64,000 bases of DNA, taken from the NCBI GenBank assembly GCA_016176465.1, contig JACOXD010000004.1, forward strand, positions 50,119 to 114,118. The letters are read 5' to 3'. The notes beneath the pieces are model-generated. The model saw only the letters and a program-made list of their open reading frames with translations, searched no databases and was not told the origin of the DNA. This document shows, in pieces, positions 1 through 64,000 of the stretch. Each line of letters starts with the position of its first letter. The first letter of the stretch is position 1. A program made the position numbers and the translations under genes. The DNA is from Candidatus Daviesbacteria bacterium. GTDB taxonomy: Bacteria > Patescibacteriota > Microgenomatia > Daviesbacterales > UBA10151.

Positions 1-101
1 CTAGTAAATACCCACCTACTAGTAAGACTGCCACCAAAATTGCTGCACCCAAATAGAGGTTTTTATTACTCATAAATTAAGGTTAGAGGATTATAACATC
101 T

Positions 102-1205
102 CTATACTACTTTTTCCCAGGGAAATTCATCTCTACCAAAATGTCCATAAGCAGCGCTAGGTAAATAAATTGGTCGCCTTAAATCTAATTTTTTCAAAAT
201 CCCAGCGACAGATGTATCCAAAATTTTATTGATAAAATTTACTATAACTTTTTCTGTAGTTCTAGCGGTTCCAAAAGTTTCCACTTCCTGCATTAGAGGT
301 TTTTTGGCACCGATAAAATAAGCTAGGGATATTTCACACTTTTTCGCTAAATCATTGGCAACGATATTTTTCGCTAAATACCTGGCCGCGTAAGCACCAG
401 AGCGATCAACTTTGGTTGGATCTTTACCAGAAAAACAACCACCACCAACCCTACTCATGCCTCCATAACCATCTACAACAATTTTTCTACCTGTTAAACC
501 GGAATCTGAGGCCGGTCCCCCTTTATGCCAAACACCGGTTCCATTAACAATTAAATCCGTCTTTGCGATTTGAAATCCAAACTCTCCTAGTACTGGCAAA
601 ACTACTTGTTTATATAAATCATTTTTTACTTGGTTTAAACTTACTTTTTCTTCATGAGGAACTGCCAAAACAACCTTAGTTACTCTTCTTGGCTTATCTT
701 TTTCGTATTCAACCGTAACCTGGCTTTTTCCATCAGGGCGCAAATAAGGAAGGTGTTTTTCCTCTCTTACTTGATCCACTCTTCTGGTTAAGCCGTGAGC
801 TAAAGTAATTGGCATAGGCATATAGCTTTTGGTGTCTTTGCAAGCAAAACCAAACATCATCCCTTGATCCCCAGCACCTTGTTTTTCTACACCAACCGCT
901 ATTTCAGGAGATTGTTCATGAACATAAACTTCAATCGGAGATTTATCAGAAAAGCCAAATTTAGGATCAATGTATCCTAATCTTTTAATTTGTTCCCTGG
1001 CAATTTTTTTAAGATCTATTTTAGCTTTAGTTTTTACTTCCCCTACCATTATTAATCTGTTAAACCCGGCAACTGTTTCAACGGCAACCCGGCCATATGG
1101 ATCTTGCGCTAAAACTGCATCTAAAACTGCATCTGAAATTTGATCGCAAATTTTATCAGGATGTCCGGCACAAACTGATTCAGATGTAAACGTAGTTGTA
1201 CTCAT
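102..1205 (-). CDS. metK: S-adenosylmethionine synthetase
   Basis: 367 aa; MetK signature GAGDQGMMFGFA and full-length match to the MAT family. Confidence 0.92.
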   Translation of the reverse strand: MSTTTFTSESVCAGHPDKICDQISDAVLDAVLAQDPYGRVAVETVAGFNRLIMVGEVKTKAKIDLKKIAREQIKRLGYIDPKFGFSDKSPIEVYVHEQSPEIAVGVEKQGAGDQGMMFGFACKDTKSYMPMPITLAHGLTRRVDQVREEKHLPYLRPDGKSQVTVEYEKDKPRRVTKVVLAVPHEEKVSLNQVKNDLYKQVVLPVLGEFGFQIAKTDLIVNGTGVWHKGGPASDSGLTGRKIVVDGYGGMSRVGGGCFSGKDPTKVDRSGAYAARYLAKNIVANDLAKKCEISLAYFIGAKKPLMQEVETFGTARTTEKVIVNFINKILDTSVAGILKKLDLRRPIYLPSAAYGHFGRDEFPWEKVV

Positions 1206-1230
1206 TAAAAAACCCCTATCAAGGAGGGGT
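1206..1230 (-). terminator. Intrinsic terminator hairpin (cccctcc...gggg) followed by a U-run, 8 nt upstream of the metK start; likely the riboswitch expression platform
   Basis: Minus strand reads aaacccctccttgataggggtttttt directly before the ATG. Confidence 0.5.
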
Positions 1231-1238
1231 TTAGGTTT

Positions 1239-1268
1239 TCCTTCTCCGCCAGCCGGCGGATCAGGACA
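1239..1268. repeat. Fragment of the MITE-like repeat family (tccttctccgccagcYggcggatcagga), near-identical to the copy at 40340-40368
   Basis: 28/30 nt identity with the internal module of the element at 40264-40372. Confidence 0.5.
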
Positions 1269-1271
1269 TAT

Positions 1272-1378
1272 CTTTCCCCTAAGGAAGCTGGCACCGCGGT
1301 CCGATATGACATCGGACTCGGTTGTCGGTCCGACATCAATCGGACGCTCTTGATAATTACTAGCTATTAAAACACAAA
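1272..1378 (-). promoter_or_regulatory. Candidate SAM-responsive riboswitch (S-box-like) in the metK leader
   Basis: Minus-strand leader contains UUAUCAAGAG (P1-like), AACC, GGUGCCAGCUUCC (cf. SAM-I GGUGCCAAUUCC) and GAAAGAUAUG (cf. GAAAGAUGAG), followed by a terminator; the K-turn GGAGGGA is not seen. Confidence 0.35.
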
Positions 1379-1400
1379 AACTAACTTATGTAAATATTCA

Positions 1401-2285
1401 TTAAACAGGAGAAAATAACAAATTCTCATCCATTTGGATAATTTTTTTAGATTCTAGCTCTCTTAGAAACTCTCCTTTTTTATTTGAGTTGCAAATTTTA
1501 CAAAAAGATTTATTGCAAAAGCTTAATTTAGTGGTTGAGATAATTTTTGCTATTTTTTGTTTAAATATTTCTTCAAATTGGAAAACTTTATCTAAGTCAA
1601 ACTCCTCATAAAGATCATTGTTTTTGGGTTCCAACCAAAGTCTCACTATAAACCTAGCTTTTTTATAACCCAAATCTATTAATCTTTTGCAACAAAGCAA
1701 TGTATAAAGCTTGGGCATTAAATCCATATCTAAATTTTCTTTCCCCTTTTCTACATCTTCTCTGTATTTGTAATCACAAATCTCCGGGATTCCATCATCT
1801 CCCATCTCAATTGCATCAGGACCTCCCCAAAGTTTCCATTTTCCATCCTCCCCTTCAATTATCCATTCGCAAAACCCAACTGGTTCAATAGATTTTTTAA
1901 TGTGACCATTTAAGGCATTATAATATTCAATAAAAATTTCACTTGCTTTTTTACATAAATTATCATCAAGAAAATATTTGATTGCAGAGTAAAAAGTTGG
2001 AGAGGAACTTTTGGCAACTTTATCTAACATTTTATTTAAGCTCGCTTTTATTAAGTTAGCTACATACTCAGGTGGTTGATTGTAGGAATTTGTTTGATGA
2101 AACAGCTTAATAGTTTCATCCAATAAGCTGCCTAAAGCCATATTAAAATTTCCCTCTGCTAATTCATATTTTTTACCCAATCCAAAATGGTGTAGTACAA
2201 AAAACCTAAATGGGCAATATTCAAACTCACGAAAATCAGTTAGCGAAAAACAAAACTTACGGTCTATCCCGTCATTAAAAGGCAT
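1401..2285 (-). CDS. Cas4-like PD-(D/E)xK nuclease with predicted Fe-S cysteines (standalone, no CRISPR nearby)
   Basis: N-terminal FEYCPFRFF (Cas4 YCPR-like), GGPDAIE...EICDYK (D/ExK motifs), C-terminal CNKSFCKIC cysteine cluster. Confidence 0.5.
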   Translation of the reverse strand: MPFNDGIDRKFCFSLTDFREFEYCPFRFFVLHHFGLGKKYELAEGNFNMALGSLLDETIKLFHQTNSYNQPPEYVANLIKASLNKMLDKVAKSSSPTFYSAIKYFLDDNLCKKASEIFIEYYNALNGHIKKSIEPVGFCEWIIEGEDGKWKLWGGPDAIEMGDDGIPEICDYKYREDVEKGKENLDMDLMPKLYTLLCCKRLIDLGYKKARFIVRLWLEPKNNDLYEEFDLDKVFQFEEIFKQKIAKIISTTKLSFCNKSFCKICNSNKKGEFLRELESKKIIQMDENLLFSPV

Positions 2286-2362
2286 AATTAATTAACATAG
2301 CTTAATTTGCTTGCCTTGTAAAGGCAACTTTGGCGAAACTTTTTAAGTTATAATATCTTTTA

Positions 2363-2887
2363 GTGAAAAAATTTCTGCCCATTTTAGTAATATTTTCCCT
2401 AGCGCTTATTTTTCCTTACTACTCTCTAGCCAGAGTTACACCAGAAGATATTGTTAACTCACAAAAAGAGACCTTTGAATCCAAAATAAAAAATTATTCT
2501 CTGGAAAATCAAAATAAAATAAAAAGCCTAGTTGCCAAGATAGAAACTATTAATAAACAAAGGACACAGGAACTTGAATTAATTGTTCAAACCCAAGGAT
2601 TAATTTTAGATGAATATGTCAGAAGGAATAATATTCAAGAAGATGGAGGAAAAGATGGGATTCACCGAAGTAATGACCCTGTGGCAGTAGTCCGGATTGA
2701 AATCACCAGAGCCCATGAAGCGGTAGCATATCAAGCGGCTAAAAACTATATTCCCTCATTGACTTCAGAAAGTAATATGAAGTCTAATTTACTAAACCTT
2801 ATAAATAAATTGGAATATGAATTAAATTCTGCCAGATCCCAAGTTATTAAATCTCAAAATATACTAAAAGGAGTAATTAGTGAATAA
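2363..2887 (+). CDS. Secreted hypothetical protein (signal peptide, coiled-coil)
   Basis: N-terminal hydrophobic signal MKKFLPILVIFSLALIF; no recognisable domain. Confidence 0.4.
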   Translation: MKKFLPILVIFSLALIFPYYSLARVTPEDIVNSQKETFESKIKNYSLENQNKIKSLVAKIETINKQRTQELELIVQTQGLILDEYVRRNNIQEDGGKDGIHRSNDPVAVVRIEITRAHEAVAYQAAKNYIPSLTSESNMKSNLLNLINKLEYELNSARSQVIKSQNILKGVISE

Positions 2888-3149
2888 TATAAAAACAATT
2901 TCTTTGGTTATTATATTTTCCATACTAATTGGGGTTGCTATATTTTTTATAACTAATAAAAATACTCCAACAATTTCTAATATAAAATCATTTAATTTTT
3001 CCCAAAATATTGATCCCTCTCCTTCTTCTTCACCTACCCCAGAACCAGTTGATGAAAATACCAATTTAATGGAACAGTTAGAAAAAAATATACCAGAAGA
3101 TTTTTCTCAGGATTTTGAAGAAATAAAAAATATGGTAAATAATTACTAA
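2880..3149 (+). CDS. Membrane-anchored hypothetical protein with a Pro/Ser-rich linker
   Basis: One N-terminal TM helix followed by a PSPSSSPTPEP low-complexity segment. Confidence 0.3.
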   Translation: MNNIKTISLVIIFSILIGVAIFFITNKNTPTISNIKSFNFSQNIDPSPSSSPTPEPVDENTNLMEQLEKNIPEDFSQDFEEIKNMVNNY

Positions 3150-3160
3150 TAGAAAAAAAC

Positions 3161-3349
3161 TTAATTTTTTAATTTAAATGCAGAATATGCTAAATATCCT
3201 GCAACAACTAATCCAAGTATACTAAACCAAGTTGGAACAACCCACCCAGCTATACTTGCTTCCCAACCTAAGAAAAACCTTAATAAATGCAAAATAGCAA
3301 TTACTGCAAAAATAATACCAGTTACTTGATTAAATGTTTGCTGTTTCAA
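3161..3349 (-). CDS. Small 2-TM membrane protein
   Basis: 62 aa with two hydrophobic helices. Confidence 0.35.
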   Translation of the reverse strand: MKQQTFNQVTGIIFAVIAILHLLRFFLGWEASIAGWVVPTWFSILGLVVAGYLAYSAFKLKN

Positions 3350-3387
3350 TTCTTAAATCACCTCCTTAATAAATTGTACACCTTTAA

Positions 3388-4359
3388 TTAAGGGTAAGTA
3401 GAGATATTTTTATGATGCTCATCAAGTGTTTTTGCATAATGGGAATTTCCTGCTGAGTCATGGTAATAAAAAAGATAAGGAGTATTTGGATTAGCATTAG
3501 CTACAGCTTTTAAAGAAGAAAGGGAGGGATTGCAAATAGGGGTGGGAGGTAAACCTCGATATTTATAAGTATTATAGGGAGATTCTATTAATTTATCATC
3601 ATTGCTTAAATGCCTTTTCCACCAACTCTTTTCTTTTTCCTGGAAACCCAGGGCATATTGAATTGAGGCATCAACATTTAATCCCACTCCTTCATTGAAA
3701 CGCCTCAGTAAAATTCCTGCTATCTCAGTTCTGGCTTTATCAGAACGCGCTTCCCTCTCAACTAAAGATGCCAAAATCACCCCTTCTTCCAAAGTTAATC
3801 CTTGTTTTTTTATTTTACCCTGCAACTCTTGATCGTATTTTTGTTCAAAATTATTTTTCATTATTGAAGCTATATTCTCTGGCGTTGTTTTAGGATTAAA
3901 TAAATAAGTATCAGGAAACATATATCCTTCCTCTGCAACTTGAATAAACTCATCACTCCCAATTCCTAACTCATCAGCTAATTTTTTTGCTACCTCTTCT
4001 ACTCTTAACCCTTCTACTATAGTTACCCATTTATCTACTGAGCCACTGGAGAGTGTTTTTATGATTTCATCAAGTGACATTTTCCCTGATAATTTAAAAT
4101 CTCCCGCTTCAATCTTTCCTACCATTTTAGTAAGTCTTAATTTGGTTTTAAAAACTAAATTAGAGCGAATTAATCCCATCTTTTCTAGGCGTTTTCCAAT
4201 ACTATCTGTAGATTCTCCTCTGGGAATAACAAAAGCTATTACTTCTCCAGTTGGGTTAACAGGGGAGTTTAGGTAACTCCAATAAAATTTTGCTGCCAAG
4301 AATGCTATAAAAACCAAAAAAAGCAAAATAATCCAATTTCTAAAAAAATCTTTTTTCAT
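3388..4359 (-). CDS. mltG: Endolytic murein transglycosylase MltG/YceG
   Basis: N-terminal TM, YceG-like domain, YNTYKYRGLPPTPICNP motif. Confidence 0.8.
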   Translation of the reverse strand: MKKDFFRNWIILLFLVFIAFLAAKFYWSYLNSPVNPTGEVIAFVIPRGESTDSIGKRLEKMGLIRSNLVFKTKLRLTKMVGKIEAGDFKLSGKMSLDEIIKTLSSGSVDKWVTIVEGLRVEEVAKKLADELGIGSDEFIQVAEEGYMFPDTYLFNPKTTPENIASIMKNNFEQKYDQELQGKIKKQGLTLEEGVILASLVEREARSDKARTEIAGILLRRFNEGVGLNVDASIQYALGFQEKEKSWWKRHLSNDDKLIESPYNTYKYRGLPPTPICNPSLSSLKAVANANPNTPYLFYYHDSAGNSHYAKTLDEHHKNISTYP

Positions 4360-4364
4360 ATTTT

Positions 4365-4427
4365 TGTCATTCTGAACCGTAGGCGAAGAATCTATATCAT
4401 GAGATCCTTCACTCCGTTCAGGATGAC
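4365..4427. repeat. MITE/REP-like nested palindrome element (tgtcattctga...gaagaatct...agatccttc...tcaggatgac)
   Basis: Outer inverted repeat gtcattctga/tcaggatgac and inner inverted repeat gaagaatct/agatccttc; lies between mltG and ruvX. Confidence 0.75.
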
Positions 4428-4440
4428 TCCCAAGACAGAG

Positions 4441-4821
4441 TCAGTTTAGCGAATCTAAAAAATTTTGTAAAATTAAAGCCGCAGCGTATGAATCTTCTTT
4501 CTCTTTTTTGGAAACTCCAATTTTTAACATTAAATCTTTAGCATCATGAGAAGTTAAAGTTTCATCAGTTTCTATCACCACTACCTTAGGGTATTTTTTT
4601 AATTCCTTAATAAACTTTTTAACTAAAGCTTTACTCTCCCCACTTTCTGCAACTCCAATAACTACCCTTTCTATTTCTTCCTGCTCTATAACCTTCTTTA
4701 TTTTATAAAGTGCATCATTTAATCCATTAATCTTTAAGGTTTTATAAATTGAGGCAATCGCTCCATCAGATAGCGCTAAGCCTATTTTTTTCTTACCATA
4801 ATCAACTCCTAAATACTTCAT
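4441..4821 (-). CDS. ruvX: Holliday junction resolvase-like protein RuvX/YqgF
   Basis: MKYLGVDYGKKKIGLALSD, the YqgF/RNase H-like fold signature. Confidence 0.85.
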   Translation of the reverse strand: MKYLGVDYGKKKIGLALSDGAIASIYKTLKINGLNDALYKIKKVIEQEEIERVVIGVAESGESKALVKKFIKELKKYPKVVVIETDETLTSHDAKDLMLKIGVSKKEKEDSYAAALILQNFLDSLN

Positions 4822-4828
4822 ATTGATT

Positions 4829-4904
4829 TGTCATTCTGATACGTAAGTGAAGAATCTAAAGAAAGATCCTTCTCCCCTCCGGGGGGCCCGCGCTCAGGAT
4901 GACA
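4829..4904. repeat. MITE/REP-like element with a GC-rich mini-hairpin insert (cccctccggggggcccgcg)
   Basis: Same terminal and inner inverted repeats as 4365-4427; begins 8 nt upstream of the ruvX start. Confidence 0.75.
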
Positions 4905-4936
4905 GAAAACTTTAAATAATATAACTTCTGTCAACT

Positions 4937-5569
4937 CTATTTTAATTTTGCCAATACTACCAACCTTTTAGTATTAAATCCAGGCGGTACGCAAGTCATT
5001 AAAGTTAGGTATCTGCCTACTTTGTCTGGTGGATTAATCACAGAAATATCTTTAGGATCAACAATTTTTATTTGCAAAGTAACGTATTCAAACTTTTGTC
5101 CTGAAACATAAAGTTCAATATTATCACCAATCTTTAACTCAGGTAATTTGGCAAAAATTGCCTGGAAATTTCCAGGCTTATATAGCTGGACTAGTGATGA
5201 ATGACCGGTGATAAAAATATTACCCTTTTCTCCGGGAAGAGCAGAACCAGGCAAATGGGCCAAATTTTCCTCAAAACTATTAGTATCTACTTTAACTAAA
5301 ATATCTTTTAAATTGATTTTATTAATGGTTAAAAAAAATCGATCATAAGTATAACTTCTCTCTTTACTGTCGGAGATAAAGGCCGGAAAATTGCCTATAT
5401 TTTGAATACTTACTCCTGCAACTTCTCCTTTTTGGGGATCGATTAAAGCTTTACTTTGCCAATAGTTACTAAATTCCCAAAACTTAAATGCAATAAGCGG
5501 CATAATTATTTGAACTAAAATAAAAATCCCAATGCTTAGGCAGATTAGCGAAAATATTTTAATAACCAT
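4937..5569 (-). CDS. Sortase family transpeptidase
   Basis: N-terminal TM, ITGHS (His) and LTLMTCVP (TLxTC Cys) motifs. Confidence 0.7.
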   Translation of the reverse strand: MVIKIFSLICLSIGIFILVQIIMPLIAFKFWEFSNYWQSKALIDPQKGEVAGVSIQNIGNFPAFISDSKERSYTYDRFFLTINKINLKDILVKVDTNSFEENLAHLPGSALPGEKGNIFITGHSSLVQLYKPGNFQAIFAKLPELKIGDNIELYVSGQKFEYVTLQIKIVDPKDISVINPPDKVGRYLTLMTCVPPGFNTKRLVVLAKLK

Positions 5570-5571
5570 AA

Positions 5572-7824
5572 TTATTTAGCAGTTACATCAAGCGAGATAC
5601 GGGAAGCTAAAAACGGCAACCTTTGTAAAAATGAAGGTAGTGCTGGGTTAATTTGAATATCGCTTGAAATAACATTCTCGATAGAACGTAAAATAGATGC
5701 CGCATCTGTTGGAGTTTTAAATGCAATTTTCTTTTTAATATTTTCCTCATCTAATTTTGGCATTAATTTAGCCTTAAACTTTGCAAGAAAAATTAACTTC
5801 CCATCATCTTCCATCTTAGCCACATCAGCTTGGGTTTCTGTATCAGCTAAATCTAAACTAAAACCTGGCGGGACATTTGTTTCTACTAATTTAGAAACCA
5901 TTCTTTTTAAATCCATGTCTGAGTAGGCAGTACCAGTAAATTTAAGGGATAAATTAAGGGTAAAATCCACTCCTTGATCATTAATATTTTTAGAATAGGT
6001 CGTTTTGGCATTTTCTTCAGATAAAGCCTCTTCTAATACTTTATAATCTCCTGATAATTTAGCTTGTAGATTATCTTTAGCTTTTTTACGTAAATTGGAT
6101 GAAGCTATGGCCAACAATTTTTTCTGATCATCTGATGTCACAATTGTTACATCTTTACTGGTACCCCCGCTAAATGTGCTATCTACTTTGGCTGAGAAAT
6201 TATCGCTAGATTGACCTTGAATTGATAATTCCTTGCCGGCCGGTAAGTTACCTTCAGGTCCAATTTGAGCTGCTGTTACATTAGCGGTTGCTTTTCCAAA
6301 AGCAATTCCTCCTTCAACAGCAGACTCTGAAGCAATGTTAACTGTAGAATCCAAGGTAAATTGGATATTATCTCCAACTAAAATACTCCCTTGGGAGAAA
6401 GTTTTTGGGGAGGTGGTTTTATTGTAAATAACTACGGCTCCTTTTGAGGGATCTCCAATTTTTTTCTTTCCACTCGCAACTCCTCGCTCAAAACCTGTTA
6501 AAACTGTCTCTACCCGTTTACCCGGAATTTTCCTATTAGATTCATCTACAGAAGTCACTTCTGGATCTACTATAACTTGAGCCTCTTTTTCCAAAATTCT
6601 TGGATCAATAAATATTGTTACTTTGGCATGAGGAATAAATAAGTAGCTAACAATAAGTATTATTAAAATTAATATAGGTAATAGCCAAACTTTGGGAACA
6701 AATTGAAATCGAAAGGAAGTAATTTTATTTTTAATTACCAAAGGTAGACTAGTAGATAGCTTTGCTAAATAATTTGGAGGAATAATATCTTTTCTGATAA
6801 AATCTTTTTCCTGCTCATCTATTTCTAACCCTTCATCCATCAGTTGCTTCTCTTCCTTGTCCTGAGCGTTTGCAGTGAACGAAGTTGAACTGGAATCGAA
6901 GGATTCCTCTTCAATATTTCCTTGGACAAATCCTACCTCTTTTAAGGAATCATGCGAATGGGGGGAATCTAAACTGGCAATTTCTTGTTTTTTAACTTCT
7001 TTAGTTGTTAGATTATTTAAATCTTTTTCCCCGAAAGTAGTATCAGGATTTAACTCAGAGGCTCCAGCAAACGAAACAGCAGCAATGGTTACCTTTTGAT
7101 CCAAAATATCTACTTTAGGAAGGTGTAGGAAGGGCAAGTTTGACATCCAGGGAAAAGATAACAAATCATCTTTTAGTTTCTCACCGTTTACACTCCCTGT
7201 TGGACCAAACAGCAAAATTTTAGAAGGCAGCACTTCTACCTCAGAAAAAGTAAGCAAACCTTTTTCTATATCTTTTGCCAAATTATCAGATCTTCTAACA
7301 GATTCGCTTCCGATGATTTTTCCAGCTTTGACAATGGTGATGATTAAAGGATCAGAAATATTTACTAAAATAGCAGTTAAAGGCACTCCTTGGATTTTTT
7401 GCAGCAGATGGGAGATAGCGTGGGCTGATGAAACATAGGCCATGGGAGATAAATCTAACTCCTTAACTAAATCCTTAATGGTTTTTAAATGCTCCTCCTT
7501 TAAATTGTCATCCTGAAGCCAGGAATCAGGAACACCAAAGAGGATTTTTGAGGGTTCAATCTCAAGCGCGCCTAAAGTTTCATCTAAGCTCAAATTAGCA
7601 GCCTCAATTAATTTACCATCCTCAATATTAGCCAAAGCTATATTAACTAACTTTAGTTGATTGTTTTCCAGACTCCATAAACTTGCTTGAACTTGTGTTT
7701 GGTCAATATTTAACGCAAAAAAGTATTCATTTTCAGAAGACTTTGGAGAAAAAAAAGGTAGCTTGGGCAGCTTATCTAAAAAGCTCATAAGAAACTTAAA
7801 ATATCTTACCATACTCAATCTCAA
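5572..7824 (-). CDS. Large bitopic membrane protein with an FtsA/PilM-like (actin-fold) N-terminal domain, a central TM and a long extracytoplasmic C-terminal region
   Basis: 750 aa; N-terminal FFALNIDQTQV resembles the phosphate-1 motif of PilM/FtsA; TM VWLLPILILIILIVSYLF; Ser/Thr/Gly-rich beta-rich ectodomain. Confidence 0.3.
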   Translation of the reverse strand: MRLSMVRYFKFLMSFLDKLPKLPFFSPKSSENEYFFALNIDQTQVQASLWSLENNQLKLVNIALANIEDGKLIEAANLSLDETLGALEIEPSKILFGVPDSWLQDDNLKEEHLKTIKDLVKELDLSPMAYVSSAHAISHLLQKIQGVPLTAILVNISDPLIITIVKAGKIIGSESVRRSDNLAKDIEKGLLTFSEVEVLPSKILLFGPTGSVNGEKLKDDLLSFPWMSNLPFLHLPKVDILDQKVTIAAVSFAGASELNPDTTFGEKDLNNLTTKEVKKQEIASLDSPHSHDSLKEVGFVQGNIEEESFDSSSTSFTANAQDKEEKQLMDEGLEIDEQEKDFIRKDIIPPNYLAKLSTSLPLVIKNKITSFRFQFVPKVWLLPILILIILIVSYLFIPHAKVTIFIDPRILEKEAQVIVDPEVTSVDESNRKIPGKRVETVLTGFERGVASGKKKIGDPSKGAVVIYNKTTSPKTFSQGSILVGDNIQFTLDSTVNIASESAVEGGIAFGKATANVTAAQIGPEGNLPAGKELSIQGQSSDNFSAKVDSTFSGGTSKDVTIVTSDDQKKLLAIASSNLRKKAKDNLQAKLSGDYKVLEEALSEENAKTTYSKNINDQGVDFTLNLSLKFTGTAYSDMDLKRMVSKLVETNVPPGFSLDLADTETQADVAKMEDDGKLIFLAKFKAKLMPKLDEENIKKKIAFKTPTDAASILRSIENVISSDIQINPALPSFLQRLPFLASRISLDVTAK

Positions 7825-7840
7825 ATAAAAATAATTTTTG

Positions 7841-7849
7841 TGATATAAT
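7841..7849 (+). promoter_or_regulatory. Extended -10 promoter element (TGaTATAAT) for the alaS leader
   Basis: tgatataat located 170 nt upstream of the alaS GTG. Confidence 0.45.
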
Positions 7850-7854
7850 CTTTA

Positions 7855-8016
7855 ATGACAAAAGCGTTAACTGGAAAGAAGGGATTATCCCGGGCCAATC
7901 CAGGAGCTGGGTACGATGAGCATTCCCGTTGATAACGTAATAATCTAAATCAAGAAGCAAGCCAGGTGGTACCACGAAGTTAGACCTTCGTCCTAGCAAA
8001 GGATGGAGGTTTTTTT
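7855..8016 (+). promoter_or_regulatory. Candidate T-box riboswitch leader (tRNA-Ala sensing) with a terminator that sequesters the SD
   Basis: T-box core aagccaGGTGGTACCACGaag at 7957-7978; terminator ccuucgucc-uagcaaa-ggauggagg-U7 at 7986-8016 includes GGAGG; GCU-containing candidate specifier region gagcuggg. Confidence 0.55.
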
Positions 8017-9915
8017 GTGAAATCATCTGATATTAGAAAAAAATATTTAGAATTTTTCCAAAAAAGAGGACATAAAATAATTCCCTCCTCTTCTTTAGTG
8101 CCGGAAAATGACCCGACTACTTTATTTACTGGTTCTGGAATGCAGCCGATGATTCCTTATCTTTTAGGAGAACCTCATCCAGAGGGAAAAAGAATAGTTG
8201 ATTCCCAAGTGGCTTTTAGATCCCAAGATATTGAAGAAGTAGGTGATAATCGTCATGACACTTTATTTGAGATGCTGGGTAATTGGAGCTTGGGAGACTA
8301 TTTCAAAAAAGAGCAACTAAGTTGGTATTTCGAATTTTTAACCAAGGAGTTAAACCTTGATCCAAGTAAAATTTACGTTAGTGTTTTTATTGGAGATGAA
8401 AAAAATAAACTTCCTAAAGATATTGAGTCAGCAAAGATCTGGAAGGAGCTTTTTTCCAAAAAAGGAATTGAAGCTAAAGATTTTGAATTTGGTTCAATGG
8501 AGGATGCTGCAAAAATGGGGATGAAAGATGTCAGAATTTTTTATTATGATGCTTTAAAAAATTGGTGGTCCAGAGTTGGTGAACCGGAAAACATGCCTGC
8601 TGGAGAACCGGGTGGTCCGGATTCTGAAGTATTTTATGATTTTGGTTTAGAGCATGATCCAAAGTATGGTAAATATTGCCATCCTAATTGTGACTGCTCT
8701 AGGTTTGTAGAAATTGGTAATTCGGTTTTTATGCAATATATCAAACAATCGGATGGAAGTTTTAAAGAATTACCTCATAAAAATGTTGACTTTGGAGGAG
8801 GATTGGAGCGAACTTTAATGGCTGTTAATAATGAACCAGATATGTTCAAAAACGATCTCCATTTTCCAATAATTGAAAAACTTATTAAAGATACAGGTAA
8901 TGAATATGGAAAAGATGCAAAAGCTACCTCAGCTTTTAGGATTGTTGCTGATCACTTAAAAGCGGCTACATTTTTAATAAAAAATGGCGTCACTCCATCT
9001 AACAAACAACAAGGCTATGTCTTAAGAAGATTGCTTCGAAGATCCGCTGTTAAATTATCTGATTATGACTTGGATTTTGTAGATACTTTGGCCAATCTTT
9101 CTGGAGTAGTTATTGATATCTATCAGGGGACTGATTATTTTGGCAAAGACGATAATGAAAATATTAAAAAAGTGATTATTGATGAGTTAGAAAAGTTTGA
9201 AAAAACAATCAAACATGGACTAAAAGAAATAGAGAAAATAGAGAAAATTACTGGCAAAGTTGCCTTTTACTTTTATCAGACTTTTGGTTTTCCCTTAGAG
9301 ATAACTGCAGAGGTAGCTAAAGAAAAAGGACAGGAAATTAATTTTAAAGAATTTGAAGAAGAGTATAAATTACATCAAGAATTATCTAGAACAACCTCAG
9401 CTGGTACTTTTAAAGGAGGTTTGGCAGATGCTAAAGAACAAACTACTAAACTCCATACCGCTAATCACTTAATGCAAGCTGCACTAAGACAAATTTTAGG
9501 AGAGCATGTTAGACAACACGGATCAAATATAACAGCCGAGAGACTAAGATATGATTTTTCTCATGATCAAAAATTAAGTGATGCGGAAATCAAAAAAGTT
9601 GAAAATTTAGTAAATGAACAAATCAAGAAAGATTTAAAAGTATGGTTTGATATTGAAGATAGAGACCAGGCAATTAAAGATGGCGCTTTAACGAATGTTG
9701 GCGAGAGCTATCCTGATAAGGCCAAAGTTTATAAAATTGGCACCCTGCCCAGTCATCCCGATGAGTCCACGATATCGGAATCTCTCTTCTCTAAAGAGCT
9801 CTGTGGCGGGCCACATGTGGAACATACAGGTGTAATTGGAAAATTTAAAATTCTAAAACAAGAGTCTTTAGGTGCAGGTTTAAAAAGAATTTATGCTACA
9901 ATTGACAAAATATAA
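8017..9915 (+). CDS. alaS: Alanyl-tRNA synthetase, short form lacking the C-Ala domain (GTG start)
   Basis: Class II AlaRS N-terminus; editing-domain HTANHLMQAAL (HxxxH) and CGGPHV; 632 aa. Confidence 0.9.
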   Translation: MKSSDIRKKYLEFFQKRGHKIIPSSSLVPENDPTTLFTGSGMQPMIPYLLGEPHPEGKRIVDSQVAFRSQDIEEVGDNRHDTLFEMLGNWSLGDYFKKEQLSWYFEFLTKELNLDPSKIYVSVFIGDEKNKLPKDIESAKIWKELFSKKGIEAKDFEFGSMEDAAKMGMKDVRIFYYDALKNWWSRVGEPENMPAGEPGGPDSEVFYDFGLEHDPKYGKYCHPNCDCSRFVEIGNSVFMQYIKQSDGSFKELPHKNVDFGGGLERTLMAVNNEPDMFKNDLHFPIIEKLIKDTGNEYGKDAKATSAFRIVADHLKAATFLIKNGVTPSNKQQGYVLRRLLRRSAVKLSDYDLDFVDTLANLSGVVIDIYQGTDYFGKDDNENIKKVIIDELEKFEKTIKHGLKEIEKIEKITGKVAFYFYQTFGFPLEITAEVAKEKGQEINFKEFEEEYKLHQELSRTTSAGTFKGGLADAKEQTTKLHTANHLMQAALRQILGEHVRQHGSNITAERLRYDFSHDQKLSDAEIKKVENLVNEQIKKDLKVWFDIEDRDQAIKDGALTNVGESYPDKAKVYKIGTLPSHPDESTISESLFSKELCGGPHVEHTGVIGKFKILKQESLGAGLKRIYATIDKI

Positions 9916-9937
9916 TACAATGATACAATAGTATTGT

Positions 9938-10189
9938 ATGAGTAATTATGTTACAACCAATATCAGACTTCCAGAAGAGGACTACTTAAGGCTTAAAGAA
10001 GAAGCTGCTAAAAATAGAAAAAGCCTATCAGCTGTTATTAGAGAGAAAATTAGTGGAAAAAAGCCAATTAAGGATTTTGCTAAGATGCTTTTAGAGTTAA
10101 ACACTGATTGGTTTACCGAAGAAGATTTTAAGACGTATAAGAAAAGCAGAAGGCAACTTAAGAAAAGAGTAAAATTATACGATTGGTAA
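9938..10189 (+). CDS. vapB: Ribbon-helix-helix (CopG/VapB-like) antitoxin
   Basis: N-terminal RHH TTNIRLPEEDYLRLKEEAAKNRKSLSAVIREKI; abuts the downstream PIN gene. Confidence 0.6.
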   Translation: MSNYVTTNIRLPEEDYLRLKEEAAKNRKSLSAVIREKISGKKPIKDFAKMLLELNTDWFTEEDFKTYKKSRRQLKKRVKLYDW

Positions 10190-10597
10190 ATGCAGATCCT
10201 GCTTGATACTTCAATCATTATTGATTATCTTCGTCAAAAAGATAAAAGTAAAACTCTACTTTACTTATTCGCTCATAGGCAATATAAACTTTATGTTTCT
10301 ATAGTCACTTATGCAGAAAGCTATGCTGGTAGAAGTATCTGGGAGAGAAAAGAAGCCATGAAGATCTTAGAAAATCTTTTTTCTTATATCAAGATTTTAC
10401 CTTTAGAAGAAAAAATCTCTAAAAAAGCAGGAAATATTAGCCATATAAACAATTTGGAAATTGTTGATGCCATAATTGCTGCAACAGCGCTGTCTCATAA
10501 GTTAAAGCTTGCTACATTAAATGTAAAAGATTTTAAAAAGATTAAAGGTTTAAAACTCTTTACACAAATTACATTAAAGTCCAAAGAAAAGGTGTAA
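10190..10597 (+). CDS. vapC: PIN-domain toxin VapC
   Basis: MQILLDTSIIIDYL (N-terminal Asp), DAIIAATAL, 135 aa PIN fold. Confidence 0.75.
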   Translation: MQILLDTSIIIDYLRQKDKSKTLLYLFAHRQYKLYVSIVTYAESYAGRSIWERKEAMKILENLFSYIKILPLEEKISKKAGNISHINNLEIVDAIIAATALSHKLKLATLNVKDFKKIKGLKLFTQITLKSKEKV

Positions 10598-10634
10598 ACC
10601 TAAATCACCCGGAGGGTGTTAAGAGGACTTCTTT

Positions 10635-10718
10635 ACAGGTGTAATTGGAAAATTTAAAATTATTAAACAGGAAACTTTGGGATCAGGACTTAGAAGAATC
10701 TATGCCAAGGTTTCGTGA
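10635..10718 (+). pseudogene. Orphaned duplicate of the alaS 3' end (last 28 codons), left downstream of the VapBC cassette
   Basis: 27 nt identical to alaS 9826-9852 (acaggtgtaattggaaaatttaaaatt), then a homologous in-frame tail TGVIGKFKIIKQETLGSGLRRIYAKVS*. Confidence 0.6.
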
Positions 10719-11498
10719 AATGTCCCTTCTAAGAAGCTTGGTATAGTTGATATGGTTATAAGCTCTTAATATTAATCCTGTGACTCCGGGATGATGTTTC
10801 CTTAAAAACAAATCCATAGCAGCTTTTCCATACATATACTTTACACCTGTCACAGAGCCATAATGCATAACTTCAACAGTAGGATCATAGACTAATCTTC
10901 CACCTGTCTGCCTTACTCTCATACCAAAATCATTGTCCTCCCCATACAGAAAAAAGTCAGGATCAAAACCACATAAATCATCAAACATTTTCTTATCAGT
11001 TAAAAGCATAGCCCCAGATATCCAGGCAACATCTGTTGGTTGATTATGTTCTCTCCAAACAAATCCAGATTTTGACCACCAAGTAAAATCCCCATGATCC
11101 CATGATTGGATAACTCCAGCAGGTGTAAGTAGGGCTGGACCGACCGCTTTAATATCCGTAGCTTCATCCATTCTGTCTAATAATCTAGCTACAGTTCTTG
11201 GTTGAGTAATCCTGATATCTGGATTCATAACTAAAATAGTTCTTCCAGTAGCTTGTTTTGCTAATAAGTTATGTCCTCTGGAGAATCCTAAATTCGCAGG
11301 AGAAAAAACAAAGCTAACGTTGCTATCATCCCGATATTCAGTTTCCACACCAGATAAATCATCACCTGATCCATTCTCTAAAATGCAAATGCGATAGTTA
11401 ATCCCGCTTTGAGTTAAGTCATTTGCAATATCAACCATGCTTTGGCGCAAATAATCCTTAGTATTGTAATTTATCACCTGAACTGATACTTCAATCAC
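10683..11498 (-). CDS. Family 2 glycosyltransferase (GT-A fold)
   Basis: GT2 layout with DxD-like YGEDNDFGMR, 271 aa. Confidence 0.65.
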   Translation of the reverse strand: MIEVSVQVINYNTKDYLRQSMVDIANDLTQSGINYRICILENGSGDDLSGVETEYRDDSNVSFVFSPANLGFSRGHNLLAKQATGRTILVMNPDIRITQPRTVARLLDRMDEATDIKAVGPALLTPAGVIQSWDHGDFTWWSKSGFVWREHNQPTDVAWISGAMLLTDKKMFDDLCGFDPDFFLYGEDNDFGMRVRQTGGRLVYDPTVEVMHYGSVTGVKYMYGKAAMDLFLRKHHPGVTGLILRAYNHINYTKLLRRDISRNLGIDSSKS

Positions 11499-11562
11499 GA
11501 CTGCAAAGTATAATGCCTATCAGGAGTTAATTCAACTATAAGCCTATGAAGATATGGATAAA

Positions 11563-11829
11563 TTATTTTTTATCTTTTGAATGATCAATCACTCGTTTTA
11601 GTGATGGGATCTTAAAGCGGGAGAGTAATCCAGCTACTCCAGCTGCTGCCATTTTTAATGGAGCCCCAACCCCCTCTGCTACATCCTCAGCATTTTCCAA
11701 AATTTTATTTATTCTATCTAGCGCCAGTTTTACTTGCCTTAAAAAAACGAGCAAAGCAATAGCAATAATCACAAAAATCAAAGACCAAATTGAAATTAAA
11801 ATTACTAGAGCAATTTCTAAAGCGCTCAT
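11563..11829 (-). CDS. Small membrane protein (DUF948-like: N-terminal TM plus coiled coil)
   Basis: 88 aa, one TM helix followed by a helical segment. Confidence 0.3.
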   Translation of the reverse strand: MSALEIALVILISIWSLIFVIIAIALLVFLRQVKLALDRINKILENAEDVAEGVGAPLKMAAAGVAGLLSRFKIPSLKRVIDHSKDKK

Positions 11830-12467
11830 TTATTTTTAAGTATTACTGTCCTTTCAACTTTTGCTTCCTGCCCAAATTTGGAAGTTGCAGTAATTATAAT
11901 GGTATTTGCAGATGCTGACAACTTAACCTCTTCTTTAAATTTTCCATCCGAATCTATCCCGATCTCTTGATTATTAACCATTACTTTAACTTCAGGATCA
12001 GTTTTACCCTCAACTATAACTGATGGGATATCTACTGTTTGCCCCTCTTGAGGACTTAAAACTTCTAATGTTGGTGCACCAATAAAGTGCCTGTAGGAAA
12101 TCCAAAGATAAGTAAAAAAAATTAGAACTATTAAAGTCACAACAGCAATCAAAACTCTAGATGGAGTAATCTGTAATTTTTTAGGAGATAGCGGGTTAGA
12201 AAAACTCTCCATTACTAATGGTGGATGTTTTCTGGCTTCGAAGTCTCTCCTAAAAATTGCCAGTAATTTTTCGCTATCTAACCCTAAAAATTTTCCATAG
12301 TTTTTAATAAAACCCTGGACAAAGGTAGAAGGTGGTAGTTTTTCAAAATTATCCCCCTCCAGTGCCTCTAGTAACTCTTTTCTAATTTTAGTATGTTTTT
12401 CAATATCTTCTAATGTTAAAAGTTTAGATTCTCTTATCTCTTTTAATATTTGACCAACAGTTCTCAT
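11826..12467 (-). CDS. rodZ: RodZ-like cytoskeleton protein (HTH-XRE, TM, C-terminal beta domain)
   Basis: N-terminal HTH, central TM VLIAVVTLIVLIFFTYLWI, C-terminal DUF4115-like region. Confidence 0.55.
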   Translation of the reverse strand: MRTVGQILKEIRESKLLTLEDIEKHTKIRKELLEALEGDNFEKLPPSTFVQGFIKNYGKFLGLDSEKLLAIFRRDFEARKHPPLVMESFSNPLSPKKLQITPSRVLIAVVTLIVLIFFTYLWISYRHFIGAPTLEVLSPQEGQTVDIPSVIVEGKTDPEVKVMVNNQEIGIDSDGKFKEEVKLSASANTIIITATSKFGQEAKVERTVILKNK

Positions 12468-12524
12468 AAGATCAATTGCTTCATTGGCTATTATACCTTA
12501 CAATAGCGCTCGCCAATCAAAGAA

Positions 12525-13886
12525 ATGCAACTAAAAAATCTTAAAGAAGCTCAGGAGTTTTTAGAAGAACAAATTCCTCAATCAGCAAAGTTAAAATATA
12601 TGGGTGATTGGGGATTAGAGAGGACTAAATATTTTTTAAAACTTTTAGGTAACCCTCAAGATAAAATTAAAATAATCCATGTAGCTGGAACATCAGGTAA
12701 GGGATCAACTGCACATTTAACTAGTTTAATTTTAAAAAATTTGGGATTTAAGGTGGGCTTAACAGTTTCCCCACAAATTCAGGGAATAACTGAGCGCATC
12801 CAAATTAACAATCAGTTTATTTCTGAAAAAGATTTCGTTGACACTTTAAATGAACTAGTTCCTTTTATTGAAAAAGCTAAAAAATCAAAATTTGAATCCT
12901 CTCCAAGTTACTTTGAAATCTTCACTGCTTTGGCTTATTATTTTTTTTGGAAGAAAAAAGTGGATTATGCAGTAATAGAGACAGGGTTAGGCGGATTACT
13001 TGATGCAACAAATGTTGTTAGTAATAAAAATAAAGTTTGTGTTATAACCAGAATTGGTTTAGATCATACTAAAATATTGGGTAAAAAAATTGAAGATATT
13101 GCTTTACATAAAGCGGGAATTATCCAGGAAGGAAACCAAGCTTTTTCCATTTACCAGAGTAAAAAAATTAATAAAGTATTTGAAAACCAAGCGTTAAAAA
13201 GAAATGCCAGGATAACATTGTTAAAAAAAGGAGCTAATTTTAAAAACCTTTTAGTAAATAAGACTCTCACCTCTTTTGATTTTAACTTTGAGAATACAAA
13301 GCTGAGTAATTTGAAGTTGGGTTTAGTGGGATTACATCAAGCAGAAAACTGCAGTTTATCTTTGGCAACTATTTCGTACTTAGCAAAACGGGACAATTTT
13401 AAATTTGATAAAGAAAAAACAAGAAGTGCTTTAAAGACTGCCCAATTTATTGGCCGCTTAAATCTATTTCAATTTAAAAATAGAGAGATATTAATTGATA
13501 GCGCTCATAATCCACAAAAAATGAAAAGTTTAGTATACACTTTATTAAAACTTTACCCTAATCAAAAATTAGACTTTTTAGTTGCGTATAAGAAAGAAAA
13601 AGATGTTGGCAGTATGTTAAAAATTATTTCCCCCTTGGCAAATAAAATATTTCCAACCAGTTTTAAAACAGATAATAAAGGCTGGATTTCACACTCCGAG
13701 GATCCAGCAAAATTAGCAAAAACCCTTAAAAAAATGGGCTTCAAAAATTACCAAATTATAAAAGATTGTGAGAAATTAATAGAGCAAGTTTTACCTTTAG
13801 TTGATAAAGCTTTGGTAATTACTGGTTCAATATATTTAATTTCTCAAATTTATCCAATTTTAAAAAAGACCCTTGACAATAAATAG
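12525..13886 (+). CDS. folC: Folylpolyglutamate synthase/dihydrofolate synthase (Mur ligase family)
   Basis: P-loop VAGTSGKGST, FolC-type layout, 453 aa. Confidence 0.8.
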   Translation: MQLKNLKEAQEFLEEQIPQSAKLKYMGDWGLERTKYFLKLLGNPQDKIKIIHVAGTSGKGSTAHLTSLILKNLGFKVGLTVSPQIQGITERIQINNQFISEKDFVDTLNELVPFIEKAKKSKFESSPSYFEIFTALAYYFFWKKKVDYAVIETGLGGLLDATNVVSNKNKVCVITRIGLDHTKILGKKIEDIALHKAGIIQEGNQAFSIYQSKKINKVFENQALKRNARITLLKKGANFKNLLVNKTLTSFDFNFENTKLSNLKLGLVGLHQAENCSLSLATISYLAKRDNFKFDKEKTRSALKTAQFIGRLNLFQFKNREILIDSAHNPQKMKSLVYTLLKLYPNQKLDFLVAYKKEKDVGSMLKIISPLANKIFPTSFKTDNKGWISHSEDPAKLAKTLKKMGFKNYQIIKDCEKLIEQVLPLVDKALVITGSIYLISQIYPILKKTLDNK

Positions 13887-13912
13887 CTTAAATAATAATC
13901 TTTACTCCGGCA

Positions 13913-14587
13913 ATGAAATTAAGCAAAGAAAAACTATTATTTTTACTTATTTTTTCAGTAATTGGCTTTATAACCTTACAAGTTCCGTTTACTAAACTAG
14001 CAGGATCTACTGTTTCTTTTACTTTATTTGATTTTTTTGCTCCAATTACTGGAGCATTTTTAGGCCCAGTTTTTGGAGTAACATCAGTATTAGCTGTTGA
14101 GGTTATAAATCTTTTTATTAAACATACTTATCTAACAACTGGATCTATTATTAGGTTATTCCCAATGCTATTTGCTGTTTTATATTTCTCTTTTGTCTCC
14201 AAAAAGAAACTAGGTAGTGAGAAAATCTTTATCTTTACTATCCCCCTTTTAGCAATGGCCCTGTTTATCGCCCATCCAATAGGAAGAAGTGTTTGGTATT
14301 ACTCTCTTTTTTGGTTAATTCCTTTAATTACTTTGATTAAAAAAGATAACTTATTTTTGAAAAGTTTAGGAGCCACTTTTTTTGCACACAGTGTTGGAGG
14401 TGCTTTATGGATTTGGGCATTCAACTTACCAGTATCTGTTTGGAACTCACTAATTCCAGTTGTAATTCAAGAAAGATTACTTTTTGCTCTAGGAATTGCG
14501 GGATCTTTTATCTTAGTAAAACACACGCTAAGGTTTCTGATTGAAAAAAGAATCCTTCCTAATGTATTTAAATTTAAAATTTCCTAA
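13913..14587 (+). CDS. Polytopic membrane protein; possibly a vitamin/folate transporter S-component, judged by context only
   Basis: About 6 TM helices, sits between folC and a DHFR-family reductase; no diagnostic motif. Confidence 0.25.
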   Translation: MKLSKEKLLFLLIFSVIGFITLQVPFTKLAGSTVSFTLFDFFAPITGAFLGPVFGVTSVLAVEVINLFIKHTYLTTGSIIRLFPMLFAVLYFSFVSKKKLGSEKIFIFTIPLLAMALFIAHPIGRSVWYYSLFWLIPLITLIKKDNLFLKSLGATFFAHSVGGALWIWAFNLPVSVWNSLIPVVIQERLLFALGIAGSFILVKHTLRFLIEKRILPNVFKFKIS

Positions 14588-15275
14588 ATTAAAAAATAGG
14601 CCTTTTTTTTATACCAATTTTGTCGAAACTTTAGATGGGAAAGTGCAAGTTTTAAACAAGGATAAGGAGAAATATTGGCCAATAGGAACTGATGTAGATT
14701 TAGAAGCCTTTAGGCAACTTCGGGCCAATGCAGATTTGCTAATCCATGGAAAACTTAGCGCCTTTCACTTTAGAACTGTTGATAGTTTATCTAAAGATCA
14801 TTTAAGAAATATGAGAAAAAAATTAAATAAAAATGAGTTTTTGCCATATATGATAATCAGTAATCACTCTGATGAAAGATTAATAGAATACCTAGAAAAT
14901 ACCCATGGTATTGTCCCTATTTTAGCTACCTCTCAAAAATCAAAAGTACCTGAAAAACTAACAAAAATTGTTGAAATTGTCCGCATCGGAAAAGAAGATA
15001 TTGATTTAAAAAAATTATCAGAATTTATTTTTAAAAACGGCTATAAAAATGTTTTAGTTGAAGGCGGACCAAATTTAGTGGGTTCTTTTTTAAAGATTGG
15101 TTTAATAGATGAGGTTTTCTTAACTTTAGCTCCCAAAATTTTTGGTAATTTAAAAGGTGAAACCCTAACTATGGTTGAGGGTGTTTTATTACCACCTGAT
15201 AAAATTAAAAAGCTTCATCTTCTTTCAATTAAAAAAGTTAGGGATGAAGTTTTTTTAAGGTATCGGATCATTTAG
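14541..15275 (+). CDS. RibD C-terminal/DHFR-family reductase
   Basis: VLVEGGPNLVGSFLKIGLIDEVFLTLAPKIFG matches the RibD_C/dihydrofolate-reductase-like fold. Confidence 0.6.
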   Translation: MKKESFLMYLNLKFPKLKNRPFFYTNFVETLDGKVQVLNKDKEKYWPIGTDVDLEAFRQLRANADLLIHGKLSAFHFRTVDSLSKDHLRNMRKKLNKNEFLPYMIISNHSDERLIEYLENTHGIVPILATSQKSKVPEKLTKIVEIVRIGKEDIDLKKLSEFIFKNGYKNVLVEGGPNLVGSFLKIGLIDEVFLTLAPKIFGNLKGETLTMVEGVLLPPDKIKKLHLLSIKKVRDEVFLRYRII

Positions 15276-15281
15276 ACGTAT

Positions 15282-15791
15282 CTATTTAGGCAAAGCAGTG
15301 ACAATTAATCTTTTTTGATCAAAACTGCCATCACAAGTATATAAAGTTAACTGATTTTTATCAGAAACCACCGCATCCACATCAGTTGGCAATACTTGGT
15401 GTTTTTTAGAAACTACATAAGTATAAGTTTTTTGATCATGTTCCACAATTATCTCATCCCCTATTTCAATATTTTTTAAAGGTCCAAATAAGTTTTCTTT
15501 ATTATGGGCATATAAAATTACATTTCCTTTTTCTGGAGTAGCGGAGGTAGCAAGCCAAGAAACCTTATCATCATAAAGCGTCCATTCATCATTAGAAATT
15601 ACCCCTTGGGCAATTGGTAAAGTTAAATCAAACGGTTTAAAATAAATCGCGCTCGGGGAAGTTTTTATTTGATATTGAGGATCTTCTTTTGGAAGTGGGC
15701 TGACTATTTCCTCGGCCCTAACGCTTTGCGGAGAAAATATTCTATCAGGATATAAACGGGCGACTATCAGCGAGACTATCGCTGCAGTCAT
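15282..15791 (-). CDS. Sortase family transpeptidase
   Basis: N-terminal TM, LYAHN (His) and LTLYTCDGS (TLxTC) motifs. Confidence 0.7.
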   Translation of the reverse strand: MTAAIVSLIVARLYPDRIFSPQSVRAEEIVSPLPKEDPQYQIKTSPSAIYFKPFDLTLPIAQGVISNDEWTLYDDKVSWLATSATPEKGNVILYAHNKENLFGPLKNIEIGDEIIVEHDQKTYTYVVSKKHQVLPTDVDAVVSDKNQLTLYTCDGSFDQKRLIVTALPK

Positions 15792-15819
15792 TAAAATAAA
15801 GAAGCCTTGTAAGAAAATC

Positions 15820-16227
15820 TCACTCTTCAGTTTTGCTCCTTACTATTTTTAAACCTAGCAAAATAGCTATGATCAAAACACCAAAGACTAGAATCCATTT
15901 AACAACTTCTATTTGGGCACCAGTTGCACCTAAAACTTTAGTAGCGCCTAAAACTTCTGGTTTAGCAGAGGCTGATGGGGATGGTGAAGGAGATGGAGAA
16001 GCTGCTGGATTAGCTGAAGGAGAGGGCGAAGCGCTGGGATCAGGGGTAGGTGTTGCAGATGGGGATGGAGAAACACTACCTTGAACAGGTGAGGGAGAAG
16101 GACTAGCTGAAGGAGATGCATCCTGAGCTAAAACTAAACAAGGAAAGTTTAAGTAAAAAACAGTGACAATAGCAAAAATAAATAAGCTGATAAAAGTTTG
16201 GGAGCTAAGTAGTAGTTTCTTGGGCAT
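15820..16227 (-). CDS. Ser/Pro-rich secreted protein with a C-terminal sorting-signal-like region (candidate sortase substrate)
   Basis: Signal peptide, SPSPSA repeats, then VLGATKVLGATG, hydrophobic helix and a KIVRSKTEE tail; lies adjacent to a sortase. Confidence 0.45.
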   Translation of the reverse strand: MPKKLLLSSQTFISLFIFAIVTVFYLNFPCLVLAQDASPSASPSPSPVQGSVSPSPSATPTPDPSASPSPSANPAASPSPSPSPSASAKPEVLGATKVLGATGAQIEVVKWILVFGVLIIAILLGLKIVRSKTEE

Positions 16228-16285
16228 AAAAACTACCTTCTATTTTACCATAACCTAAAAATTGCTTGATTGCAAGCAAGGAGTT

Positions 16286-17587
16286 TTAAGCAGCGGGAGC
16301 CAGGGTAAAACCTAAATCACCCTCTACAGCTAATTTACCCTTAGGTGTATAAGCCCTTGCTTTTCCTGTACCACTTGCACTACCCCCTCTATCCTCTTGT
16401 AAATTAACCCCTTCTACTTCAATTCTTGCCTCATCTCCATACTGAAGCATTCTAAGAAATCTAACGCGAATTAACTCTGTAAGTAAAGCAACCCTTCCTT
16501 TATACTCTGGTTTTGATAAGATCACCATTGCACCAAATTGATTCATAGCTTCTTCTGTTATTACTCCTGGAATTACTGGGAATCCTGGGAAATGTCCTCC
16601 TCTCCAGTTTATATCAGGATGAATAAGATTTACCATGTGGCCTGAGGCTCTTTCTCCAGGAACTAACTCTAAAACTCCTCCTATAAAGTTAATTGGCCAG
16701 CGATGAGGAATAATATCCTCTACCTGTTCCCTGGTCATTATAGAATCTGCTCTCATTGGAGGAGGTCCAACTAATTCTCCATAACCCTCGGGAAGATGTT
16801 CCCTATATCTAGGTCTAACTCCAACATATTCTGTATGACCATTTGGGTAAGGCTTTGTTACAACTTTAACTATACTATTAGCATAATCTTGGGCCGAAGG
16901 TGTATGTCCAAACTCACCTATAGAGTCCCAATATGCAATCTTTGACTCTTCCGGCCTTCTTCTAGACCAATTATCTGTAACAAATGTTTGATCTAGCGCA
17001 TTCCCCACGACTTCTATGTATTTGAATCTTTCAAATTCTCCTCCTGCAGTAAATGCAAGCCGGAATTGGGTAGATGCAAATCTTTTACCCTCTCTTACAT
17101 TTATATATATATCGGGCACATAAAGCATTGCTTCAGGGTGATCAGTGTGTGCTTGAATACTTTGATTAAAAACAACAGGAGCTCCATCAGGCATCATGGG
17201 AGCTAATGCTCTTAAAAGTGCTAAGTTCCGACCATAATTAAATGCAATAGACTCTTCTAAGGTCCCTCGCAAACCTGCCCCTGTGTTCATAACTAAAGCA
17301 CCTACTACTCCACCTAATAAATGAGCTTTTTCTACATATTGATCAATAGTTTCATCTCTATTAAGATCCCCTTCAACATAAAACATATCCCTTCCAAGAG
17401 CTCTTACCCCATTTACTATTAATTCCTGATCTGAGCGGTGTTTATCGCTCCTAAAACCTCCTAGAACATTCCACTCTGCAACGGCAAAAGCCAAGGCAGT
17501 ATACTTACCTACATCTCTAGAAGTTCCAGTAATGGCAACAAGGGGTCTTCTTTTTTCTCCGGATTCTAATGCTGCGGGACCTGCCAT
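16286..17587 (-). CDS. Fusion of an SDR-type reductase (FabI-like Y-x6-K; putative enoyl reductase) and a FabZ-like hotdog 3-hydroxyacyl-ACP dehydratase
   Basis: N-terminal VAITGTSRDVGK Rossmann, LVMNTGAG (NNAG-like), YINVREGK (Y-x6-K); C-terminal HRWPINFIGGVLEL...WRGGHFPGFPVIPGVITEEAMNQ is the FabZ signature. Confidence 0.6.
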   Translation of the reverse strand: MAGPAALESGEKRRPLVAITGTSRDVGKYTALAFAVAEWNVLGGFRSDKHRSDQELIVNGVRALGRDMFYVEGDLNRDETIDQYVEKAHLLGGVVGALVMNTGAGLRGTLEESIAFNYGRNLALLRALAPMMPDGAPVVFNQSIQAHTDHPEAMLYVPDIYINVREGKRFASTQFRLAFTAGGEFERFKYIEVVGNALDQTFVTDNWSRRRPEESKIAYWDSIGEFGHTPSAQDYANSIVKVVTKPYPNGHTEYVGVRPRYREHLPEGYGELVGPPPMRADSIMTREQVEDIIPHRWPINFIGGVLELVPGERASGHMVNLIHPDINWRGGHFPGFPVIPGVITEEAMNQFGAMVILSKPEYKGRVALLTELIRVRFLRMLQYGDEARIEVEGVNLQEDRGGSASGTGKARAYTPKGKLAVEGDLGFTLAPAA

Positions 17588-17591
17588 AAAT

Positions 17592-18527
17592 TTATCCTAA
17601 TCTCAAATGAGTTACGCCTGCTTCTACTTCTAAAATTTGTCCTGTCACAGGTAGTGCGAGATCACTAATAAGATAAAGTACTGTGTGAGCTGCTTCTTCA
17701 GGGGTAATAAATCTTTGACCACCAAGAAGGGGCATTTTTTGTGCGATAGGTAATAGAGGGTCAACCCCCAGCTTTTTTTGCTCATCTGTTTGTTGTCGAC
17801 GATAAGCAAATTCCGCAGTTCTCCAAATTTTGGTCCTAATCGGGCCAAGAGCAGCTGAGTTAACAGCTACTCCATCTTGAGCAAATTCAATCGCCCAAGC
17901 CTTAGTGAGCCCATCAATGCCTGCTTTAGTTGCAACATAAGCTGATTGATAAGCGTTGCCATGACGTCTACTTATGCTTGTTATATTAGCAATTCGCCTT
18001 CTACCCCTAGGCGCTTTTCTTATATCTTCAATTACTCCCAATGTAGTATTAAAAGTTCCGATAAGATTAACCTCTACAACTCCCCTAAAGGTAATCATCA
18101 TCTTTTCTCTTGCTCTATCAGTTTCCCCACTAAATGGTCTATCTGCAGTTATTCCTGCGTTATTAACTAGAGTATCTAGCCCTCCAAATAAATCTCTTCC
18201 CACTCTGGCAATCGCCACTCCTGTTTCCGGCAATTGAATCTCTCCGGTTACTACCTCCACTCCTACTCCAAAACTATTAAGAGTATGAGCCAGTTCTTCT
18301 AATTGAACTTTTCTTTCTGGTTTTCCATTTAAAACTAAACTTGCTCCCGCAATTGCAAATCTTTCAGCAATAGCTTTACCTACTCCTGCATTTGCTCCTG
18401 TAATAGCTACAGTTCTTCCTGTTAAACTTAGTCCTGAGGTTCTTTCACCTTCTACAGTTCTATGGGGACCTAAGTGTCTTCGGAGAATTTGTCTTCTTGT
18501 TTCTGGTGCTTCTGAAGGTGCTGGCAT
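17592..18527 (-). CDS. 3-oxoacyl-ACP reductase-like SDR ketoreductase (FabG-like)
   Basis: TGANAGVGKAIA, NNAG, catalytic S...YVATK (Y-x3-K). Confidence 0.75.
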   Translation of the reverse strand: MPAPSEAPETRRQILRRHLGPHRTVEGERTSGLSLTGRTVAITGANAGVGKAIAERFAIAGASLVLNGKPERKVQLEELAHTLNSFGVGVEVVTGEIQLPETGVAIARVGRDLFGGLDTLVNNAGITADRPFSGETDRAREKMMITFRGVVEVNLIGTFNTTLGVIEDIRKAPRGRRRIANITSISRRHGNAYQSAYVATKAGIDGLTKAWAIEFAQDGVAVNSAALGPIRTKIWRTAEFAYRRQQTDEQKKLGVDPLLPIAQKMPLLGGQRFITPEEAAHTVLYLISDLALPVTGQILEVEAGVTHLRLG

Positions 18528-18734
18528 ATTTTTTTTAATTAAGCGCTAAACTAACATAGCAAAATATAATTTGCAATATAGTATTTACTAAAAGATCAAT
18601 CTGTAACTTTGGAAACAAAATTTTGGTTATTTTAATTACAAATTTTTAGTAACTAAAACTACAGAAAGTTAATTTTTAAAAGAATATATTGACAACTATT
18701 AACTAAAATTATAGGATCAATTTCATAATTAAAC

Positions 18735-20084
18735 ATGGAAAGATCTGGAGATATTGCTGTAACTGGAATGGGTCTTGTTTCTCCCTTAGGACCTGATAAA
18801 GAAAGTTCCTTTGAAGCCATGCTCAGAGGAGAATCCGGTATAGCATTACTTGAACCACAAAGAAAGTATAAAGGTCTTGGCACTCGAATTGGTGGACAAC
18901 TAAAAGGCTTTCGACCGGAGGATCACTTTAGCGCATTTGCCCGTTTACAAACTCACCGCTCAACCCAAATGGCAGAGGTAGTAGTAAGACAAGCTATAAA
19001 AGATGCAGGTTTTGAAATAGGAAAGAGAGGAGTTTTTGCTCCTGATCGAAAAAAAAGTTTAATCTCAGGTACTAGCGTAGGAGGGATGGTTGGACTTCCT
19101 TCAGAAGAGTGGGTATTAGCAAGGGCTCATTATGAAGAATGGTCTAGGGCGGCCTCTATGAGTACTTTAAGAAGTCTTCCAGAAAGATCTGCAACTTATC
19201 CTGCAATGGAGCATGGGATCACGGGTCCTGTTAAACAAGAATCTGGAGCCTGTGCAACATTCGCCTTAGTATTATCCGAAGCAGAGTTTAGGCTTAATTA
19301 CCGTTATACGAGAAACGGTTTAGATGAAAATGACCCAGATGCCACAGATGCAGACTTAATAATAGTAGTTGGAACAGATGCGGGAATTTCCCCACTAATG
19401 ATTAGATCCTTTAATGTCTTGGGGGGTAAGGAGGGAGCGCTTTCCAGAAGGAACGATGATCCAGAAGGTGCTAGCAGACCCTATGATCAATATGCGGATG
19501 GATTTGTTCCTGCTGAAATGGCAGCAGCTCTTCTCTTAGAGCCTCGAGAACTGGCTGAAGCAAGAGGTGCACATATTTATGCTTTATATCTAGGTGGAGC
19601 TGATACTTGCGATGCTGATAGGGCTACAGCTGTGAATTCAAATAGACTAGCCGATACATATAGACTTACTTTAAGAAGAAGTGGAATTATAATTGCTAAA
19701 AGGATTGATATTGCTTTTAATGCCCATGCCACCTCAACCCTTCCCGGTGATAAAGGTGAAGCAACTGCAGTGAAAATAGCATTTGGAGATAAAGCCAAAG
19801 ACATTCCTATAAGTGCAATGAAAGGGTATTTTGGTCATGGTCTAGGTCCTTGCGCCGGAGGAGAGATAGTAATGGGATTAATGGCTATGGAGAAACAAAT
19901 CGTAATTGCTAATCGTAATTTACATAATCGCATCCCTGAAGCTGAAGGTTTATTTTTAGTAGAGCCTGAATTAGTAGATGGTGAACTTAGATACTATAGA
20001 CCTTGGAAATATGATGTTATGTTGAAAGCTTCTTCTGGATTTGGTGGAATAAATTCTGTTCATGCTTTTAGACTATATCAATAG
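18735..20084 (+). CDS. Beta-ketoacyl-ACP synthase (KAS I/II, FabF/FabB-like), divergent
   Basis: AVTGMGLVSPLG; Cys in ESGACATFA; His in NAHATSTLPGDKGE; Lys/His in AMKGYFGHGLGPCAG. Confidence 0.8.
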   Translation: MERSGDIAVTGMGLVSPLGPDKESSFEAMLRGESGIALLEPQRKYKGLGTRIGGQLKGFRPEDHFSAFARLQTHRSTQMAEVVVRQAIKDAGFEIGKRGVFAPDRKKSLISGTSVGGMVGLPSEEWVLARAHYEEWSRAASMSTLRSLPERSATYPAMEHGITGPVKQESGACATFALVLSEAEFRLNYRYTRNGLDENDPDATDADLIIVVGTDAGISPLMIRSFNVLGGKEGALSRRNDDPEGASRPYDQYADGFVPAEMAAALLLEPRELAEARGAHIYALYLGGADTCDADRATAVNSNRLADTYRLTLRRSGIIIAKRIDIAFNAHATSTLPGDKGEATAVKIAFGDKAKDIPISAMKGYFGHGLGPCAGGEIVMGLMAMEKQIVIANRNLHNRIPEAEGLFLVEPELVDGELRYYRPWKYDVMLKASSGFGGINSVHAFRLYQ

Positions 20085-20087
20085 TTT

Positions 20088-21410
20088 ATGCGAGAAAAAG
20101 ATCTAGACGAGAGAGTTGCTATTGTTGGAGTTGGAGCTGTAACTCCTGCTGGTAATTCTGCCCAGGCTACTTGGGAAGGATTTACTCACTCAAACCGCTC
20201 CTTTATTACAGCTATGTCTGTTGGTCGTGATAATTTCCATTCTATGCAACTTGCAGGCAAAGTTAAAGATTTTGATCCATATAAATACGCTGGTGGAAAA
20301 CAACTTAAAAGATCAGACCGCTATGCTCAATTTGCAGTTGCAGCCTCGGTTGAGGCAATGTTAGCTTCAGGCCGCTTAAGGATGGTTACAAAACCAAATA
20401 GAACAACTGCAGCAGTTTATGAATTAATCGATATTGATCCTTTTAGAATAGGTGTAGATATGGGTATAGCGGTTGGCGGATCTTCTGCAATTGACCAAGG
20501 GAGAGAAGACATAATGCTAAAAGGCCCGGATAGAATTAGTCCTAATACAATTTCTCTTTTAAATCCCTCAAAAGCTGCAAGCGATCCAGCCCTTATAATT
20601 GGCGCGCTAGGCGGAGCGATGACTCATAACAGCGCGTGTGTGAGCGGAGTCAGCGGAATTATAGAGCTTTATAAAAAAATAGTCAGAGGTGATTTGGACA
20701 TGGGAGTTGGAGGTGGAACTGAGTCCCCCCTACACCCACTAGCTTTCTATGCATTCCAAAAAATGGGAGTGTTGGTTTCATATGAGAAATTTAAAGATAG
20801 CCCGGAAGAAGCCGTAAAGTCACTTGATGTAGATGGGGAGGGATTTGCTATGGGTGAAGGGGTAGGAGTTTTAGCCTTAGAGAGATATAGTTTGGCGGTA
20901 AAAAGAAAGGCAAGAATTCTAGGGGAAATTGTAGGACCAGCTTATTTTTGTGATCCAAGGGATGTGTTAGATCCAACTGAAAAGAACGTTGAAATATTAG
21001 TAGAAATGATCCTTGAAAATTCTGGCTTAGAACCATACGAGGTTGATCATCATAACCTTCATGCAGGCGCATCAACGGGTGATGGCACAGAACTGCGAGG
21101 ATCAAGAAGAGTTTACAAATACCAAACTGAATATATAAGTTTTCATGGACCTAAATCAAGAATTGGTCACTTAATGGGCGGGGCTGGAGGTGCTGAAAGT
21201 GTAATTTTAGTTTATGCAGTAGCAACTGATACCGACCCGCCTACTGCCAATTTGAAGAATCCAAGAGAGGCAGGCTTTTATGTTCCCAGAAGAACAGGTA
21301 GAAGATTAATAAGGGCAGGGATAAAAACAGCTTTGGGTTTAGATGGGCAATATGGTGGGTTTGGAGTCGTCAAACCTGCCCCCAGATATCTTAATTACGC
21401 TGCTGCTTAA
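20088..21410 (+). CDS. Second beta-ketoacyl-ACP synthase (FabF-like, retains Cys-His-His; not a CLF)
   Basis: AIVGVGAVTPAGN; Cys in HNSACVSGV; His in NLHAGASTGDGTE; PKSRIGHLMGGAGGAE. Confidence 0.75.
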   Translation: MREKDLDERVAIVGVGAVTPAGNSAQATWEGFTHSNRSFITAMSVGRDNFHSMQLAGKVKDFDPYKYAGGKQLKRSDRYAQFAVAASVEAMLASGRLRMVTKPNRTTAAVYELIDIDPFRIGVDMGIAVGGSSAIDQGREDIMLKGPDRISPNTISLLNPSKAASDPALIIGALGGAMTHNSACVSGVSGIIELYKKIVRGDLDMGVGGGTESPLHPLAFYAFQKMGVLVSYEKFKDSPEEAVKSLDVDGEGFAMGEGVGVLALERYSLAVKRKARILGEIVGPAYFCDPRDVLDPTEKNVEILVEMILENSGLEPYEVDHHNLHAGASTGDGTELRGSRRVYKYQTEYISFHGPKSRIGHLMGGAGGAESVILVYAVATDTDPPTANLKNPREAGFYVPRRTGRRLIRAGIKTALGLDGQYGGFGVVKPAPRYLNYAAA

Positions 21411-21450
21411 TTTCTTTTGTTTATGAGACGCTCGCTCAGCTTACTCATTA

Positions 21451-22446
21451 CTAAGAGGTGACCGGCTCCCAGCTAGTAGCAATGTGTAATCCTAAGCTAG
21501 TTAATATTTTCTCTGCTCTACCCTCACCAATAATTTTTGGATTCATGTCTGTTAGAGTAGTTTTTGTTCCAAATTCAACAAATCTTTGGACTCCTTCTTG
21601 TCTTAATTTCAAAACAGCATCTTTCCAACGGACAGCTGAAGTTAGCTGTGCTTCTAGCTCTTGTCTAATTTGTTCTACGGTCTCTAAAACCCAGGCTTTA
21701 GTATTGCCTACTATACCTACTACAGGTGGTTTAATAGGGGAACTTTCCAAAGCAGGGAGCAATCTTTCCCGGGCTGGTTGCATATGACGGGTATGAAAAG
21801 GACCTGCTACTCCTTTTAATAAGAAACCCCTTATTCTCGCTGGCTCCAGTAAGGCCGGAAGCTGATCCAAACTCTTCTTTAGCCCTCCGACTACGAACTG
21901 CTCACCATTATTAACCGAAGCAACATCAACTCCTATAGGACTTACTAAATTGATTAGTTCTGCTTCATTTTCTTCACTTGTTTCCATCCTAACAACATAT
22001 AATCCTCCTGGATTTTGAATACAAGCTTCCTGCATTGCCTCACCACGAATTTGCACTAATCTCAAAGCCTCTTCAAAGCTTAAAGCACCTGCCGCAACTA
22101 AAGCAGTATAGAGCCCAAGGCTGTGTCCAGAAGTAGAAATTTCCCATTCACTGAAGTCTCCATTATTCTCGTCTTCGAAGAGCTCTCTACAAACCTCGCC
22201 ATAAGCTAAGAGTCCTGGCTGGGTTACTCTAGTCTCAGTTAAAACCTCAATTGGTCCTTTAAACATTAGCTCTGTTAAAAATTTTCCACCACTACCTGTT
22301 GAAAAAGGACCTAAAGTATCATTAGCAACATCTAGTGTTTTTTTAACTCCTGGATATGTGGAGTATAAATCTGCTGCCATCCCTACAAATTGGCTTCCTT
22401 GGCCTGGAAACACCCAGGCGACTTTAGGTTTTTGCTCTACGCTCAT
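21451..22446 (-). CDS. fabD: Malonyl-CoA:ACP transacylase (FabD-like acyltransferase)
   Basis: FPGQGSQ, GHSLG active-site Ser, GPFHT. Confidence 0.85.
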   Translation of the reverse strand: MSVEQKPKVAWVFPGQGSQFVGMAADLYSTYPGVKKTLDVANDTLGPFSTGSGGKFLTELMFKGPIEVLTETRVTQPGLLAYGEVCRELFEDENNGDFSEWEISTSGHSLGLYTALVAAGALSFEEALRLVQIRGEAMQEACIQNPGGLYVVRMETSEENEAELINLVSPIGVDVASVNNGEQFVVGGLKKSLDQLPALLEPARIRGFLLKGVAGPFHTRHMQPARERLLPALESSPIKPPVVGIVGNTKAWVLETVEQIRQELEAQLTSAVRWKDAVLKLRQEGVQRFVEFGTKTTLTDMNPKIIGEGRAEKILTSLGLHIATSWEPVTS

Positions 22447-22486
22447 ATTAGGAGAAATACTATCATAAGCTTAGAGTAATTTTCTA

Positions 22487-24592
22487 CTAAGTAGAAGAAG
22501 AACCTGAGGACTGGGTGGCAAAATATTCTTCTGCATTTCTGACTAATACATCTCTAGGTTTAGCACCCTCACCTGGTCCTATAATTCCTGCTGCTTCTAA
22601 CTCATCTATAATCCTAGCTGCTCTGGCATAACCTACCCTTAGTCTCCTTTGCAAAAGTGAAGCTGAAGCCCGGTCATACTGGCAAACTGTTCTAACTGCT
22701 TCCTCAAATAAGTCATCTCTCTCATTTACTCCCGCTATCCCATTTCTACCCCATCTACCAAGTGGCATCTCAGTTACCTCAGTGGTGTATTGTGGCTCAA
22801 TTCCAATGGATTTTAGATACTTAATTAAATTATTAGTCTCTTGATCTGTAAGTAGCACTCCTTGAATCCTAATAGGCTTACTAGCATCAGGTGGTAAAAA
22901 TAACATATCTCCTCTTCCTAATAATTTTTCTGCCCCCGGACCATCCAAAATTACTCTGGAATCCACCATGGATGAGACATTAAAAGCAATACGACATGGG
23001 ATGTTAGCTTTGATTAAACCAGTTATAACATCAACAGAAGGTCTCTGAGTGGCTACTACTAAATGAAGTCCAGTAGCCCGAGCTAACTGGGCAATCCGGG
23101 TGATAGCATCCTCAACTTCAACAGGAGCAAACATCATTAAATCAGCTAACTCATCAACAATAATTACAATATTAGGAAGTGCTTGGAATCCTGACATCTC
23201 GTTATAGCCTGTAATATTTCTTACCCCCACAGATTGGAAAAGTTTATACCTTCTATCCATCTCCGCCATGGACCACTTTAGTGCAGATAAAATTTTCTCA
23301 GGCTCAGTAATAACCGGAGTTAAAAGGTGGGGGATTCCGTTATAATTTGTTAACTCCACCCTTTTTGGATCTATTAAAATTAATTTAAGCTCATCGGGTG
23401 AGTTTCTATATAAAAGCGTTGCAATAATAGCGTTAATTAAAACTGATTTTCCAGAGCCAGTGGTTCCGGCAATCAAACAGTGCGGCATCCGGTCTATATC
23501 TACAACCAAAGGACTGGAGGCTGTATCCCTACCTAATGCAATAGCTAGCTTTGATTTATGTTTACTCATCTCATCTGATGCTAAAATAGCTTTTAAACCC
23601 ACAATTTCTAAAGAGTGATTTGGTACCTCAATCCCAACTAAAGATTTTCCCGGAATAGGAGCTTCAATTCTGACAGTTCCTGTTCTGGTGGCTAGCGCCA
23701 GTGCGATATCATGTTGTAAGTTAGCAATCTTGGCAATTTTAGTTCCTGATGCAATCTCTAATGCATATTGAGTAACAGCAGGTCCGCCGTTAACTTCAGC
23801 CACTCTTGCTTGAATTCCAAAAGAATCTAAGGTTTTTTCAATAATTGATGCACTTTTTTTAATATCCCCCCGCTCAGCGGACGCTCCTACCCTATCAGAG
23901 AGAAGTGAAAGGGGTGGATACTTCCAAACAGTATTAGATCCTGCTACATTAGCAACTAATTGATCAGAAATTATCCCCTCTTTTGCGGCTGCTTTAGGCT
24001 TTTGCCTCTCATCCATTCCAGAGACTTTAATAGCCACATGTTTAATCGGCATCACATCAGAGTGATTAAATAACCTATTCACTCCTCTAAATAACTTACC
24101 AAAAATTTTGACACTTCCTTGTAAAATATGTCCGAGCGAAGACAGAGAGGTATTAAAAAGTACTACCAATCCCACTAAAAATACTCCTAGTAGTACAACT
24201 GCGCTTCCAACAGGAGTTAATAATTTAGCTGAGTTTACCCAAATCTCAACACCTAAATTTCCTGCAAAGGTAGCGCTAAAGATTGCTGTTAAACCTAAAA
24301 GAGCAACTAAAGATGTAACAAATCCCAAAAAAACATTTAACTGAGCCACTCTCCAGCGAAGTTTTTGTAAAGTTAAACCAGATAAAATAAAAAAAATAGC
24401 GGCAAAATAAGCGCCCCAGCCAAAGTTAGTAAGTAAAAAATTCCTCCAAAAACTTAGCGTCTGCGTTTCTGTAAACATTGAAACAAGAGATAGTCCACCC
24501 AGGATAAAAGAGACAATAGAAGCTATTGTAATTACTGTTCTCTGACGCAGTTTAAGTCTTGGTATAGAATAAATTGATCTTCGGCGGGGCAT
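22487..24592 (-). CDS. ftsK: DNA translocase FtsK
   Basis: 4 N-terminal TMs, Walker A AGTTGSGKSV, Walker B IVDELADLMM, C-terminal winged-helix gamma domain. Confidence 0.9.
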   Translation of the reverse strand: MPRRRSIYSIPRLKLRQRTVITIASIVSFILGGLSLVSMFTETQTLSFWRNFLLTNFGWGAYFAAIFFILSGLTLQKLRWRVAQLNVFLGFVTSLVALLGLTAIFSATFAGNLGVEIWVNSAKLLTPVGSAVVLLGVFLVGLVVLFNTSLSSLGHILQGSVKIFGKLFRGVNRLFNHSDVMPIKHVAIKVSGMDERQKPKAAAKEGIISDQLVANVAGSNTVWKYPPLSLLSDRVGASAERGDIKKSASIIEKTLDSFGIQARVAEVNGGPAVTQYALEIASGTKIAKIANLQHDIALALATRTGTVRIEAPIPGKSLVGIEVPNHSLEIVGLKAILASDEMSKHKSKLAIALGRDTASSPLVVDIDRMPHCLIAGTTGSGKSVLINAIIATLLYRNSPDELKLILIDPKRVELTNYNGIPHLLTPVITEPEKILSALKWSMAEMDRRYKLFQSVGVRNITGYNEMSGFQALPNIVIIVDELADLMMFAPVEVEDAITRIAQLARATGLHLVVATQRPSVDVITGLIKANIPCRIAFNVSSMVDSRVILDGPGAEKLLGRGDMLFLPPDASKPIRIQGVLLTDQETNNLIKYLKSIGIEPQYTTEVTEMPLGRWGRNGIAGVNERDDLFEEAVRTVCQYDRASASLLQRRLRVGYARAARIIDELEAAGIIGPGEGAKPRDVLVRNAEEYFATQSSGSSST

Positions 24593-24632
24593 TGGTAGTT
24601 ATTATATCATACTCCACTTCACTATGGGATAA

Positions 24633-26348
24633 TTAAACTTCAACCACCACAGTCAGGATAAGTGGGCTCCTTTTTGTTTCTTCAAAGAAAAATTTTTCTA
24701 AGTTTTCCTCAATAGTATGTCTAATATATCTCCAATCAAGCGGTGGTTTATGATCCCTTAGACAACTCTTAACAATCTCTTTTGCTGCCTCAAGTAAGTC
24801 TTCTGCCTGTTTTTCAAAAACAAATCCTCTGGAAATAATATCTGGTTCCCCTCCTACCTTTCCTGTTTGAGGCTCAACTGGTACCACCACAACTACAATT
24901 CCCTCCTCAGCCATTACCTGCCTATCTCTCAAAACAACAGTCCCAACATCTCCCACTCCTAGCCCATCAACATAGACATTAGCCACATTAATGGAAGAAC
25001 TTATATAAGCTCTATCTTTCTTGATATCAATTACCTGTCCCTCTGTTGGAAGTAATATTTGATTTTCCTCATAACCTAGCGACTTTGCCATACGTGAGAA
25101 TTCTTTCATATGTCTAAAAGTACCTCCAATTGGCAGTAAATATTTAGGTTTGGCTAAGTTAATCATGAGTTTAAGTTCTTCACTACTTGCATGTCCACTA
25201 ACGTGAAGGTCTGAAGTTAGCGCGCTGTAGTAAACATCACAGCCTAATTTAGTTAGATTATCAATTAAGGCATGCTGAGCAGATTCAGTTGAAGGGATCG
25301 GATCAGCACTAAAAACTACACTATCTAATTTGCCAAAATGAATGTATTTATGATCACCATTGGCTGCTCGAGAGAGGGAAGAGCCAGGTTGGCCTTGGGA
25401 GCCGGCGATTAAAATCATCAATTTATTTTCCGGATAGCTTTTAATTGATTCTTGGTTGATAACTAAACCAGGCGGCACATCTAAATAACCTAAATCTCTG
25501 GCAACTTGGAAATTATTTTCAACCGATCTACCGGATAAAGCTAATTTTCTACCAGCTTTGATTGCAACATTAATAGCTTGTTGGACCCTAGTTATATTAG
25601 AGGAAGTCATGGTAATTAAAACTTTTCCCCTAGTTTCACTTTCAACCTTGGAAAAAGTGCCCTCAATCGTTTTTTCAGATAAAGTATAGCCTTGTTTTTC
25701 TACCCTTAAACAATCAATGGACATAAATAAAACCCCTTGCTCACCCACTCTGGCAACAGTTCCCACATCAGTTACTTGATTATTAACAGGCGTCCAATCC
25801 ATTTTAAAATCTGCTTGGTGAATCAAAGTACCAACAGGAGTTCTTAAAACAATCCCCGTAGAATCAGGAATGGAGTGAGAAACTTGATAAAAAGAAGCTT
25901 CAAAGCTACCTAGTTTTATAGTTTGTTTTAAACCAACATTTTTAATTTTATCTTTAGGTAATCTATGCTCGCTAAATTTAGATCTAATTAATCCAGCAGT
26001 TAATTTTTGAGCATAAATTTCTACATCTAGCTCAGGCCAAATATAGGGAAGCCCACCAATATGATCATCATGAGCGTGAGTAATTAAAATTCCTCGTATC
26101 TTACTTTTTTTATCCCGAAGGTATGAGATATCAGGAATTACTAAATCAATCCCAGGCATTGCTTCATCAGGAAACCCAACTCCACAATCAATAATAACAA
26201 TATCATTACCATATTCATAAATATACATATTCTTTGTCACATCACCAATCCCGCCTAAGGGAGTGAGTTTTAAAGATCTCCCCCCTTGGTGAGGTTGGTG
26301 TATTATTGGTTGTTCTAAATGTCTTTTAACTTTATTTGGTTTAAACAT
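24633..26348 (-). CDS. rnj: Ribonuclease J (metallo-beta-lactamase/beta-CASP)
   Basis: HAHDDHIGGLPY motif, beta-CASP layout, 571 aa. Confidence 0.85.
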   Translation of the reverse strand: MFKPNKVKRHLEQPIIHQPHQGGRSLKLTPLGGIGDVTKNMYIYEYGNDIVIIDCGVGFPDEAMPGIDLVIPDISYLRDKKSKIRGILITHAHDDHIGGLPYIWPELDVEIYAQKLTAGLIRSKFSEHRLPKDKIKNVGLKQTIKLGSFEASFYQVSHSIPDSTGIVLRTPVGTLIHQADFKMDWTPVNNQVTDVGTVARVGEQGVLFMSIDCLRVEKQGYTLSEKTIEGTFSKVESETRGKVLITMTSSNITRVQQAINVAIKAGRKLALSGRSVENNFQVARDLGYLDVPPGLVINQESIKSYPENKLMILIAGSQGQPGSSLSRAANGDHKYIHFGKLDSVVFSADPIPSTESAQHALIDNLTKLGCDVYYSALTSDLHVSGHASSEELKLMINLAKPKYLLPIGGTFRHMKEFSRMAKSLGYEENQILLPTEGQVIDIKKDRAYISSSINVANVYVDGLGVGDVGTVVLRDRQVMAEEGIVVVVVPVEPQTGKVGGEPDIISRGFVFEKQAEDLLEAAKEIVKSCLRDHKPPLDWRYIRHTIEENLEKFFFEETKRSPLILTVVVEV

Positions 26349-26352
26349 AATT

Positions 26353-27387
26353 TTAAGTATTCAAGAAATCATTAACGTTTTGGTTTGTTATATTAAACGG
26401 TCCTGCCTCTCCTGAGACGACCCTTTTAGCGACTCTTCTAACTAAAGTTTCAATATTACGCCGCAGTGATCGGATCCCACCATCATAACCTAGGGGTCTT
26501 ACAATTTGACTCCATAAATTAGTATCAATATTTACTACTTTAGGATCCAGTGTGGCATTTTTTAAAGCTTGGGGTAAAAGATAATCTTTGCCAATAACAA
26601 TCTTTTGCTCATCTGAGTAAAATGGCATTTCAATAACTTCCAATCTATCTAAAACAGCAGTTGCTACATTGGAAACATTATTGGCTGTAGTTACAAATAA
26701 AACTTGGGATAAATCAAAAGGAATATCCAAATAATGATCCAAAAAGTGTTTATTTTGTTCTGGATCCAAAAGTTCAACTAATACTCCCATAATATCTGCC
26801 CTGGCCTCTGTTGTTACTCTATCTAGTTCATCTAGTAAAATGAGCGGGTTTTTGACTCCGGTTTTTTTTAAAGCTTTTATTATAAGTCCTGGTTCAGCCT
26901 CGGGTTTGACCCTGGATTCACCTCGTAGCTGCAATGCAGAGCCCAGTCCTCCAAAAGGAATCCTAACTAGCGGTTTACCCATTGATTCGGCAATTGAGTA
27001 AGCCAGGGTTGTTTTTCCGGATCCCGGCAAACCTACAAAAGCCAAGATAGGAATATTAGGCGTAGTTCCTTTCTGGTGATTTAAAATTAAAATAGCAATA
27101 TGCTCTAAAATCCTCTCTTTTATATTTTCCATTCCAAAATGATTTTTATCCAAAACCTGTTTTGCTCTATTTATATCTAAAATATCCTGACCCACTTTTT
27201 CCCAAGGAAGCTCGCAAACAAAATTGATAAAGGAAACCTCCCTATCAGCTTCTAAGCTATAACCTGAAGTTTTTAAAATAATTTCAACTCTTGCAAGGGA
27301 ATTATTAAGTCTGTCAACTACATCTGATGGTAGCTTGGAGGATTGAATTTTTGATTTTAATTTTTCTATCAGCTGAGCAGGATCCAT
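26353..27387 (-). CDS. Lon-like AAA+ ATPase module only (no LON N-domain, no S16 protease domain)
   Basis: ENIKERILEHIAI, Walker A GLPGSGKTTLAYSIA, LLDELDRV, VLDRLEVIE..., aligns to Lon residues ~230-585 and ends where the protease domain would start. Confidence 0.65.
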   Translation of the reverse strand: MDPAQLIEKLKSKIQSSKLPSDVVDRLNNSLARVEIILKTSGYSLEADREVSFINFVCELPWEKVGQDILDINRAKQVLDKNHFGMENIKERILEHIAILILNHQKGTTPNIPILAFVGLPGSGKTTLAYSIAESMGKPLVRIPFGGLGSALQLRGESRVKPEAEPGLIIKALKKTGVKNPLILLDELDRVTTEARADIMGVLVELLDPEQNKHFLDHYLDIPFDLSQVLFVTTANNVSNVATAVLDRLEVIEMPFYSDEQKIVIGKDYLLPQALKNATLDPKVVNIDTNLWSQIVRPLGYDGGIRSLRRNIETLVRRVAKRVVSGEAGPFNITNQNVNDFLNT

Positions 27388-27514
27388 ATTTGATTTGGAC
27401 AGATGTTAGCCAGTAAGCATAGTGCCTTTTAGTTGCACTATGAACGGACTTAACGCATTCTGTTTAATCAGTTTTTCTGCCGAATCGTCCATTACGAGCT
27501 TTTATCTTTTCTAA

Positions 27515-28144
27515 TTATTTTAAAAGGATTGAACCGGTTAGGTTCTTCCCCCTTACGTCAATACTAATTGTATCTACTTTATTTAGTATTGGAAATAGTC
27601 CATCCAATTTTTTAGAAATAAATAACTTACCAGACTCCGTTGCATGTTGAATCAAAGCAGTAGGATTTTTTACGCTTATTGCATAATCCCCGCCAGCTTG
27701 AGATTTAAAAGATAACTTGCCAGAATTACTCGCTAATTCAAAACTTTCCCCTGGTAATCCTGAGTTAAGAATTGATCGTGAATTACTTTTAAAAGCTAAC
27801 CCTTTATTTTGAAAATCCAAAGCAACCTCTAAAGGTAAGTGCTGATTTAGTTTTTGGATAGATTCACTATCCAGATCTATTTCAATTCCCTCAACCCAAG
27901 ATGTTCCAATTTTTAATCTATTAGAAAAATCAACTGCTTTACTCATATCTTTGTTAGAAATTTTAAAATCAATTTTTAAGTTATTTCCATTTGTATAAAT
28001 ACTGGCTTTACTTTTTTGCTCTAATAAATTAGTAGAAATTAAGTTTTTATTGGCAATTAAGTAAAATCCTGAAGTTATTATGAGTAAAAAAAACAAAAAA
28101 GTGATAAGTAAGGGGATAAATGAGACTTTTATCCTTACTTTCAT
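27515..28144 (-). CDS. Membrane-anchored hypothetical protein
   Basis: N-terminal TM, no recognisable domain. Confidence 0.35.
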   Translation of the reverse strand: MKVRIKVSFIPLLITFLFFLLIITSGFYLIANKNLISTNLLEQKSKASIYTNGNNLKIDFKISNKDMSKAVDFSNRLKIGTSWVEGIEIDLDSESIQKLNQHLPLEVALDFQNKGLAFKSNSRSILNSGLPGESFELASNSGKLSFKSQAGGDYAISVKNPTALIQHATESGKLFISKKLDGLFPILNKVDTISIDVRGKNLTGSILLK

Positions 28145-30366
28145 TACCTACTATATCCGCCTCCACCTCGTCGGTTTCGATTTCTTCCAAAATTATTAAA
28201 CCCTCTATTACCAACGCTTCGATGAGAAAAATTTCTTCTAAATCCCCCACCTCTACCTTCCCTTCTATGATTTTCCTTTCTTGCAGCATCCTCACCAAAT
28301 AACATTGAAAGAGCGATTTTCCCCATTGGATCAACATCAATTACTCTCACCTTTACTGTTTGTCCCTCAGAAACTACATCTTCAGGCCTCTCAACCCTAT
28401 AAGGTGCCATCTGGGAAACATGAACCAATCCTTCTTTACCGGGTATAAGTTCTACAAAAGCTCCAAAAGTAGTAATTTTAACTACTTTTCCTACGTATTC
28501 TTCTCCAGGTTCAATTTTTCTAAACATATTTTGGATAATGTTCATGGCTTTTTTAATAGCTTCGCCATTTGCAGATGAAACCATAACAGTTCCATCATCT
28601 TCAATGTCAACTTGAGCACCTGTTTGAGCAATAATTCCATTAATTGTTTTCCCACCACTACCAATAAGTAAGCCAATCTCTTCAGGTTTAATATGAGTTA
28701 CTTCAATTTTAGGAGCAAACTCGGAAATTTCTTCCTCTTTCGGAGCAACTTCTTTAATTTTAGCAATCATCATCTCTCTTGCCGCGCTGCCTTGCTTTAG
28801 GGCCTCTTCCACAATTTCAAAGCTAATCCCTTGTAATTTGGTGTCCATTTGGATTCCGGTAATTCCATTTATTGTACCCGCCACTTTAAAATCCATCTCT
28901 CCATAAAAGTCCTCAACTGCTCTCATATCAGTTATAACCTGGAATTTTCCCTCATTGGATAAAAGACCCAAGGCAATCCCGGCCACAGGCTCAATTGGCA
29001 CTCCAGCATTAAGTAACGCTAAGGTAGTTGCACAAACTGCAGCTTGGGAAGTAGAGGCATTAGAAGCTAACACCTCTGATACAACCCTAATTGCATAAGG
29101 AAAAGCTTCATCTGAAGGTAAAACAGGCAGAATTGAGCGCTCAACCAAGTCTCCATGACCAACATCCCTCCTATTTGGAGCTCCAATTTTTTTAACCTCA
29201 CCTGAGGCAAAAGGGTTAATGCTCATATTATAATGATGCATGAACCTTTTTTGGGATTCACCCTCCATCCCTTCTAAAGTTTGGGCTGCAGAAAGTGGGC
29301 CTAGTGTAACAACGGATAAAACCTGGGTATCACCACGCTGGAAAATAGCACTTCCATGAGTTCGAGGTAGTATATCTGTTTCAGCATAAATCTCCCTAAC
29401 TTCATCCATCGCCCTTCCATCTACTCTTTTACCCTTATTTAAAATTGTATCATTCATAATCTCTTTGGCTACCTTATCAAAGATTACTCCAACTTGAACG
29501 CTAGTTAGCGATTCTGCATATTTTTCTGCCAAGCTGTTTTTAATCTGCTCGCCTGTTGCATCATGCCAAGCAGTTGTTTTATCAAAAAGTGCAGCTTCAA
29601 TTAACTCTTTAGCTTCCTTTTTAACTTCTTTAAATAACTTCTCGTCCAGTTGATCTGCTAAAATGGTAAATGCTTTCTTTTCTTTAACACTGTCTTTGGT
29701 AAAATCTTCAATTAAATTAATTATTTTTTGGGATTCGCTATGACCTTTTTTAATCGCCTCCAAAACTACCTCATCAGCAATTTGCTTGGCTTCTGCCTCT
29801 ACCATAGCAATTTTTTCTTTGGTGGAAGCTACCAATAACTCTAGCGATAAACTCTCTGCTTCTGGCAGAGTAGGATTTATAACTATTTCTTCATTTTTGA
29901 TCCCTACTTTAGCAACTCCTAGCGGTCCATTCCATGGAACAGAGGAGATAGTTAGCGCAGCTGATGTAGCAATTAAGCCTAAAATAGCTGGATCATTAAT
30001 CCCATCAAAGGATAAAACTGTCACAATTATCTGCACTTCATATTGAAAATCTTTAGGGAAAAAAGGCCTAATGGAACGATCTATAGCCCGCCCAGACAAA
30101 ACTGCTTTATCAGATGGCCTCGTTTCTCTTTTAATAAATTTTTGAGCGGTGATTCTACCACCTGCATAGTATTTTTCAACATATTCAACAGATAAAGGAA
30201 AATAGCCTGGATCTTCTTTAATAGGTTGGGCTGAAACTGTAGCTAAAACAACTGTTTCTCCCCAAGTTGCCACAACAGAAGCGTCAGCTTGCTGGGCAAG
30301 CTTGCCTGTTTCTAGTTTTAAATTTGTACCATTTAGGTCAATTTCTTTTATTGTTACTTTATGCAT
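28144..30366 (-). CDS. pnp: Polynucleotide phosphorylase with an extra C-terminal RGG/RG-rich tail
   Basis: Two RNase PH domains, KH, S1, then RREGRGGGFRRNF...RNRNRRGGGGYSR. Confidence 0.9.
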   Translation of the reverse strand: MHKVTIKEIDLNGTNLKLETGKLAQQADASVVATWGETVVLATVSAQPIKEDPGYFPLSVEYVEKYYAGGRITAQKFIKRETRPSDKAVLSGRAIDRSIRPFFPKDFQYEVQIIVTVLSFDGINDPAILGLIATSAALTISSVPWNGPLGVAKVGIKNEEIVINPTLPEAESLSLELLVASTKEKIAMVEAEAKQIADEVVLEAIKKGHSESQKIINLIEDFTKDSVKEKKAFTILADQLDEKLFKEVKKEAKELIEAALFDKTTAWHDATGEQIKNSLAEKYAESLTSVQVGVIFDKVAKEIMNDTILNKGKRVDGRAMDEVREIYAETDILPRTHGSAIFQRGDTQVLSVVTLGPLSAAQTLEGMEGESQKRFMHHYNMSINPFASGEVKKIGAPNRRDVGHGDLVERSILPVLPSDEAFPYAIRVVSEVLASNASTSQAAVCATTLALLNAGVPIEPVAGIALGLLSNEGKFQVITDMRAVEDFYGEMDFKVAGTINGITGIQMDTKLQGISFEIVEEALKQGSAAREMMIAKIKEVAPKEEEISEFAPKIEVTHIKPEEIGLLIGSGGKTINGIIAQTGAQVDIEDDGTVMVSSANGEAIKKAMNIIQNMFRKIEPGEEYVGKVVKITTFGAFVELIPGKEGLVHVSQMAPYRVERPEDVVSEGQTVKVRVIDVDPMGKIALSMLFGEDAARKENHRREGRGGGFRRNFSHRSVGNRGFNNFGRNRNRRGGGGYSR

Positions 30367-30374
30367 TTTTTTTG

Positions 30375-30500
30375 ACAGTAGACGATGGAGGATAGAAGAT
30401 AGAACTTTGAGGACAGAAGATAGAAATTAGAGTTTTACTATTCTACCTTCCATTTTCCATCTTCAAAACACTATCTTCCACATTCTATCATCTATTTATG
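30375..30500 (-). promoter_or_regulatory. Long imperfect hairpin in the pnp 5' leader (candidate RNase III/autoregulatory site)
   Basis: gatggaggatagaagatagaa...ggacagaagatagaaa facing inverted copies ttctaccttccattttccatcttc...ctatcttccacattctatcatc. Confidence 0.35.
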
Positions 30501-30563
30501 TCATTCTGAGTGAAGCAAAGAATCTCATCTCTAGATCCTTCGGGCTCTACCCTCAGGATGACA
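30499..30563. repeat. MITE/REP-like element between pnp and rpsO
   Basis: tgtcattctgag...aagaatctcatctctagatcctt...cctcaggatgaca. Confidence 0.75.
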
Positions 30564-30569
30564 CAAGGA

Positions 30570-30839
30570 TCATTTAGATAAACCTAATTTCTCTATCACT
30601 CCTTTATAACGCTCACTATCTTTCTTAAGCAAATACTGAAGTAATCTTCGACGCTTATTAACCATTGATAGTAATCCTCTGCGTGAGTGAACGTCATGCG
30701 GATGTTCTTTTAAGTGAGCAGTTAAGTTTTTAATCTGTTCTGACAGTAATGCAGCCTGGACTTCAGGAGAACCTGTATCACCTTTATGGGTAGCAAACTG
30801 CTCAATAATCTGTTGCTTACTTTTTACATCAAGTGGCAT
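30570..30839 (-). CDS. rpsO: 30S ribosomal protein S15
   Basis: 89 aa, S15 family ([20 protein letters not shown]). Confidence 0.92.
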
Positions 30840-30944
30840 CTTACCTTTCTGAAAGAATAGGCAAGCTTTGCTTATCCTTCCTGGGAAAACCTTGGTGCCA
30901 AAAAGTAATCCCTAAATTTGTTTGGGGTATTATAGCAAAACAAA

Positions 30945-31328
30945 TTAGATAATGCAAGATTCAGAATCCAGGCTTGGAGTTTTTTGTCTGGCAATAACTG
31001 CTCCCCTATTCATCCAGTAATGATACTCGCTAACAGTTAGTTCATGTATAGTTTTCCCTGCACCAGCTAAAAAGAAAAGCCCGCCACCCCTTGCTAAAAA
31101 TCTTAGCCAAGGCGCTCTTATTAATTGAGCTCCTATTATTAGACCAAAACCCACAAGCGCTTTGTCTTTAACCATACCAATCCCCAACTCACGCATCTGC
31201 CCATAGAGACTACGATATGCAAACACTGATGCTGCTGAAGGGTCGGGAGATGTCATCATAATTTGCTCCACGAAACCTAATTCTGACCTTACATCTTGAT
31301 AATCTACTTCTTCAGCAATTTCTAACAT
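30945..31328 (-). CDS. Hypothetical protein
   Basis: 127 aa ORF at the position usually occupied by truB/ribF; no motif recognised. Confidence 0.3.
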   Translation of the reverse strand: MLEIAEEVDYQDVRSELGFVEQIMMTSPDPSAASVFAYRSLYGQMRELGIGMVKDKALVGFGLIIGAQLIRAPWLRFLARGGGLFFLAGAGKTIHELTVSEYHYWMNRGAVIARQKTPSLDSESCII

Positions 31329-31332
31329 CTTT

Positions 31333-32391
31333 TTATCCTAATGAAGTTCCTTTATAAACTTTTGGTGTTAGCCAATCAGGTGCAGGGGAGGCTTCGCCTT
31401 CACCTGATGAAGAGGTGGCATACTCACCACTTGGTACTTCTTCAGTTGGAGCACTTTGAGCTTGAGTTTGTTCAGGTTGGCTGTTAATAACAGGGGGGAC
31501 TGTAAAATTATCAGTTTGGACTTGTTGTTGACTTGGAATTTGCCCAGTAAAACCTCTTAGATCAAACCCAGGCTGTTGGGTTTGAGGGGTAGGTTGTTGG
31601 ATTGGCTGAGGAGCTGCACTAGGTTGAGCTTGGGTTAGAGGATTTTTAGCTCCTGCTTGCATTGCATTAGCTAAACTTAAAAAAGTATCTGCACTTACTC
31701 TAGAGGTTAAATTATTTGTAGCAGAATATATCCCAATTGAGATATTTGTTCCAGAATCTACATCTAAAGTTAGTCCTAAGCTTGGCATTAAATTGGCTAC
31801 CATTTCAGATAAAGAAGAGGCATTGGCATCTACAATATTATAAGTACCGAACATAGAGTTATTAGCTTGGTTATCTATATTAACTAAAGGCACTCCTTGG
31901 AAAGAATTAGTATTATTTAAATAAGTTCCTCCTAATTCATTAAGATTAGTTGTACCTACAGTAAAAATTAAATTAAAACCACTACTTTGATATTTGGGAG
32001 TTATATTTCTTGGTTCAAATTTTTGACCTGGTAAGATATGGAAAACTAAATTTAGATCTTGCCCCTGAGGATACCAATCAAGTTTCTCTAAAGCAGGCAC
32101 TGTTCCATCACTAGCTACTACCCCTTCTAAAGTTAAGATTAAATTTCCACCACTACTAGGTAACTCTTTTTTTACTTCCCCTATACCAAATAAATTAGAG
32201 TGGGAAACTAAAATTTGCCCTTCGGTTGCAATAGAAACATTTTGATAACCTTTAGATTGTAAACTTAAATATAAAGCGAGTCCTGCTGCCAGATGATCTA
32301 TGGTTATATTTACAGGAAGCGATATTAAAATATTTCCAGCTGTTTGGACTTTTGAAGGCAGATCTGCAATTTGTGAATCATACTTTGCCAT
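31333..32391 (-). CDS. Degenerate DHH-family (NrnA-like) protein with a Gln/Pro-rich C-terminal tail
   Basis: NILISLPVNITIDHLAAGLALYL resembles the NrnA DHH motif but lacks the catalytic Asp; sits in the infB-rbfA-nrnA position. Confidence 0.3.
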   Translation of the reverse strand: MAKYDSQIADLPSKVQTAGNILISLPVNITIDHLAAGLALYLSLQSKGYQNVSIATEGQILVSHSNLFGIGEVKKELPSSGGNLILTLEGVVASDGTVPALEKLDWYPQGQDLNLVFHILPGQKFEPRNITPKYQSSGFNLIFTVGTTNLNELGGTYLNNTNSFQGVPLVNIDNQANNSMFGTYNIVDANASSLSEMVANLMPSLGLTLDVDSGTNISIGIYSATNNLTSRVSADTFLSLANAMQAGAKNPLTQAQPSAAPQPIQQPTPQTQQPGFDLRGFTGQIPSQQQVQTDNFTVPPVINSQPEQTQAQSAPTEEVPSGEYATSSSGEGEASPAPDWLTPKVYKGTSLG

Positions 32392-32397
32392 ATATTT

Positions 32398-32532
32398 TTA
32401 TTGAGTGGGTTGTTGCGGACTCATTAACGCTTCTACTCGAGCTGTCAGTTCTTCAAGACGTCTACGTGCTTTAAAAGCTTTAAGATTGGGATTTTTTTGA
32501 AAAGCTCCTCTAATAGATTCTAATAAACCCAT
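32398..32532 (-). CDS. Unlisted small ORF (44 aa, basic/helical) between infB and the DHH-like gene
   Basis: My own translation: MGLLESIRGAFQKNPNLKAFKARRRLEELTARVEALMSPQQPTQ. Confidence 0.2.
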   Translation of the reverse strand: MGLLESIRGAFQKNPNLKAFKARRRLEELTARVEALMSPQQPTQ

Positions 32533-32568
32533 AGTCAGAATTATACTTAGTTTTTAAATAAAGTCAAC

Positions 32569-34038
32569 TTATAAAGTTCTAAAAGATTGGATGACATCTC
32601 CAACCTGAAAATCTATCGCTGGATCAAGCATAATCCCGCATTCTTCCCCTTTTTCTACTTTAGATACTTCATCTTTAAGCTTTTTCAAAGATTTAATTTT
32701 TGCTTCCCCAATCACTTGTCCTGAGCCTGCCGAAGGATCCTCTCTAACCACTCTTACTTTAGGACCTTTGGAGATTGCTCCATCTAATATTTTACATCCA
32801 GCAATCCTTTCATTTTTACCATAAGGAAACTCAGCTAAAATTTGGGCTACCCCAAACACTTCCTCAACTGCTCCTACCTTTAACATCTCCTCAACCACCT
32901 CTTCCATCTCATCTAGAAGTTCATAAATTATATTGTAGTTTCTAATTAAAACCCGCTCAGTCTCCGCTAATTTAGCAGCTGGGGAGGTAATTTTAGTATT
33001 AAAGCCAATTACAATAGATCTGGTTGCTGCTGCTAATTTAACATCAGCTTCCCCAATATCCCCTGTAGCAGAGGATATTATCTTAACATGTTCTTTTTCT
33101 TCATTAAATTTTTGCAAAGAACTCTCAATTGCCTCAAGTGAGCCTTGCTTATCTGCTTTAACTACCAAATTTAAAGTAGTTTCTTTATCTTCCTTTAATC
33201 TATCAATTAATGTTTTTGCCTCTGATTTAATATCTTTTACTTGGATTACTTCATCTCCCAAAGTTGCTCCAACAGCAGGCACGCTTTCTAAGCCTAATAT
33301 TTCAACAGGCATGGAAGGAGTTGCCTCATTTAAAGTTTTACCTTGATAATCAAAGATTCCTCTAATTTTTCCCTTTACTCCCCCTAAAAATATTTGATCA
33401 CCTTTTTTTAAAGTGCCGTTTCTAATAAGTAATGTCGCAATAGATCCTTTAAATTTATCCAAATTAGATTCAATTACTACCCCACTTGCAGGTAAACTAG
33501 GATCTCCTTTTAATTCATGTAGCTCAGCTACAAGCAAAATCATCTCTAATAACTTATCTACACCCAAACCAGATTTAGCAGATAAAGGTACAATTGGCAC
33601 ATCCCCACCGTACTCTTCTACTAAAACTTCATTATCAGATAACTGTTTTTTAATTTTTTCGGTTTGGACTTTTATATCAACACCTAAATCTATTTTATTG
33701 ATCGCCACAATCATAGGTACCTTAGCAGCTTTAATGTGCTTTATAGCCTCCACAGTTTGGGGCATCACTCCATCATCAACAGCTACCACTAAAACTGCTA
33801 TATCTGCTACATTTGCTCCCCTGGATCTCATCTTCTCAAAAGCAGCGTGGCCAGGAGTATCAATAAAAGTGATGAGTTTAGAGTTATGAGTTACTTGGTA
33901 TGCCCCAATTGCTTGGGTAATTCCCCCATGCTCTTTAGAAGCAACAGAGGATTTTCTGATAAAATCAAGCAGGGTAGTTTTTCCATGATCAACATGGCCT
34001 AAAATTGTTACAATTGGTGATCTGCTTATACTTGCCAT
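32569..34038 (-). CDS. infB: Translation initiation factor IF-2, short form starting at the G domain
   Basis: ILGHVDHGKTTLLD, DTPGH, NKID; 489 aa. Confidence 0.88.
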   Translation of the reverse strand: MASISRSPIVTILGHVDHGKTTLLDFIRKSSVASKEHGGITQAIGAYQVTHNSKLITFIDTPGHAAFEKMRSRGANVADIAVLVVAVDDGVMPQTVEAIKHIKAAKVPMIVAINKIDLGVDIKVQTEKIKKQLSDNEVLVEEYGGDVPIVPLSAKSGLGVDKLLEMILLVAELHELKGDPSLPASGVVIESNLDKFKGSIATLLIRNGTLKKGDQIFLGGVKGKIRGIFDYQGKTLNEATPSMPVEILGLESVPAVGATLGDEVIQVKDIKSEAKTLIDRLKEDKETTLNLVVKADKQGSLEAIESSLQKFNEEKEHVKIISSATGDIGEADVKLAAATRSIVIGFNTKITSPAAKLAETERVLIRNYNIIYELLDEMEEVVEEMLKVGAVEEVFGVAQILAEFPYGKNERIAGCKILDGAISKGPKVRVVREDPSAGSGQVIGEAKIKSLKKLKDEVSKVEKGEECGIMLDPAIDFQVGDVIQSFRTL

Positions 34039-34062
34039 TTTTCTTAAAAAACCGCCTCATAA

Positions 34063-35292
34063 CTACTCTTTTTTCTCTTCAGCACCGCTCTCTTTTTTTT
34101 CTTCCTCTTTAACAGCTTTATCTAATTTGTTAGTGGTTACATCATCTGTTGCTTGAGCCGAAGCACCAGCTTGAGTATCCTCTACCACATCTTTGTCTTC
34201 TTTTGTTCCTTCTTCCTTGCCCGCCGTAGCCTTGCTCGGTCTTCGAAGCTCCGGCGAAGGAGGCGCGGAGGCGGGTTTATCACCTTCTGCTTCCTTAACC
34301 GTACCATCTTCACTAACTTCTGCACTCTCCCCTGTTCCTTCAATATCTATTTTCCAACCTGTTAATTTAGCGGCTAATCTGACATTTTGTCCTCCCTTAC
34401 CAATAGCTAATGATAATTGATTATCAGGAATTTTAACCTTGGCAATTTTAGTTTCTTCATCCAAAAAAACTTGAATATCTTTGGCAGGCGATAGCGCTGC
34501 CACTATAAACCTGGCTGGATCATCAGAGTAAGAAACTATATCTATTTTTTCCTCACCCAATTCATTCATTACAGCCTGGACCCTAACTCCTTTTTGCCCA
34601 ACCAATGAACCTACAGGATCAACCCCTTCTTGAGAAGAAACAGCAGCTAACTTAGTTCTTCCTCCTGCTTCTCTGGCAATCTCTTTAATTTCAACTGCTC
34701 CTGATTGGATCTCCGGAACCTCTATAGCAAATAAACCCTTAACCAATCCTGCATCAGATCTTGAGACAATAATCTCCGGTCCTCTACCCGATTCTCTAAT
34801 CTCTTTGATATAAAATTTTAAGCGCTGGTTAGGCACGTAGGATTCATTTCTAGATTGCTCGGGAGGAGGCATTATCCCTTCCGCCCTACCTAAATCAATA
34901 AAATAAGTATTTCCTTCCTGGCGCTGGATCAAACCGGAAACTATCGCTCCTACTTTTTGTGCATACTCATCCATAATTGCTCCTTTTTCAGCTTCATTTA
35001 ATCTTTGGGTAATAACTTGTTTGGCTGTTTGAGCGGCAATTCTGGCAAATCCTGGAGGGGTGACATTTTTGTCACCACTATTGATAGTAATCTCACCACT
35101 TTGAGGATCAATTTTAGCCTCATATTCTTCAATATCCTCAGGAATAACTTCCCCTCTTAAAGATAAATCTTTACGATAAGCAGCCAGTGCAGCCTGTCTA
35201 ATAGCATCCAAAACTACATCAATCTCAACCCCTTTTTCCGAGGCTATTTGATTTATCGCTGCTGCAAATTCTGTTCGTGCCTGTATAGGCAT
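34063..35292 (-). CDS. nusA: Transcription termination/antitermination factor NusA with an acidic C-terminal tail
   Basis: NusA N-domain, S1, two KH domains. Confidence 0.88.
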   Translation of the reverse strand: MPIQARTEFAAAINQIASEKGVEIDVVLDAIRQAALAAYRKDLSLRGEVIPEDIEEYEAKIDPQSGEITINSGDKNVTPPGFARIAAQTAKQVITQRLNEAEKGAIMDEYAQKVGAIVSGLIQRQEGNTYFIDLGRAEGIMPPPEQSRNESYVPNQRLKFYIKEIRESGRGPEIIVSRSDAGLVKGLFAIEVPEIQSGAVEIKEIAREAGGRTKLAAVSSQEGVDPVGSLVGQKGVRVQAVMNELGEEKIDIVSYSDDPARFIVAALSPAKDIQVFLDEETKIAKVKIPDNQLSLAIGKGGQNVRLAAKLTGWKIDIEGTGESAEVSEDGTVKEAEGDKPASAPPSPELRRPSKATAGKEEGTKEDKDVVEDTQAGASAQATDDVTTNKLDKAVKEEEKKESGAEEKKE

Positions 35293-35298
35293 AAATTT

Positions 35299-35322
35299 AA
35301 AAAAGGTGGGGCAAGCCCACCT
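35299..35322 (-). terminator. Terminator-like hairpin plus U-run 10 nt upstream of the nusA ATG (candidate leader attenuator)
   Basis: Minus strand: aggugggcuugccccaccu followed by uuuuuuaaauuuAUG. Confidence 0.4.
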
Positions 35323-35436
35323 CTTACCTTCCTTTCTAACTCAACCTATTTTAGTCTTCTAAGCCTATTTAGTCAACCCTGTGTAAGCTAATTTTAAGTT
35401 CTTTTAATCCTTCAGAAAAAGTATTATATTACCATT

Positions 35437-36186
35437 ATGGAAAGTTGGCTTTTATATACGCTTATTGCAATTATAGTCATCATAATTTTATCGGGAATTA
35501 AAATCATTGACCAATATGAAAGAGGGGTTGTTTTAACACTAGGATCATTCACAGGAGTTTTAAACCCGGGATTAAGAATTGTTATTCCGATAATCCAAAG
35601 ATTAATTAAAGTCGATATGAGGATTACCACTTTGGATATCCCTCAACAGGAAGTTATTACCAAGGATAATGTGCCAGTTGGCATTAATGCAGTAGTTTAC
35701 TTTCAGGTAGAAAAGCCAGACGATGCTGTCTTGAAAATTCAAGATTTTTCTTATGCCATTATGCAGTATGCTCAAACTGCGCTAAGGGATGTAATTGGTG
35801 GGGTGGAGCTTGATACATTACTCACTGAGCGAGAAAAATTAGCCGAGCAAATCAAAGCTATTGTTGATAAAGAGACAGACCAATGGGGAGTTAATATGAC
35901 TTCTATAAAGATGCAAGATATTACATTGCCTCAGGATATGAAAAGGGTGATGGCCAAACAAGCTGAGGCGGAAAGGGAGCGAAGAGCTACAATCATTAGA
36001 GCAGAAGGAGAAAGATCAGCTGCTAAAAATTTAAAAGAAGCTATGGAGATTATGGATAGATCTGGAGCAATCTCTTTAAGAACCTTGCAAACCATAGAAT
36101 CAACTAATACTAATCCTCAATCTACTGTAATTTTTACGCTTCCTACAGAGATTTTAGCTGGTTTGAAGCAATTTCTGAAGCGCTAA
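35437..36186 (+). CDS. SPFH/band-7 (stomatin/prohibitin-like) membrane protein
   Basis: N-terminal TM, SPFH domain, Ala/Glu-rich coiled coil AKQAEAERERRATIIRAEGE. Confidence 0.75.
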   Translation: MESWLLYTLIAIIVIIILSGIKIIDQYERGVVLTLGSFTGVLNPGLRIVIPIIQRLIKVDMRITTLDIPQQEVITKDNVPVGINAVVYFQVEKPDDAVLKIQDFSYAIMQYAQTALRDVIGGVELDTLLTEREKLAEQIKAIVDKETDQWGVNMTSIKMQDITLPQDMKRVMAKQAEAERERRATIIRAEGERSAAKNLKEAMEIMDRSGAISLRTLQTIESTNTNPQSTVIFTLPTEILAGLKQFLKR

Positions 36187-36273
36187 TAGTGAAGTCCTTT
36201 TCTGATCTTTTAAGAAATTTAAGTTTTATATCTTTAGGAATTTTCTGTGTTACCCTTTTTCCAATTAAATAAT

Positions 36274-37218
36274 CTAAAACCAGCCTTTTTTCTTAGGTTT
36301 TAAGGAAGCTAATGTTTGATATAACTCTTTTTCCTCTGCAGATAAACTCTTAGGTACCTCAAGCCTAACTCTAACAAAATGATCTCCCCGACCTCCTCTT
36401 AAATTGAAAACTCCCTTTCCTTTTAATCTAATTAAGGCTCCTGCTTCTGTTCCTCCTGGAACTTTTACCTTAACTTTTCCATCTATAGTATTAACCTCTA
36501 TTGTATCTCCTAAAACAACTTGAGGGATTGTTAATATTCTTTCTGTAAAAATATCTGCGCCTTCTCTTAAAAACTCAGAGTGGCGTTTTACTCTAAAAAC
36601 AATATCTACATCTCCAAATCTCATCCTGGTTCCATTATCTACACCAGCTGGGACTTTAATAGTCATTCGCTCTCTTGTTCTTTTACTATTCCCTTCAATT
36701 CTTTCAATCTCTATATCTTTAGTAACTCCATGAACTGCCTCATCAAAAGTTAGATCCATCTGGAAACTTTGTCTTCTTCTAAAACCCTGGCTAAATTGTT
36801 CAGCAAATCCTCCCCCAAAAATTTGCTCAAATAAATCAAATGGGTCTACAAATCCACCACTTCCTTGCCCTCCACTACTGCTCCAAGAGTAGCTAAACCC
36901 ACCTTGTCCAAAGGGCCCGCCCTGAGTCCCACCGAATGGATTAAAACCTTCTCCAAATCCAGCGCCAGATGGACCACCAAATCCTGAGGCTCCTGGGCCA
37001 AAGGCACTATGGCCAAACTGGTCATAAGTTTTTCTTTTGCTTGAATCAGATAAAACTTGATAAGCTTCAGAAATCTCTTTAAATTTTTCAGCTGATCCCG
37101 GCGATTTATCTATATCAGGATGATGTTTTCTTGCGAGCTTCCTATAAGCACTTTTAATTTCTGCATCTGGTGCGCTTTTAGGTATGCCTAATACTTCATA
37201 ATAATCTTTTTTAGCCAT
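36274..37218 (-). CDS. dnaJ: DnaJ-family co-chaperone without a Cys-rich zinc finger (CbpA-like)
   Basis: J-domain HPD, G/F-rich region, C-terminal substrate-binding domains; no CxxCxGxG repeats. Confidence 0.7.
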
Positions 37219-37231
37219 TAGTTTATTTTTG

Positions 37232-37813
37232 TCATTCCGTGCTTGACACGGAATCCATATTATAACTCTTTAATGTGTTTAGATTATCTGGTAAATGATC
37301 CATACCTTCAAACTCCCTAACAACAATAGACTTTATTTTTTTCTTTAACTTAGGATCAATATAAGGATAAACCATTTCTTCCTCCCCACCAATGCTTTCA
37401 CAATCATCTTCTATATAGATATCAGGCACTAGACTTTCTACTATATCTTTATACTCTTCCCCTTGTTGCCTAAAATAAAGATTCTTTTGATCTGGAAAAT
37501 TAAACTTTTTTAAAACATCTTTTATATCTTCAATTTCCTTTTTGATTCTTCTGGATGTTAAATACATTATAACTACTCCTTGGTTTTTCCAAGTTGTTAT
37601 CTTTTGAACTGCATTACTAATTGGAATATAGCTAGCATAGTCATGAACAGACCCAGGTGGAATTTCATGCGTTATATTTGTTCCATATTTTAGAGTGTTT
37701 TCCTCTCTTTGGACACCAGCTTCATGAGAGCGTTTTACTCTTTCTTGACGATTCAAACCCTTAGCATTTTGATACATTAGGATTGTCCCTTCTGTAAAAA
37801 TTAGTACTTTCAT
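37232..37813 (-). CDS. Hypothetical protein inserted between dnaK and dnaJ (start moved to MKVLIF, 193 aa)
   Basis: The listed 226-aa ORF runs through a terminator and a repeat element at its 5' end; the internal Met at 37813 avoids both. Confidence 0.35.
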
Positions 37814-37816
37814 AAT

Positions 37817-37846
37817 CAAAAAAGCCTCGGAGATCTTCCGAGGCGA
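37817..37846 (-). terminator. Intrinsic terminator downstream of dnaK
   Basis: Minus strand: gccucggaagaucuccgaggc followed by UUUUUU. Confidence 0.5.
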
Positions 37847-37848
37847 TT

Positions 37849-37960
37849 TGTCATTCTGATCCTGAGCGTAGCCGAAGGAGAAGAATCTCAAGATTAGATC
37901 CTTCTGGTTCAATAGACCATCAGGTCTTCGACCCTGAGGCTCAGACCCGAAGGGATGATA
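37849..37960. repeat. Composite MITE/REP-like element between dnaK and the downstream ORF
   Basis: tgtcattctga + tcctgagcgtagccgaagga + gaagaatct...agatccttc + GC-rich tail. Confidence 0.7.
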
Positions 37961-37962
37961 GT

Positions 37963-39900
37963 TTATTCCTTTTCTTTTTTCTCCTCTCCAGCCTCATCCA
38001 CTACTTGTCCTTCAACCACATCCTCCTTCGGAGCTTGCGAGGACTCTTCCTCTTTTTTATCTTCAGAACCTGACTGACTTGCTTGTCCTTCGGTAGCTCC
38101 TGGAGCGGAGGAGGAGTACATAGCTGCTCCTACTTTTTGAATAGCCTCAGACAGCGCATCCATCTTGGGTTTTAAATCCGAAGTAGTAGCAGTTTGGACA
38201 ACTCCTTTTAGATCATTTAATTTTTGCTCAACGTCTGTTCTGACCTCAGGAGAAACTTTATCTCCAGCCTCTTTAAGAGTCCGCTCAGTTGTAAAAATTA
38301 ATGTATCTGCTTGATTTCTTACCTCTATTTCTTCTTTTTTCTTTCTATCTTCCTCAGCATTAGCTTCAGCTTCTTTAGTCATCCGTTCAACTTCTGCCTT
38401 ATCCAAACCTGTTGAACCAGTGATAGTTATTTTTTGCACTTTTTCAGTTGCTTTATCTTTTGCAGATACATTTAAAATTCCATTGGCATCAATATCAAAA
38501 GTAACCTCAATTTGAGGAATACCTCTAGGGGAGGGTGGAATTCCATCAAGTACAAATTTACCCAAAGATTTATTATCTGCTGCCATTGGCCTTTCCCCTT
38601 GCAACACATTAATCTCAACTGCTGGTTGATTATCTGCAGCAGTTGAAAAAACTTCTGATTTAGATGAAGGAATAGTTGTGTTTCTTGGAATTAGCGGGGT
38701 AGAGACTCCACCTAAAGTTTCTATTCCTAAAGTTAGAGGGGTTACATCTAAAAGCAAGACGTCTTTGACCTCTCCACCCAAAACCCCACCTTGAATAGCT
38801 GCTCCGATTGCCACTACCTCATCAGGATTAATACCTTTATGAGGCTCTTTGCCAAAAAACTCAGAGACCTTTTTAGAAACTGCAGGCATTCTAGTCATTC
38901 CTCCTACTAAAACTACCTCCTCCACTTTAGATGATTCAATCTTGGCATCTTTTAAAGCAGATTTTACAGCCTCAAATGTTTTATCAATTAACTCAGAAAC
39001 CAAACTTTCTAGTTTAGCACGGGAAAGCTTTGTTTCTAAGTGTTTAGGACCAGAGTCAGTGGCTGTTACAAAAGGTATTGAGATATCTGTTTCCATAGAA
39101 GAAGAAAGCTCAATTTTAGCTTTTTCTGCAGCATCCCTTAATCTTTGTAGGGCTTGTCTGTCACCTTTTAAATCTATTCCTTCCTGTTTTTTAAACTCTT
39201 CTGCTAAAAAGTCAATAATTTTTTGATCAAAATCATCTCCACCTAAATGAGTATCACCATTGGTACTTTTAACCTCAAACACACCTTCACCCAGCTCTAA
39301 TATAGATATATCAAAGGTCCCACCACCTAAATCATAAACAGCAATGGTGTGTGAGTGAGCTTTATCTAATCCATAAGCAAGCGCTGCTGCTGTTGGTTCA
39401 TTTATAATTCGGGATACATTTAATCCTGCAATTTCTCCTGCTTGTTTTGTAGCCTGGCGCTGTGAATCATCAAAATATGCTGGGACTGTTATAACTGCAT
39501 CAGTTACTTTTTCACCTAAATAGGACTCTGCATCAGCTTTAATTTTTTGCAGAATTTGTGCAGAGATTTCCTGAGGAGTATATTCATGACCCTCAACTTC
39601 AACAACAGCCATGCCATTTTTACCTTCTTTAATAGTGTAAGGAAGCCACTTTATATCCCGCTGAACCTCAGGATCACTAAATTTCCTACCCATAAGACGC
39701 TTTACAGAAAAAATAGTTTCTTTTGGATTTACAATAGCCTGGCGCTTTGCAACGCGCCCTACAATATTTTTTGTAGGATTAACAACACTAGGGATAATAT
39801 TTTCTCCTTCAGCAGAGTGAATAACTTTGGGTTTTCCACCCTCCATTACAGCTACAGCACTATTTGTTGTTCCTAAATCAATTCCAACTATTTTTGCCAT
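37963..39900 (-). CDS. dnaK: Chaperone DnaK (Hsp70)
   Basis: [20 protein letters not shown], full-length Hsp70. Confidence 0.95.
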
Positions 39901-39902
39901 AA

Positions 39903-40217
39903 TTAAGCTCCTCTCATTTCCTGACGTCTTTTTATCACATTAGGAATATCTTGTTCTCTATGCCAAACCTCAGTTCCTAAATTTCTTATATTATCTATAA
40001 AGCCACCAATTGGACCTCCAAATCTGACTCGTTTAAAACTTCTAAGTGTCTGCACGTAAGATTCGTTTCCAAATGGATTACCAATTTCCTCGTCTTTAAG
40101 ATCTGTCACTTCAACTCTATCTTCTCTATAAGCCTTTAAAGCATCAACAAACCATCTTACTGGACCAATTACAGTTTTTGCTACTTTTTCAGATATCATT
40201 CTTAGTTGTTCATTCAT
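39903..40217 (-). CDS. Hypothetical 104-aa protein encoded between grpE and dnaK
   Basis: ORF tightly abutting the dnaK start (2-nt gap); no recognisable domain. Confidence 0.4.
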
Positions 40218-40263
40218 AATTTTGTATCACCACTCTCTAGGCAGCTTTTATCTGTTCTCTTTC

Positions 40264-40372
40264 TGTCATTCTGAACTTGATTCAGAATCTTTTCTGTCAT
40301 TTCGATACGTAAGTGAGAAATCTCCAGACTAATCTTGAGATCCTTCTCCGCCAGCTGGCGGATCAGGATAAC
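40264..40372. repeat. Tandem (truncated plus full) MITE/REP-like element containing the ccgccagctggcgg mini-hairpin
   Basis: tgtcattctgaacttgattcagaatc followed by tgtcatttcgatacgtaagtgagaaatct...gatccttctccgccagctggcggatcaggataac. Confidence 0.7.
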
Positions 40373-40929
40373 AATTCCTTCCTCCCTACAACTACCTTTG
40401 CAGGTTTAATCACTTTTCCCCCTAAAGTATACCCTTTTTCTACAATTTCTAAAATAATATTATCATCACCATCTTTGGTGTCAACTGCTTCATGAAGGCT
40501 GGGATCAAACCGGGTACCACCCGTCCCGTGCGAAGACACGGGATCTATCTCAATCTCCTCCAACCCTTCATCAGCTAATACTGCTTGAAGCTGTTGTAAA
40601 GCTAACTCCACTCCCCTAAACCAACCTGATTCTCTATCTTCCTCTGATGCTCCTTTAATTGCTTTTTCAAAATGATCCAAAACAGGCAATATTTTAATAA
40701 TTAAATTAGCATTTGCCCAAGAACTTAATTCACCTCTTGCCTCTTGAATTCTTTTTTCTAAATTTTGATAATCAGCAACTGCTCTTTTGAGTTGATTTCT
40801 GATATCTTCATGATCTACCTTTACTCTTGCCAACTCCTCCTGTAGCTCTTGTACCTCTGCTTTTTTAGTAGCTTGAGAAATTACATCATCATGAGTATTA
40901 TTTTGATTATCTTCTTTTTGTTTTTTCAT
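40363..40929 (-). CDS. grpE: Nucleotide exchange factor GrpE
   Basis: Coiled-coil N-terminus and GrpE C-terminal domain (GYTLGGKVIKPAKVVV). Confidence 0.85.
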   Translation of the reverse strand: MKKQKEDNQNNTHDDVISQATKKAEVQELQEELARVKVDHEDIRNQLKRAVADYQNLEKRIQEARGELSSWANANLIIKILPVLDHFEKAIKGASEEDRESGWFRGVELALQQLQAVLADEGLEEIEIDPVSSHGTGGTRFDPSLHEAVDTKDGDDNIILEIVEKGYTLGGKVIKPAKVVVGRKELLS

Positions 40930-40935
40930 AAGTTT

Positions 40936-41667
40936 CTACCAAGAATGCAATGCTTGCGATACTAAATTACTCATATATTTTACATAAGGTAGTACTACCG
41001 GAAAATTTAATCTGGCCGGGCCAATCACCCCCAAAACTCCATCCCTTTCCCCTCTTCCTTCAAACTTACAAAAAACAAAACTAGTTGGCCGCAAATATTC
41101 ATACTCCATATCTTCTCCAAATAAAATATGTATCGGATCCGCTCCCATCGCCTTGCCTAATATTTGATTTAGAGTTGGGAATTCATCAAATAAAGACAGT
41201 ACAAATCTAGTTACATCAATATCGGAAAATTCCGGCCAATCTAAAATATTGGCTGCTCCTGCATAAAAAATTTCTCCATCCTCATTTACAGCTAGTGCCA
41301 AAATACTACAACGGTTGGCTAGCGAGCGAACTGCTGCTTTTAATAATCTGTTTTCTTCGTGACGAGATTGCCAAAGATTCTCTTTAAGTGAAACTTCCGC
41401 TGAAACAGGAAGTTCCTTTTCCTTCATCAATTCGGCAATGTAAACTCGATACCCCATTGATGTGGGAATCCTACCAGCACTGGTGTGGGGTTGTTTTAAA
41501 TAACCATCTTGAGTCAAACGAACCATCTCATGGCGGATGGTGGCAGGGGAGACTCCTAAGTTAAACTCTTTATCAACATTTTCGCTCCCAACAGGTTCTC
41601 CGCTTTTAACATAAAACTCAACTATGGCTTTGAGTAAATCTTTTTGTCTATCGTTTAAATCTGACAT
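40936..41667 (-). CDS. hrcA: Heat-inducible transcription repressor HrcA (short)
   Basis: N-terminal winged HTH and HrcA family similarity, 243 aa. Confidence 0.8.
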   Translation of the reverse strand: MSDLNDRQKDLLKAIVEFYVKSGEPVGSENVDKEFNLGVSPATIRHEMVRLTQDGYLKQPHTSAGRIPTSMGYRVYIAELMKEKELPVSAEVSLKENLWQSRHEENRLLKAAVRSLANRCSILALAVNEDGEIFYAGAANILDWPEFSDIDVTRFVLSLFDEFPTLNQILGKAMGADPIHILFGEDMEYEYLRPTSFVFCKFEGRGERDGVLGVIGPARLNFPVVLPYVKYMSNLVSQALHSW

Positions 41668-41676
41668 AATTTTTAA

Positions 41677-41703
41677 TTAGCACTAATATACCAAGAGTGC
41701 TAA
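41677..41703. promoter_or_regulatory. CIRCE operator (TTAGCACT-N10-GAGTGCTAA)
   Basis: ttagcactaatataccaagagtgctaa lies 10 nt upstream of the hrcA start. Confidence 0.85.
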
Positions 41704-41762
41704 TATATGTCAAGTAGTCTATTTAGTTTGCTTAGCTGGTAATTTGTATTTATAATTTATTT

Positions 41763-42164
41763 ATGGAATCAACTAATAATCCCCTGCAAGAATATAGGTT
41801 TATTCCCCATTATCATGGTGATAAAGTAAGAATTTTATTTATAATTGCTGGTATAATCATGATCCTTGGACTTCCTTTTTTCCAAGAGCTAATTCACTTA
41901 CCCCTGTATAGTTCTTTTTTAGGAATTCTAGCACTTGGTTTTATAGCAGGGCTCACCAATCCCCGCCAAATGTGGGTTGCGCTCCTTGATACATGTATTT
42001 CCATAGCAGCTTTAGTAATTTTTGAGTACTACGCAATCCATAGTTTCAATCAAGAAAGTCTAATATTTTTTTGGACAAATCAAATTTTAGCCTTACTTTT
42101 TTTTGCTGCTTTATATTTCTCCACCAAAACTTTAAGAGGATTTTTCTTTAGGAAACCAAAATAA
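41763..42164 (+). CDS. 4-TM membrane protein, hypothetical
   Basis: Hydrophobic helices only; no domain recognised. Confidence 0.35.
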   Translation: MESTNNPLQEYRFIPHYHGDKVRILFIIAGIIMILGLPFFQELIHLPLYSSFLGILALGFIAGLTNPRQMWVALLDTCISIAALVIFEYYAIHSFNQESLIFFWTNQILALLFFAALYFSTKTLRGFFFRKPK

Positions 42165-42771
42165 ATTTAGTAGTTTTATAATATCTAGGATCTGAGTGCA
42201 AAGTTAAATCTCTGGAGTTTAAAACCCTATCTATATTAATAATCCCATCCATATGATCTATTTCATGTTGGAAAACCCTATTTAGAATTTTTCCCAATTT
42301 AGTATTATCTTTGGTATTCCAATAATTTTTATTTCCTTTTTCATCAAAATATTCAAACTCTATCCATGAGGGTCTAACAGTTGGAGCAACGATAGGGTGA
42401 GTGCTCATACACATTTCTTTATATAAATATTTTTTCTTTGAAACTTTAGTAATTTTAGGATTAATAATGATCTGGTATTTTTCAGGAGTGTAAATTACGG
42501 AAAATTTCTCAGGGATGCCAACTTGGACTGCAGTTATGCCCCTACCTACTCTTGTTAATTTTCTATATTTAATTAAACATTTTTTTAAATACCTAAATTT
42601 TGCTTGGTATTCTTTTGTGTTAATTTTATTTAAAGGAACATCGATAGATCGTTTTCTTAAATCTTTATACTCGCCAATTTGATAAATAAAATCAGCAACC
42701 AAAGCTGCATGATGAGCAACTTGCTTTTTAAATCTCCTATTTGGTGCTAATTTTTTCTTCCAAGTTTTCAT
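42148..42771 (-). CDS. def: Peptide deformylase
   Basis: GRGITAVQVG, EMCMS (EGCLS-like), QHEIDHMDG. Confidence 0.8.
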   Translation of the reverse strand: MKTWKKKLAPNRRFKKQVAHHAALVADFIYQIGEYKDLRKRSIDVPLNKINTKEYQAKFRYLKKCLIKYRKLTRVGRGITAVQVGIPEKFSVIYTPEKYQIIINPKITKVSKKKYLYKEMCMSTHPIVAPTVRPSWIEFEYFDEKGNKNYWNTKDNTKLGKILNRVFQHEIDHMDGIINIDRVLNSRDLTLHSDPRYYKTTKFILVS

Positions 42772-42807
42772 TGGCGAAAGTATACACTAGAAGCTAACGT
42801 AGGAAAA

Positions 42808-44043
42808 CTAAATGAGTTTTTTATCCTTTAAGGATATATAAAACCTTTTTCTTTCAATTAAAATAGCCCCCATTCCAACTAAAATTGAAACAAACATTAT
42901 TATCCAACCTATAACGGGAATTAAAGTTAGGACTTCATAAATTATTAAACCAACAATAAAAGCAATACTTAAATTTATCTTTCTATTGGTTAAGTCCATT
43001 AATTTTTGCCCAATTAACATCATTATAAAAAGTGGTGATATATATAAAAGTATTAGATAAATTACTAATAAAATTAAAGCTAATGGCAATCCAACAATGG
43101 TAATCAATAAAACAAAGATCAAGAAAGGTGTAAGAATTAATGCTAAAAATCCAACAAATAATGAAAGCCAAGGGCGCTCCGAAATTAGATTAACATTTTT
43201 CTGAGTATAAATTGGAACTAAATTAATAAGTAAAACTCCTATTATTAATAAAGAAAGTGCGCTAAATAATTTTACAAAGAAGCCAAATCGAGCAATTTGA
43301 CCGGCAATTTTTTCTTTATCTAATCTTTCTTTGGGGAAACTTAATTGTCTAATTTCTCCCGATATAGTTGCACCTGGTTGTAAGTCCAACGGATCTGAGC
43401 TAAAGTATTTTATATCCCCCGCTACATTTGCATTTGAAGTTAACATTAATTTTCCCACCCCTGCTAATACATCCCCGCTTACTGTACTTGCCAAAGTTAG
43501 CTGTCCAGCTCCAGCAGTTATGTCCTTAGGAACTGGTGCAAAAATATTTAAAGAACCTGCTCCGGAAACTATCGATCCTCCAATAACTGCTGAATCAGAA
43601 ATATTAACTACTCCACCAAAAACAGTAATATTTCTACCCACCTCTCCGGTAATATTAACTTGCCCGCCACCTACTCTTAAATCATTACTTACTTTCCCTC
43701 TAATATTTACTGAACCTCCGGCAACTAAAAGATCACCATTTATATCCCCTTCCACTAATATATTTCCCCCTGCTAAATAAGCATCACCATTAATAGTTCC
43801 AGAAATTGTGATACTTTCTCCCATTGCAAAATAGTCTTTATTAATAATTTGATCTTTTGGTAAAACAATAGTTTCTTTTCGATCTATATTTTCTACTTGC
43901 CCTAAACCAGCAAGTGTTGGATTTTGCTCTTCTTCTACTTCAATTAAGGGTTCAGTTGGAATTATCTCTTGAGCCAAGATAGGGGTAACTAGCAAAAGGG
44001 GCAGAAGGATAATAATGAGTAAAGCTAAGATCCTTCTTATCAT
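42808..44043 (-). CDS. Secreted beta-helix repeat protein (bactofilin/DUF4097-like repeats) with a C-terminal polytopic membrane anchor
   Basis: Signal peptide; repeated G-D/N-h-x-h-x-G units (GDAYLAGGNILVEGDINGDLLVAGGSVNIRGKV...); 5-6 C-terminal TMs. Confidence 0.35.
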   Translation of the reverse strand: MIRRILALLIIILLPLLLVTPILAQEIIPTEPLIEVEEEQNPTLAGLGQVENIDRKETIVLPKDQIINKDYFAMGESITISGTINGDAYLAGGNILVEGDINGDLLVAGGSVNIRGKVSNDLRVGGGQVNITGEVGRNITVFGGVVNISDSAVIGGSIVSGAGSLNIFAPVPKDITAGAGQLTLASTVSGDVLAGVGKLMLTSNANVAGDIKYFSSDPLDLQPGATISGEIRQLSFPKERLDKEKIAGQIARFGFFVKLFSALSLLIIGVLLINLVPIYTQKNVNLISERPWLSLFVGFLALILTPFLIFVLLITIVGLPLALILLVIYLILLYISPLFIMMLIGQKLMDLTNRKINLSIAFIVGLIIYEVLTLIPVIGWIIMFVSILVGMGAILIERKRFYISLKDKKLI

Positions 44044-44138
44044 TTAAACTCCTCGAGAATAGTCAAATTAGCTTAACTTGTCAACTATTAAGAAATTATT
44101 GCATATTTTAATAATCTGGTTTATTATTCGGGGAATCT

Positions 44139-44663
44139 ATGGGTAAAGATAAAATCCAGCAAATTGAGCTAAAAACAAGAGATATCTTAGAGCAAGTTTT
44201 AGGAAAAATTATAGATCTAAAACCTCCTATTAATTTAGCCAAAGTTTTAGAGTATTTTGATGTTTCTTTAAGTCTGGCACGTTTTAAAGTTCCATCAGTT
44301 GCTGGAGCTTTTGATAAGAGATTAAAAATGATTTATCTATCAAAAGATGAACCATACAAAAGACAATTTTTTACAGCAGCTCATGAGTTAGGACACTTAG
44401 TTTTAAATCATAAAAAAAACTTTGATGTTTTTTATAGACAACAGCTTTCAGAGTTTAATGGTTTATCCGCCGAAGCTAGAGCGAAGGAGGGAAAAGCTTC
44501 TGAAGAAAAAGAAGCAAATTATTTTGCAGCATCCTTACTAATGCCCGAAGAATTAGTTAAAAAATTCTGGAATGAGAAAAAAGATATAGAACTTTTAGCA
44601 GCTTACTTTGGTGTCTCCCGTTCTGCTGCCTACTGGAGACTTAAAAACTTAAAGGTTATTTAA
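44139..44663 (+). CDS. ImmA/IrrE-family (DUF955) zinc metallopeptidase
   Basis: HELGHLVLNH (HExxH), EEKEANYFAASLLMP. Confidence 0.55.
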   Translation: MGKDKIQQIELKTRDILEQVLGKIIDLKPPINLAKVLEYFDVSLSLARFKVPSVAGAFDKRLKMIYLSKDEPYKRQFFTAAHELGHLVLNHKKNFDVFYRQQLSEFNGLSAEARAKEGKASEEKEANYFAASLLMPEELVKKFWNEKKDIELLAAYFGVSRSAAYWRLKNLKVI

Positions 44664-44664
44664 T

Positions 44665-45051
44665 ATGGCAGTAGCAAATTTTCTTTCTCCCCAAAAAATT
44701 ATAGAAACAAAAACAGTTGAGGTTTTAAAAAATCCTCAAACTTGGCAAAAGCAAGCAACCCAAGAAGTAAGAGAGGACTTCTCTGAGTTAGATAAATTAA
44801 GGTTTAAAGATATAGATTGGAGGCTAAAAAATAGAGAAAACTTTAGAAAATTTTTAATGGGACTTTTGATTTTTCAAAATGTTGCTGTGTTTTTAATAGT
44901 AGGACTAGCAGTTTGGTTTGATAAAGTAAAAGGTTTAGAGTTAATCTTTGCAACATTAATTGGTGGAACCTTGCTAGAGACAGCTGGGTTAATTCTAATA
45001 ATTATTAAGTGGTTATTTTCAGAAATATCTTATAAGGGTAAAAACTTTTAA
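44665..45051 (+). CDS. Membrane protein (2 C-terminal TMs) translationally coupled to the ImmA-like gene
   Basis: 2-nt gap from the upstream gene; hydrophobic C-terminal half. Confidence 0.35.
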   Translation: MAVANFLSPQKIIETKTVEVLKNPQTWQKQATQEVREDFSELDKLRFKDIDWRLKNRENFRKFLMGLLIFQNVAVFLIVGLAVWFDKVKGLELIFATLIGGTLLETAGLILIIIKWLFSEISYKGKNF

Positions 45052-46043
45052 GAGGAGTCTCTTAATGTAAGACTTCCTGTTGGTATACTGTCTCTCCAAG
45101 ATTCAAATCTACCTCTGGGAGTATGTTCAGCTATAATCATAAGTCTATCTGTCATTCTCCCTAATTGACCAATGCCTAAAGGTGTAACAAATTGACGTGC
45201 ACTCACTATCGCAAACCTATTTGCTTCTAAAGTATCTAGAACATCTCCCGAGTTTACATCGCCAATCTCTATTGTTTCTCCTGTTTCAACTTTCTTAATA
45301 GTCATTGGATTATTATGGATAACTAAATATAGTCTACCCAACCCATTAGGATTTATGACTCGAGCCATCTCTGAAATAGCCCTTTGCCACTCAGGTACCC
45401 ATTGCAAAGAATTATTACAAATAATTTGATCAAAGGTACCATTAGGGTATCTTAAAGAAGTCATGTCACCTGTTTTAGCTTCTATATTCCTTTCTACACC
45501 CGCAGCGGCAATCACTTTTTTATTAAAAGTCGTCATCTCAGGTGCATAATCTACACAGGTAATTCTTACTCGACCTCCATGTTGTTCTTGAAAAAAGACT
45601 CCTAGATAAGCTTCATATAATCCTGGTCCAGCTCCGAGACTTGCCCATCTTTCTGGTTTTGTAGCACTTTGAAAACGCATATGATAAAGAAGAGATTCCA
45701 TGGTAAGTGAGTAGGTTGCTCTAGACTCAATTCTTGCCCACTGTCCCGCTCTTAGGTTCCATACATTTAGCAAAAATATTTTGGGATCCTTCCCTGGATC
45801 AGGTTCAGAAGGAACCATTATTGCAGAAGATACTGCTTCTGGATTAGGATCAATCTGTCTTAGAATTGATTCAATAAACTGAAGGAACATTTTCCCATGC
45901 ATCTGGGCTAGAGATAAGCGTCGTGGATCAAGTTGAGTCAGGGCTTGTACTCCTAATCTAAATTCTTCTGCAGCTCGAGAGACATCTGCCTTAGTAAGGG
46001 CCCCAAAATTAACATTTATTCCTGGTCTAGTCTCATCTACCAT
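45048..46043 (-). CDS. Class I SAM-dependent methyltransferase (higher GC than its neighbours)
   Basis: Motif I SLGAGPGLYEAYLG, ICNNSLQWVP; about 43-45% GC. Confidence 0.55.
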   Translation of the reverse strand: MVDETRPGINVNFGALTKADVSRAAEEFRLGVQALTQLDPRRLSLAQMHGKMFLQFIESILRQIDPNPEAVSSAIMVPSEPDPGKDPKIFLLNVWNLRAGQWARIESRATYSLTMESLLYHMRFQSATKPERWASLGAGPGLYEAYLGVFFQEQHGGRVRITCVDYAPEMTTFNKKVIAAAGVERNIEAKTGDMTSLRYPNGTFDQIICNNSLQWVPEWQRAISEMARVINPNGLGRLYLVIHNNPMTIKKVETGETIEIGDVNSGDVLDTLEANRFAIVSARQFVTPLGIGQLGRMTDRLMIIAEHTPRGRFESWRDSIPTGSLTLRDSS

Positions 46044-46120
46044 CAGCGAATTATAGGGTATATTTAAATTGGCGTCAAATCTAACTTTTTAAAATACTCG
46101 AGTGCCCCTGGAAATTTAGA

Positions 46121-46441
46121 CTATTTTTTAATTGAATGGGCTACCATAGAACCTGACTTAATTTTACTTAGGATTTCATTTATATCCTCGTGCTCTTGGC
46201 TGTGAGCTGCTTGCTCTTCTCTGATAGTCTTTAATTCACCAATTACTTTATCTAATCTGTCATAAGTCCCATTTTTAAACTCCCCCAGCTCCTCTTTAGT
46301 GGCATATTTTTGTAGCTCATATTTCAATTCATCCTTTGAGGTAAAAAAATTAGTTATTTCTTCTTTGGTAAAATAGTTTTCTAAGTCTTGTTTAGTAGCT
46401 AAAACTTTTAGCAGTTTTTTAATATCTTGATCAGTTAACAT
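46121..46441 (-). CDS. Coiled-coil hypothetical protein
   Basis: 106 aa, Lys/Glu-rich heptads. Confidence 0.3.
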   Translation of the reverse strand: MLTDQDIKKLLKVLATKQDLENYFTKEEITNFFTSKDELKYELQKYATKEELGEFKNGTYDRLDKVIGELKTIREEQAAHSQEHEDINEILSKIKSGSMVAHSIKK

Positions 46442-46495
46442 AGATTTAATTTTATCACAGAAAGATTACTTGACAGCTCAACTAAAATATAAGGT

Positions 46496-46888
46496 ATGAA
46501 TACTCAAAATGTTATTGATAAATTTAGAGGCAAAATTTTGGGAAATCAGGCAACTAAGAAAATTATTGCTGAAACTTTACTTTTACTTCCAGAGAAAACT
46601 ATAGAGGATTTATCTAAACATGTTTGGTTTATGTCCTCTTTTGATGATGCCTGGGCATATACTTTTAGAGGGAATGATCTAAAAGGGAAAAAGATGATCT
46701 TTTTATCTGATGAGTTATTATCTCAAGATAAAGAATCTATTCAGTTCACTATCCTCCATGAAGTAGGACATGTAGTTTTAAACCATAGAAATTCAATTAA
46801 CTTTAGACAAACTAGAGAAGAGGTTAACAAACAAGAGCAAGAAGCAGATAAATTTGCTTTTAGATACTTAAACCAATCTTTTCTCTAG
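46496..46888 (+). CDS. Second ImmA/IrrE-family (DUF955) metallopeptidase
   Basis: ILHEVGHVVLNH, EQEADKFAFRYLN. Confidence 0.6.
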   Translation: MNTQNVIDKFRGKILGNQATKKIIAETLLLLPEKTIEDLSKHVWFMSSFDDAWAYTFRGNDLKGKKMIFLSDELLSQDKESIQFTILHEVGHVVLNHRNSINFRQTREEVNKQEQEADKFAFRYLNQSFL

Positions 46889-47401
46889 CTCTTCTACTGT
46901 TTGTTCTACAGTTAAATTAGAATTGTCTATAACAACTTCTTCTTTGTCTTTCCACGACTCCATCATCTCGTAAATAGTTTTAACCATCTCATCGCTTAGT
47001 TTTTCTTCCCCCTCTCTTAAAAAGTTTCTTCTTATTAGCGCATCAAACGATGGCATAAGTACAACAACTTTCATAGCAACAGGCCCCAATACTTGCTTCC
47101 AGTTATCTAGCCCTGCCTCTTCCCACTCTGGAAAAACAGCATCATCTATAACACAGTTATATCCTTCAGCTAGGTAAATCTTCACAACTTCTGCACAGGA
47201 TTTTTGAGCTAAACTCAATTGCCTTTTAGTTTCTTCACTCCATCCTTCTTGAGGATCTACAAGTCCTGACTTCACGAAATATCTAAATTGGTCTAAAGAG
47301 AGATGAATTGTTGGAATCTTCTGTTTTTTAGCCCAAGAATCTGCAACCGAACTTTTTCCAGCTCCAGCAGGTCCAGTGATTAACAAAATAAAATTATTCA
47401 C
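46868..47401 (-). CDS. P-loop kinase-like NTPase (AAA_33/CPT-like)
   Basis: Walker A ITGPAGAGKSS, 177 aa. Confidence 0.5.
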   Translation of the reverse strand: MNNFILLITGPAGAGKSSVADSWAKKQKIPTIHLSLDQFRYFVKSGLVDPQEGWSEETKRQLSLAQKSCAEVVKIYLAEGYNCVIDDAVFPEWEEAGLDNWKQVLGPVAMKVVVLMPSFDALIRRNFLREGEEKLSDEMVKTIYEMMESWKDKEEVVIDNSNLTVEQTVEELEKRLV

Positions 47402-49209
47402 TAACTTTTAAGTATACTTAAAAAGGCCTCTTGTGGTATCTCCACGTTGCCTATCATTTTCATCTTTTTCTTTCCCTTTTTTTGTTTTTCCAAAAGTTTA
47501 TCTTTTCTTGTTCTATCTCCACCATATAATTTTTGAGTCACATCTTTTCTGAAAGGAGAGATTGTTTCACGAGCAATAATTTTTCCACCAATTGCAGCCT
47601 GAAGTGCTATAGCAAAATTTTGGCGAGGCAAAACTTCTTTTAGTTTTTCAACCATCCGCCGACCGGCGGATTCTGCTTTCTGTCTATAAACTATTGTAGA
47701 AAGTGCATCTACTTTTTCTCCTCCTACTAAAAAATCAACTCTTACACCGTCAACTTCCCTAAAATCTATTAAGTTCCAATCTAAGGAAGCAAACCCAGAA
47801 GAGACTGATTTTAATTTGTCATAAAAATCTGTAATCATCTCAGATAAGGGCATTTCATAACTTAGCTGCACTTGTAAACCAAAATGCTGCATGTTTAAAA
47901 ACCGACCCCTCCTATCCTGGACTAATTCCATAACTGCTCCTATATATTGTTGTGGAACGAATATCTCAAGCTTAACCCATGGCTCTTTAAGGGGTCGTCC
48001 TGAGGAGTTTACCATTGAGGGATCTAATTCAGACGGATTATGTATCAATTTCCCATCCCAGAGATATTCCACACTTGGTGCTGTTGCTAGAAGATCTACA
48101 CTAAATTCTCCCTGTAATCTTTCCTGCACAACTTCAGCATGAAGCAATCCTAAAAACCCACATCTAAACCCAGCACCTAAGGCTGTTGAATTTTCCAGCT
48201 CATATGTAAAAGCTGGATCAGATAATCTGAATTTATCTAAGGCTTCTTTTATATCATGGTATTCATCCTGATCAATTGGATAGAGCCCTACAAAAACCAT
48301 TGGTTTTACATCTTTATAGCCAGGTAGCGCTGTTACACCTCCGAGGTGTGATGTTACGGTGTCACCTACTTTCACCAGGTCAGGAGTTTTTATTCCTGTT
48401 GCAACATAACCTATTTCCCCTGCTTTTAAGCTTTCTGATATGGAAAGTTTTGGAGAAAAATATCCTTTTTCTAAAACCTGTCCCTTTGCTTTTGTCCCAA
48501 GAAAATATATTTCTGATTGGTCTTTAGGAACTTCCCCTTCCATAATTCGGACACAAGCGATAACTCCTTTATATGCATCAAAAAAACAGTCGAACACAAG
48601 GGCGCGAAGAGGAAGGTGCAAAGCTAATCCACCTTCCAGGTGGTTTACGTTGACACCTGCGGATTTTGGAGGCGGAATACGCTCTATTATTGCTTTTAAT
48701 ATTTCTTCCACCCCCTGCCCTGTTTTTCCTGATGCTAAAATAATTTCTGATTCCAAAAAACCAAAAGTATCAGTTAATTCTTTTTTTACTTTTTCAACAT
48801 CAGCATTTGGCAAATCTACTTTGTTCACAACTGGAATTAAAGTTAGATTTTGCTCCAAAGCTGAGAGTCCATGAGACAAAGTTTGAGCTTGGATCCCTTG
48901 AGTTGCATCAACTAAAATCACTGCACCTTCAACTGCAGCTAAAGCACGAGAAACCTCATAAGAAAAATCCACGTGACCAGGAGTGTCAATTAGGTTTAGT
49001 ATATAGGGTATAGCATTTAGGGTATAGTTTAAACGCACAGGAGCAAGTTTTATAGTAATTCCCCGTTCTCTCTCAAGTGCTAAAGAATCCAAAAGTTGGG
49101 GTTCCATTTTATCTTTAGCAACAGTACCTGTTATTTCAATCAACCTATCTGATAAAGTTGATTTGCCATGATCTACATGTGCAATGATACTGAAATTGCG
49201 AATATTCAT
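47401..49209 (-). CDS. lepA: Elongation factor 4 (LepA)
   Basis: IAHVDHGKSTL, DTPGH, LepA C-terminal domain. Confidence 0.92.
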   Translation of the reverse strand: MNIRNFSIIAHVDHGKSTLSDRLIEITGTVAKDKMEPQLLDSLALERERGITIKLAPVRLNYTLNAIPYILNLIDTPGHVDFSYEVSRALAAVEGAVILVDATQGIQAQTLSHGLSALEQNLTLIPVVNKVDLPNADVEKVKKELTDTFGFLESEIILASGKTGQGVEEILKAIIERIPPPKSAGVNVNHLEGGLALHLPLRALVFDCFFDAYKGVIACVRIMEGEVPKDQSEIYFLGTKAKGQVLEKGYFSPKLSISESLKAGEIGYVATGIKTPDLVKVGDTVTSHLGGVTALPGYKDVKPMVFVGLYPIDQDEYHDIKEALDKFRLSDPAFTYELENSTALGAGFRCGFLGLLHAEVVQERLQGEFSVDLLATAPSVEYLWDGKLIHNPSELDPSMVNSSGRPLKEPWVKLEIFVPQQYIGAVMELVQDRRGRFLNMQHFGLQVQLSYEMPLSEMITDFYDKLKSVSSGFASLDWNLIDFREVDGVRVDFLVGGEKVDALSTIVYRQKAESAGRRMVEKLKEVLPRQNFAIALQAAIGGKIIARETISPFRKDVTQKLYGGDRTRKDKLLEKQKKGKKKMKMIGNVEIPQEAFLSILKS

Positions 49210-49217
49210 GGAGGATA

Positions 49218-50855
49218 TTATACTGCGCTAGTTTCATCAACTAGCTCTTCTGTTTTTAATTTTGTTTGGAATTTAGAAATCTTTTTAATTAGATTTACAA
49301 AGGTAGCAAGCTCTTCCACTTTTAGTAGCCAAACCAAAATTAAATAAATCCCTAAACCAAAGATAGATGCAATACCGGTTAGAATTAATAAATTAATAGT
49401 TTTAGTGGTATCAAAAACCAGCTGATCTAGTGCTTTTATAGGAATGTATAAAGCAATAGCAGAAACAATAGCGGCCAAAAGCATCTTAGAAGCCGGTGCA
49501 AATAAAGCCTGTCGGTCAAATCCCCCTACTTTTTGATGTAAGTAATAAATTAAAAGTAAAACAGAAATATTGGTTGCCACAGCTGAAGATAGTGCCAGTC
49601 CCCAAACGTCAAGATTGAAAAAATATACAACTAATAAATTTAAAACGATATTAATTAAAACTCCAATAAAAGAAACTAAAACAGGTGTCCTAATGTCTTT
49701 AAAAGCATAAAAACCGCGAACTAAAAGTAAAATTACAGATTGAGCGGCCAAACCTACTGCAAACCAAGCAACAGTCATCCCGGTTAAAACAGTATCATCC
49801 CAATCAAATTGTGAGGCTCCAAAAACTAATCTCACTGCCGGGATCCGCAAAACTATTAAAATTGCCGCCGCAGGTAAAGTTAAAAATAAAATCTGGTGCA
49901 TGGTTGTTAGAAGGGTTAATTTAAATGACTCAATCTCCCCTTTGGAGTGCTCCCTTGACAAAACAGGCAAAGCAGCTTGGGCTATTGTTGCACCAAATAA
50001 CCCAATAGGGACAGTGTATAGGTGTTGGGCAAAAGTTAAAAGGGTTACTGACTGGTAAGAGATAAGGGATGAAAGAGCAATAGCTACCCTATCTGATATT
50101 TGTTCAAAAACTAACCCTAAGTTCCGTAAACTCATCATTCTAATAATCTCTCTTACCCCGCTATTAAATAAATCTAAGGTAAGTTCATATTTAAATCCAA
50201 GAGATGAAATTAATGGCAGCTGGATTAAAGCATGCAAAATCGCTCCAATGACTACTCCGAAAGCAGGCCCCATAATTCCTAAGGGTTTTGATAAAAATAC
50301 TATCCCAAAAATAATACCTAAGTTATAAAAAAGTGGAGCGAGTGATGGAATTATAAAGCGCTGGTAACTTTGGGCCAAGGCTATAAAAAAAGAACCAATA
50401 AGCAATGCAATCTCAGCGAGTAATATTATTCTACTTATTGAATCTGTTAACTGCTTTTGCTCTCCACTAAATCCAGGCACTAATAAACTGTTTAAAGGAG
50501 CAACAAAAACAAAGGCTAACACTGATGCAAAAGTAAAAATAAGCAATGCCAAATTTAATGTTGTGGTCGCAAACTTAAATGCTTCCTCCTCACCTTTATG
50601 AGATATAAAATCAGTGAAAACTGGGATAAAAGCAAGGGACAGCGCCCCAAAAATTAATAGTTGAAAAATCAAATCAGGCAAAGAAAAAGCAGCTAAAAAA
50701 ATAGCAGCTGTTGAGGTATCAAAATTATGAACTAATAACCTATCTCTGATTAAGCCTAAAACTTTTGATGCAAAAACAGCAAACATCAAAATAGCAGCAC
50801 CTGATAAAATACTGTTTTGGCGCAGTGAGATTAAAGAAAGGAGTGATTTAACCAT
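49218..50855 (-). CDS. murJ: Lipid II flippase MurJ/MviN
   Basis: About 14 TMs, MOP-superfamily layout. Confidence 0.8.
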   Translation of the reverse strand: MVKSLLSLISLRQNSILSGAAILMFAVFASKVLGLIRDRLLVHNFDTSTAAIFLAAFSLPDLIFQLLIFGALSLAFIPVFTDFISHKGEEEAFKFATTTLNLALLIFTFASVLAFVFVAPLNSLLVPGFSGEQKQLTDSISRIILLAEIALLIGSFFIALAQSYQRFIIPSLAPLFYNLGIIFGIVFLSKPLGIMGPAFGVVIGAILHALIQLPLISSLGFKYELTLDLFNSGVREIIRMMSLRNLGLVFEQISDRVAIALSSLISYQSVTLLTFAQHLYTVPIGLFGATIAQAALPVLSREHSKGEIESFKLTLLTTMHQILFLTLPAAAILIVLRIPAVRLVFGASQFDWDDTVLTGMTVAWFAVGLAAQSVILLLVRGFYAFKDIRTPVLVSFIGVLINIVLNLLVVYFFNLDVWGLALSSAVATNISVLLLIYYLHQKVGGFDRQALFAPASKMLLAAIVSAIALYIPIKALDQLVFDTTKTINLLILTGIASIFGLGIYLILVWLLKVEELATFVNLIKKISKFQTKLKTEELVDETSAV

Positions 50856-51035
50856 ATGAAATTAAGTAAATATAATTCTAAGTCACAGGTAAGTTTTAAT
50901 CCATAGCTAATATTGTTGCAAGCTAATATAAAGCTATGATAAGATTCGCTCTGCCCTTGTCAAAATGCTCTCGCATTTTGCAAGCGATCTCGCAAGCAGA
51001 TTGTTATCTCAAGTTTTAAGGAGGCTTGTTCCGAT

Positions 51036-51395
51036 ATGCCTATAATACGTTCCGCAAAAAAGAAAATGCGCCAGGATAAAGTAAGAACTTTACGCAATCA
51101 AAATAAAAAATTAGCTTTAAAAAAGCTAATCAAATCTATGCGCAAAACTCCAAGCGCTAAATTACTAACTCAAATTTCATCAAGCTTGGATAAAGCAAGT
51201 AAAACTAATTTAATCCATGCTAATAAGGCATCACGATTGAAGTCAAGACTATCAAAATTGATAGCTCAGCCTTCTTTTGCGAACAAAAGTAAAGCCTCCA
51301 GGTTAAAATCCAGATTATCTAAACTAATTGTTTCTAAACCCAAAGCTCAAATCCTGGTTAAAACAGCCGCTAAAAAAACTTCTAAGAAGACTTAA
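51036..51395 (+). CDS. rpsT: 30S ribosomal protein S20 with a C-terminal tandem-repeat extension
   Basis: MPIIRSAKKKMRQDKVRTLRNQNKK; duplicated KASRLKSRLSKLI at 51226-51262 and 51291-51327. Confidence 0.75.
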   Translation: MPIIRSAKKKMRQDKVRTLRNQNKKLALKKLIKSMRKTPSAKLLTQISSSLDKASKTNLIHANKASRLKSRLSKLIAQPSFANKSKASRLKSRLSKLIVSKPKAQILVKTAAKKTSKKT

Positions 51396-51777
51396 AGTTC
51401 AAAGCTAGCGAGTTAATACAATATCTTTTCCTAGTTGCAGTTGGACCATCATCAAATAAATGCCCTAAGTGAGCTCCACAATTTTTACACAAAACCTCAA
51501 TTCTTTTCATCCCATGAGATAAATCCACCTTTAACTTCACTTTTTCATTTTCAGCTACTTTATCGAAAGAGGGCCAGCCTGTACCTGATTCAAATTTATC
51601 ATCTGATAAAAAAAGCTTCTCCCCGCAAACCACACACTGGTAAATCCCTCTTGCTTTATTATGAAGATACTTTCCGCTAAAAGGGGCCTCTGTTGATTTT
51701 AGGAAGCAAATTTCATATTGCTTTTGTGTTAAAGCTTTTTTCAACTCTTTTAAGTTTTTTCTTTTTACATAATCCAC
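51382..51777 (-). CDS. msrB: Peptide methionine-R-sulfoxide reductase MsrB
   Basis: CxxC plus RIEVLCKNCGAHLGHLFDDGP. Confidence 0.85.
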   Translation of the reverse strand: MDYVKRKNLKELKKALTQKQYEICFLKSTEAPFSGKYLHNKARGIYQCVVCGEKLFLSDDKFESGTGWPSFDKVAENEKVKLKVDLSHGMKRIEVLCKNCGAHLGHLFDDGPTATRKRYCINSLALNFKSS

Positions 51778-51820
51778 AACTTAATATTATACCAACGCTT
51801 TCACGCTGTATAATATTGAT

Positions 51821-52384
51821 ATGTTGGAATCTGCCCCAAAAATTAAACTTAATTTAAACCTGCTTTTCCCTCAAGGCATCCCGCAAAAGATTCATGTTAA
51901 ATTTTTAAAGTGGTTGCTTACATTTGGAAGATATATAGCAGTAGTTGTTGAGATTTTAGTATTAGCTACTTTTGCAGCAAGGTTTAAGTTTGATAGTGAC
52001 TTAGTTCATCTTAAAGAAGAAATTAACAAACATATCCCATTTATAGAAAGCCTAGCAACCCAAGAAGTTTTAATTAGAGAGACTCAATTTAAAATTGATG
52101 TTGGTAAAAAAACCTACAACTTAAACCCTAATATCTCTTTGATTGTAACTACAGTAGCCTCACTTACTCCAACAGGAATTAGGATTAGCAGTATGCATTT
52201 TGATAACAATTCAGGGAAGGTTAATCTTCCATTTAGGCTCGCAGGCAAAACAAATTCAAACAATGATTTGGCAGTTTTTTTAAGCAACTTAAAAAATGAT
52301 TCAACCTTTACTAATATTGATTTGGTTGGTTTGACTTTTGAACAAGGCGAGATGAACTTTTCTATTACCGGAAATGTTAAGTAA
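51821..52384 (+). CDS. PilN-like type IV pilus assembly protein (bitopic)
   Basis: Single TM followed by a periplasmic alpha/beta domain; sits next to a PilO-like gene. Confidence 0.4.
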   Translation: MLESAPKIKLNLNLLFPQGIPQKIHVKFLKWLLTFGRYIAVVVEILVLATFAARFKFDSDLVHLKEEINKHIPFIESLATQEVLIRETQFKIDVGKKTYNLNPNISLIVTTVASLTPTGIRISSMHFDNNSGKVNLPFRLAGKTNSNNDLAVFLSNLKNDSTFTNIDLVGLTFEQGEMNFSITGNVK

Positions 52385-52392
52385 CTAAAATT

Positions 52393-52989
52393 ATGGATGG
52401 ACGTTTTGGCAGATATTACACTTATATTAAGCCTGTTTTAAGAAACAGCTATGTCCGAACTTATAGTTCCCTGGTTTTTAGTTTAATAGCTATTGTATTT
52501 TTTGGCGTTTTTGCCATAAGGCCTACTCTTAAAACAATTTTTTCATTGCAAAAAGATATTGCTCAACAAGAGCAAGTTTTAAAGCAGCTGACGCAAAAAT
52601 CAACCAATCTTGAGCTAGGTAGACAAAATTATTTAAATTTAGATCTTGCTAGTTTGGAGGCTCTAGATCGATTGTTACCAAATAATGCTGCGCTTGCAGA
52701 TTTGATTGACGATCTCCAAACAACTGCTTTTGAAAATAATGCCTCCATTTCAGGACTGCAGTTTCAACCTATTGAGATAGAAAACTCATCCACAACAGTC
52801 GCCAAAACTAACGTCCAGGAAGTAGTTTTTACTATAAACATGCAAGGAAGTTATCAAGCACTGCTAAATGTATTAGATTCTCTTATCAACTTTCCCCGCT
52901 TAATCTCTTTAAGTACTGTCAGCCTTAATAAAATAGAGGGTGGTCCTTTGGTTTTATCAATTAATGGAAAAGCACTTTACTTAAAATGA
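52393..52989 (+). CDS. PilO-like type IV pilus assembly protein
   Basis: TM, coiled coil (QQEQVLKQLTQ) and C-terminal ferredoxin-like domain. Confidence 0.4.
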   Translation: MDGRFGRYYTYIKPVLRNSYVRTYSSLVFSLIAIVFFGVFAIRPTLKTIFSLQKDIAQQEQVLKQLTQKSTNLELGRQNYLNLDLASLEALDRLLPNNAALADLIDDLQTTAFENNASISGLQFQPIEIENSSTTVAKTNVQEVVFTINMQGSYQALLNVLDSLINFPRLISLSTVSLNKIEGGPLVLSINGKALYLK

Positions 52990-53222
52990 ACAAAAAAGAA
53001 TTACTTGTCTTAAGTTTAGTCACTTTTTTAGTTTTTATAGTCTGGATATCAACCGATATTTACAGAACAAAGTCTAATATTGAAATTTCACCCAAACTGC
53101 AACAAGCTCTAGAACCCCTTAATCCTAATTTTGATAAAACTTTTTTAGAACGGATTAAAAGTCAAAACTTAAATCAGTCAATAGATAATAATCCGGAAAG
53201 CAGCGATTCAGGAGAACTTTAA
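52986..53222 (+). CDS. Small bitopic membrane protein
   Basis: 78 aa, one TM helix. Confidence 0.3.
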   Translation: MNKKELLVLSLVTFLVFIVWISTDIYRTKSNIEISPKLQQALEPLNPNFDKTFLERIKSQNLNQSIDNNPESSDSGEL

Positions 53223-54121
53223 TGAATTCTAATCCTTTTATAAAAATACCTACCCTTCTTGGACTGACGCTTTTGGCTATTGCGCTAGGTATAGGAATTA
53301 TCCTTTTTCGCTATCATCAATATGTAACTTTTCAAACTAAAGCAGCTTTTGAACCCAAAAGTATTAAAATTGTCAATATTAGCGATTCTTCCGCCACAAT
53401 CACTTGGAATACTGATAATTTAACAACTGGCAAAGTTCTCTTTGGAGAAACACCAATGCTAGGTTTATCGCAAAAAGATGAGCGAGATTTGAAAACTACC
53501 TATCCAAGGTTAACCCATTTTGTAACATTAAAAAATTTAAGTAGTGAAAAAAATTATTATTTTCAAGTTTTAAATAATGAGTTTAGCTATCCTGATCAAG
53601 TTTTACAATTTAAAACTAATCCCAAAAATGAAAATCCTTCCCAGGCAAAATCCCATCTGGCAGTTTCCGGTTCGCTACTTTCTCAAAGAAAGCAATTAAT
53701 TGATGATGCCTTAGTTTTTTTGAAAATTCCCAGGCATGGAGATTTGGCTACTTTTATCACTCCCCTTGGTAATTTTATCATCACTGTTGATAATTTAAAT
53801 CTTGAATCAAAAACTGAAAGCTTACTTATTGCCTCTTCGGGTAACATAACCTCTCAAGTTAAAATAACTCTTTCCCAAAATAGCAAACCGCTTCCTCCTA
53901 TTGTTTTAGGAGAGGATGCCGATTTTAGCAATCTTCCGCAGTTAGATAATCCAAATTCAAGCAATTTAGATATTAATCTGGATGGATCAATTAATTCCCT
54001 AGATCTATCTTTAGTGTTAAACAATATTGGAAAACAAATAAAAAATCCCAGAGTTGATATTAATTTTGACGGAAAGGTTGATCAAAAGGATGTTGAGCTA
54101 ATTAAGCAAAAATTACGCTAA
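53222..54121 (+). CDS. Membrane-anchored protein with an Fn3-like domain and a C-terminal dockerin-like repeat pair
   Basis: SATITWNTDNLTTGKVLFG...YYFQV (Fn3-like); DINLDGSINSLDLSLVLNNIG...DINFDGKVDQKDVELIKQKL (dockerin type I-like). Confidence 0.45.
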   Translation: MNSNPFIKIPTLLGLTLLAIALGIGIILFRYHQYVTFQTKAAFEPKSIKIVNISDSSATITWNTDNLTTGKVLFGETPMLGLSQKDERDLKTTYPRLTHFVTLKNLSSEKNYYFQVLNNEFSYPDQVLQFKTNPKNENPSQAKSHLAVSGSLLSQRKQLIDDALVFLKIPRHGDLATFITPLGNFIITVDNLNLESKTESLLIASSGNITSQVKITLSQNSKPLPPIVLGEDADFSNLPQLDNPNSSNLDINLDGSINSLDLSLVLNNIGKQIKNPRVDINFDGKVDQKDVELIKQKLR

Positions 54122-54757
54122 AAATTTCCAGATTAAGCTTTGCAAAGCTAATCTTTCTTCAATTAATCCTTGTTTAATTTTATAATCTGTTATTAATATC
54201 TGATGATAAAAAAACTTAAGTTTTTCAAGGGGGAAATTTCTTTTTTGTTGTTCTATTTTTTTAAAGATAAAACTGGAAGTATTTTTAGGATTTAGAATTA
54301 ATCTTCTTAGCATATAAAAAAGCATTGTTAAAATATATTGGCAGTTTACTTCTTTGAGCAATATTTCAAACTCATCCATAGCTTTGGGATTTTTTTCTGA
54401 AAGCATGTTTAACAAAGGAAAAATAGTTATTTCTTTTTCTTCATTAATTTGGATTACTTGAATTTTTTTATTCATTAAAATTTTGCTAGAGGGTTTTTTT
54501 GAGAATTTTAAAATTAAGGTTAAAGAATCATCTATATCTAGTTGGTTTATATCCAAAGATTCATCAACATCCTCAACAATGACTAATCTTTTTTCAGAAA
54601 ATAAATCCATACTAGCTAGCTCTATTAACAACTTAGCTAATCCAATTTCTTCAAAATTAATTTCTTTGACGCTTAAGGGGTCAAAATCTTTTTTTATCTC
54701 ACTAATCTTTTTATTTAATGCCGCGAGGGCACTCCCATAAGCAACAATTATTTTCAT
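54113..54757 (-). CDS. DNA polymerase III delta subunit-like (HolA-like, short)
   Basis: N-terminal SMDLFSEKRLVIVEDVD resembles the HolA N-domain. Confidence 0.35.
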   Translation of the reverse strand: MKIIVAYGSALAALNKKISEIKKDFDPLSVKEINFEEIGLAKLLIELASMDLFSEKRLVIVEDVDESLDINQLDIDDSLTLILKFSKKPSSKILMNKKIQVIQINEEKEITIFPLLNMLSEKNPKAMDEFEILLKEVNCQYILTMLFYMLRRLILNPKNTSSFIFKKIEQQKRNFPLEKLKFFYHQILITDYKIKQGLIEERLALQSLIWKFLA

Positions 54758-55977
54758 TTTTGATCTTCCGTTTTACTAAAACTCATCCTTACGAAATTGT
54801 GTATTTTTTTCATATCATTATCTTGTGGAATTAATACAAATGCTCCTCCATAAAAAGCGGCAGGAGGCGTAACCAAGATTGATTTTCCTTCACCCAAATC
54901 CCCCAATACAACGCTTTCTACTTTCTTTGTTGTTTTAATTAATTTATAAAATTCCAAATAATGTTCAAAAGGGATATCTGTTTCCAAACTTGATCCAAGA
55001 GTTGCCACCAAACCTGTAACTTTTATTGGATTAGCTAAAGTTTCTAAAGACAACACTTTTTCTCTAAATGCTTGGATAATAAGTTGTTGTCTTCTTGATC
55101 TGGCAAAATCCGATCCTTCACCATTGCTTCCCATTCTAGAGCGAACAAATTTGAGAGCAGTTTCCCCATCCATTTTTGTACTACCTTCATCAAAGTGTAT
55201 ATGTTCAAAACGACAATCAAACCTAATTTTATTTGAATCGGTAGCAATAGCCCCTGTTGGATCAAGCAATATTTTATATTTCCCTGAAGCTAGGGGGTAA
55301 GGCTTATCAGAATACCAAAGTCCACTCGGATAAGGTGTCGCTAAATTTAGCTTTTGTATATCTTCGTCTTTTAACTCTCTTTCCTCCTCTTTATAATCAC
55401 ACAATTCATCTTCTTTGCCTTCAATTGGGTAGTTGTAGTCATCAAATGTATGTGGCACATTGACCTTAACCCCTTCTATTAAATCTATTGCTTTGGCAAA
55501 ACCGCTAAAATCCAACCTTATGGCATAATGAATTGGAATCCCCATAATTTCTCCAATTTTACTTTTGGTGTAATTTAACCCATCCCCCTTTTTAACTCCA
55601 ATTGCGTACAGGGTATTTACTTTAACTGACGCTTTATCAATCCATAAATCCCTAGGGATAGAAAAAAGAATAGCTTTTTTGGTTTTTAAATTATATGAGG
55701 CAATAATTATTGAATCAGTAAGTAATGGTCCATCATGCCCTCCCCCAGCATTTCCTATCATTAAAATATTTACCCGATCATTATCAGATTTTATAGGAGA
55801 GGCTCCAGGAAGTAGTGGTATTTTAAATATAAAGGAACTGGAAGAAGAAGTAGTTTGAGCCCAAATAAAAATTATTAAAAAAACCATTCCCAACCCTATT
55901 AAAAAAGGTAAAAATTTTTTAAAATTTTGTTTATTTTTTCTATTTTGTTTCTGTAAATCTATCTTTTTAAGCATCAA
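54754..55977 (-). CDS. LytR-CpsA-Psr (LCP) family cell-envelope phosphotransferase
   Basis: N-terminal TM, ILMIGNAGGGHDGPLLTDSIIIASYN. Confidence 0.75.
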   Translation of the reverse strand: MMLKKIDLQKQNRKNKQNFKKFLPFLIGLGMVFLIIFIWAQTTSSSSSFIFKIPLLPGASPIKSDNDRVNILMIGNAGGGHDGPLLTDSIIIASYNLKTKKAILFSIPRDLWIDKASVKVNTLYAIGVKKGDGLNYTKSKIGEIMGIPIHYAIRLDFSGFAKAIDLIEGVKVNVPHTFDDYNYPIEGKEDELCDYKEEERELKDEDIQKLNLATPYPSGLWYSDKPYPLASGKYKILLDPTGAIATDSNKIRFDCRFEHIHFDEGSTKMDGETALKFVRSRMGSNGEGSDFARSRRQQLIIQAFREKVLSLETLANPIKVTGLVATLGSSLETDIPFEHYLEFYKLIKTTKKVESVVLGDLGEGKSILVTPPAAFYGGAFVLIPQDNDMKKIHNFVRMSFSKTEDQK

Positions 55978-56635
55978 CTTGGGAAATTATTTTTAAGAAA
56001 TCGGATGGATTTAGCGCCCCAGTTGCGACTAAGACTCCATTAATATTTTCTTGCATTAAAAAATCTTTAACATTTTCAAAATTAACACTCCCCCCATATA
56101 AAACTTCCAAATTATCCTTCTTTGTCTTTAACTTAGTAGCAACACTATTGGCGTTAGATGGAGTATCAGGATTACCAGTGCCTATGGCAAAGATTGGCTC
56201 ATAAGCAACCAAATTGCAATCATTCGGAATAGGGGTATTTTCCCCTTGAACACAGACTAAAGGAATAATATTATACTTTTTAGCTTCCATAACTTTTTGA
56301 GCTACCATCTCATCAGTTTCAGCAAAATTTTTCCGCCTCTCGCTATGACCTAAAATTGCCAGATCAATAAAAGGAGATAAAAATTTTGCAGCTTCCTCAC
56401 CAGTGTAGGAACCCTCTGGAAAGGGGGATAAATCTTGAGAACCTACAAGTATTGGGAAATTATTTACAAGCATTTGTTTTTTAACTTCTTCAATGCTTAA
56501 AAAATCAGGACAAACAACTATTTTTAAATCTTCCCTTTTATAAAGCTTTGGACCAACCACAGATACCCAATCAAGCGTTTTATTGATATCTAAATTGGAT
56601 TTAAAATTTACAATAACCCAAAGATTTTTATTCAT
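55967..56635 (-). CDS. tpiA: Triosephosphate isomerase
   Basis: AYEPIFAIGTG, GHSERR. Confidence 0.88.
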   Translation of the reverse strand: MNKNLWVIVNFKSNLDINKTLDWVSVVGPKLYKREDLKIVVCPDFLSIEEVKKQMLVNNFPILVGSQDLSPFPEGSYTGEEAAKFLSPFIDLAILGHSERRKNFAETDEMVAQKVMEAKKYNIIPLVCVQGENTPIPNDCNLVAYEPIFAIGTGNPDTPSNANSVATKLKTKKDNLEVLYGGSVNFENVKDFLMQENINGVLVATGALNPSDFLKIISQVDA

Positions 56636-56640
56636 ATAAA

Positions 56641-56798
56641 GCTTACGCCTGCTAAAGACAGTGAAGTCACGAGCTAGAAAAATGTAGTGCGTTTCGCTTA
56701 TGCCAAGTCAATGACCGTAGACCAGTCTGGTGCGAAACAAACTCCAAGCGAGACGCGTGGAAGGTCGAGCGGTTTTTTCAGCCGTGACGAACTAGTCT
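56641..56798. ncRNA. GC-rich, hairpin-rich intergenic block of unknown function (candidate small RNA or leader)
   Basis: About 50% GC against <35% flanks; nested inverted repeats gtttcgc...gcgaaac and ggtcgagcgg...ccgtgac; no ORF. Confidence 0.2.
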
Positions 56799-57101
56799 TT
56801 AATTTCCGAACCAACCGTACTTTTTTAAGTCTACCATGAAATCTGAAGAAACCTCCACCCCCTCTTGTTCAAGGAGTGTTTTTTGCAAAGCTTTTGAGTG
56901 ATCAAAGCATTTAATGGAGATAAATCCATGTCTATTTATCACCCTAAACCAAGGTAAATCCTCTTCATTATTGTGTAAAATTCCTCCTACAATTCTAGCT
57001 GCTCTTGGCATACCAGCTAAAGTAGCTAATGTTCCATAAGTAGTTACTTTACCATAGGGAATTTTTTTAGTTAAGGAAATAACTTGTAATTTAAAACTCA
57101 A
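56799..57101 (-). CDS. atl: Alkyltransferase-like protein (ATL; MGMT DNA-binding fold with Trp replacing the active-site Cys)
   Basis: YGTLATLAGMPRAARIVGGIL plus PWFRVIN where MGMT has PCHRV. Confidence 0.7.
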   Translation of the reverse strand: MSFKLQVISLTKKIPYGKVTTYGTLATLAGMPRAARIVGGILHNNEEDLPWFRVINRHGFISIKCFDHSKALQKTLLEQEGVEVSSDFMVDLKKYGWFGN

Positions 57102-57355
57102 GATTGGATTAATTTAACCAGTTCTGCTTTTGGCATAGCTCCAATTTTCCTACCCACTTCTTTACCATCCTTTAATACTATATAAGTAGGAATGCTCATT
57201 ACACCATTTTGGGAGGCTTTATCAGGTTCTTCATCAACATTAATCTTTACAATCTCTACTTTACCTGAATATTCTTTTTCTACCTCTTCCAAAATAGGAT
57301 CCATTATCCTACAAGGTCCACACCATGGAGCCCAAAAATCAAGAAGCTGTGTCAT
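57098..57355 (-). CDS. trxA: Thioredoxin
   Basis: WAPWCGPC. Confidence 0.88.
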   Translation of the reverse strand: MTQLLDFWAPWCGPCRIMDPILEEVEKEYSGKVEIVKINVDEEPDKASQNGVMSIPTYIVLKDGKEVGRKIGAMPKAELVKLIQS

Positions 57356-57400
57356 AGGATAAAAATTATATCACCAAAATTTAAAGATTAAAGTAGTTAC

Positions 57401-58132
57401 TTAAATGAAACCGTGCGCTGAAACTTGACCTCCCTGTTGAGAAGGCGCTTCCATTAAAACTGCTCGTACATGAGCCTCTACCAATTTAGACATAACCTCC
57501 CCATCTCCTTGATCCATAAAGTACTCCAATATAGTAAAGTAATTCTCCTGATCTGAATCGTCACCTGAGATAAATTGTTTAGCCCAGGCTATCGCCGCAA
57601 CTCTACGATGAGCTAGTTCTACTCTATCTGGTCCTTCGTAAATTTTTCTCACTTGCTCAAGGGGAATCAGTTTCTTATCGTCTTTTCCTAGAAGCAAGGA
57701 TCCGGCCAATTTAGCAAACCCATCACAGATTTCACCATGTAATTCTCCCATCCTTTCTTGAAGTGGAGTTCTTAACCCTGCTGCGGAAGTATAGAATGCC
57801 TCTGCCAATAACTCTAACTTCTCGCGCGTATTAGGAAGAGAATCCCAATCACTTCTAAAAAACGCCGGTACTCCAATTGAAAACCTCTGCGCTTCAGTAT
57901 AGGCCGGATCAGTTCTCACTCCTGCTAATCCACGAGCTGCCAAACTCATCGCTTCAGCCAAAGCTTCATTCCTATTCGGCGCCATCTCTCCATGTGGGCT
58001 AATCAACACATCTATTATTCCTCTTCCCACAACATACATCTCATGAGGCCTTAGAGAACCTGGATCTTGCTCGAATCTTGCTAATAAATCCGGACTTGCC
58101 ATAATTGCTGGGTAATATAAACCTATAGGCAT
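57401..58132 (-). CDS. Hypothetical protein, Ala/Arg/Gly-rich, higher GC (likely acquired)
   Basis: No motif recognised; composition differs from its neighbours. Confidence 0.35.
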   Translation of the reverse strand: MPIGLYYPAIMASPDLLARFEQDPGSLRPHEMYVVGRGIIDVLISPHGEMAPNRNEALAEAMSLAARGLAGVRTDPAYTEAQRFSIGVPAFFRSDWDSLPNTREKLELLAEAFYTSAAGLRTPLQERMGELHGEICDGFAKLAGSLLLGKDDKKLIPLEQVRKIYEGPDRVELAHRRVAAIAWAKQFISGDDSDQENYFTILEYFMDQGDGEVMSKLVEAHVRAVLMEAPSQQGGQVSAHGFI

Positions 58133-58192
58133 ATTTTGTCAAATTTTGTCAAAGAATTTTATTAGTGTTAAACTATGCACCATCACCGCTCC

Positions 58193-58256
58193 TGTCATTC
58201 TGAGGCGGAGCCGAAGAATCTAATCTAGATCCTTCACCAGAACGTTCAGGATGACA
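58193..58256. repeat. MITE/REP-like element immediately upstream of uvrD
   Basis: tgtcattctgaggcggagccgaagaatctaatctagatccttcaccagaacgttcaggatgacag. Confidence 0.75.
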
Positions 58257-58265
58257 GTAAACCAT

Positions 58266-60311
58266 ATGCCCAATAAGCTCCTAGATGATTTAAACCCTAT
58301 CCAACAACAAGCTGTTAAAGCAACTGAGGGCCCTAATTTGGTTTTAGCTGGAGCAGGATCAGGAAAAACAAGAGTACTAACCTACAAGGTTGCATATTTA
58401 ATTTCTGAAAAAAAAGTTCCTGCAGAAGACATAGTTTGTTATACATTTACTAATAAGGCCGCAGGGGAAATGCGAGACCGAATCCTTAAGCTTCTTCAAC
58501 TATACGCTAAACCCTACACCCTAAACGCTATTCCTTTAATGGGTACATTCCACTCTATCTGTGCCAAGATTTTAAGGAAAGAAGGATATAATATTGGGCT
58601 ATCCCCTGGCTTTTCTATTTATGATGAAGGGGATGCGCTAGATGCTGTTAAAGAAGCAATGAAGAATTTAAATCTAGCTACTCAAAAAATTAACCCTGGT
58701 GCTGTTAGGCATACAATTTCATCAGCTAAAAATGAACTAATTTCAGAGTTAGAATATCCCCAAATGATAAGGGGTTATTTTCAAGAAACTGTAGCTAAAG
58801 TTTATTTAGAATATCAAAAAATTTTAAGGCAAAACCAGGCTTTGGATTTTGATGATTTATTAATGAGCACTATTCAACTATTTCAAAGTAACCCTCCAGT
58901 ACTGGCGCGCTATCAAAACCAGTTTCAATATATTTTAGTAGATGAGTATCAAGATACTAATGCCGCTCAGTATCAGCTAATAAAACTTTTAGCTGCGAAA
59001 CACCGAAACATTTGTGTAGTTGGCGACTTCGCACAGGCGATATATAGCTTCAGAGGCGCTGATTATCGAAATATGCTTAGTTTCCAAAAAGATTATCCTG
59101 AGGCTAAGGTATTTAATTTAGAACAAAACTACCGCTCTACTCAAATTATTTTAGATGCAGCCCAAGCTGTAATCTCAGAAAATAAACTGCATCCTATTTT
59201 AAAGCTGTGGACTGATAAAAAAGGTGGCGTAAAAATTAAAATCTTCCAAGCCCGCTCTGAAGTTGAAGAAGCGTTATTTATAGTAGAACAAATACAAACT
59301 CTTACTAGAGCGAGGGGTGACGGCGAGCGGGGTGCCCCATTGAGTCCACGCAGTGAAACGAGGAGATCGAATGGGGCTGCAAGCCGGCAGAACCCGGAGC
59401 AAATGAGTCTATCGGATTTTGCAGTTTTATATCGTACTAATGCTCAATCCAGAGCGCTGGAAGAGGTTTTCCTAAAGTCAGGTATTCCTTATAAATTAGT
59501 AGGCGGGGTGCAATTTTATGAGCGAAAAGAGATTAAGGATGTTTTATCTTATTTAAAGCTATTGCAAAATCCTAAAGATTCTATAGCTATAAAAAGAATA
59601 GAAAAAATAGGTAAGCTTAGGGCTTCTAAATTTTTTGAATTTCAACAGGTCATCCTGAACCCTTCGCTACGCTCGAGGGTGAACTCCGTGAAGGATCCAG
59701 ATTCTTCTCAGGCGAAGCCTGATCAGAATGACAGTATTCCCTTTACCACCCTAGAACTTTTAGATCAAATTTTATCTTTAACCGGTTACTTAGCATATTT
59801 AGACGATGGGAGTGAACAAGGAAAAGTTAGGGTAGAAAACGTTAAAGAGTTACGCTCTGTTGCGGAAGAGTTTCCTAATTTAGTTTTATTTTTGGAAAAT
59901 GTAGCTTTAGTTCAAGAAAACCAGCTACCTGAAAGTAAAAGAAAAATGGATCAAGAAGCTGTTACTTTAATGACAATTCATGCCTCCAAAGGTTTGGAAT
60001 TTCCAGTTATATTTTTAACTGGAATGGAGGAAGGTTTATTCCCCCACTCCCGTTCTATGCTTGATCCCAGTGAAATGGAGGAAGAAAGACGTTTAGCTTA
60101 TGTAGGAATTACCAGAGCAAAAGATAAATTATTTTTAACTCATACCCGCTCAAGATTATATTTTGGAAGTAAAACAAATAGCATTGTCTCCCGTTTTATT
60201 ATGGCAATACCAGAAAAGCTACTGGATTTATCTGAAGGTTTCAGAGATTCTGATAGATTTGATGATGATATAACTCCTATTAATGATGAGGAAGAGTGGT
60301 TAAATGGATAA
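58266..60311 (+). CDS. uvrD: UvrD/PcrA-family DNA helicase carrying two in-frame insertions (start moved to MPNKLLDDLNPIQQQAV)
   Basis: GAGSGKT Walker A, DEYQDTN, YRSTQ, VLYRTNAQSR, MTIHASKGLEF, VGITRAK; the listed ATG at 58251 lies inside the repeat terminus tcaggATGACAG. Confidence 0.85.
   Translation: MPNKLLDDLNPIQQQAVKATEGPNLVLAGAGSGKTRVLTYKVAYLISEKKVPAEDIVCYTFTNKAAGEMRDRILKLLQLYAKPYTLNAIPLMGTFHSICAKILRKEGYNIGLSPGFSIYDEGDALDAVKEAMKNLNLATQKINPGAVRHTISSAKNELISELEYPQMIRGYFQETVAKVYLEYQKILRQNQALDFDDLLMSTIQLFQSNPPVLARYQNQFQYILVDEYQDTNAAQYQLIKLLAAKHRNICVVGDFAQAIYSFRGADYRNMLSFQKDYPEAKVFNLEQNYRSTQIILDAAQAVISENKLHPILKLWTDKKGGVKIKIFQARSEVEEALFIVEQIQTLTRARGDGERGAPLSPRSETRRSNGAASRQNPEQMSLSDFAVLYRTNAQSRALEEVFLKSGIPYKLVGGVQFYERKEIKDVLSYLKLLQNPKDSIAIKRIEKIGKLRASKFFEFQQVILNPSLRSRVNSVKDPDSSQAKPDQNDSIPFTTLELLDQILSLTGYLAYLDDGSEQGKVRVENVKELRSVAEEFPNLVLFLENVALVQENQLPESKRKMDQEAVTLMTIHASKGLEFPVIFLTGMEEGLFPHSRSMLDPSEMEEERRLAYVGITRAKDKLFLTHTRSRLYFGSKTNSIVSRFIMAIPEKLLDLSEGFRDSDRFDDDITPINDEEEWLNG
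59309..59403 (+). repeat. GC-rich structured insertion inside uvrD (in frame, ~32 codons)
   Basis: gagcgaggggtgacggcgagcggggtgccccattgag...tcgaatggggctgcaagccggcag; ~65% GC; encodes RARGDGERGAPLSPRSETRRSNGAASRQNPEQ, absent from canonical UvrD. Confidence 0.4.
59649..59734. repeat. MITE/REP-like element inserted in frame inside uvrD
   Basis: gtcatcctgaacccttcgctacgctcgagggtgaactccgtgaaggatccagattcttctcaggcgaagcctgatcagaatgacag; encodes VILNPSLRSRVNSVKDPDSSQAKPDQNDS. Confidence 0.7.
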
Positions 60312-60996
60312 GGCAGCTCTTCTTTTGCTATTAACTTTATCTTCAGCAATTTTTCCCAACTTACCTTCATTTTCCCTTCCAACAGAAAATAGTGAGACAG
60401 AACCAGATCTAGTTTTAAAAGTATCCCAACCAGTTAAAACTTCTTCTTTTTTTGAGGAAAAAGAAGAAGTTAAGGAAGAAGAAATAGAAAGGCAAACAAA
60501 ATACGAGGATGATGCAGAGTTAGAACTGGGGGAAGAAAAAATAAAAGAAGCGGGTGAGGATGGAAAAAGGATAAAAACTTATAAAGTGACCTTTTACCAA
60601 GGAAAAGAATATGAAAGAGAACTTATATCTACTAAGATAGATTACCCTAAAGATAAGATTATATTAAAAGGAACAAAAATTGTTTGGAGAACTGCCAGTA
60701 CCCCTGATGGAGATATTCAGTATTGGAGGAAACTTAAAGTTTGGGCAACTCATTATGATTCTAAGTGTTTAGGTTGTAATGAATGGACAGCAACAGGATT
60801 AAGAGCAGGCAAAGGAGTAATCGCAGTTGATCCAAAAGTAATAAAATTAGGATCACGAGTTTACATCCCAGGATATGGGCTTGCAACAGCAGGTGATACA
60901 GGTGGGGCAATTAAAGGAAATATTATAGATTTAGGATTTGATGACGCTAGAACTGCAGGGTGGCGAGCACAATATGTGGACATTTATCTTCTATAA
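60304..60996 (+). CDS. Secreted G5-domain plus 3D-domain (MltA-like, YabE/Rpf-type) cell-wall protein
   Basis: Signal peptide, G5-like KVTFYQGKEYERELISTKIDYPKDKIILKGTK, C-terminal 3D domain with conserved D residues. Confidence 0.55.
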   Translation: MDKAALLLLLTLSSAIFPNLPSFSLPTENSETEPDLVLKVSQPVKTSSFFEEKEEVKEEEIERQTKYEDDAELELGEEKIKEAGEDGKRIKTYKVTFYQGKEYERELISTKIDYPKDKIILKGTKIVWRTASTPDGDIQYWRKLKVWATHYDSKCLGCNEWTATGLRAGKGVIAVDPKVIKLGSRVYIPGYGLATAGDTGGAIKGNIIDLGFDDARTAGWRAQYVDIYLL

Positions 60997-61000
60997 TTTT

Positions 61001-61026
61001 CCATCCTGAGCGTAGTCGAAGGATAG
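61001..61026. repeat. Short fragment of the repeat family (atcctgagcgtagtcgaaggat)
   Basis: Matches the internal module tcctgagcgtagccgaagga of the element at 37849-37960. Confidence 0.5.
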
Positions 61027-61037
61027 ATATATATCTT

Positions 61038-61838
61038 TTATAAAAATTTAAATGTTTCAATTATCTTTTCATATATAGCTTTATTTTTATCAGGGTTTCC
61101 TGAAGTTTGAGCCGGATTTATAATGATCTCATAAATTTTATCTCCTTTTAATGCAACTATATTAGCTTCAACCCCTACTTGTCCCCCGCAACATCCATCT
61201 ATTCTTAATGCGTCTAGTCCTCCTAGTTTAGTATTCTTAATCTCTATATCTTTTAAGCTATCTTTACCATATTTTATAAATAAACCCTTCCCAAAATACT
61301 GTTCCAAATTTTCCCTTGTGTACCCTTCATTATTCTTTTTTATTCCTATCGATACTTGGTAAGTTACTGCTAGGGGCTTTTCTTCATTAAAAATGTCATT
61401 AGGCTCTAAATTAATAATGCCTGGCCAAGAGGCATTTATATTAGCTGGACCACTCCTTATTGAATATTTATCAAGTGGATACTCTATTTGATAAAACCTT
61501 GTTGCCTGATAAGTACTCCAATTTGTAGAATCAGATTTGCTATCTTCTAATTCTTTAAACTCATCCTCTAGTCTTTTCTGTTCCTCTTCACTAAGTTTTT
61601 GGGTAAAACTTCTTCCATCTTTAGTATTACACTGAGTAGGATAAGATTCCATCACTGGATAATATTTTGCACACTCTTCAAAAGAATTAATATTTTTAAT
61701 TCTTTGCTGCTGAAAATAGAAATATGTACCGTATACTAATCCTGCAAAAATCACTACAGCTAAAAGTATAACTACTAAAGAAAACCCTTTTGCATTAAGT
61801 TTTTTTGATTTCAAGTGGGATGGAGATAGTATGAACAT
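61038..61838 (-). CDS. Type IV pilin-like protein, paralog A (real start probably downstream of 61838)
   Basis: KGFSLVVILLAVVIFAGL prepilin-like N-terminus (no Glu5), Cys-rich C-terminus RIDGCCGG; the listed N-terminus overlaps the neighbouring ORF by 44 nt. Confidence 0.45.
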   Translation of the reverse strand: MFILSPSHLKSKKLNAKGFSLVVILLAVVIFAGLVYGTYFYFQQQRIKNINSFEECAKYYPVMESYPTQCNTKDGRSFTQKLSEEEQKRLEDEFKELEDSKSDSTNWSTYQATRFYQIEYPLDKYSIRSGPANINASWPGIINLEPNDIFNEEKPLAVTYQVSIGIKKNNEGYTRENLEQYFGKGLFIKYGKDSLKDIEIKNTKLGGLDALRIDGCCGGQVGVEANIVALKGDKIYEIIINPAQTSGNPDKNKAIYEKIIETFKFL

Positions 61839-62127
61839 TTTTTATTTTATCCTCAGCTTTTTTAGCTCTTTTAGAAAAATCTGGGCCAGCATCCTTAAAA
61901 AATCTGCTAGCGAATAAAACCTCAATGTAAACTGGCTCATCATCCTTTGTATAATGGGTAATAATTAGATTCCCATCATCTTCACCGTATTCATAAGGTT
62001 TATCTGATAACCAAATATTTAATACATCATCCTCAGGTTCATAAATTATTTTATTTTTTCTAAAAACATTTTTTTTATTCTTAGAAAAGCTTTGCTTATT
62101 CATAGAAAAACTTCGTTTATTTTTCAT
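61795..62127 (-). CDS. DUF2283-like protein (putative antitoxin partner)
   Basis: DDVLNIWLSDKPYEYGEDDGNLIITHYTKDDEPVYIEVLFAS. Confidence 0.4.
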   Translation of the reverse strand: MKNKRSFSMNKQSFSKNKKNVFRKNKIIYEPEDDVLNIWLSDKPYEYGEDDGNLIITHYTKDDEPVYIEVLFASRFFKDAGPDFSKRAKKAEDKIKNVHTISIPLEIKKT

Positions 62128-62374
62128 ATCTACCCCTCCTTGTGGGATAAAAAGTTACTAAGGTAATTATACCATTTACCTCAGAATAAATTATTCTTAA
62201 ATTATAATCCTCATTCAGTTTTCTTAATACAATTTTTACTTTAAGTTCATAATTCTCCATGTAGTGATCAGGGCGCAAAATAGCTTCCTTAATATTATTT
62301 CTCTTTATATTGAATTTAATAATCGAAGGATGGTTAAATTTGTCCTTGGCATGTTTCGTATAAACAAGCTTCAC
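62117..62374 (-). CDS. DUF4258-like protein (putative toxin)
   Basis: MKLVYTKHAKDKF...ITLVTFYPTRRG; overlaps its partner by 11 nt. Confidence 0.4.
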   Translation of the reverse strand: MKLVYTKHAKDKFNHPSIIKFNIKRNNIKEAILRPDHYMENYELKVKIVLRKLNEDYNLRIIYSEVNGIITLVTFYPTRRGRYEK

Positions 62375-62438
62375 AATGTGATCATATCATGCTGCTTAAG
62401 CTTCAGGCTGGTCAGCAAGATAAATGGATATATTTACT

Positions 62439-63371
62439 CTAATCACAATAATGGTATTTTGTCCCTCTTGAACAACCCATGACAGCACAACTTTCACTTT
62501 TGCTCGTTTTTATATCCTCAGCTTTAATTTCATCTAAACTATCCCCCTTACTTTTGTATAAACATTGCGTCTCAGCTGGAACTCCTCCGCAACACCCGCA
62601 TCCACAAGCCGTATAACTATTAGCCTCTATATCTTCAGCAACATTCTGATCTAAAAATTTAAAAGTAGAGATAATTTTCTCGTATAACCCATTATCCTCT
62701 TTTGGCCACAAAAAAAGATTAGGTTCAATAGCGATCAAATATCTTGGATTGCTGGGGATAGAGATTAAGGTTTGTTGTTTTCCAGATGAAGTCACAACTG
62801 AGTAATATTCACCAAAAATATTACTAACTTTTTTTACTATTTCTTTCGGGGCATTAGGCAGACATGAACTGCCCATATTACATTGAGGATATTCTAATCC
62901 ATATTTTTTTGCTTCTTCCAAACTTGAGATATCAGCTGATTTAGCAATTACGGAAATTTTAATAGAATACGTTGGCGCTTCATTAACTCCAGCCTTAAAG
63001 GTATTCTCTGTTTGTTCACTATCAAATCTTATATTATCTGCGTCAGAATCATAAATATTCCAATTACTGGGATAGCTAATTCTATAGCTCCATTTATCAT
63101 TTGTATAAATTTTCCAATCAGATATATCAACAGGTGGTTTTAGTTTTTCCTGTTCCTCCTCACTTAACTGCTCAGTAAAACTTTTTCCATCTTTAGATTT
63201 GCACTGTCTGGGGTAACTCTCTAAAACAGGATTTCCTGCTTTAACGCACTCTTCAAAAGAATTTATATTTTTGATTTTTTGCTGCTGAAAATAAGAATAA
63301 GTTCCATAAGCTAAACCAGCAAGGATAAGTAAAGCTATTAGAACAATTACTAGCGAAAATCCTTTTTGCAT
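62439..63371 (-). CDS. Type IV pilin-like protein, paralog B (Cys-rich C-terminus)
   Basis: MQKGFSLVIVLIALLILAGLAYG prepilin-like N-terminus; C-terminal CGCGCCGG...CAVMGC...HYC. Confidence 0.45.
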   Translation of the reverse strand: MQKGFSLVIVLIALLILAGLAYGTYSYFQQQKIKNINSFEECVKAGNPVLESYPRQCKSKDGKSFTEQLSEEEQEKLKPPVDISDWKIYTNDKWSYRISYPSNWNIYDSDADNIRFDSEQTENTFKAGVNEAPTYSIKISVIAKSADISSLEEAKKYGLEYPQCNMGSSCLPNAPKEIVKKVSNIFGEYYSVVTSSGKQQTLISIPSNPRYLIAIEPNLFLWPKEDNGLYEKIISTFKFLDQNVAEDIEANSYTACGCGCCGGVPAETQCLYKSKGDSLDEIKAEDIKTSKSESCAVMGCSRGTKYHYCD

Positions 63372-63383
63372 AATTTAAGGTCC

Positions 63384-64000
63384 AAATTTTATGCTACCAA
63401 GAATATTCTCTATGACTTGTTTGTTTTTATTACTGTCTTTTAAAGGGGGGACAATTGTGAACCTAAATATTACACTAGAAATTGCTCCAGAAGGTTGATC
63501 CAGTATCTTGATCACAAATATTTCACTCCCAGGGGAACATCCTTCTCCGTTACAATCAACATCTAGCCTTATCCCCGATAACCCGTCAACTGAGGTTTCT
63601 TTGGCGGTTACACCTTTATCAAAACCAAGATAGACTGGTGATATATATCCATATCTTTCAGATAAATCTTTAGCATTAAAAAGAGCTAAATTATCTTTAT
63701 TATTAAAAACAAATATGGATAAAGTATATGGTGGATTTTCAAGATTTTGTTTTGCATATTGATCGTTTGGTTTTAAAGTAACCCCAATAGGTTGAAATAA
63801 GAGGCTACGTGAATTATAAAGACCCCCGATGTATGTTTCATCTGGCCATAAAAGTGAATACTTATCTAGGGGATACTTGAGCTCCTTTATCCATCCTTGC
63901 TTAAAGGTCTCCCAATTAGCTGTTTCATCTACTGAGAGTGAGGATTGGGGAGATGATGTTATTACAGGGTTTTGGGGTTGGGGTTTTGGAGTACTAACCC
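63384..64000 (-). CDS. Pilin-like paralog C, 5'-truncated by the window end (not in the ORF track)
   Basis: My own translation ends ...RLDVDCNGEGCSPGSEIFVIKILDQP...NKNKQVIENILGSIKFGP*, homologous to the C-terminus of paralog A. Confidence 0.35.

Follow-up and report, generated by a model that had tools for sequence, protein, structure and literature searches.

A rare fusion of a FabL-like SDR domain and a FabZ-type dehydratase in Candidatus Daviesbacteria, probably a bifunctional dehydratase/enoyl reductase

A 433-aa polypeptide encoded in the window (the whole 64-kb stretch of Candidatus Daviesbacteria DNA that was analysed) joins an N-terminal SDR domain, related to the enoyl reductase FabL, to a C-terminal FabZ-type hotdog dehydratase. 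This fusion is a real, conserved and very rare gene in ultra-small (CPR/Patescibacteria) bacteria. Judging from sequence comparison, it probably (with a probability of about 0.7) serves a compact type II FAS as a bifunctional dehydratase/enoyl reductase. The two domain identities, the conserved catalytic residues, the intact fusion and the synteny are shown by the data.

Integrity and distribution of the fusion gene

The fusion gene presents the following features:
16286..17587, minus strand: whole fusion ORF, SDR(FabL-like)-linker-FabZ, 433 aa plus stop
16814..17548, minus strand: N-terminal SDR domain (aa 14-258), putative NADPH-dependent enoyl reductase (FabL-like/PRK07806-like)
17507..17530, minus strand: cofactor-binding motif TGTSRDVG (aa 20-27), with Arg24 invariant in the alignments
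17237..17239, 17159..17161 and 17147..17149, minus strand: Asn117, Ser143 and His147, respectively
17084..17107, minus strand: active-site helix YINVREGK, Tyr161-x6-Lys168, ungapped against FabL Y151/K158
16739..16813, minus strand: inter-domain linker (aa 259-283), with Pro276, Met278 and Ser282 invariant in the alignment
16289..16738, minus strand: FabZ-type hotdog dehydratase domain (aa 284-433), from Pfam, NCBIfam, PDB and Foldseek
16550..16597, minus strand: catalytic dyad region, from His332 of GHFPG (16592-16594) to Glu346 (16550-16552)

The identical 433-aa protein was recovered from four separate SRA runs, in each as one uninterrupted ORF, and an NCBI entry with exactly this sequence is named 'SDR family NAD(P)-dependent oxidoreductase' (Candidatus Daviesbacteria bacterium). 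The search for homologous fusions returned 10 full-length two-domain proteins (34-43% identity, E values from 1e-90 to 2.5e-56), and both domains and the conserved linker are kept, colinear, in all 11 full-length members including the window protein. Stand-alone SDR relatives terminate inside the linker region. Hence, the single polypeptide proposed in the original prediction was borne out, and all the motifs it had quoted were located in the protein: VAITGTSRDVGK at aa 17-28, LVMNTGAG at aa 98-105, YINVREGK (Y-x6-K) at aa 161-168, HRWP at aa 295-298 and GHFPGFPVIPGV at aa 331-342.

The original prediction had also raised the concern of a frameshift artefact. One relative (locus L011) does carry a split version, in which a stand-alone SDR is followed 4 nt on by a separate hotdog-like ORF, and this could favour the idea that a sequencing or assembly error joined two adjacent genes. 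Nevertheless, this origin is ruled out and can be given practically no weight, since four independent assemblies and the NCBI MAG all contain the same ORF, and the 10 other full-length fusions keep both domains together with a linker whose invariant residues are common to all of them.

A word-indexed search for more fusions with the full-length alignment retrieved only 12 proteins, and no more than five further loci came from pattern scans of GTDB genomes and JGI metagenomes; with a profile of the SDR domain only, stand-alone PRK07806 proteins overwhelmed the results. Within the family, the window copy diverges most (NTGAG for NAAGG, NQS for NTS), and the AF2 model of the full-length protein reached a pLDDT of 66. 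Recent horizontal transfer, suggested by a 41% GC 'island' against flanks of 33%, was also considered and ruled out by GC3: it is the same in the five genes (0.20-0.28) as in the genes on either side (0.22-0.27), which means that the difference in GC reflects amino-acid composition.

Identity of the SDR and FabZ domains

Concerning the N-terminal domain, Pfam recognised adh_short over aa 17-156 (29.2 bits, cut-off 26.6), while PF13561 (adh_short_C2) remained at 13.6 bits, under its 27-bit cut-off. The best NCBIfam match was the SDR PRK07806 (NF005868), with 87 bits over aa 16-257 and practically the whole profile (positions 8-241 of 248), under the cut-off of 162. The FabL model NF005975 gave 23 bits, only over the N-terminal 90 residues and against an equivalog cut-off of 328; the best close relative for this model, P0019, reached 60.8 bits. 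FabL is also the second-best NCBIfam match of the true PRK07806 members.

Comparison with solved structures pointed in the same direction. A close-family profile searched against PDB placed FabL (3oic) at the top, with 71.6 bits and an E value of 6e-19 over aa 8-235; the runner-up (52.9 bits) matched only the N-terminus, and so did the FabG structures. With an extended profile, FabL scored 107.8 bits and the runner-up 84.9, the latter with a gap at the Y..K motif. In hhalign, the SDR domain aligned to FabL with 98.7% over 208 columns (full length) and to the FabG of the window itself with 87% over 89 N-terminal columns, and its Y-x6-K motif fell ungapped on FabL Y151/K158. Since FabL is the best solved relative at full length and FabG matches only in the cofactor-binding N-terminus, the domain is, according to these alignments, FabL-like rather than FabI-like. 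Fold comparison did not separate FabL from the ketoreductases: the AF2 model of the SDR domain alone (pLDDT 88.6), searched against PDB with Foldseek, ranked dozens of SDRs equally, with FabL in 23rd position and all TM scores similar.

Residue conservation was examined in an alignment of 76 sequences, where T20, G21, R24, G27, D74, G105, N117, S143 and Y161 are invariant, and at least 90% of the sequences share R46, N101, H147 and K168; in two family members His takes the place of Lys168. The Y-x3-K spacing was found in none of the alignments of the SDR family, including that of the 76 sequences. The family carries instead the FabL signature, Asn-Xn-Ser-Xn-Tyr-X6-Lys (PMC9260719), with V164 at the Met position. 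The FabI signature is Tyr-Xn-Tyr-X6-Lys with Met (Yx2Mx3K), and here Ser143 stands for the first Tyr and Val164 for Met; Ser-Tyr-x3-Lys and a full-length match, which would define FabG, were both absent. The original prediction of an enoyl-reductase-type SDR with Y-x6-K instead of the classical spacing is therefore in agreement with these data, as FabL (3oic/3oid) comes first in PDB and the domain did not score as a ketoreductase or an epimerase, but its assignment to the FabI type could not be maintained. Moreover, Arg24 and the near-invariant Arg46 (17450-17452) suggest the use of NADP(H), considering SDR coenzyme rules and the strict NADPH use of FabL (PMC9260719).

FabL (B. subtilis YgaA; PDB 3OIC/3OID; NF005975) thus shares with the fusion a classical-type SDR fold, the signature with Val and not Met inside the motif (YxxVxxxK), and an Arg after strand beta-2, which in FabL accompanies strict NADPH dependence (PMC9260719). 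Nevertheless, the SDR domain is only ~18% identical to FabL in the hhalign alignment, its Ser-to-Tyr loop has 17 residues against ~10-12, and the fusion family presents a glycine motif NAAGG/NTGAG, a conserved C-terminal GHTEYVG and the fused FabZ. PRK07806 proteins share with it the invariant T-G-x-S-R-x-x-G, N-A-x-G-G, S-x-x-A-H and Y-x6-K, but true members, which form at least 2,830 clusters in Actinobacteria, Chloroflexi, Deinococcus and others, are stand-alone proteins of ~245 aa. On this basis, the SDR domain falls in the uncharacterised PRK07806 clade while remaining under every curated cut-off. Given that the scores stay below the curated FabL, PRK07806 and FabZ thresholds, the fusion is a new subfamily and not a member of any of these equivalogs.

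The C-terminal domain was identified as a FabZ-type hotdog, as had been predicted. Pfam PF07977 (FabA-like) matched aa 294-403 with 28.8 bits (cut-off 23); the FabZ models NF000582 (aa 287-410) and TIGR01750 gave 63.8 and 56.9 bits, against equivalog cut-offs of 113 and 155, respectively. PDB sequence matches were FabZ, and Foldseek ranked FabZ on top (TM 0.77-0.88 on target). Like the FabZ of E. coli, Y. pestis, H. pylori and B. subtilis, it is a single hotdog with the PHRxPF motif, GHFPGxPxxPGV with the catalytic His, and the Glu in ExxxQ; unlike them, it lies C-terminal to an SDR, behind a conserved 25-residue linker. Throughout the family His332 and Glu346 do not vary, and in the alignment they fall on the FabZ His/Glu dyad, which identifies them, by homology, as the catalytic dyad. 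The catalytic His had been placed in HRWP; this was not correct, as the His of PHRWP is part of a conserved motif at the N-terminus of FabZ and the catalytic one is His332 of GHFPG, paired with Glu346. In addition, a basic RF(K/L)R segment is kept in the family, aligned to the RFKR of Y. pestis FabZ. ACP binding in H. pylori FabZ involves conserved Arg/Lys residues close to the tunnel entrance (PMC5143422), and this site may correspond to the RF(K/L)R segment of the fusion.

FabZ as the C-terminal domain of a bacterial two-enzyme protein is also found in LpxC-FabZ (NF009667/PRK13188). The window protein matches the FabZ part of NF009667, and P0014 and P0015 have the LpxC-FabZ architecture; in that architecture, however, FabZ is joined to the lipid A deacetylase LpxC and not to the enzyme that follows it in the elongation cycle. 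The DH-ER didomains of type I FAS/PKS and MFE-2 also join a dehydratase or hydratase hotdog covalently to a nucleotide-dependent reductase that works on the same acyl chain. The fusion differs from them in pairing, ER first and DH second, an ER of the SDR type with one FabZ hotdog: type I systems use an ER of the MDR family or a TIM barrel and a double-hotdog DH, whereas MFE-2 has a 3-hydroxyacyl dehydrogenase as its SDR and a hotdog of the MaoC type. No MaoC match was found in the fusion with Pfam or NCBIfam, so an MFE-2-type assignment does not apply.

Gene neighbourhood and related loci

The genes next to the fusion are also related to fatty acid synthesis:
17592..18527, minus strand: FabG-like canonical 3-oxoacyl reductase, 311 aa, Y-x3-K (NF004198, 144.6 bits)
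18528..18734, no strand: AT-rich intergenic region separating the divergent fabG-fusion operon and KS genes, putative promoter (from sequence only)
18735..20084, plus strand: KS1, FabF-like ketoacyl synthase, Cys173/His331/Lys363/His368
20088..21410, plus strand: KS2, divergent second ketoacyl synthase, Cys-His-His triad and Lys kept
21451..22446, minus strand: FabD-like malonyl transacylase (PF00698, 84.3 bits)

The fabG gene lies upstream of the fusion gene with a gap of 4 nt, and a FabG-like gene directly precedes the fusion in every locus (window, L001, L002, L003, L004, L007 and L017), although in L002 it is only 111 aa as called. The best matches of KS1 are FabF. KS2 was considered as a chain-length factor, which was ruled out by its intact catalytic triad. 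The other loci of the family contain a single KS against the two of the window, and the related operons are arranged as Crp-FabF-FabG-fusion, extended in L017 by acyl-AMP ligase, FabD, biotin ligase and ACC (fused BC-CT). Biotin ligase and fused ACC are also present in L002, and FabD occurs in three loci (window, L004 and L017).

Regarding the remaining genes of the pathway, a DSL-motif regex and tblastn with the E. coli and B. subtilis ACPs detected no ACP gene in the 64-kb window or the fetched flanks of L001/L005, L002, L003, L004, L006 and L017, and none of the small ORFs of L001 and L017, inspected by eye, was ACP-like. FabH was likewise not seen in the window or those flanks. A search aimed specifically at FabK-like reductases found none in the window, L001, L002, L004 and L017. 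In L003, on the other hand, a FabK/NMO-like gene of 511 aa adjoins the FabG-fusion pair and is another reductase candidate. Its homologue is the NMO-like neighbour of a stand-alone PRK07806 SDR in Chloroflexales, where the gene order is SDR, NMO-like, AccD and AccA. The gene contexts of stand-alone PRK07806 genes are mostly unrelated to fatty acids (one fatty-acid-related and three uninformative).

Proposed function and its meaning for CPR lipids

Regarding these data, the FabZ hotdog would dehydrate (3R)-hydroxyacyl thioesters to trans-2-enoyl thioesters, with His332 and Glu346 acting across the dimer interface, and the SDR domain would then reduce the latter to the saturated acyl chain at the FabL-type Asn117/Ser143/Tyr161-x6-Lys168 site, with NADPH as the probable cofactor. 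The fusion, the FabG whose gene lies 4 nt upstream and the FabF-like KS enzymes could jointly complete the elongation cycle, the fusion supplying the enoyl reductase that is otherwise apparently missing from these Patescibacteria/Daviesbacteria operons. Both activities, the cofactor and ACP as the carrier are inferred at this point, and the fusion might give a kinetic advantage, either by pulling the unfavourable dehydration forward or by channelling. The split arrangement of SDR and hotdog-like ORF in L011 also counts in favour of this reading. Against it count the scores under the curated cut-offs, the fold comparison that does not set FabL apart from ketoreductases, the two family members with His for Lys168, the FabK/NMO-like gene of L003, the mostly unrelated contexts of stand-alone PRK07806 genes, and the negative outcome of the searches for ACP and FabH in the window and the related loci.

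Other explanations were weighed against this one. The SDR could be a second ketoreductase or 3-hydroxyacyl dehydrogenase, forming a KR-DH didomain comparable to MFE-2, with the true ER elsewhere, for example a FabK-like enzyme. Peroxisomal MFE-2 does have an N-terminal SDR and a C-terminal hotdog, Foldseek puts many ketoreductases and alcohol dehydrogenases level with FabL, and the FabK/NMO-like neighbour in L003 and its Chloroflexales homologue would fit. However, this is unlikely, because the conserved spacing in the family is Y-x6-K and never Y-x3-K, profiles favour FabL by ~19-23 bits over any KR/HSDH, only FabL aligns through the catalytic helix, and the hotdog is of the FabZ and not the MaoC/hydratase-2 type. 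Furthermore, a canonical FabG immediately upstream already provides the KR in all cases, and the window and four other loci contain no FabK-like gene.

A specialised type II PKS-like or lipid-tailoring pathway, in the style of aryl-polyene, cispentacin or ladderane, in which the fusion would process a special intermediate, is a little less likely still. Two KS genes side by side in the window, the lack of ACP and FabH in the cluster and weak matches to ApeI-like (13 bits), AmcE (27.9 bits) and AmcF (95 bits) families speak for it, but the latter are far under their cut-offs. Both KS keep the Cys-His-His triad and the Lys, which leaves no chain-length-factor partner, and KS1 matches FabF best; the other loci, single-KS and some with FabD, ACC, biotin ligase or acyl-AMP ligase, have a primary-metabolism layout, and KR, DH and ER together predict fully saturated products. 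It is very improbable, in turn, that the SDR domain has no catalytic activity and acts for FabZ only as a scaffold or oligomerisation module. Such a role could be imagined from the divergence of the window copy and from scores that are all under the family cut-offs; nevertheless, the residues conserved across the 76 relatives are all intact in the window protein (T20, G21, R24, G27, D74, N101, G105, N117, S143, H147, Y161 and K168). The preferred reading thus continues to be the bifunctional dehydratase/enoyl reductase.

The literature generally presents CPR/Patescibacteria as organisms that lack fatty-acid biosynthesis and depend on lipids from their hosts (PMC12455944, PMC11608272). A reconstruction of the pathway based on FabI, FabK, FabL or FabV would overlook the fusion, because it is annotated only as an 'SDR family oxidoreductase', and no paper was found in the literature on PRK07806, a FabL/FabI-FabZ fusion or such an operon in CPR. 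Should the fusion work as a DH-ER, a small number of Daviesbacteria-like genomes would hold a complete elongation cycle in one operon, and the lipid autonomy of CPR would become directly testable by complementation. The fusion would also offer a natural type II case in which an ER is covalently attached to the dehydratase, whose step is thermodynamically unfavourable, and would provide a first access to the function of the large, uncharacterised PRK07806 SDR clade.

A more speculative extension, rather doubtful at present, is that PRK07806-type SDRs are an unrecognised class of bacterial enoyl reductases, fused to FabZ in CPR to form a minimal FabH-less elongation machine that extends scavenged acids activated by the acyl-AMP ligase of the operon, possibly without a conventional ACP. 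If this were true, some 'lipid-auxotrophic' Patescibacteria would have partial lipid autonomy, and thousands of stand-alone PRK07806 proteins of Actinobacteria and Chloroflexi would acquire a function.

Integrity and setting of the fusion gene

The original prediction held that a reductase and a dehydratase are joined in a single polypeptide; this was confirmed, and all the motifs quoted for it are in place. The genes discussed here are the following:

16286..17587, minus strand: fusion ORF, 433 aa
17592-18527, minus strand: FabG-like reductase, 311 aa
18735..20084, plus strand: ketoacyl synthase KS1
20088-21410, plus strand: second ketoacyl synthase, KS2
21451..22446, minus strand: FabD
15282-16227 and 4937-5569, minus strand: two sortase genes and a 135-aa Pro/Ser/Ala-rich protein

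Pfam detected adh_short (aa 17-156, 29.2 bits) and a FabA-like hotdog (aa 294-403, 28.8 bits), each above its gathering score, and the NCBIfam matches to the PRK07806-type SDR NF005868 (aa 16-257, 87 bits, covering positions 8-241 of the 248-position profile) and to FabZ NF000582 (63.8 bits, aa 287-410) are below the curated cut-offs. NCBI lists an identical protein under the name 'SDR family NAD(P)-dependent oxidoreductase [Candidatus Daviesbacteria bacterium]'. In addition, the assemblies of four different SRA runs (L007-L010) each contain the fusion as a single unbroken ORF, and ten more full-length two-domain homologues (416-443 aa, 34-43% identity, E 1e-90 to 2.5e-56) conserve the 25-residue linker, where Pro276, Met278 and Ser282 are invariant. 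Hence, the fusion is real and under selection, and a frameshift origin, named beforehand as what would speak against the prediction, is excluded by the intact ORF in the four runs and by the ten homologues.

Among 1.84 billion cluster representatives, the SDR domain alone retrieved 67 proteins at E < 1e-3 and 6 at E < 1e-10. The close fusions form about 12 singleton clusters, whose sources are groundwater-type metagenomes and MAGs of Patescibacteria or Daviesbacteria, and a second, more distant group of SDR-hotdog fusions of 420-460 aa was also found (P0022, P0025, P0034, P0042, P0055 and P0079).

The window belongs to a low-GC CPR bacterium and has a housekeeping content, encoding AlaRS, Mur ligase, FtsK, RNase J, PNPase, IF-2 and NusA, among others, as well as DnaK/DnaJ/GrpE, LepA, MurJ, UvrD and the two sortases. 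A canonical FabG (Y-x3-K) as first gene and the fusion as last, separated by 4 nt, form a two-gene unit that is divergent from KS1 and KS2, with FabD next. Both synthases retain the Cys-His-His triad and the Lys, and the closest matches of KS1 are FabF. KS2, directly after KS1, is divergent (23% identity to KS1). The related loci examined carry one KS only. The window FabG is extended at its N-terminus by about 35 residues (MPAPSEAPETRRQILRRHLGPHRTVEGERTSGLSL...), which are absent from the FabGs of the related loci (249-266 aa). Directly downstream of the fusion lies the gene of a 135-aa Pro/Ser/Ala-rich protein that has a signal-like segment at its N-terminus and a hydrophobic anchor at its C-terminus.

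The GC content at 16001-24000 is 41% versus about 33% in the flanks, giving an island-like appearance. In GC3 (0.20-0.28), however, the five genes do not differ from the flanking housekeeping genes, so the difference is due to amino-acid composition, and there is no sign of a recent transfer.

Nature of the two domains

In the family alignment (n=11), T20, G21, S23, R24, D25, G27, G105, N117, S143, H147 and Y161 of the reductase half are invariant, and position 168 is Lys in nine sequences and His in two. In wider alignments of 17 and then 76 sequences, which added distant SDR-hotdog fusions and true PRK07806 proteins to the SDR domain, N117, S143 and Y161 were still invariant and R46, N101, H147 and K168 were at least 90% conserved. 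A Y-x3-K motif was absent from these SDR-domain alignments in every register. Bacillus subtilis FabL, a strictly NADPH-dependent tetramer described as a 'hybrid between FabI and FabG', has the signature Asn-Xn-Ser-Xn-Tyr-X6-Lys without an internal Met (PMC9260719), and the SDR domain of the fusion carries this same signature.

The profile comparisons point in the same direction. Against the whole PDB, the close-family profile matched FabL first (3oic/3oid, 71.6 bits, E 6e-19, aa 8-235), the second-ranked match (52.9 bits) being confined to the N-terminal half; the extended profile gave FabL 107.8 bits, followed by 7-alpha-HSDH with 84.9 bits and a gap required to fit its Y-x3-K. With hhalign, the close-family profile aligned to FabL over 208 columns (98.7% probability), placing Y161/K168 on FabL Y151/K158, versus 87% and only the first 89 columns with the FabG of the window. 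Moreover, FabL is the second-best NCBIfam family of true PRK07806 proteins (92-104 bits, full length). Fold comparison was non-discriminating, since many classical SDRs match the AF2 model of the domain (pLDDT 88.6) equally and FabL ranks 23. By curated score, the domain falls outside both FabL and PRK07806. Nevertheless, since residue signature and profiles agree, its predicted function as a FabL-like enoyl reductase of the SDR type is supported: the enoyl-reductase-like SDR with Y-x6-K stands, but not its assignment as FabI-like.

Regarding the dehydratase half, aa 284-433 align to solved FabZ proteins, and the best Foldseek matches of the model are FabZ of B. subtilis, C. jejuni, Y. pestis and E. 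coli (TM 0.77-0.88 on target). His332 (GHFPG) and Glu346 (EEAMNQ), both family-invariant, align with the catalytic His/Glu pair of FabZ. The catalytic pair of FabA is His/Asp, so the dyad indicates a FabZ-type domain. The His of HRWP had also been called catalytic; only that of GHFPG, His332, is, and the PHRWP His is a non-catalytic part of PHRxPF, a motif conserved at the N-terminus of FabZ.

Related operons and the search for a carrier

The FabG-fusion pair is constant across relatives, whose operons are richer than that of the window:

L001/L005 (Patescibacteria MAG): Crp-FabF-FabG-fusion
L004: Crp-FabF-FabG-fusion, then FabD
L002: Crp-FabF-FabG-fusion, then biotin ligase, 187-aa protein, 1090-aa fused BC-CT ACC
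L017: Crp-FabF-FabG-fusion-acyl-AMP ligase-FabD-biotin ligase-193-aa protein-ACC

A condensing enzyme, ketoreductase, dehydratase, malonyl supply and a regulator are thus all provided by the operon. The fused biotin carboxylase-carboxyltransferase shows no biotinyl-domain match. The conserved 187-193-aa protein located between it and biotin ligase (L002:6294-6857, L017:11934-12515) has no Pfam match, and its C-terminus loosely resembles a biotinyl/lipoyl barrel without the AMKM motif, which makes the protein a candidate divergent BCCP. In L001 (MAG CALRFD01), a phosphonopyruvate/sulfopyruvate decarboxylase-like gene (11327-12682, +; TIGR03297 142 bits, below cut-off) lies directly 3' of the fusion.

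Other copies are split or reduced. L011 has a stand-alone SDR that stops within the linker, and a separate ORF with a hotdog-like start follows after 4 nt. In L006 (6647-8717, Candidatus Daviesbacteria RIFCSPLOWO2_01_FULL_39_12) directly after the KS comes an SDR of 241 aa, in which the segment with the NAAGG motif has been lost and which terminates inside the linker, with no FabG or FabZ domain; this looks like a decayed operon copy, as L018 probably is too. In L004 (CAZYPW010000011.1), from a MAG labelled 'uncultured Gammaproteobacteria', the operon has Daviesbacteria-like neighbours; by eye, the adjoining 566-aa protein looks much like the one of 561 aa next to the Daviesbacteria copy in L006, and the label is probably wrong.

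A search of the window, L001, L002, L004 and L017, directed at the FabK/NMO-like gene, left the fused SDR as the only enoyl-reductase candidate found there. A second reductase, as in B. subtilis and E. faecalis, may be present in some genomes, since a divergent 511-aa NMO/FabK-like gene adjoins the FabG-fusion pair in L003 (1507-3042, -), a Patescibacteria-like contig. It has no homologue in the window and shares 34% identity (E 1e-84) with a 489-aa NMO/FabK-like protein of a Chloroflexales genome (L013:6829-8298, +), which matches FabK TIGR03151 only partially and is encoded next to a stand-alone PRK07806 SDR and AccD/AccA, so that the pairing occurs in two distant lineages. The contexts of the other stand-alone PRK07806 genes examined were uninformative.

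Neither ACP nor an initiating synthase of the FabH type turned up in the 64-kb window or around the L001-L006 and L017 operons, even where these carry FabD, ACC, biotin ligase or regulator. The presence of FabD argues that ACP is encoded elsewhere in the genome. In L017, whose operon is the richest, a 504-aa AMP-binding acyl-activating enzyme (8563-10077, +) between fusion and FabD hints at activated, possibly scavenged, fatty acids as primers, and together with the lack of FabH suggests the elongation of such primers.

Proposed mechanism and meaning

The reading as a reductase-dehydratase fusion is supported. The analysis shows only the identity of the domains, the conservation of residues, the integrity of the fusion and the synteny; we infer every step of the most likely mechanism, to which we give a probability of about 0.7. 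Dimers of the FabZ domain would dehydrate 3-hydroxyacyl-ACP, and the tethered FabL-like domain would reduce the enoyl-ACP with NADPH, Tyr161 acting as proton donor and Lys168 positioning the cofactor; this reduction would pull the unfavourable dehydration forward. Channelling of the enoyl intermediate, which the original prediction suggested, is a hypothetical consequence of the fusion. The component enzyme kinds are already known and the novelty is the gene fusion; no paper was found on the PRK07806 clade or on such a fusion. The relevance of these findings is mainly for CPR lipid biology, and they offer a testable function for the PRK07806 clade.

What the first reader, a model, noticed from the sequence alone, without database searches (positions are those of the whole stretch)
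59649..59734. Repeat element inserted in frame inside the uvrD/pcrA helicase, plus a second GC-rich in-frame insertion at 59309-59403
An 86-nt copy of the palindromic element lies inside the helicase ORF and is read through as about 29 extra residues (VILNPSLRSRVNSVKDPDSSQAKPDQNDS) in the variable 2B-domain region. About 350 nt upstream, a ~95-nt segment of ~65% GC with its own hairpin (ccccattga...tcgaatgggg) adds ~32 residues. These lie between the IQTL segment and the conserved VLYRTNAQSR motif, a stretch that is only ~14 aa in E. coli UvrD. A third copy (58193-58256) supplies the annotated ATG of the gene; the native start is more likely MPNKLLDDLNPIQ at 58266. Tolerated in-frame MITE insertions in an essential repair helicase are unusual.
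Basis: seen in the sequence. Interest (0 to 1): 0.6.

Follow-up and report, generated by a model that had tools for sequence, protein, structure and literature searches.

The report
Palindromic repeats translated inside a helicase
Two different small palindromic "selfish" DNA repeats sit in frame in two loops of a UvrD/PcrA-type helicase gene of a Candidatus Daviesbacteria-like (CPR) genome; the same two loops carry such repeats in about a third of related helicases, which extends a phenomenon already described in Rickettsia and other bacteria.

Summary
The helicase gene (58266-60311, +) contains an 84-nt copy (59649-59732) of a repeat that has eight other copies in the window. It also contains a 64% GC palindrome of about 91-99 nt (59304/59310-59402). 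Both are read through in frame. The second segment is not a one-off: it belongs to a second repeat family. Relatives carry it at either or both of the same two helicase positions, and it lies in frame in GlmS, peptide deformylase, FolD and DUF2298 genes on other AT-rich metagenome contigs. Among 119 orthologs, insertions of 12 or more residues occur at only two internal positions (33 and 45 sequences). They come from several repeat families and are patchily distributed, and the window's three closest relatives lack both. A third copy (58193-58256) lies between a conserved promoter-like site and the true start (58266), and it supplies the upstream in-frame ATG. The first family fits the published CGTC/TGTC-tagged REP dimers, which include Rickettsia RPE-4 and RPE-6 and are already reported inside DNA-repair genes, UvrD among them. 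The kind is therefore known. New here are the CPR host, the GC-rich family and the recurrent two-loop hot spot. Mechanism of mobility and any effect on the enzyme remain inferred.

The parts
58266..60311 (+). UvrD/PcrA-type SF1 helicase gene, 681 aa from the homology-supported start
   Evidence: The best hits are Candidatus Daviesbacteria UvrD-helicase proteins. phmmer against PcrA 1PJR gives E = 1.6e-156. Motifs GSGKT, DEYQDTN, YRTNAQSR and VGITRA are invariant across 33 sequences.
59649..59732 (-). Type-A repeat: an inverted dimer of TGTC-tagged REP-like units, opposite in orientation to the other window copies. It is translated in frame as VILNPSLRSRVNSVKDPDSSQAKPDQND (residues 462-489).
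   Evidence: Exact match to the composite pattern (alignment A3). Length 84 nt, divisible by 3, with one open frame of six. Absent from the closest orthologs. In the AF2 model residues 466-475 form a helix, followed by coil with pLDDT below 50 at 475-487.
59304..59402 (+). Type-B GC-rich palindromic repeat (core about 59310/59312-59402), translated in frame as TRARGDGERGAPLSPRSETRRSNGAASRQNPEQ (residues 347-379), immediately before helicase motif IV
   Evidence: 64% GC. Absent from L081 and L083 but present in L082 (alignment A2). Homologous copies lie at the other helicase site in L082 and in L008/L087, and in unrelated genes. The hairpin covaries. pLDDT is below 50 and there is no secondary structure at residues 351-377.
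58193..58256 (+). Type-A repeat copy in the 5' leader of the helicase gene. Its right terminus holds ATG 58251, which is in frame with the gene.
   Evidence: Orthologs start at the position of 58266. L009 carries a related element at the same place.
58146..58174 (+). Promoter-like site TTGTCA-17-TAAACT with a TG-extended -10. The block TGTTAAACTA is conserved 8-14 nt upstream of the start codon in most orthologous loci.
   Evidence: Consensus scan and upstream sequences of L003, L010, L011, L012 and L082. Promoter function is inferred, not shown.
4365..4428 (+). Intergenic type-A copy (62-nt core)
4829..4904 (+). Intergenic type-A copy (74-nt core)
30499..30563 (+). Intergenic type-A copy (63-nt core)
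37849..37921 (+). Intergenic type-A copy with a degenerate right end
40264..40292 (+). Single canonical unit of the family: TGTC ATTCTGAA CTTGA TTCAGAAT CTT (tag, 8-bp stem beginning A-T/T-A, 5-nt loop, 3-nt tail)
   Evidence: The features match those listed for CGTC REPs in PMC3733652.
40295..40372 (+). Divergent type-A dimer whose right end overlaps the last codons of grpE
61002..61025 (+). Lone half-unit (CATCCTGAGCGTAGTCGAAGGATA) between the G5/3D gene and the next gene

Best explanation
The helicase gene has been colonised three times by small non-autonomous palindromic repeats.

- Type A is an inverted dimer of TGTC-tagged stem-loop units (REP-like). One copy sits in the 5' leader and one in the coding region.
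- Type B is a GC-rich long hairpin of about 91-100 nt. One copy sits in the coding region.

Both coding copies survive for three reasons: their length keeps the reading frame, the frame in use has no stop codon, and they fall in two loops that tolerate extra hydrophilic, probably disordered, residues. One loop lies just before motif IV. The other lies in the shortened region that aligns to PcrA 420-479, at about the 2A/2B junction. The copies are transcribed and translated as part of the protein. They are best seen as selfish DNA filtered by selection, not as functional modules.

Shown: repeat identity, presence/absence polymorphism, in-frame state, the two-site restriction, and hairpin covariation.

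Inferred: translation of the inserts, surface location, neutrality, and the means of mobility. The most likely means is a hairpin-recognising enzyme acting in trans, possibly a Y1/HUH transposase. None is encoded in the window.
For: Repeat identity:
- Type A: 5 exact composite-pattern matches against 0 in shuffles; 9 copies or partial copies in the window.
- Type B: L082 carries two near-identical copies, at both helicase sites. L008/L087 carry it at site 2. A pattern scan found 23 metagenome loci. Copies lie in frame in genes confirmed by Pfam as GlmS, peptide deformylase, FolD and DUF2298.
- Type A is also in frame at both helicase sites and in a FemAB-family ORF in L114 (the ORF checked).

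Polymorphism:
- The three closest orthologs by core identity (78-79%: P0008, P0002, P0010) have neither insert; for P0002 and P0010 this was also checked on DNA (L081, L083).
- Sister taxa differ in state.

Site restriction: among 119 orthologs, insertions of 12 or more residues occur at only two internal positions (33 and 45 sequences), against baseline loops of 6 and 14 residues.

Selection filter:
- All type-A copies measured inside genes are multiples of 3 nt long (84, 81, 87, 75, 87, 96 nt). The nested L009 copy is 87 or 114 nt depending on which 5' end is taken, both multiples of 3.
- Intergenic copies are 62, 62, 74, 63, 80, 80, 87 and 78 nt and usually contain stops.
- Eight of nine window copies lie in the 7.4% of the window that is non-coding.

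Structure of the element: the type-B hairpin is 96.5% paired, 8 of 23 pairs show compensatory changes, and slid controls give 29-48%.

Protein context:
- Both inserts are low-confidence or coil in the AF2 model and are flanked by confident elements.
- Site 1 is 35 residues where PcrA has 7. Site 2 lies in a stretch where the CPR protein is otherwise shorter than PcrA.
- All helicase motifs are intact.

Precedent: PMC3733652 and PMC10969869.
Against: - No expression, proteomic or biochemical data exist, so translation of the inserts and activity of the enzyme are assumed.
- No target-site duplication is visible, and no cognate transposase was found in the window. Mobility is therefore inferred from distribution alone.
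- The AF2 model is only moderate (pLDDT 71, pTM 0.62), so 'surface loop' rests on low confidence plus the sequence mapping to PcrA.
- Restriction to exactly two sites, with a nearly fixed 5' junction at site 2 across different subfamilies, is tighter than a passive tolerance filter would obviously predict. Other length-variable loops of the protein are not colonised.
- The window holds only one type-B copy.
Confidence: 0.8

Rival explanations
1. The two loops are actively targeted. The repeats integrate at (or replace) pre-existing hairpin or repeat sequences, a 'landing pad' or gene-conversion model. Once a loop holds one element it keeps acquiring others. Passive tolerance alone does not explain the hot spots.
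For: - Only two internal sites are hit in 119 orthologs, although other loops vary in length.
- The 5' junction at site 2 is almost fixed ('E[LF]xx|VI...') for the ATTCTGA, ATTGCGA and ATTCCCG subfamilies.
- In most of the genomes examined on DNA, both sites hold the same broad type: L082 B/B, L115 B/B, L114 A/A. The window (B/A) and L002 (B/A) are mixed.
- Nested or tandem partial copies occur at site 2 (L009; P0070 and P0003).
- Insert-bearing loops have lost about 5-6 native residues compared with insert-less ones.
Against: - The same families also occur in many unrelated intergenic and genic places.
- No conserved target sequence or duplication is seen at the junctions.
- Fixed junctions can also arise from selection on which register keeps the flanking helices intact, and partly from alignment.
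Confidence: 0.25
2. The inserts have been co-opted. The extra loops change helicase behaviour, for example by acting on the regulatory 2B domain or by producing a weak mutator phenotype. Alternatively the mRNA hairpins regulate expression.
For: - Di Nocera et al. noted an excess of REP insertions in replication and repair genes, UvrD/Rep included, and speculated about mutator effects (PMC3733652).
- Site 2 is at the hinge of the 2B domain, which is autoinhibitory in Rep/UvrD/PcrA (established knowledge of the family).
- A repeat also sits in the leader, between the promoter-like site and the start codon.
Against: - The insert sequences are not conserved as peptides. Different families, frames and lengths occupy the same sites, and many orthologs have none. 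A required function would not look like this.
- Covariation preserves the nucleic-acid hairpin, not the peptide.
Confidence: 0.1
3. The segments are ordinary lineage-specific loop expansions or low-complexity drift, not mobile DNA.
For: The region aligned to PcrA 420-479, which includes part of the 2B domain, differs in length between the solved UvrD/PcrA/Rep-type helicases and this protein.
Against: - There is DNA-level homology to intergenic copies and to copies in unrelated genes.
- The GC content is 54-64% in a gene that is otherwise 35%.
- The segments are absent from the closest relatives.
Confidence: 0.03
4. The segments are removed after transcription or translation (intron-like or intein-like), or they are assembly artefacts.
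For: Some orthologs do carry real inteins (P0102 and P0118 have Pfam PF14890 and PF14528). Palindromes can also cause misassembly.
Against: - At 28-33 residues the inserts are far too short for an intein.
- If the segments were excised there would be no need for frame preservation or freedom from stops, yet every genic copy examined has both.
- Independent assemblies from different samples show homologous inserts at the same codons.
Confidence: 0.03

Closest known systems
CGTC/TGTC-tagged REP repeats (Di Nocera, De Gregorio and Rocco 2013, BMC Genomics 14:522; PMC3733652). The group includes Rickettsia RPE-4 and RPE-6 and Neisseria dRS3.
   Same: - The terminal tag is TGTC.
- Stems begin with A-T and T-A pairs. 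The canonical unit at 40264-40292 has an 8-bp stem, a 5-nt loop and a 3-nt tail.
- Units are arranged mostly as inverted dimers.
- No adjacent transposase.
- Intragenic dimers encode 20-30 residues.
- Repair genes, including UvrD/Rep helicases, are among the reported hosts.
- The peptide 'VIPAKAGI' listed for R. conorii copies recurs in orthologs P0003 and P0006.
   Different: - The host is a CPR (Daviesbacteria-like) genome, a group not among the phyla named in the passages of that paper that I read.
- The ATTCTGA/ATCCTGA stem variant ('VILSEAKDL') does not occur in the paper's supplementary table.
- The helicase copy has expanded loops (15 and 33 nt).
- The paper found that REPs in orthologous genes are mostly at different sites. 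Here two sites are hit again and again.
Rickettsia palindromic elements, RPE-1 type (Ogata et al. 2000, Science 290:347; summarised in PMC10969869)
   Same: Palindromic repeats of about 100-150 bp are inserted in frame in many unrelated housekeeping genes as well as in intergenic DNA. They are thought to be compatible with protein folding and function. Type B behaves this way, occurring in a helicase, GlmS, Def, FolD and DUF2298.
   Different: - Homology to the RPE families was not tested, because no RPE sequences were at hand.
- Type B is a GC-rich element in an AT-rich free-living or episymbiotic CPR genome.
- Several families share the same two loops of one protein.
- Rickettsia is an obligate intracellular alphaproteobacterium.
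REPINs and RAYTs (GTAG-tagged REP doublets mobilised by a Y1 transposase; PMC3116915, PMC2817692)
   Same: The architecture is an inverted doublet of tagged stem-loops. A hairpin-recognising HUH/Y1 enzyme is a plausible mobilising agent. A Y1_Tnp gene exists in a relative, right beside the helicase (L002).
   Different: - The tag is TGTC, not GTAG.
- No RAYT is encoded in the window.
- The L002 gene looks like an ordinary IS200-type element, and its end hairpins are unrelated to types A and B.
- REPINs are described as extragenic.
TIR repeats flanking TIRYT tyrosine-transposase genes (motif GGGGWSAS; PMC3733652)
   Same: The 5' end of type B, GGGGTGAC, fits GGGGWSAS, and the element is a long self-complementary repeat.
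   Different: The match is to an 8-nt degenerate motif only. The common GGGGTGGC variant breaks it. No TIRYT gene was found next to any held copy. This is a lead, not a membership.
Classical bacterial MITEs (Correia, Nezha, Coxiella QMITE)
   Same: Small, non-coding, multi-copy elements with terminal inverted repeats, occasionally forming in-frame fusions with host ORFs (PMC10969869, PMC5896051).
   Different: No target-site duplication is visible, and no parent insertion sequence with the same ends was identified.

Membership tests
UvrD/PcrA/Rep (SF1A) helicase | UvrD-helicase and UvrD_C domains, and full-length similarity to solved PcrA/UvrD structures | tested here: met
   Orthologs carry PF00580, PF13361 and PF13245. 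phmmer gives E = 1.6e-156 against PcrA 1PJR and 8.8e-112 against UvrD 2IS1.
UvrD/PcrA/Rep (SF1A) helicase | Conserved helicase motifs intact (I GSGKT, II DEYQDTN, IV YRTNAQSR, VI VGITRA) | tested here: met
   These are invariant columns in alignment A1 of 33 sequences, the window protein included.
CGTC/TGTC-tagged REP (PMC3733652) | Stem-loop unit tagged at one end by CGTC (often TGTC or CCTC) | tested here: met
   TGTCAT... is invariant at the left end of all 7 aligned window copies (A3). The helicase copy has TGTC at one end and GGTC at the other.
CGTC/TGTC-tagged REP (PMC3733652) | Stem of 8-9 bp starting with two A/T pairs, loop of 4-5 nt, 3-nt tail | tested here: inconclusive
   The single unit at 40264-40292 meets this (ATTCTGAA/CTTGA/TTCAGAAT/CTT). 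The units of copy 58193-58256 meet it if tandem G-A mismatches are allowed. The helicase copy keeps the 5-bp ATTCT/AGAAT and ATCCT/AGGAT stems, but its loops are expanded to 15 and 33 nt.
CGTC/TGTC-tagged REP (PMC3733652) | Units mostly paired as inverted dimers; no dedicated transposase next to them | tested here: met
   Six of nine window copies are inverted dimers. No transposase family was found in about 66 window ORFs.
CGTC/TGTC-tagged REP (PMC3733652) | Sequence match to one of the four published CGTC family consensuses | not testable with these tools
   The consensuses are in a figure that is not held. Indirect support: the peptides VIPAKAGI and SFPRKRES in the paper's Additional file 3 match insert peptides of orthologs P0003 and P0006. 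They do not match the window's own copy.
Rickettsia palindromic elements (RPE-1 type) | Palindromic repeat inserted in frame in several unrelated protein-coding genes | tested here: met
   Type B lies in a helicase, GlmS, Def, FolD and DUF2298. Type A lies in a helicase and a FemAB-family ORF. Hairpin covariation is shown.
Rickettsia palindromic elements (RPE-1 type) | Sequence homology to RPE families, and a host in the genus Rickettsia | not tested
   No RPE sequences were available for comparison. The host here is Daviesbacteria-like, so this is filed as 'works like', not 'is'.
Classical MITE | Terminal inverted repeats, small size, no coding capacity, many copies | tested here: met
   GTCATYCTGA/TCAGRATGAC termini with 1-2 mismatches, 62-87 nt long, 9 copies in 64 kb.
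Classical MITE | Target-site duplication, and a parent IS with the same ends | tested here: inconclusive
   No direct repeat is evident at the junctions examined by eye (sequences). No IS is present in the window. A whole genome was not available.
REPIN/RAYT system | GTAG tag on each REP, and a RAYT gene flanked by the same REPs | tested here: not met
   The tag is TGTC. There is no Y1_Tnp in the window. The only Y1_Tnp in the held loci (L002) is flanked by unrelated hairpins.
Intein | Splicing domain of 130 or more residues with conserved N- and C-terminal blocks | tested here: not met
   The inserts are 28 and 33 residues. Inteins do occur in other orthologs (P0102 and P0118; PF14890 and PF14528), but not in this protein.

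The most novel reading that the evidence does not exclude
The two helicase loops may be genuine integration hot spots, where hairpin-directed or element-directed insertion and replacement take place, and they may be shared by at least five palindromic repeat families across a candidate phylum. If so, CPR genomes would harbour a so far undescribed, RPE-like, multi-family colonisation of essential genes (helicase, GlmS, Def, FolD, FemAB, and possibly GrpE and NusA), with a site-choice rule that could be worked out from sequence. A further possibility is that turnover of these loops alters the regulation of the repair helicase.
Probability: 0.18. Interest if true: 0.7.

Novelty: new member of a known kind. 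Interest (0 to 1): 0.45.

Why it matters
The finding shows that the 'selfish DNA inside protein-coding genes' phenomenon, known best from Rickettsia, also operates in the streamlined genomes of the Candidate Phyla Radiation, where it hits core genes.

It has three practical consequences:
- These repeats inflate and diversify predicted CPR proteins.
- They create false start codons.
- They can mislead homology-based domain boundaries and alignments.

It also offers a natural experiment. More than 100 orthologs carry or lack inserts of several families at the same two codons. This can be used to ask what makes a protein loop permissive and whether such repeats choose their targets. The GC-rich family is also a handy marker for tracking recent repeat activity in AT-rich CPR genomes.

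Tried and rejected
- **Rfam:** a gathering-threshold scan of the whole window gave no hit, so neither repeat is a curated RNA family.
- **Full-text literature search** for the repeat sequences and peptides (GTCATTCTGAG..., VILSEAKDL, IASEAKQS): nothing relevant.
- **Literature searches** combining CPR or Patescibacteria with MITE, palindromic or in-frame terms: nothing on this topic.
- **Type-B pattern in IMG/VR viral contigs:** no match. The type-A pattern matched 7 viral contigs. The element was delimited in six of them; five are clearly intergenic and one (L109) lies in a 105-aa open frame that is probably spurious. Their 42-57% GC shows the family is not confined to CPR, but they give no clue to the mobilising enzyme.
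- **Transposase in the window:** about 66 ORFs were scanned against Pfam, and the unassigned ones also against NCBIfam and PHROGs. None was found.
Its terminal hairpins do not resemble types A or B, so it was rejected as the evident parent element.
- **Target-site duplications:** none found by inspection of the junctions.
- **ORF 57401-58132 as a possible mobile-element gene:** no family hit, and no similarity to the unknown ORF at the same place in L114.
- **'Footprint' idea:** I wondered whether the insert-less 14-residue loop ('..EVSLQLDK..') is a remnant of an excised element. The DNA of L007 shows no GTC...GAC remnant, so the idea was dropped.
Full report
**What is in the sequence.** The window is AT-rich (35.8% GC). 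Its ORFs are typical of a small CPR genome. The ORF 58251..60311 (+) encodes a UvrD/PcrA-type helicase. Its best database relatives are Candidatus Daviesbacteria and Microgenomates proteins at 62-78% identity. It matches PcrA (1PJR) at E = 1.6e-156. All helicase motifs are intact.

**The 84-nt repeat (type A).**
- Positions 59649-59732 read GTCATCCTGA...GAAGGATC-CA-GATTCTTC...TCAGAATGAC.
- On the minus strand this matches exactly the composite pattern GTCATTCTGA-N(8-24)-GAAGAATCT-N(1-14)-GATCCTTC. Four intergenic copies share the pattern. No match occurred in 100 shuffles.
- Alignment A3 shows conserved blocks (TGTCATTCTGA, GAAGAATCT, GATCCTTC, TCAGGATGAC) separated by variable loops.
- In all, nine copies or partial copies lie in the window. 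Eight of them fall in the 7.4% of the window that is non-coding.
- The helicase copy is 84 nt (28 codons). Only one of its six frames is open, and that frame is the one in use.
- The clean intergenic copies in the window are 62, 62, 74 and 63 nt and mostly carry stops.

**The GC-rich insert (type B).**
- Positions 59304-59402 are 64% GC against 35% for the rest of the gene.
- They fold into a long hairpin (z = -2.9).
- They add 32-33 codons compared with the closest insert-less orthologs (alignment A2).
- Relatives settle the matter. The contig encoding P0001 (L082) carries two near-identical copies inside its helicase gene. One is at the window's position and one is at the position where the window has type A. 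L008 and L087 carry it at the second position.
- A pattern built from its 5' arm found 23 further loci in metagenome contigs of 35-46% GC. In these, copies lie either in short non-coding stretches or in frame inside long ORFs.
- Pfam identifies those ORFs as GlmS, peptide deformylase, FolD and a DUF2298 membrane protein.
- Twenty copies align with 96.5% of hairpin positions paired. Eight of 23 pairs show compensatory changes, and slid controls give 29-48%. The nucleic-acid palindrome is therefore what is conserved, not a peptide.

**The start codon.**
- The third copy is TGTCAT...ATGACA at 58193-58256. ATG 58251 lies in its right terminus and happens to be in frame.
- Nearly all of the aligned orthologs begin MP(N/S/K)xLLxDLNP at the position of 58266; a few carry called N-terminal extensions.
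- Most orthologous loci have a conserved TGTTAAACTA block 8-14 nt upstream of the start. In the window this block is the TG-extended -10 of a TTGTCA-17-TAAACT promoter-like site at 58146-58174.
- In the window, and independently in L009, a repeat has landed between this block and the start codon. Which ATG the ribosome uses cannot be decided here.

**The wider pattern.**
- I aligned 119 orthologs. The baseline loops are 6 residues at site 1, before 'LSDFAILYRTNAQSR', and 14 residues at site 2, before 'TLELLD'.
- Insertions of 12 or more residues occur at only two internal positions: site 1 in 33 sequences and site 2 in 45.
- The only other regions with such length differences are the N-terminus (7 sequences; at least one extension, in P0036, reads through an upstream repeat, so some starts are probably miscalled) and the C-terminal tail (10 sequences).
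- The inserted peptides carry the signatures of several palindromic families:
  - VILSEAKDL...QNDK;
  - VIASEAKQS...PRNDG;
  - VIPAKAGIQ;
  - a form read in another frame, SLRGASEASDVAI...GLGMT;
  - the GC-rich RGDxEEGSRR...RRDTELAGP and RGGDKRGAPSSARSE...SRQDPEQ.
- DNA from L002, L009, L114 and L115 confirms that these peptides are translated repeat copies.
- L114 has type A at both sites and a further in-frame copy in a FemAB-family ORF. L115 has one GC-rich subfamily at both sites.
- All genic type-A copies measured are multiples of three in length (84, 81, 87, 75, 87 and 96 nt).
- The distribution on a core-alignment tree is patchy and sister taxa differ in state. The window's three nearest relatives by core identity (P0008, P0002, P0010; 78-79%) have neither insert.
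- Independent assemblies from many samples show the same thing, which rules out an assembly artefact.

**Where the inserts sit in the protein.**
- Sequence mapping to PcrA puts site 1 between PcrA residues 343 and 351: 35 residues where PcrA has 7, just before motif IV.
- Site 2 falls between PcrA residues 419 and 480. In this region the CPR protein, even with its 28-residue insert, is shorter than PcrA.
- By published PcrA domain limits (my own knowledge) site 2 is the 2A/2B junction and the start of 2B.
- The AlphaFold model (pLDDT 71, pTM 0.62) gives pLDDT below 50 and no secondary structure for residues 351-377. For the second insert it gives a short helix followed by low-confidence coil. 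Both inserts are flanked by confident elements.
- Exposure on the surface is inferred, not shown.

**How it most likely works.** The simplest reading is that these are non-autonomous palindromic repeats spreading within CPR genomes. Copies that land in genes are nearly always lost. The survivors keep the frame, lack stops in the frame used, and lie in loops that accept hydrophilic, disordered extra residues. This explains:
- the intergenic bias;
- the multiple-of-three rule;
- the single open frame;
- the absence of peptide conservation;
- the patchy phylogeny.

It does not fully explain why only two loops are used, nor why the 5' junction at site 2 is nearly fixed for different subfamilies. 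Some form of targeting, or replacement at an already occupied site, remains a serious partial rival (about 0.25). Nested or tandem partial copies at site 2 (L009, P0070, P0003) fit that idea.

The mobilising enzyme is unknown. No transposase is encoded in the window. A relative (L002) has an IS200-type Y1 transposase in the thioredoxin-helicase spacer (PF01797, 2.6e-34), but its end hairpins are unrelated to types A and B.

**Comparison with what is known.**
- Di Nocera and co-workers (PMC3733652) defined CGTC-tagged REPs as follows:
  - a tag that is often TGTC;
  - stems of 8-9 bp beginning with A/T pairs;
  - loops of 4-5 nt and a 3-nt tail;
  - units mostly arranged as inverted dimers;
  - no dedicated transposase;
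  - Rickettsia RPE-4 and RPE-6 among the members.
- They listed intragenic dimers encoding 20-30 residues and noted an excess in replication and repair genes, UvrD/Rep helicases included.
- Type A fits this description. The single unit at 40264-40292 is a textbook example (TGTC ATTCTGAA CTTGA TTCAGAAT CTT). The 'VIPAKAGI' peptides in their table recur in our orthologs.
- I therefore file type A as a TGTC-tagged REP dimer. One reservation: the helicase copy has expanded loops, and the published consensuses could not be compared directly.
- Type B works like the RPE-1 class of Rickettsia (in-frame palindromes in unrelated housekeeping genes; PMC10969869), but I have no evidence that it is related to them.
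- Its GGGGTGAC terminus fits the GGGGWSAS motif of repeats that flank TIRYT transposase genes. This is only a lead.

**Novelty and verdict.** The kind of event is known, so this is a new member of a known kind. Three things go beyond the literature I could search:
- the CPR host;
- the GC-rich family with its range of essential host genes;
- the recurrent use of the same two helicase loops by several families in roughly a third of orthologs. The 2013 survey found REPs in orthologous genes mostly at different sites.

'Unusual' should be read as 'uncommon in general, already documented elsewhere, and frequent in this lineage'.

- Interest: 0.45.
- Most novel reading not excluded: true hot-spot targeting within a CPR-wide colonisation of core genes, with probability about 0.18 and interest 0.7 if true.

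Noticed in passing
window 58146-58266; L003, L010, L011, L012, L082 and L009 upstream regions: A conserved TGTTAAACTA block, the TG-extended -10 of a TTGTCA-17-TAAACT site, lies only 8-14 nt upstream of the helicase start codon in most orthologous loci. This suggests a leaderless or very short-leader mRNA. In the window and in L009 a palindromic repeat is inserted between this block and the start, lengthening the leader to about 90 nt.
   Followed up: partly
window 57401-58132 (-); L081-L083, L115, L114, L002: A 243-aa ORF of 45-51% GC with no Pfam, NCBIfam or PHROGs family lies between the thioredoxin and helicase genes. These two genes are adjacent in L081, L082, L083 and L115. In the same spacer L114 has an unrelated 313-aa unknown ORF and L002 has an IS200-like Y1 transposase. 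This spacer is therefore itself an insertion hot spot.
   Followed up: partly
window 40510-40545 (-), inside grpE 40363-40929: GrpE has 8 extra residues (DPVSSHGT) compared with the two best-matching solved GrpE structures (4ANI, 3A6M). They are encoded by a GC-rich hairpin, GATCCCGTGTCTTCGCACGGGAC, flanked by GATCCC direct repeats. This looks like a further small in-frame palindromic insert.
   Followed up: partly
window 34197-34311 (-), C-terminal tail of nusA 34063-35292: A 72% GC palindromic stretch (..CCTTGCCCGCCGTAGCCTTGC..GCGGAGGCGGG..) is read in frame as ..PSKATAGKEEG.. in the tail of NusA, after the KH domains. It is probably another repeat family translated in frame.
   Followed up: no
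window 1237-1353 and 40341-40368: An intergenic cluster of GC-rich hairpins lies downstream of the S-adenosylmethionine synthetase gene. The 28-nt block TCCTTCTCCGCCAGCCGGCGGATCAGGA recurs at 96% identity as the right half of the type-A dimer next to grpE.
   Followed up: no
window 9825-9896 and 10634-10705: The last ~72 nt of the long ORF 8017-9915 (which looks like an alanyl-tRNA synthetase from its N-terminal sequence, not checked) are repeated at 82% identity just after a two-gene cassette (83-aa ORF plus PIN-domain protein, 9938-10597). It looks as if a toxin-antitoxin cassette inserted at the 3' end of the gene and brought or duplicated that end.
   Followed up: no
window 61038-61838 (-) and 62439-63371 (-): Two paralogous ORFs of unknown function have similar N-terminal membrane anchors (DNA repeats D1 and D5, 73-78% identity). 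A DUF2283 gene and a small ORF lie between them. No family was assigned.
   Followed up: no
proteins P0102 and P0118 (orthologs of the helicase): Two orthologs are over 1000 aa long and carry intein and homing-endonuclease domains (PF14890, PF14528). This helicase is therefore also a host for true inteins in some Daviesbacteria.
   Followed up: no
window 56712-56774: A 60% GC island lies in the spacer between the triosephosphate isomerase and methyltransferase-like (DNA_binding_1) genes. It has no Rfam hit and no similarity to types A or B.
   Followed up: no
L115 3124-4514: A relative's locus carries a reverse transcriptase (RVT_1) next to a bAvd gene, the hallmark pair of a diversity-generating retroelement, about 6 kb upstream of its helicase. 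There is no counterpart in the window.
   Followed up: no
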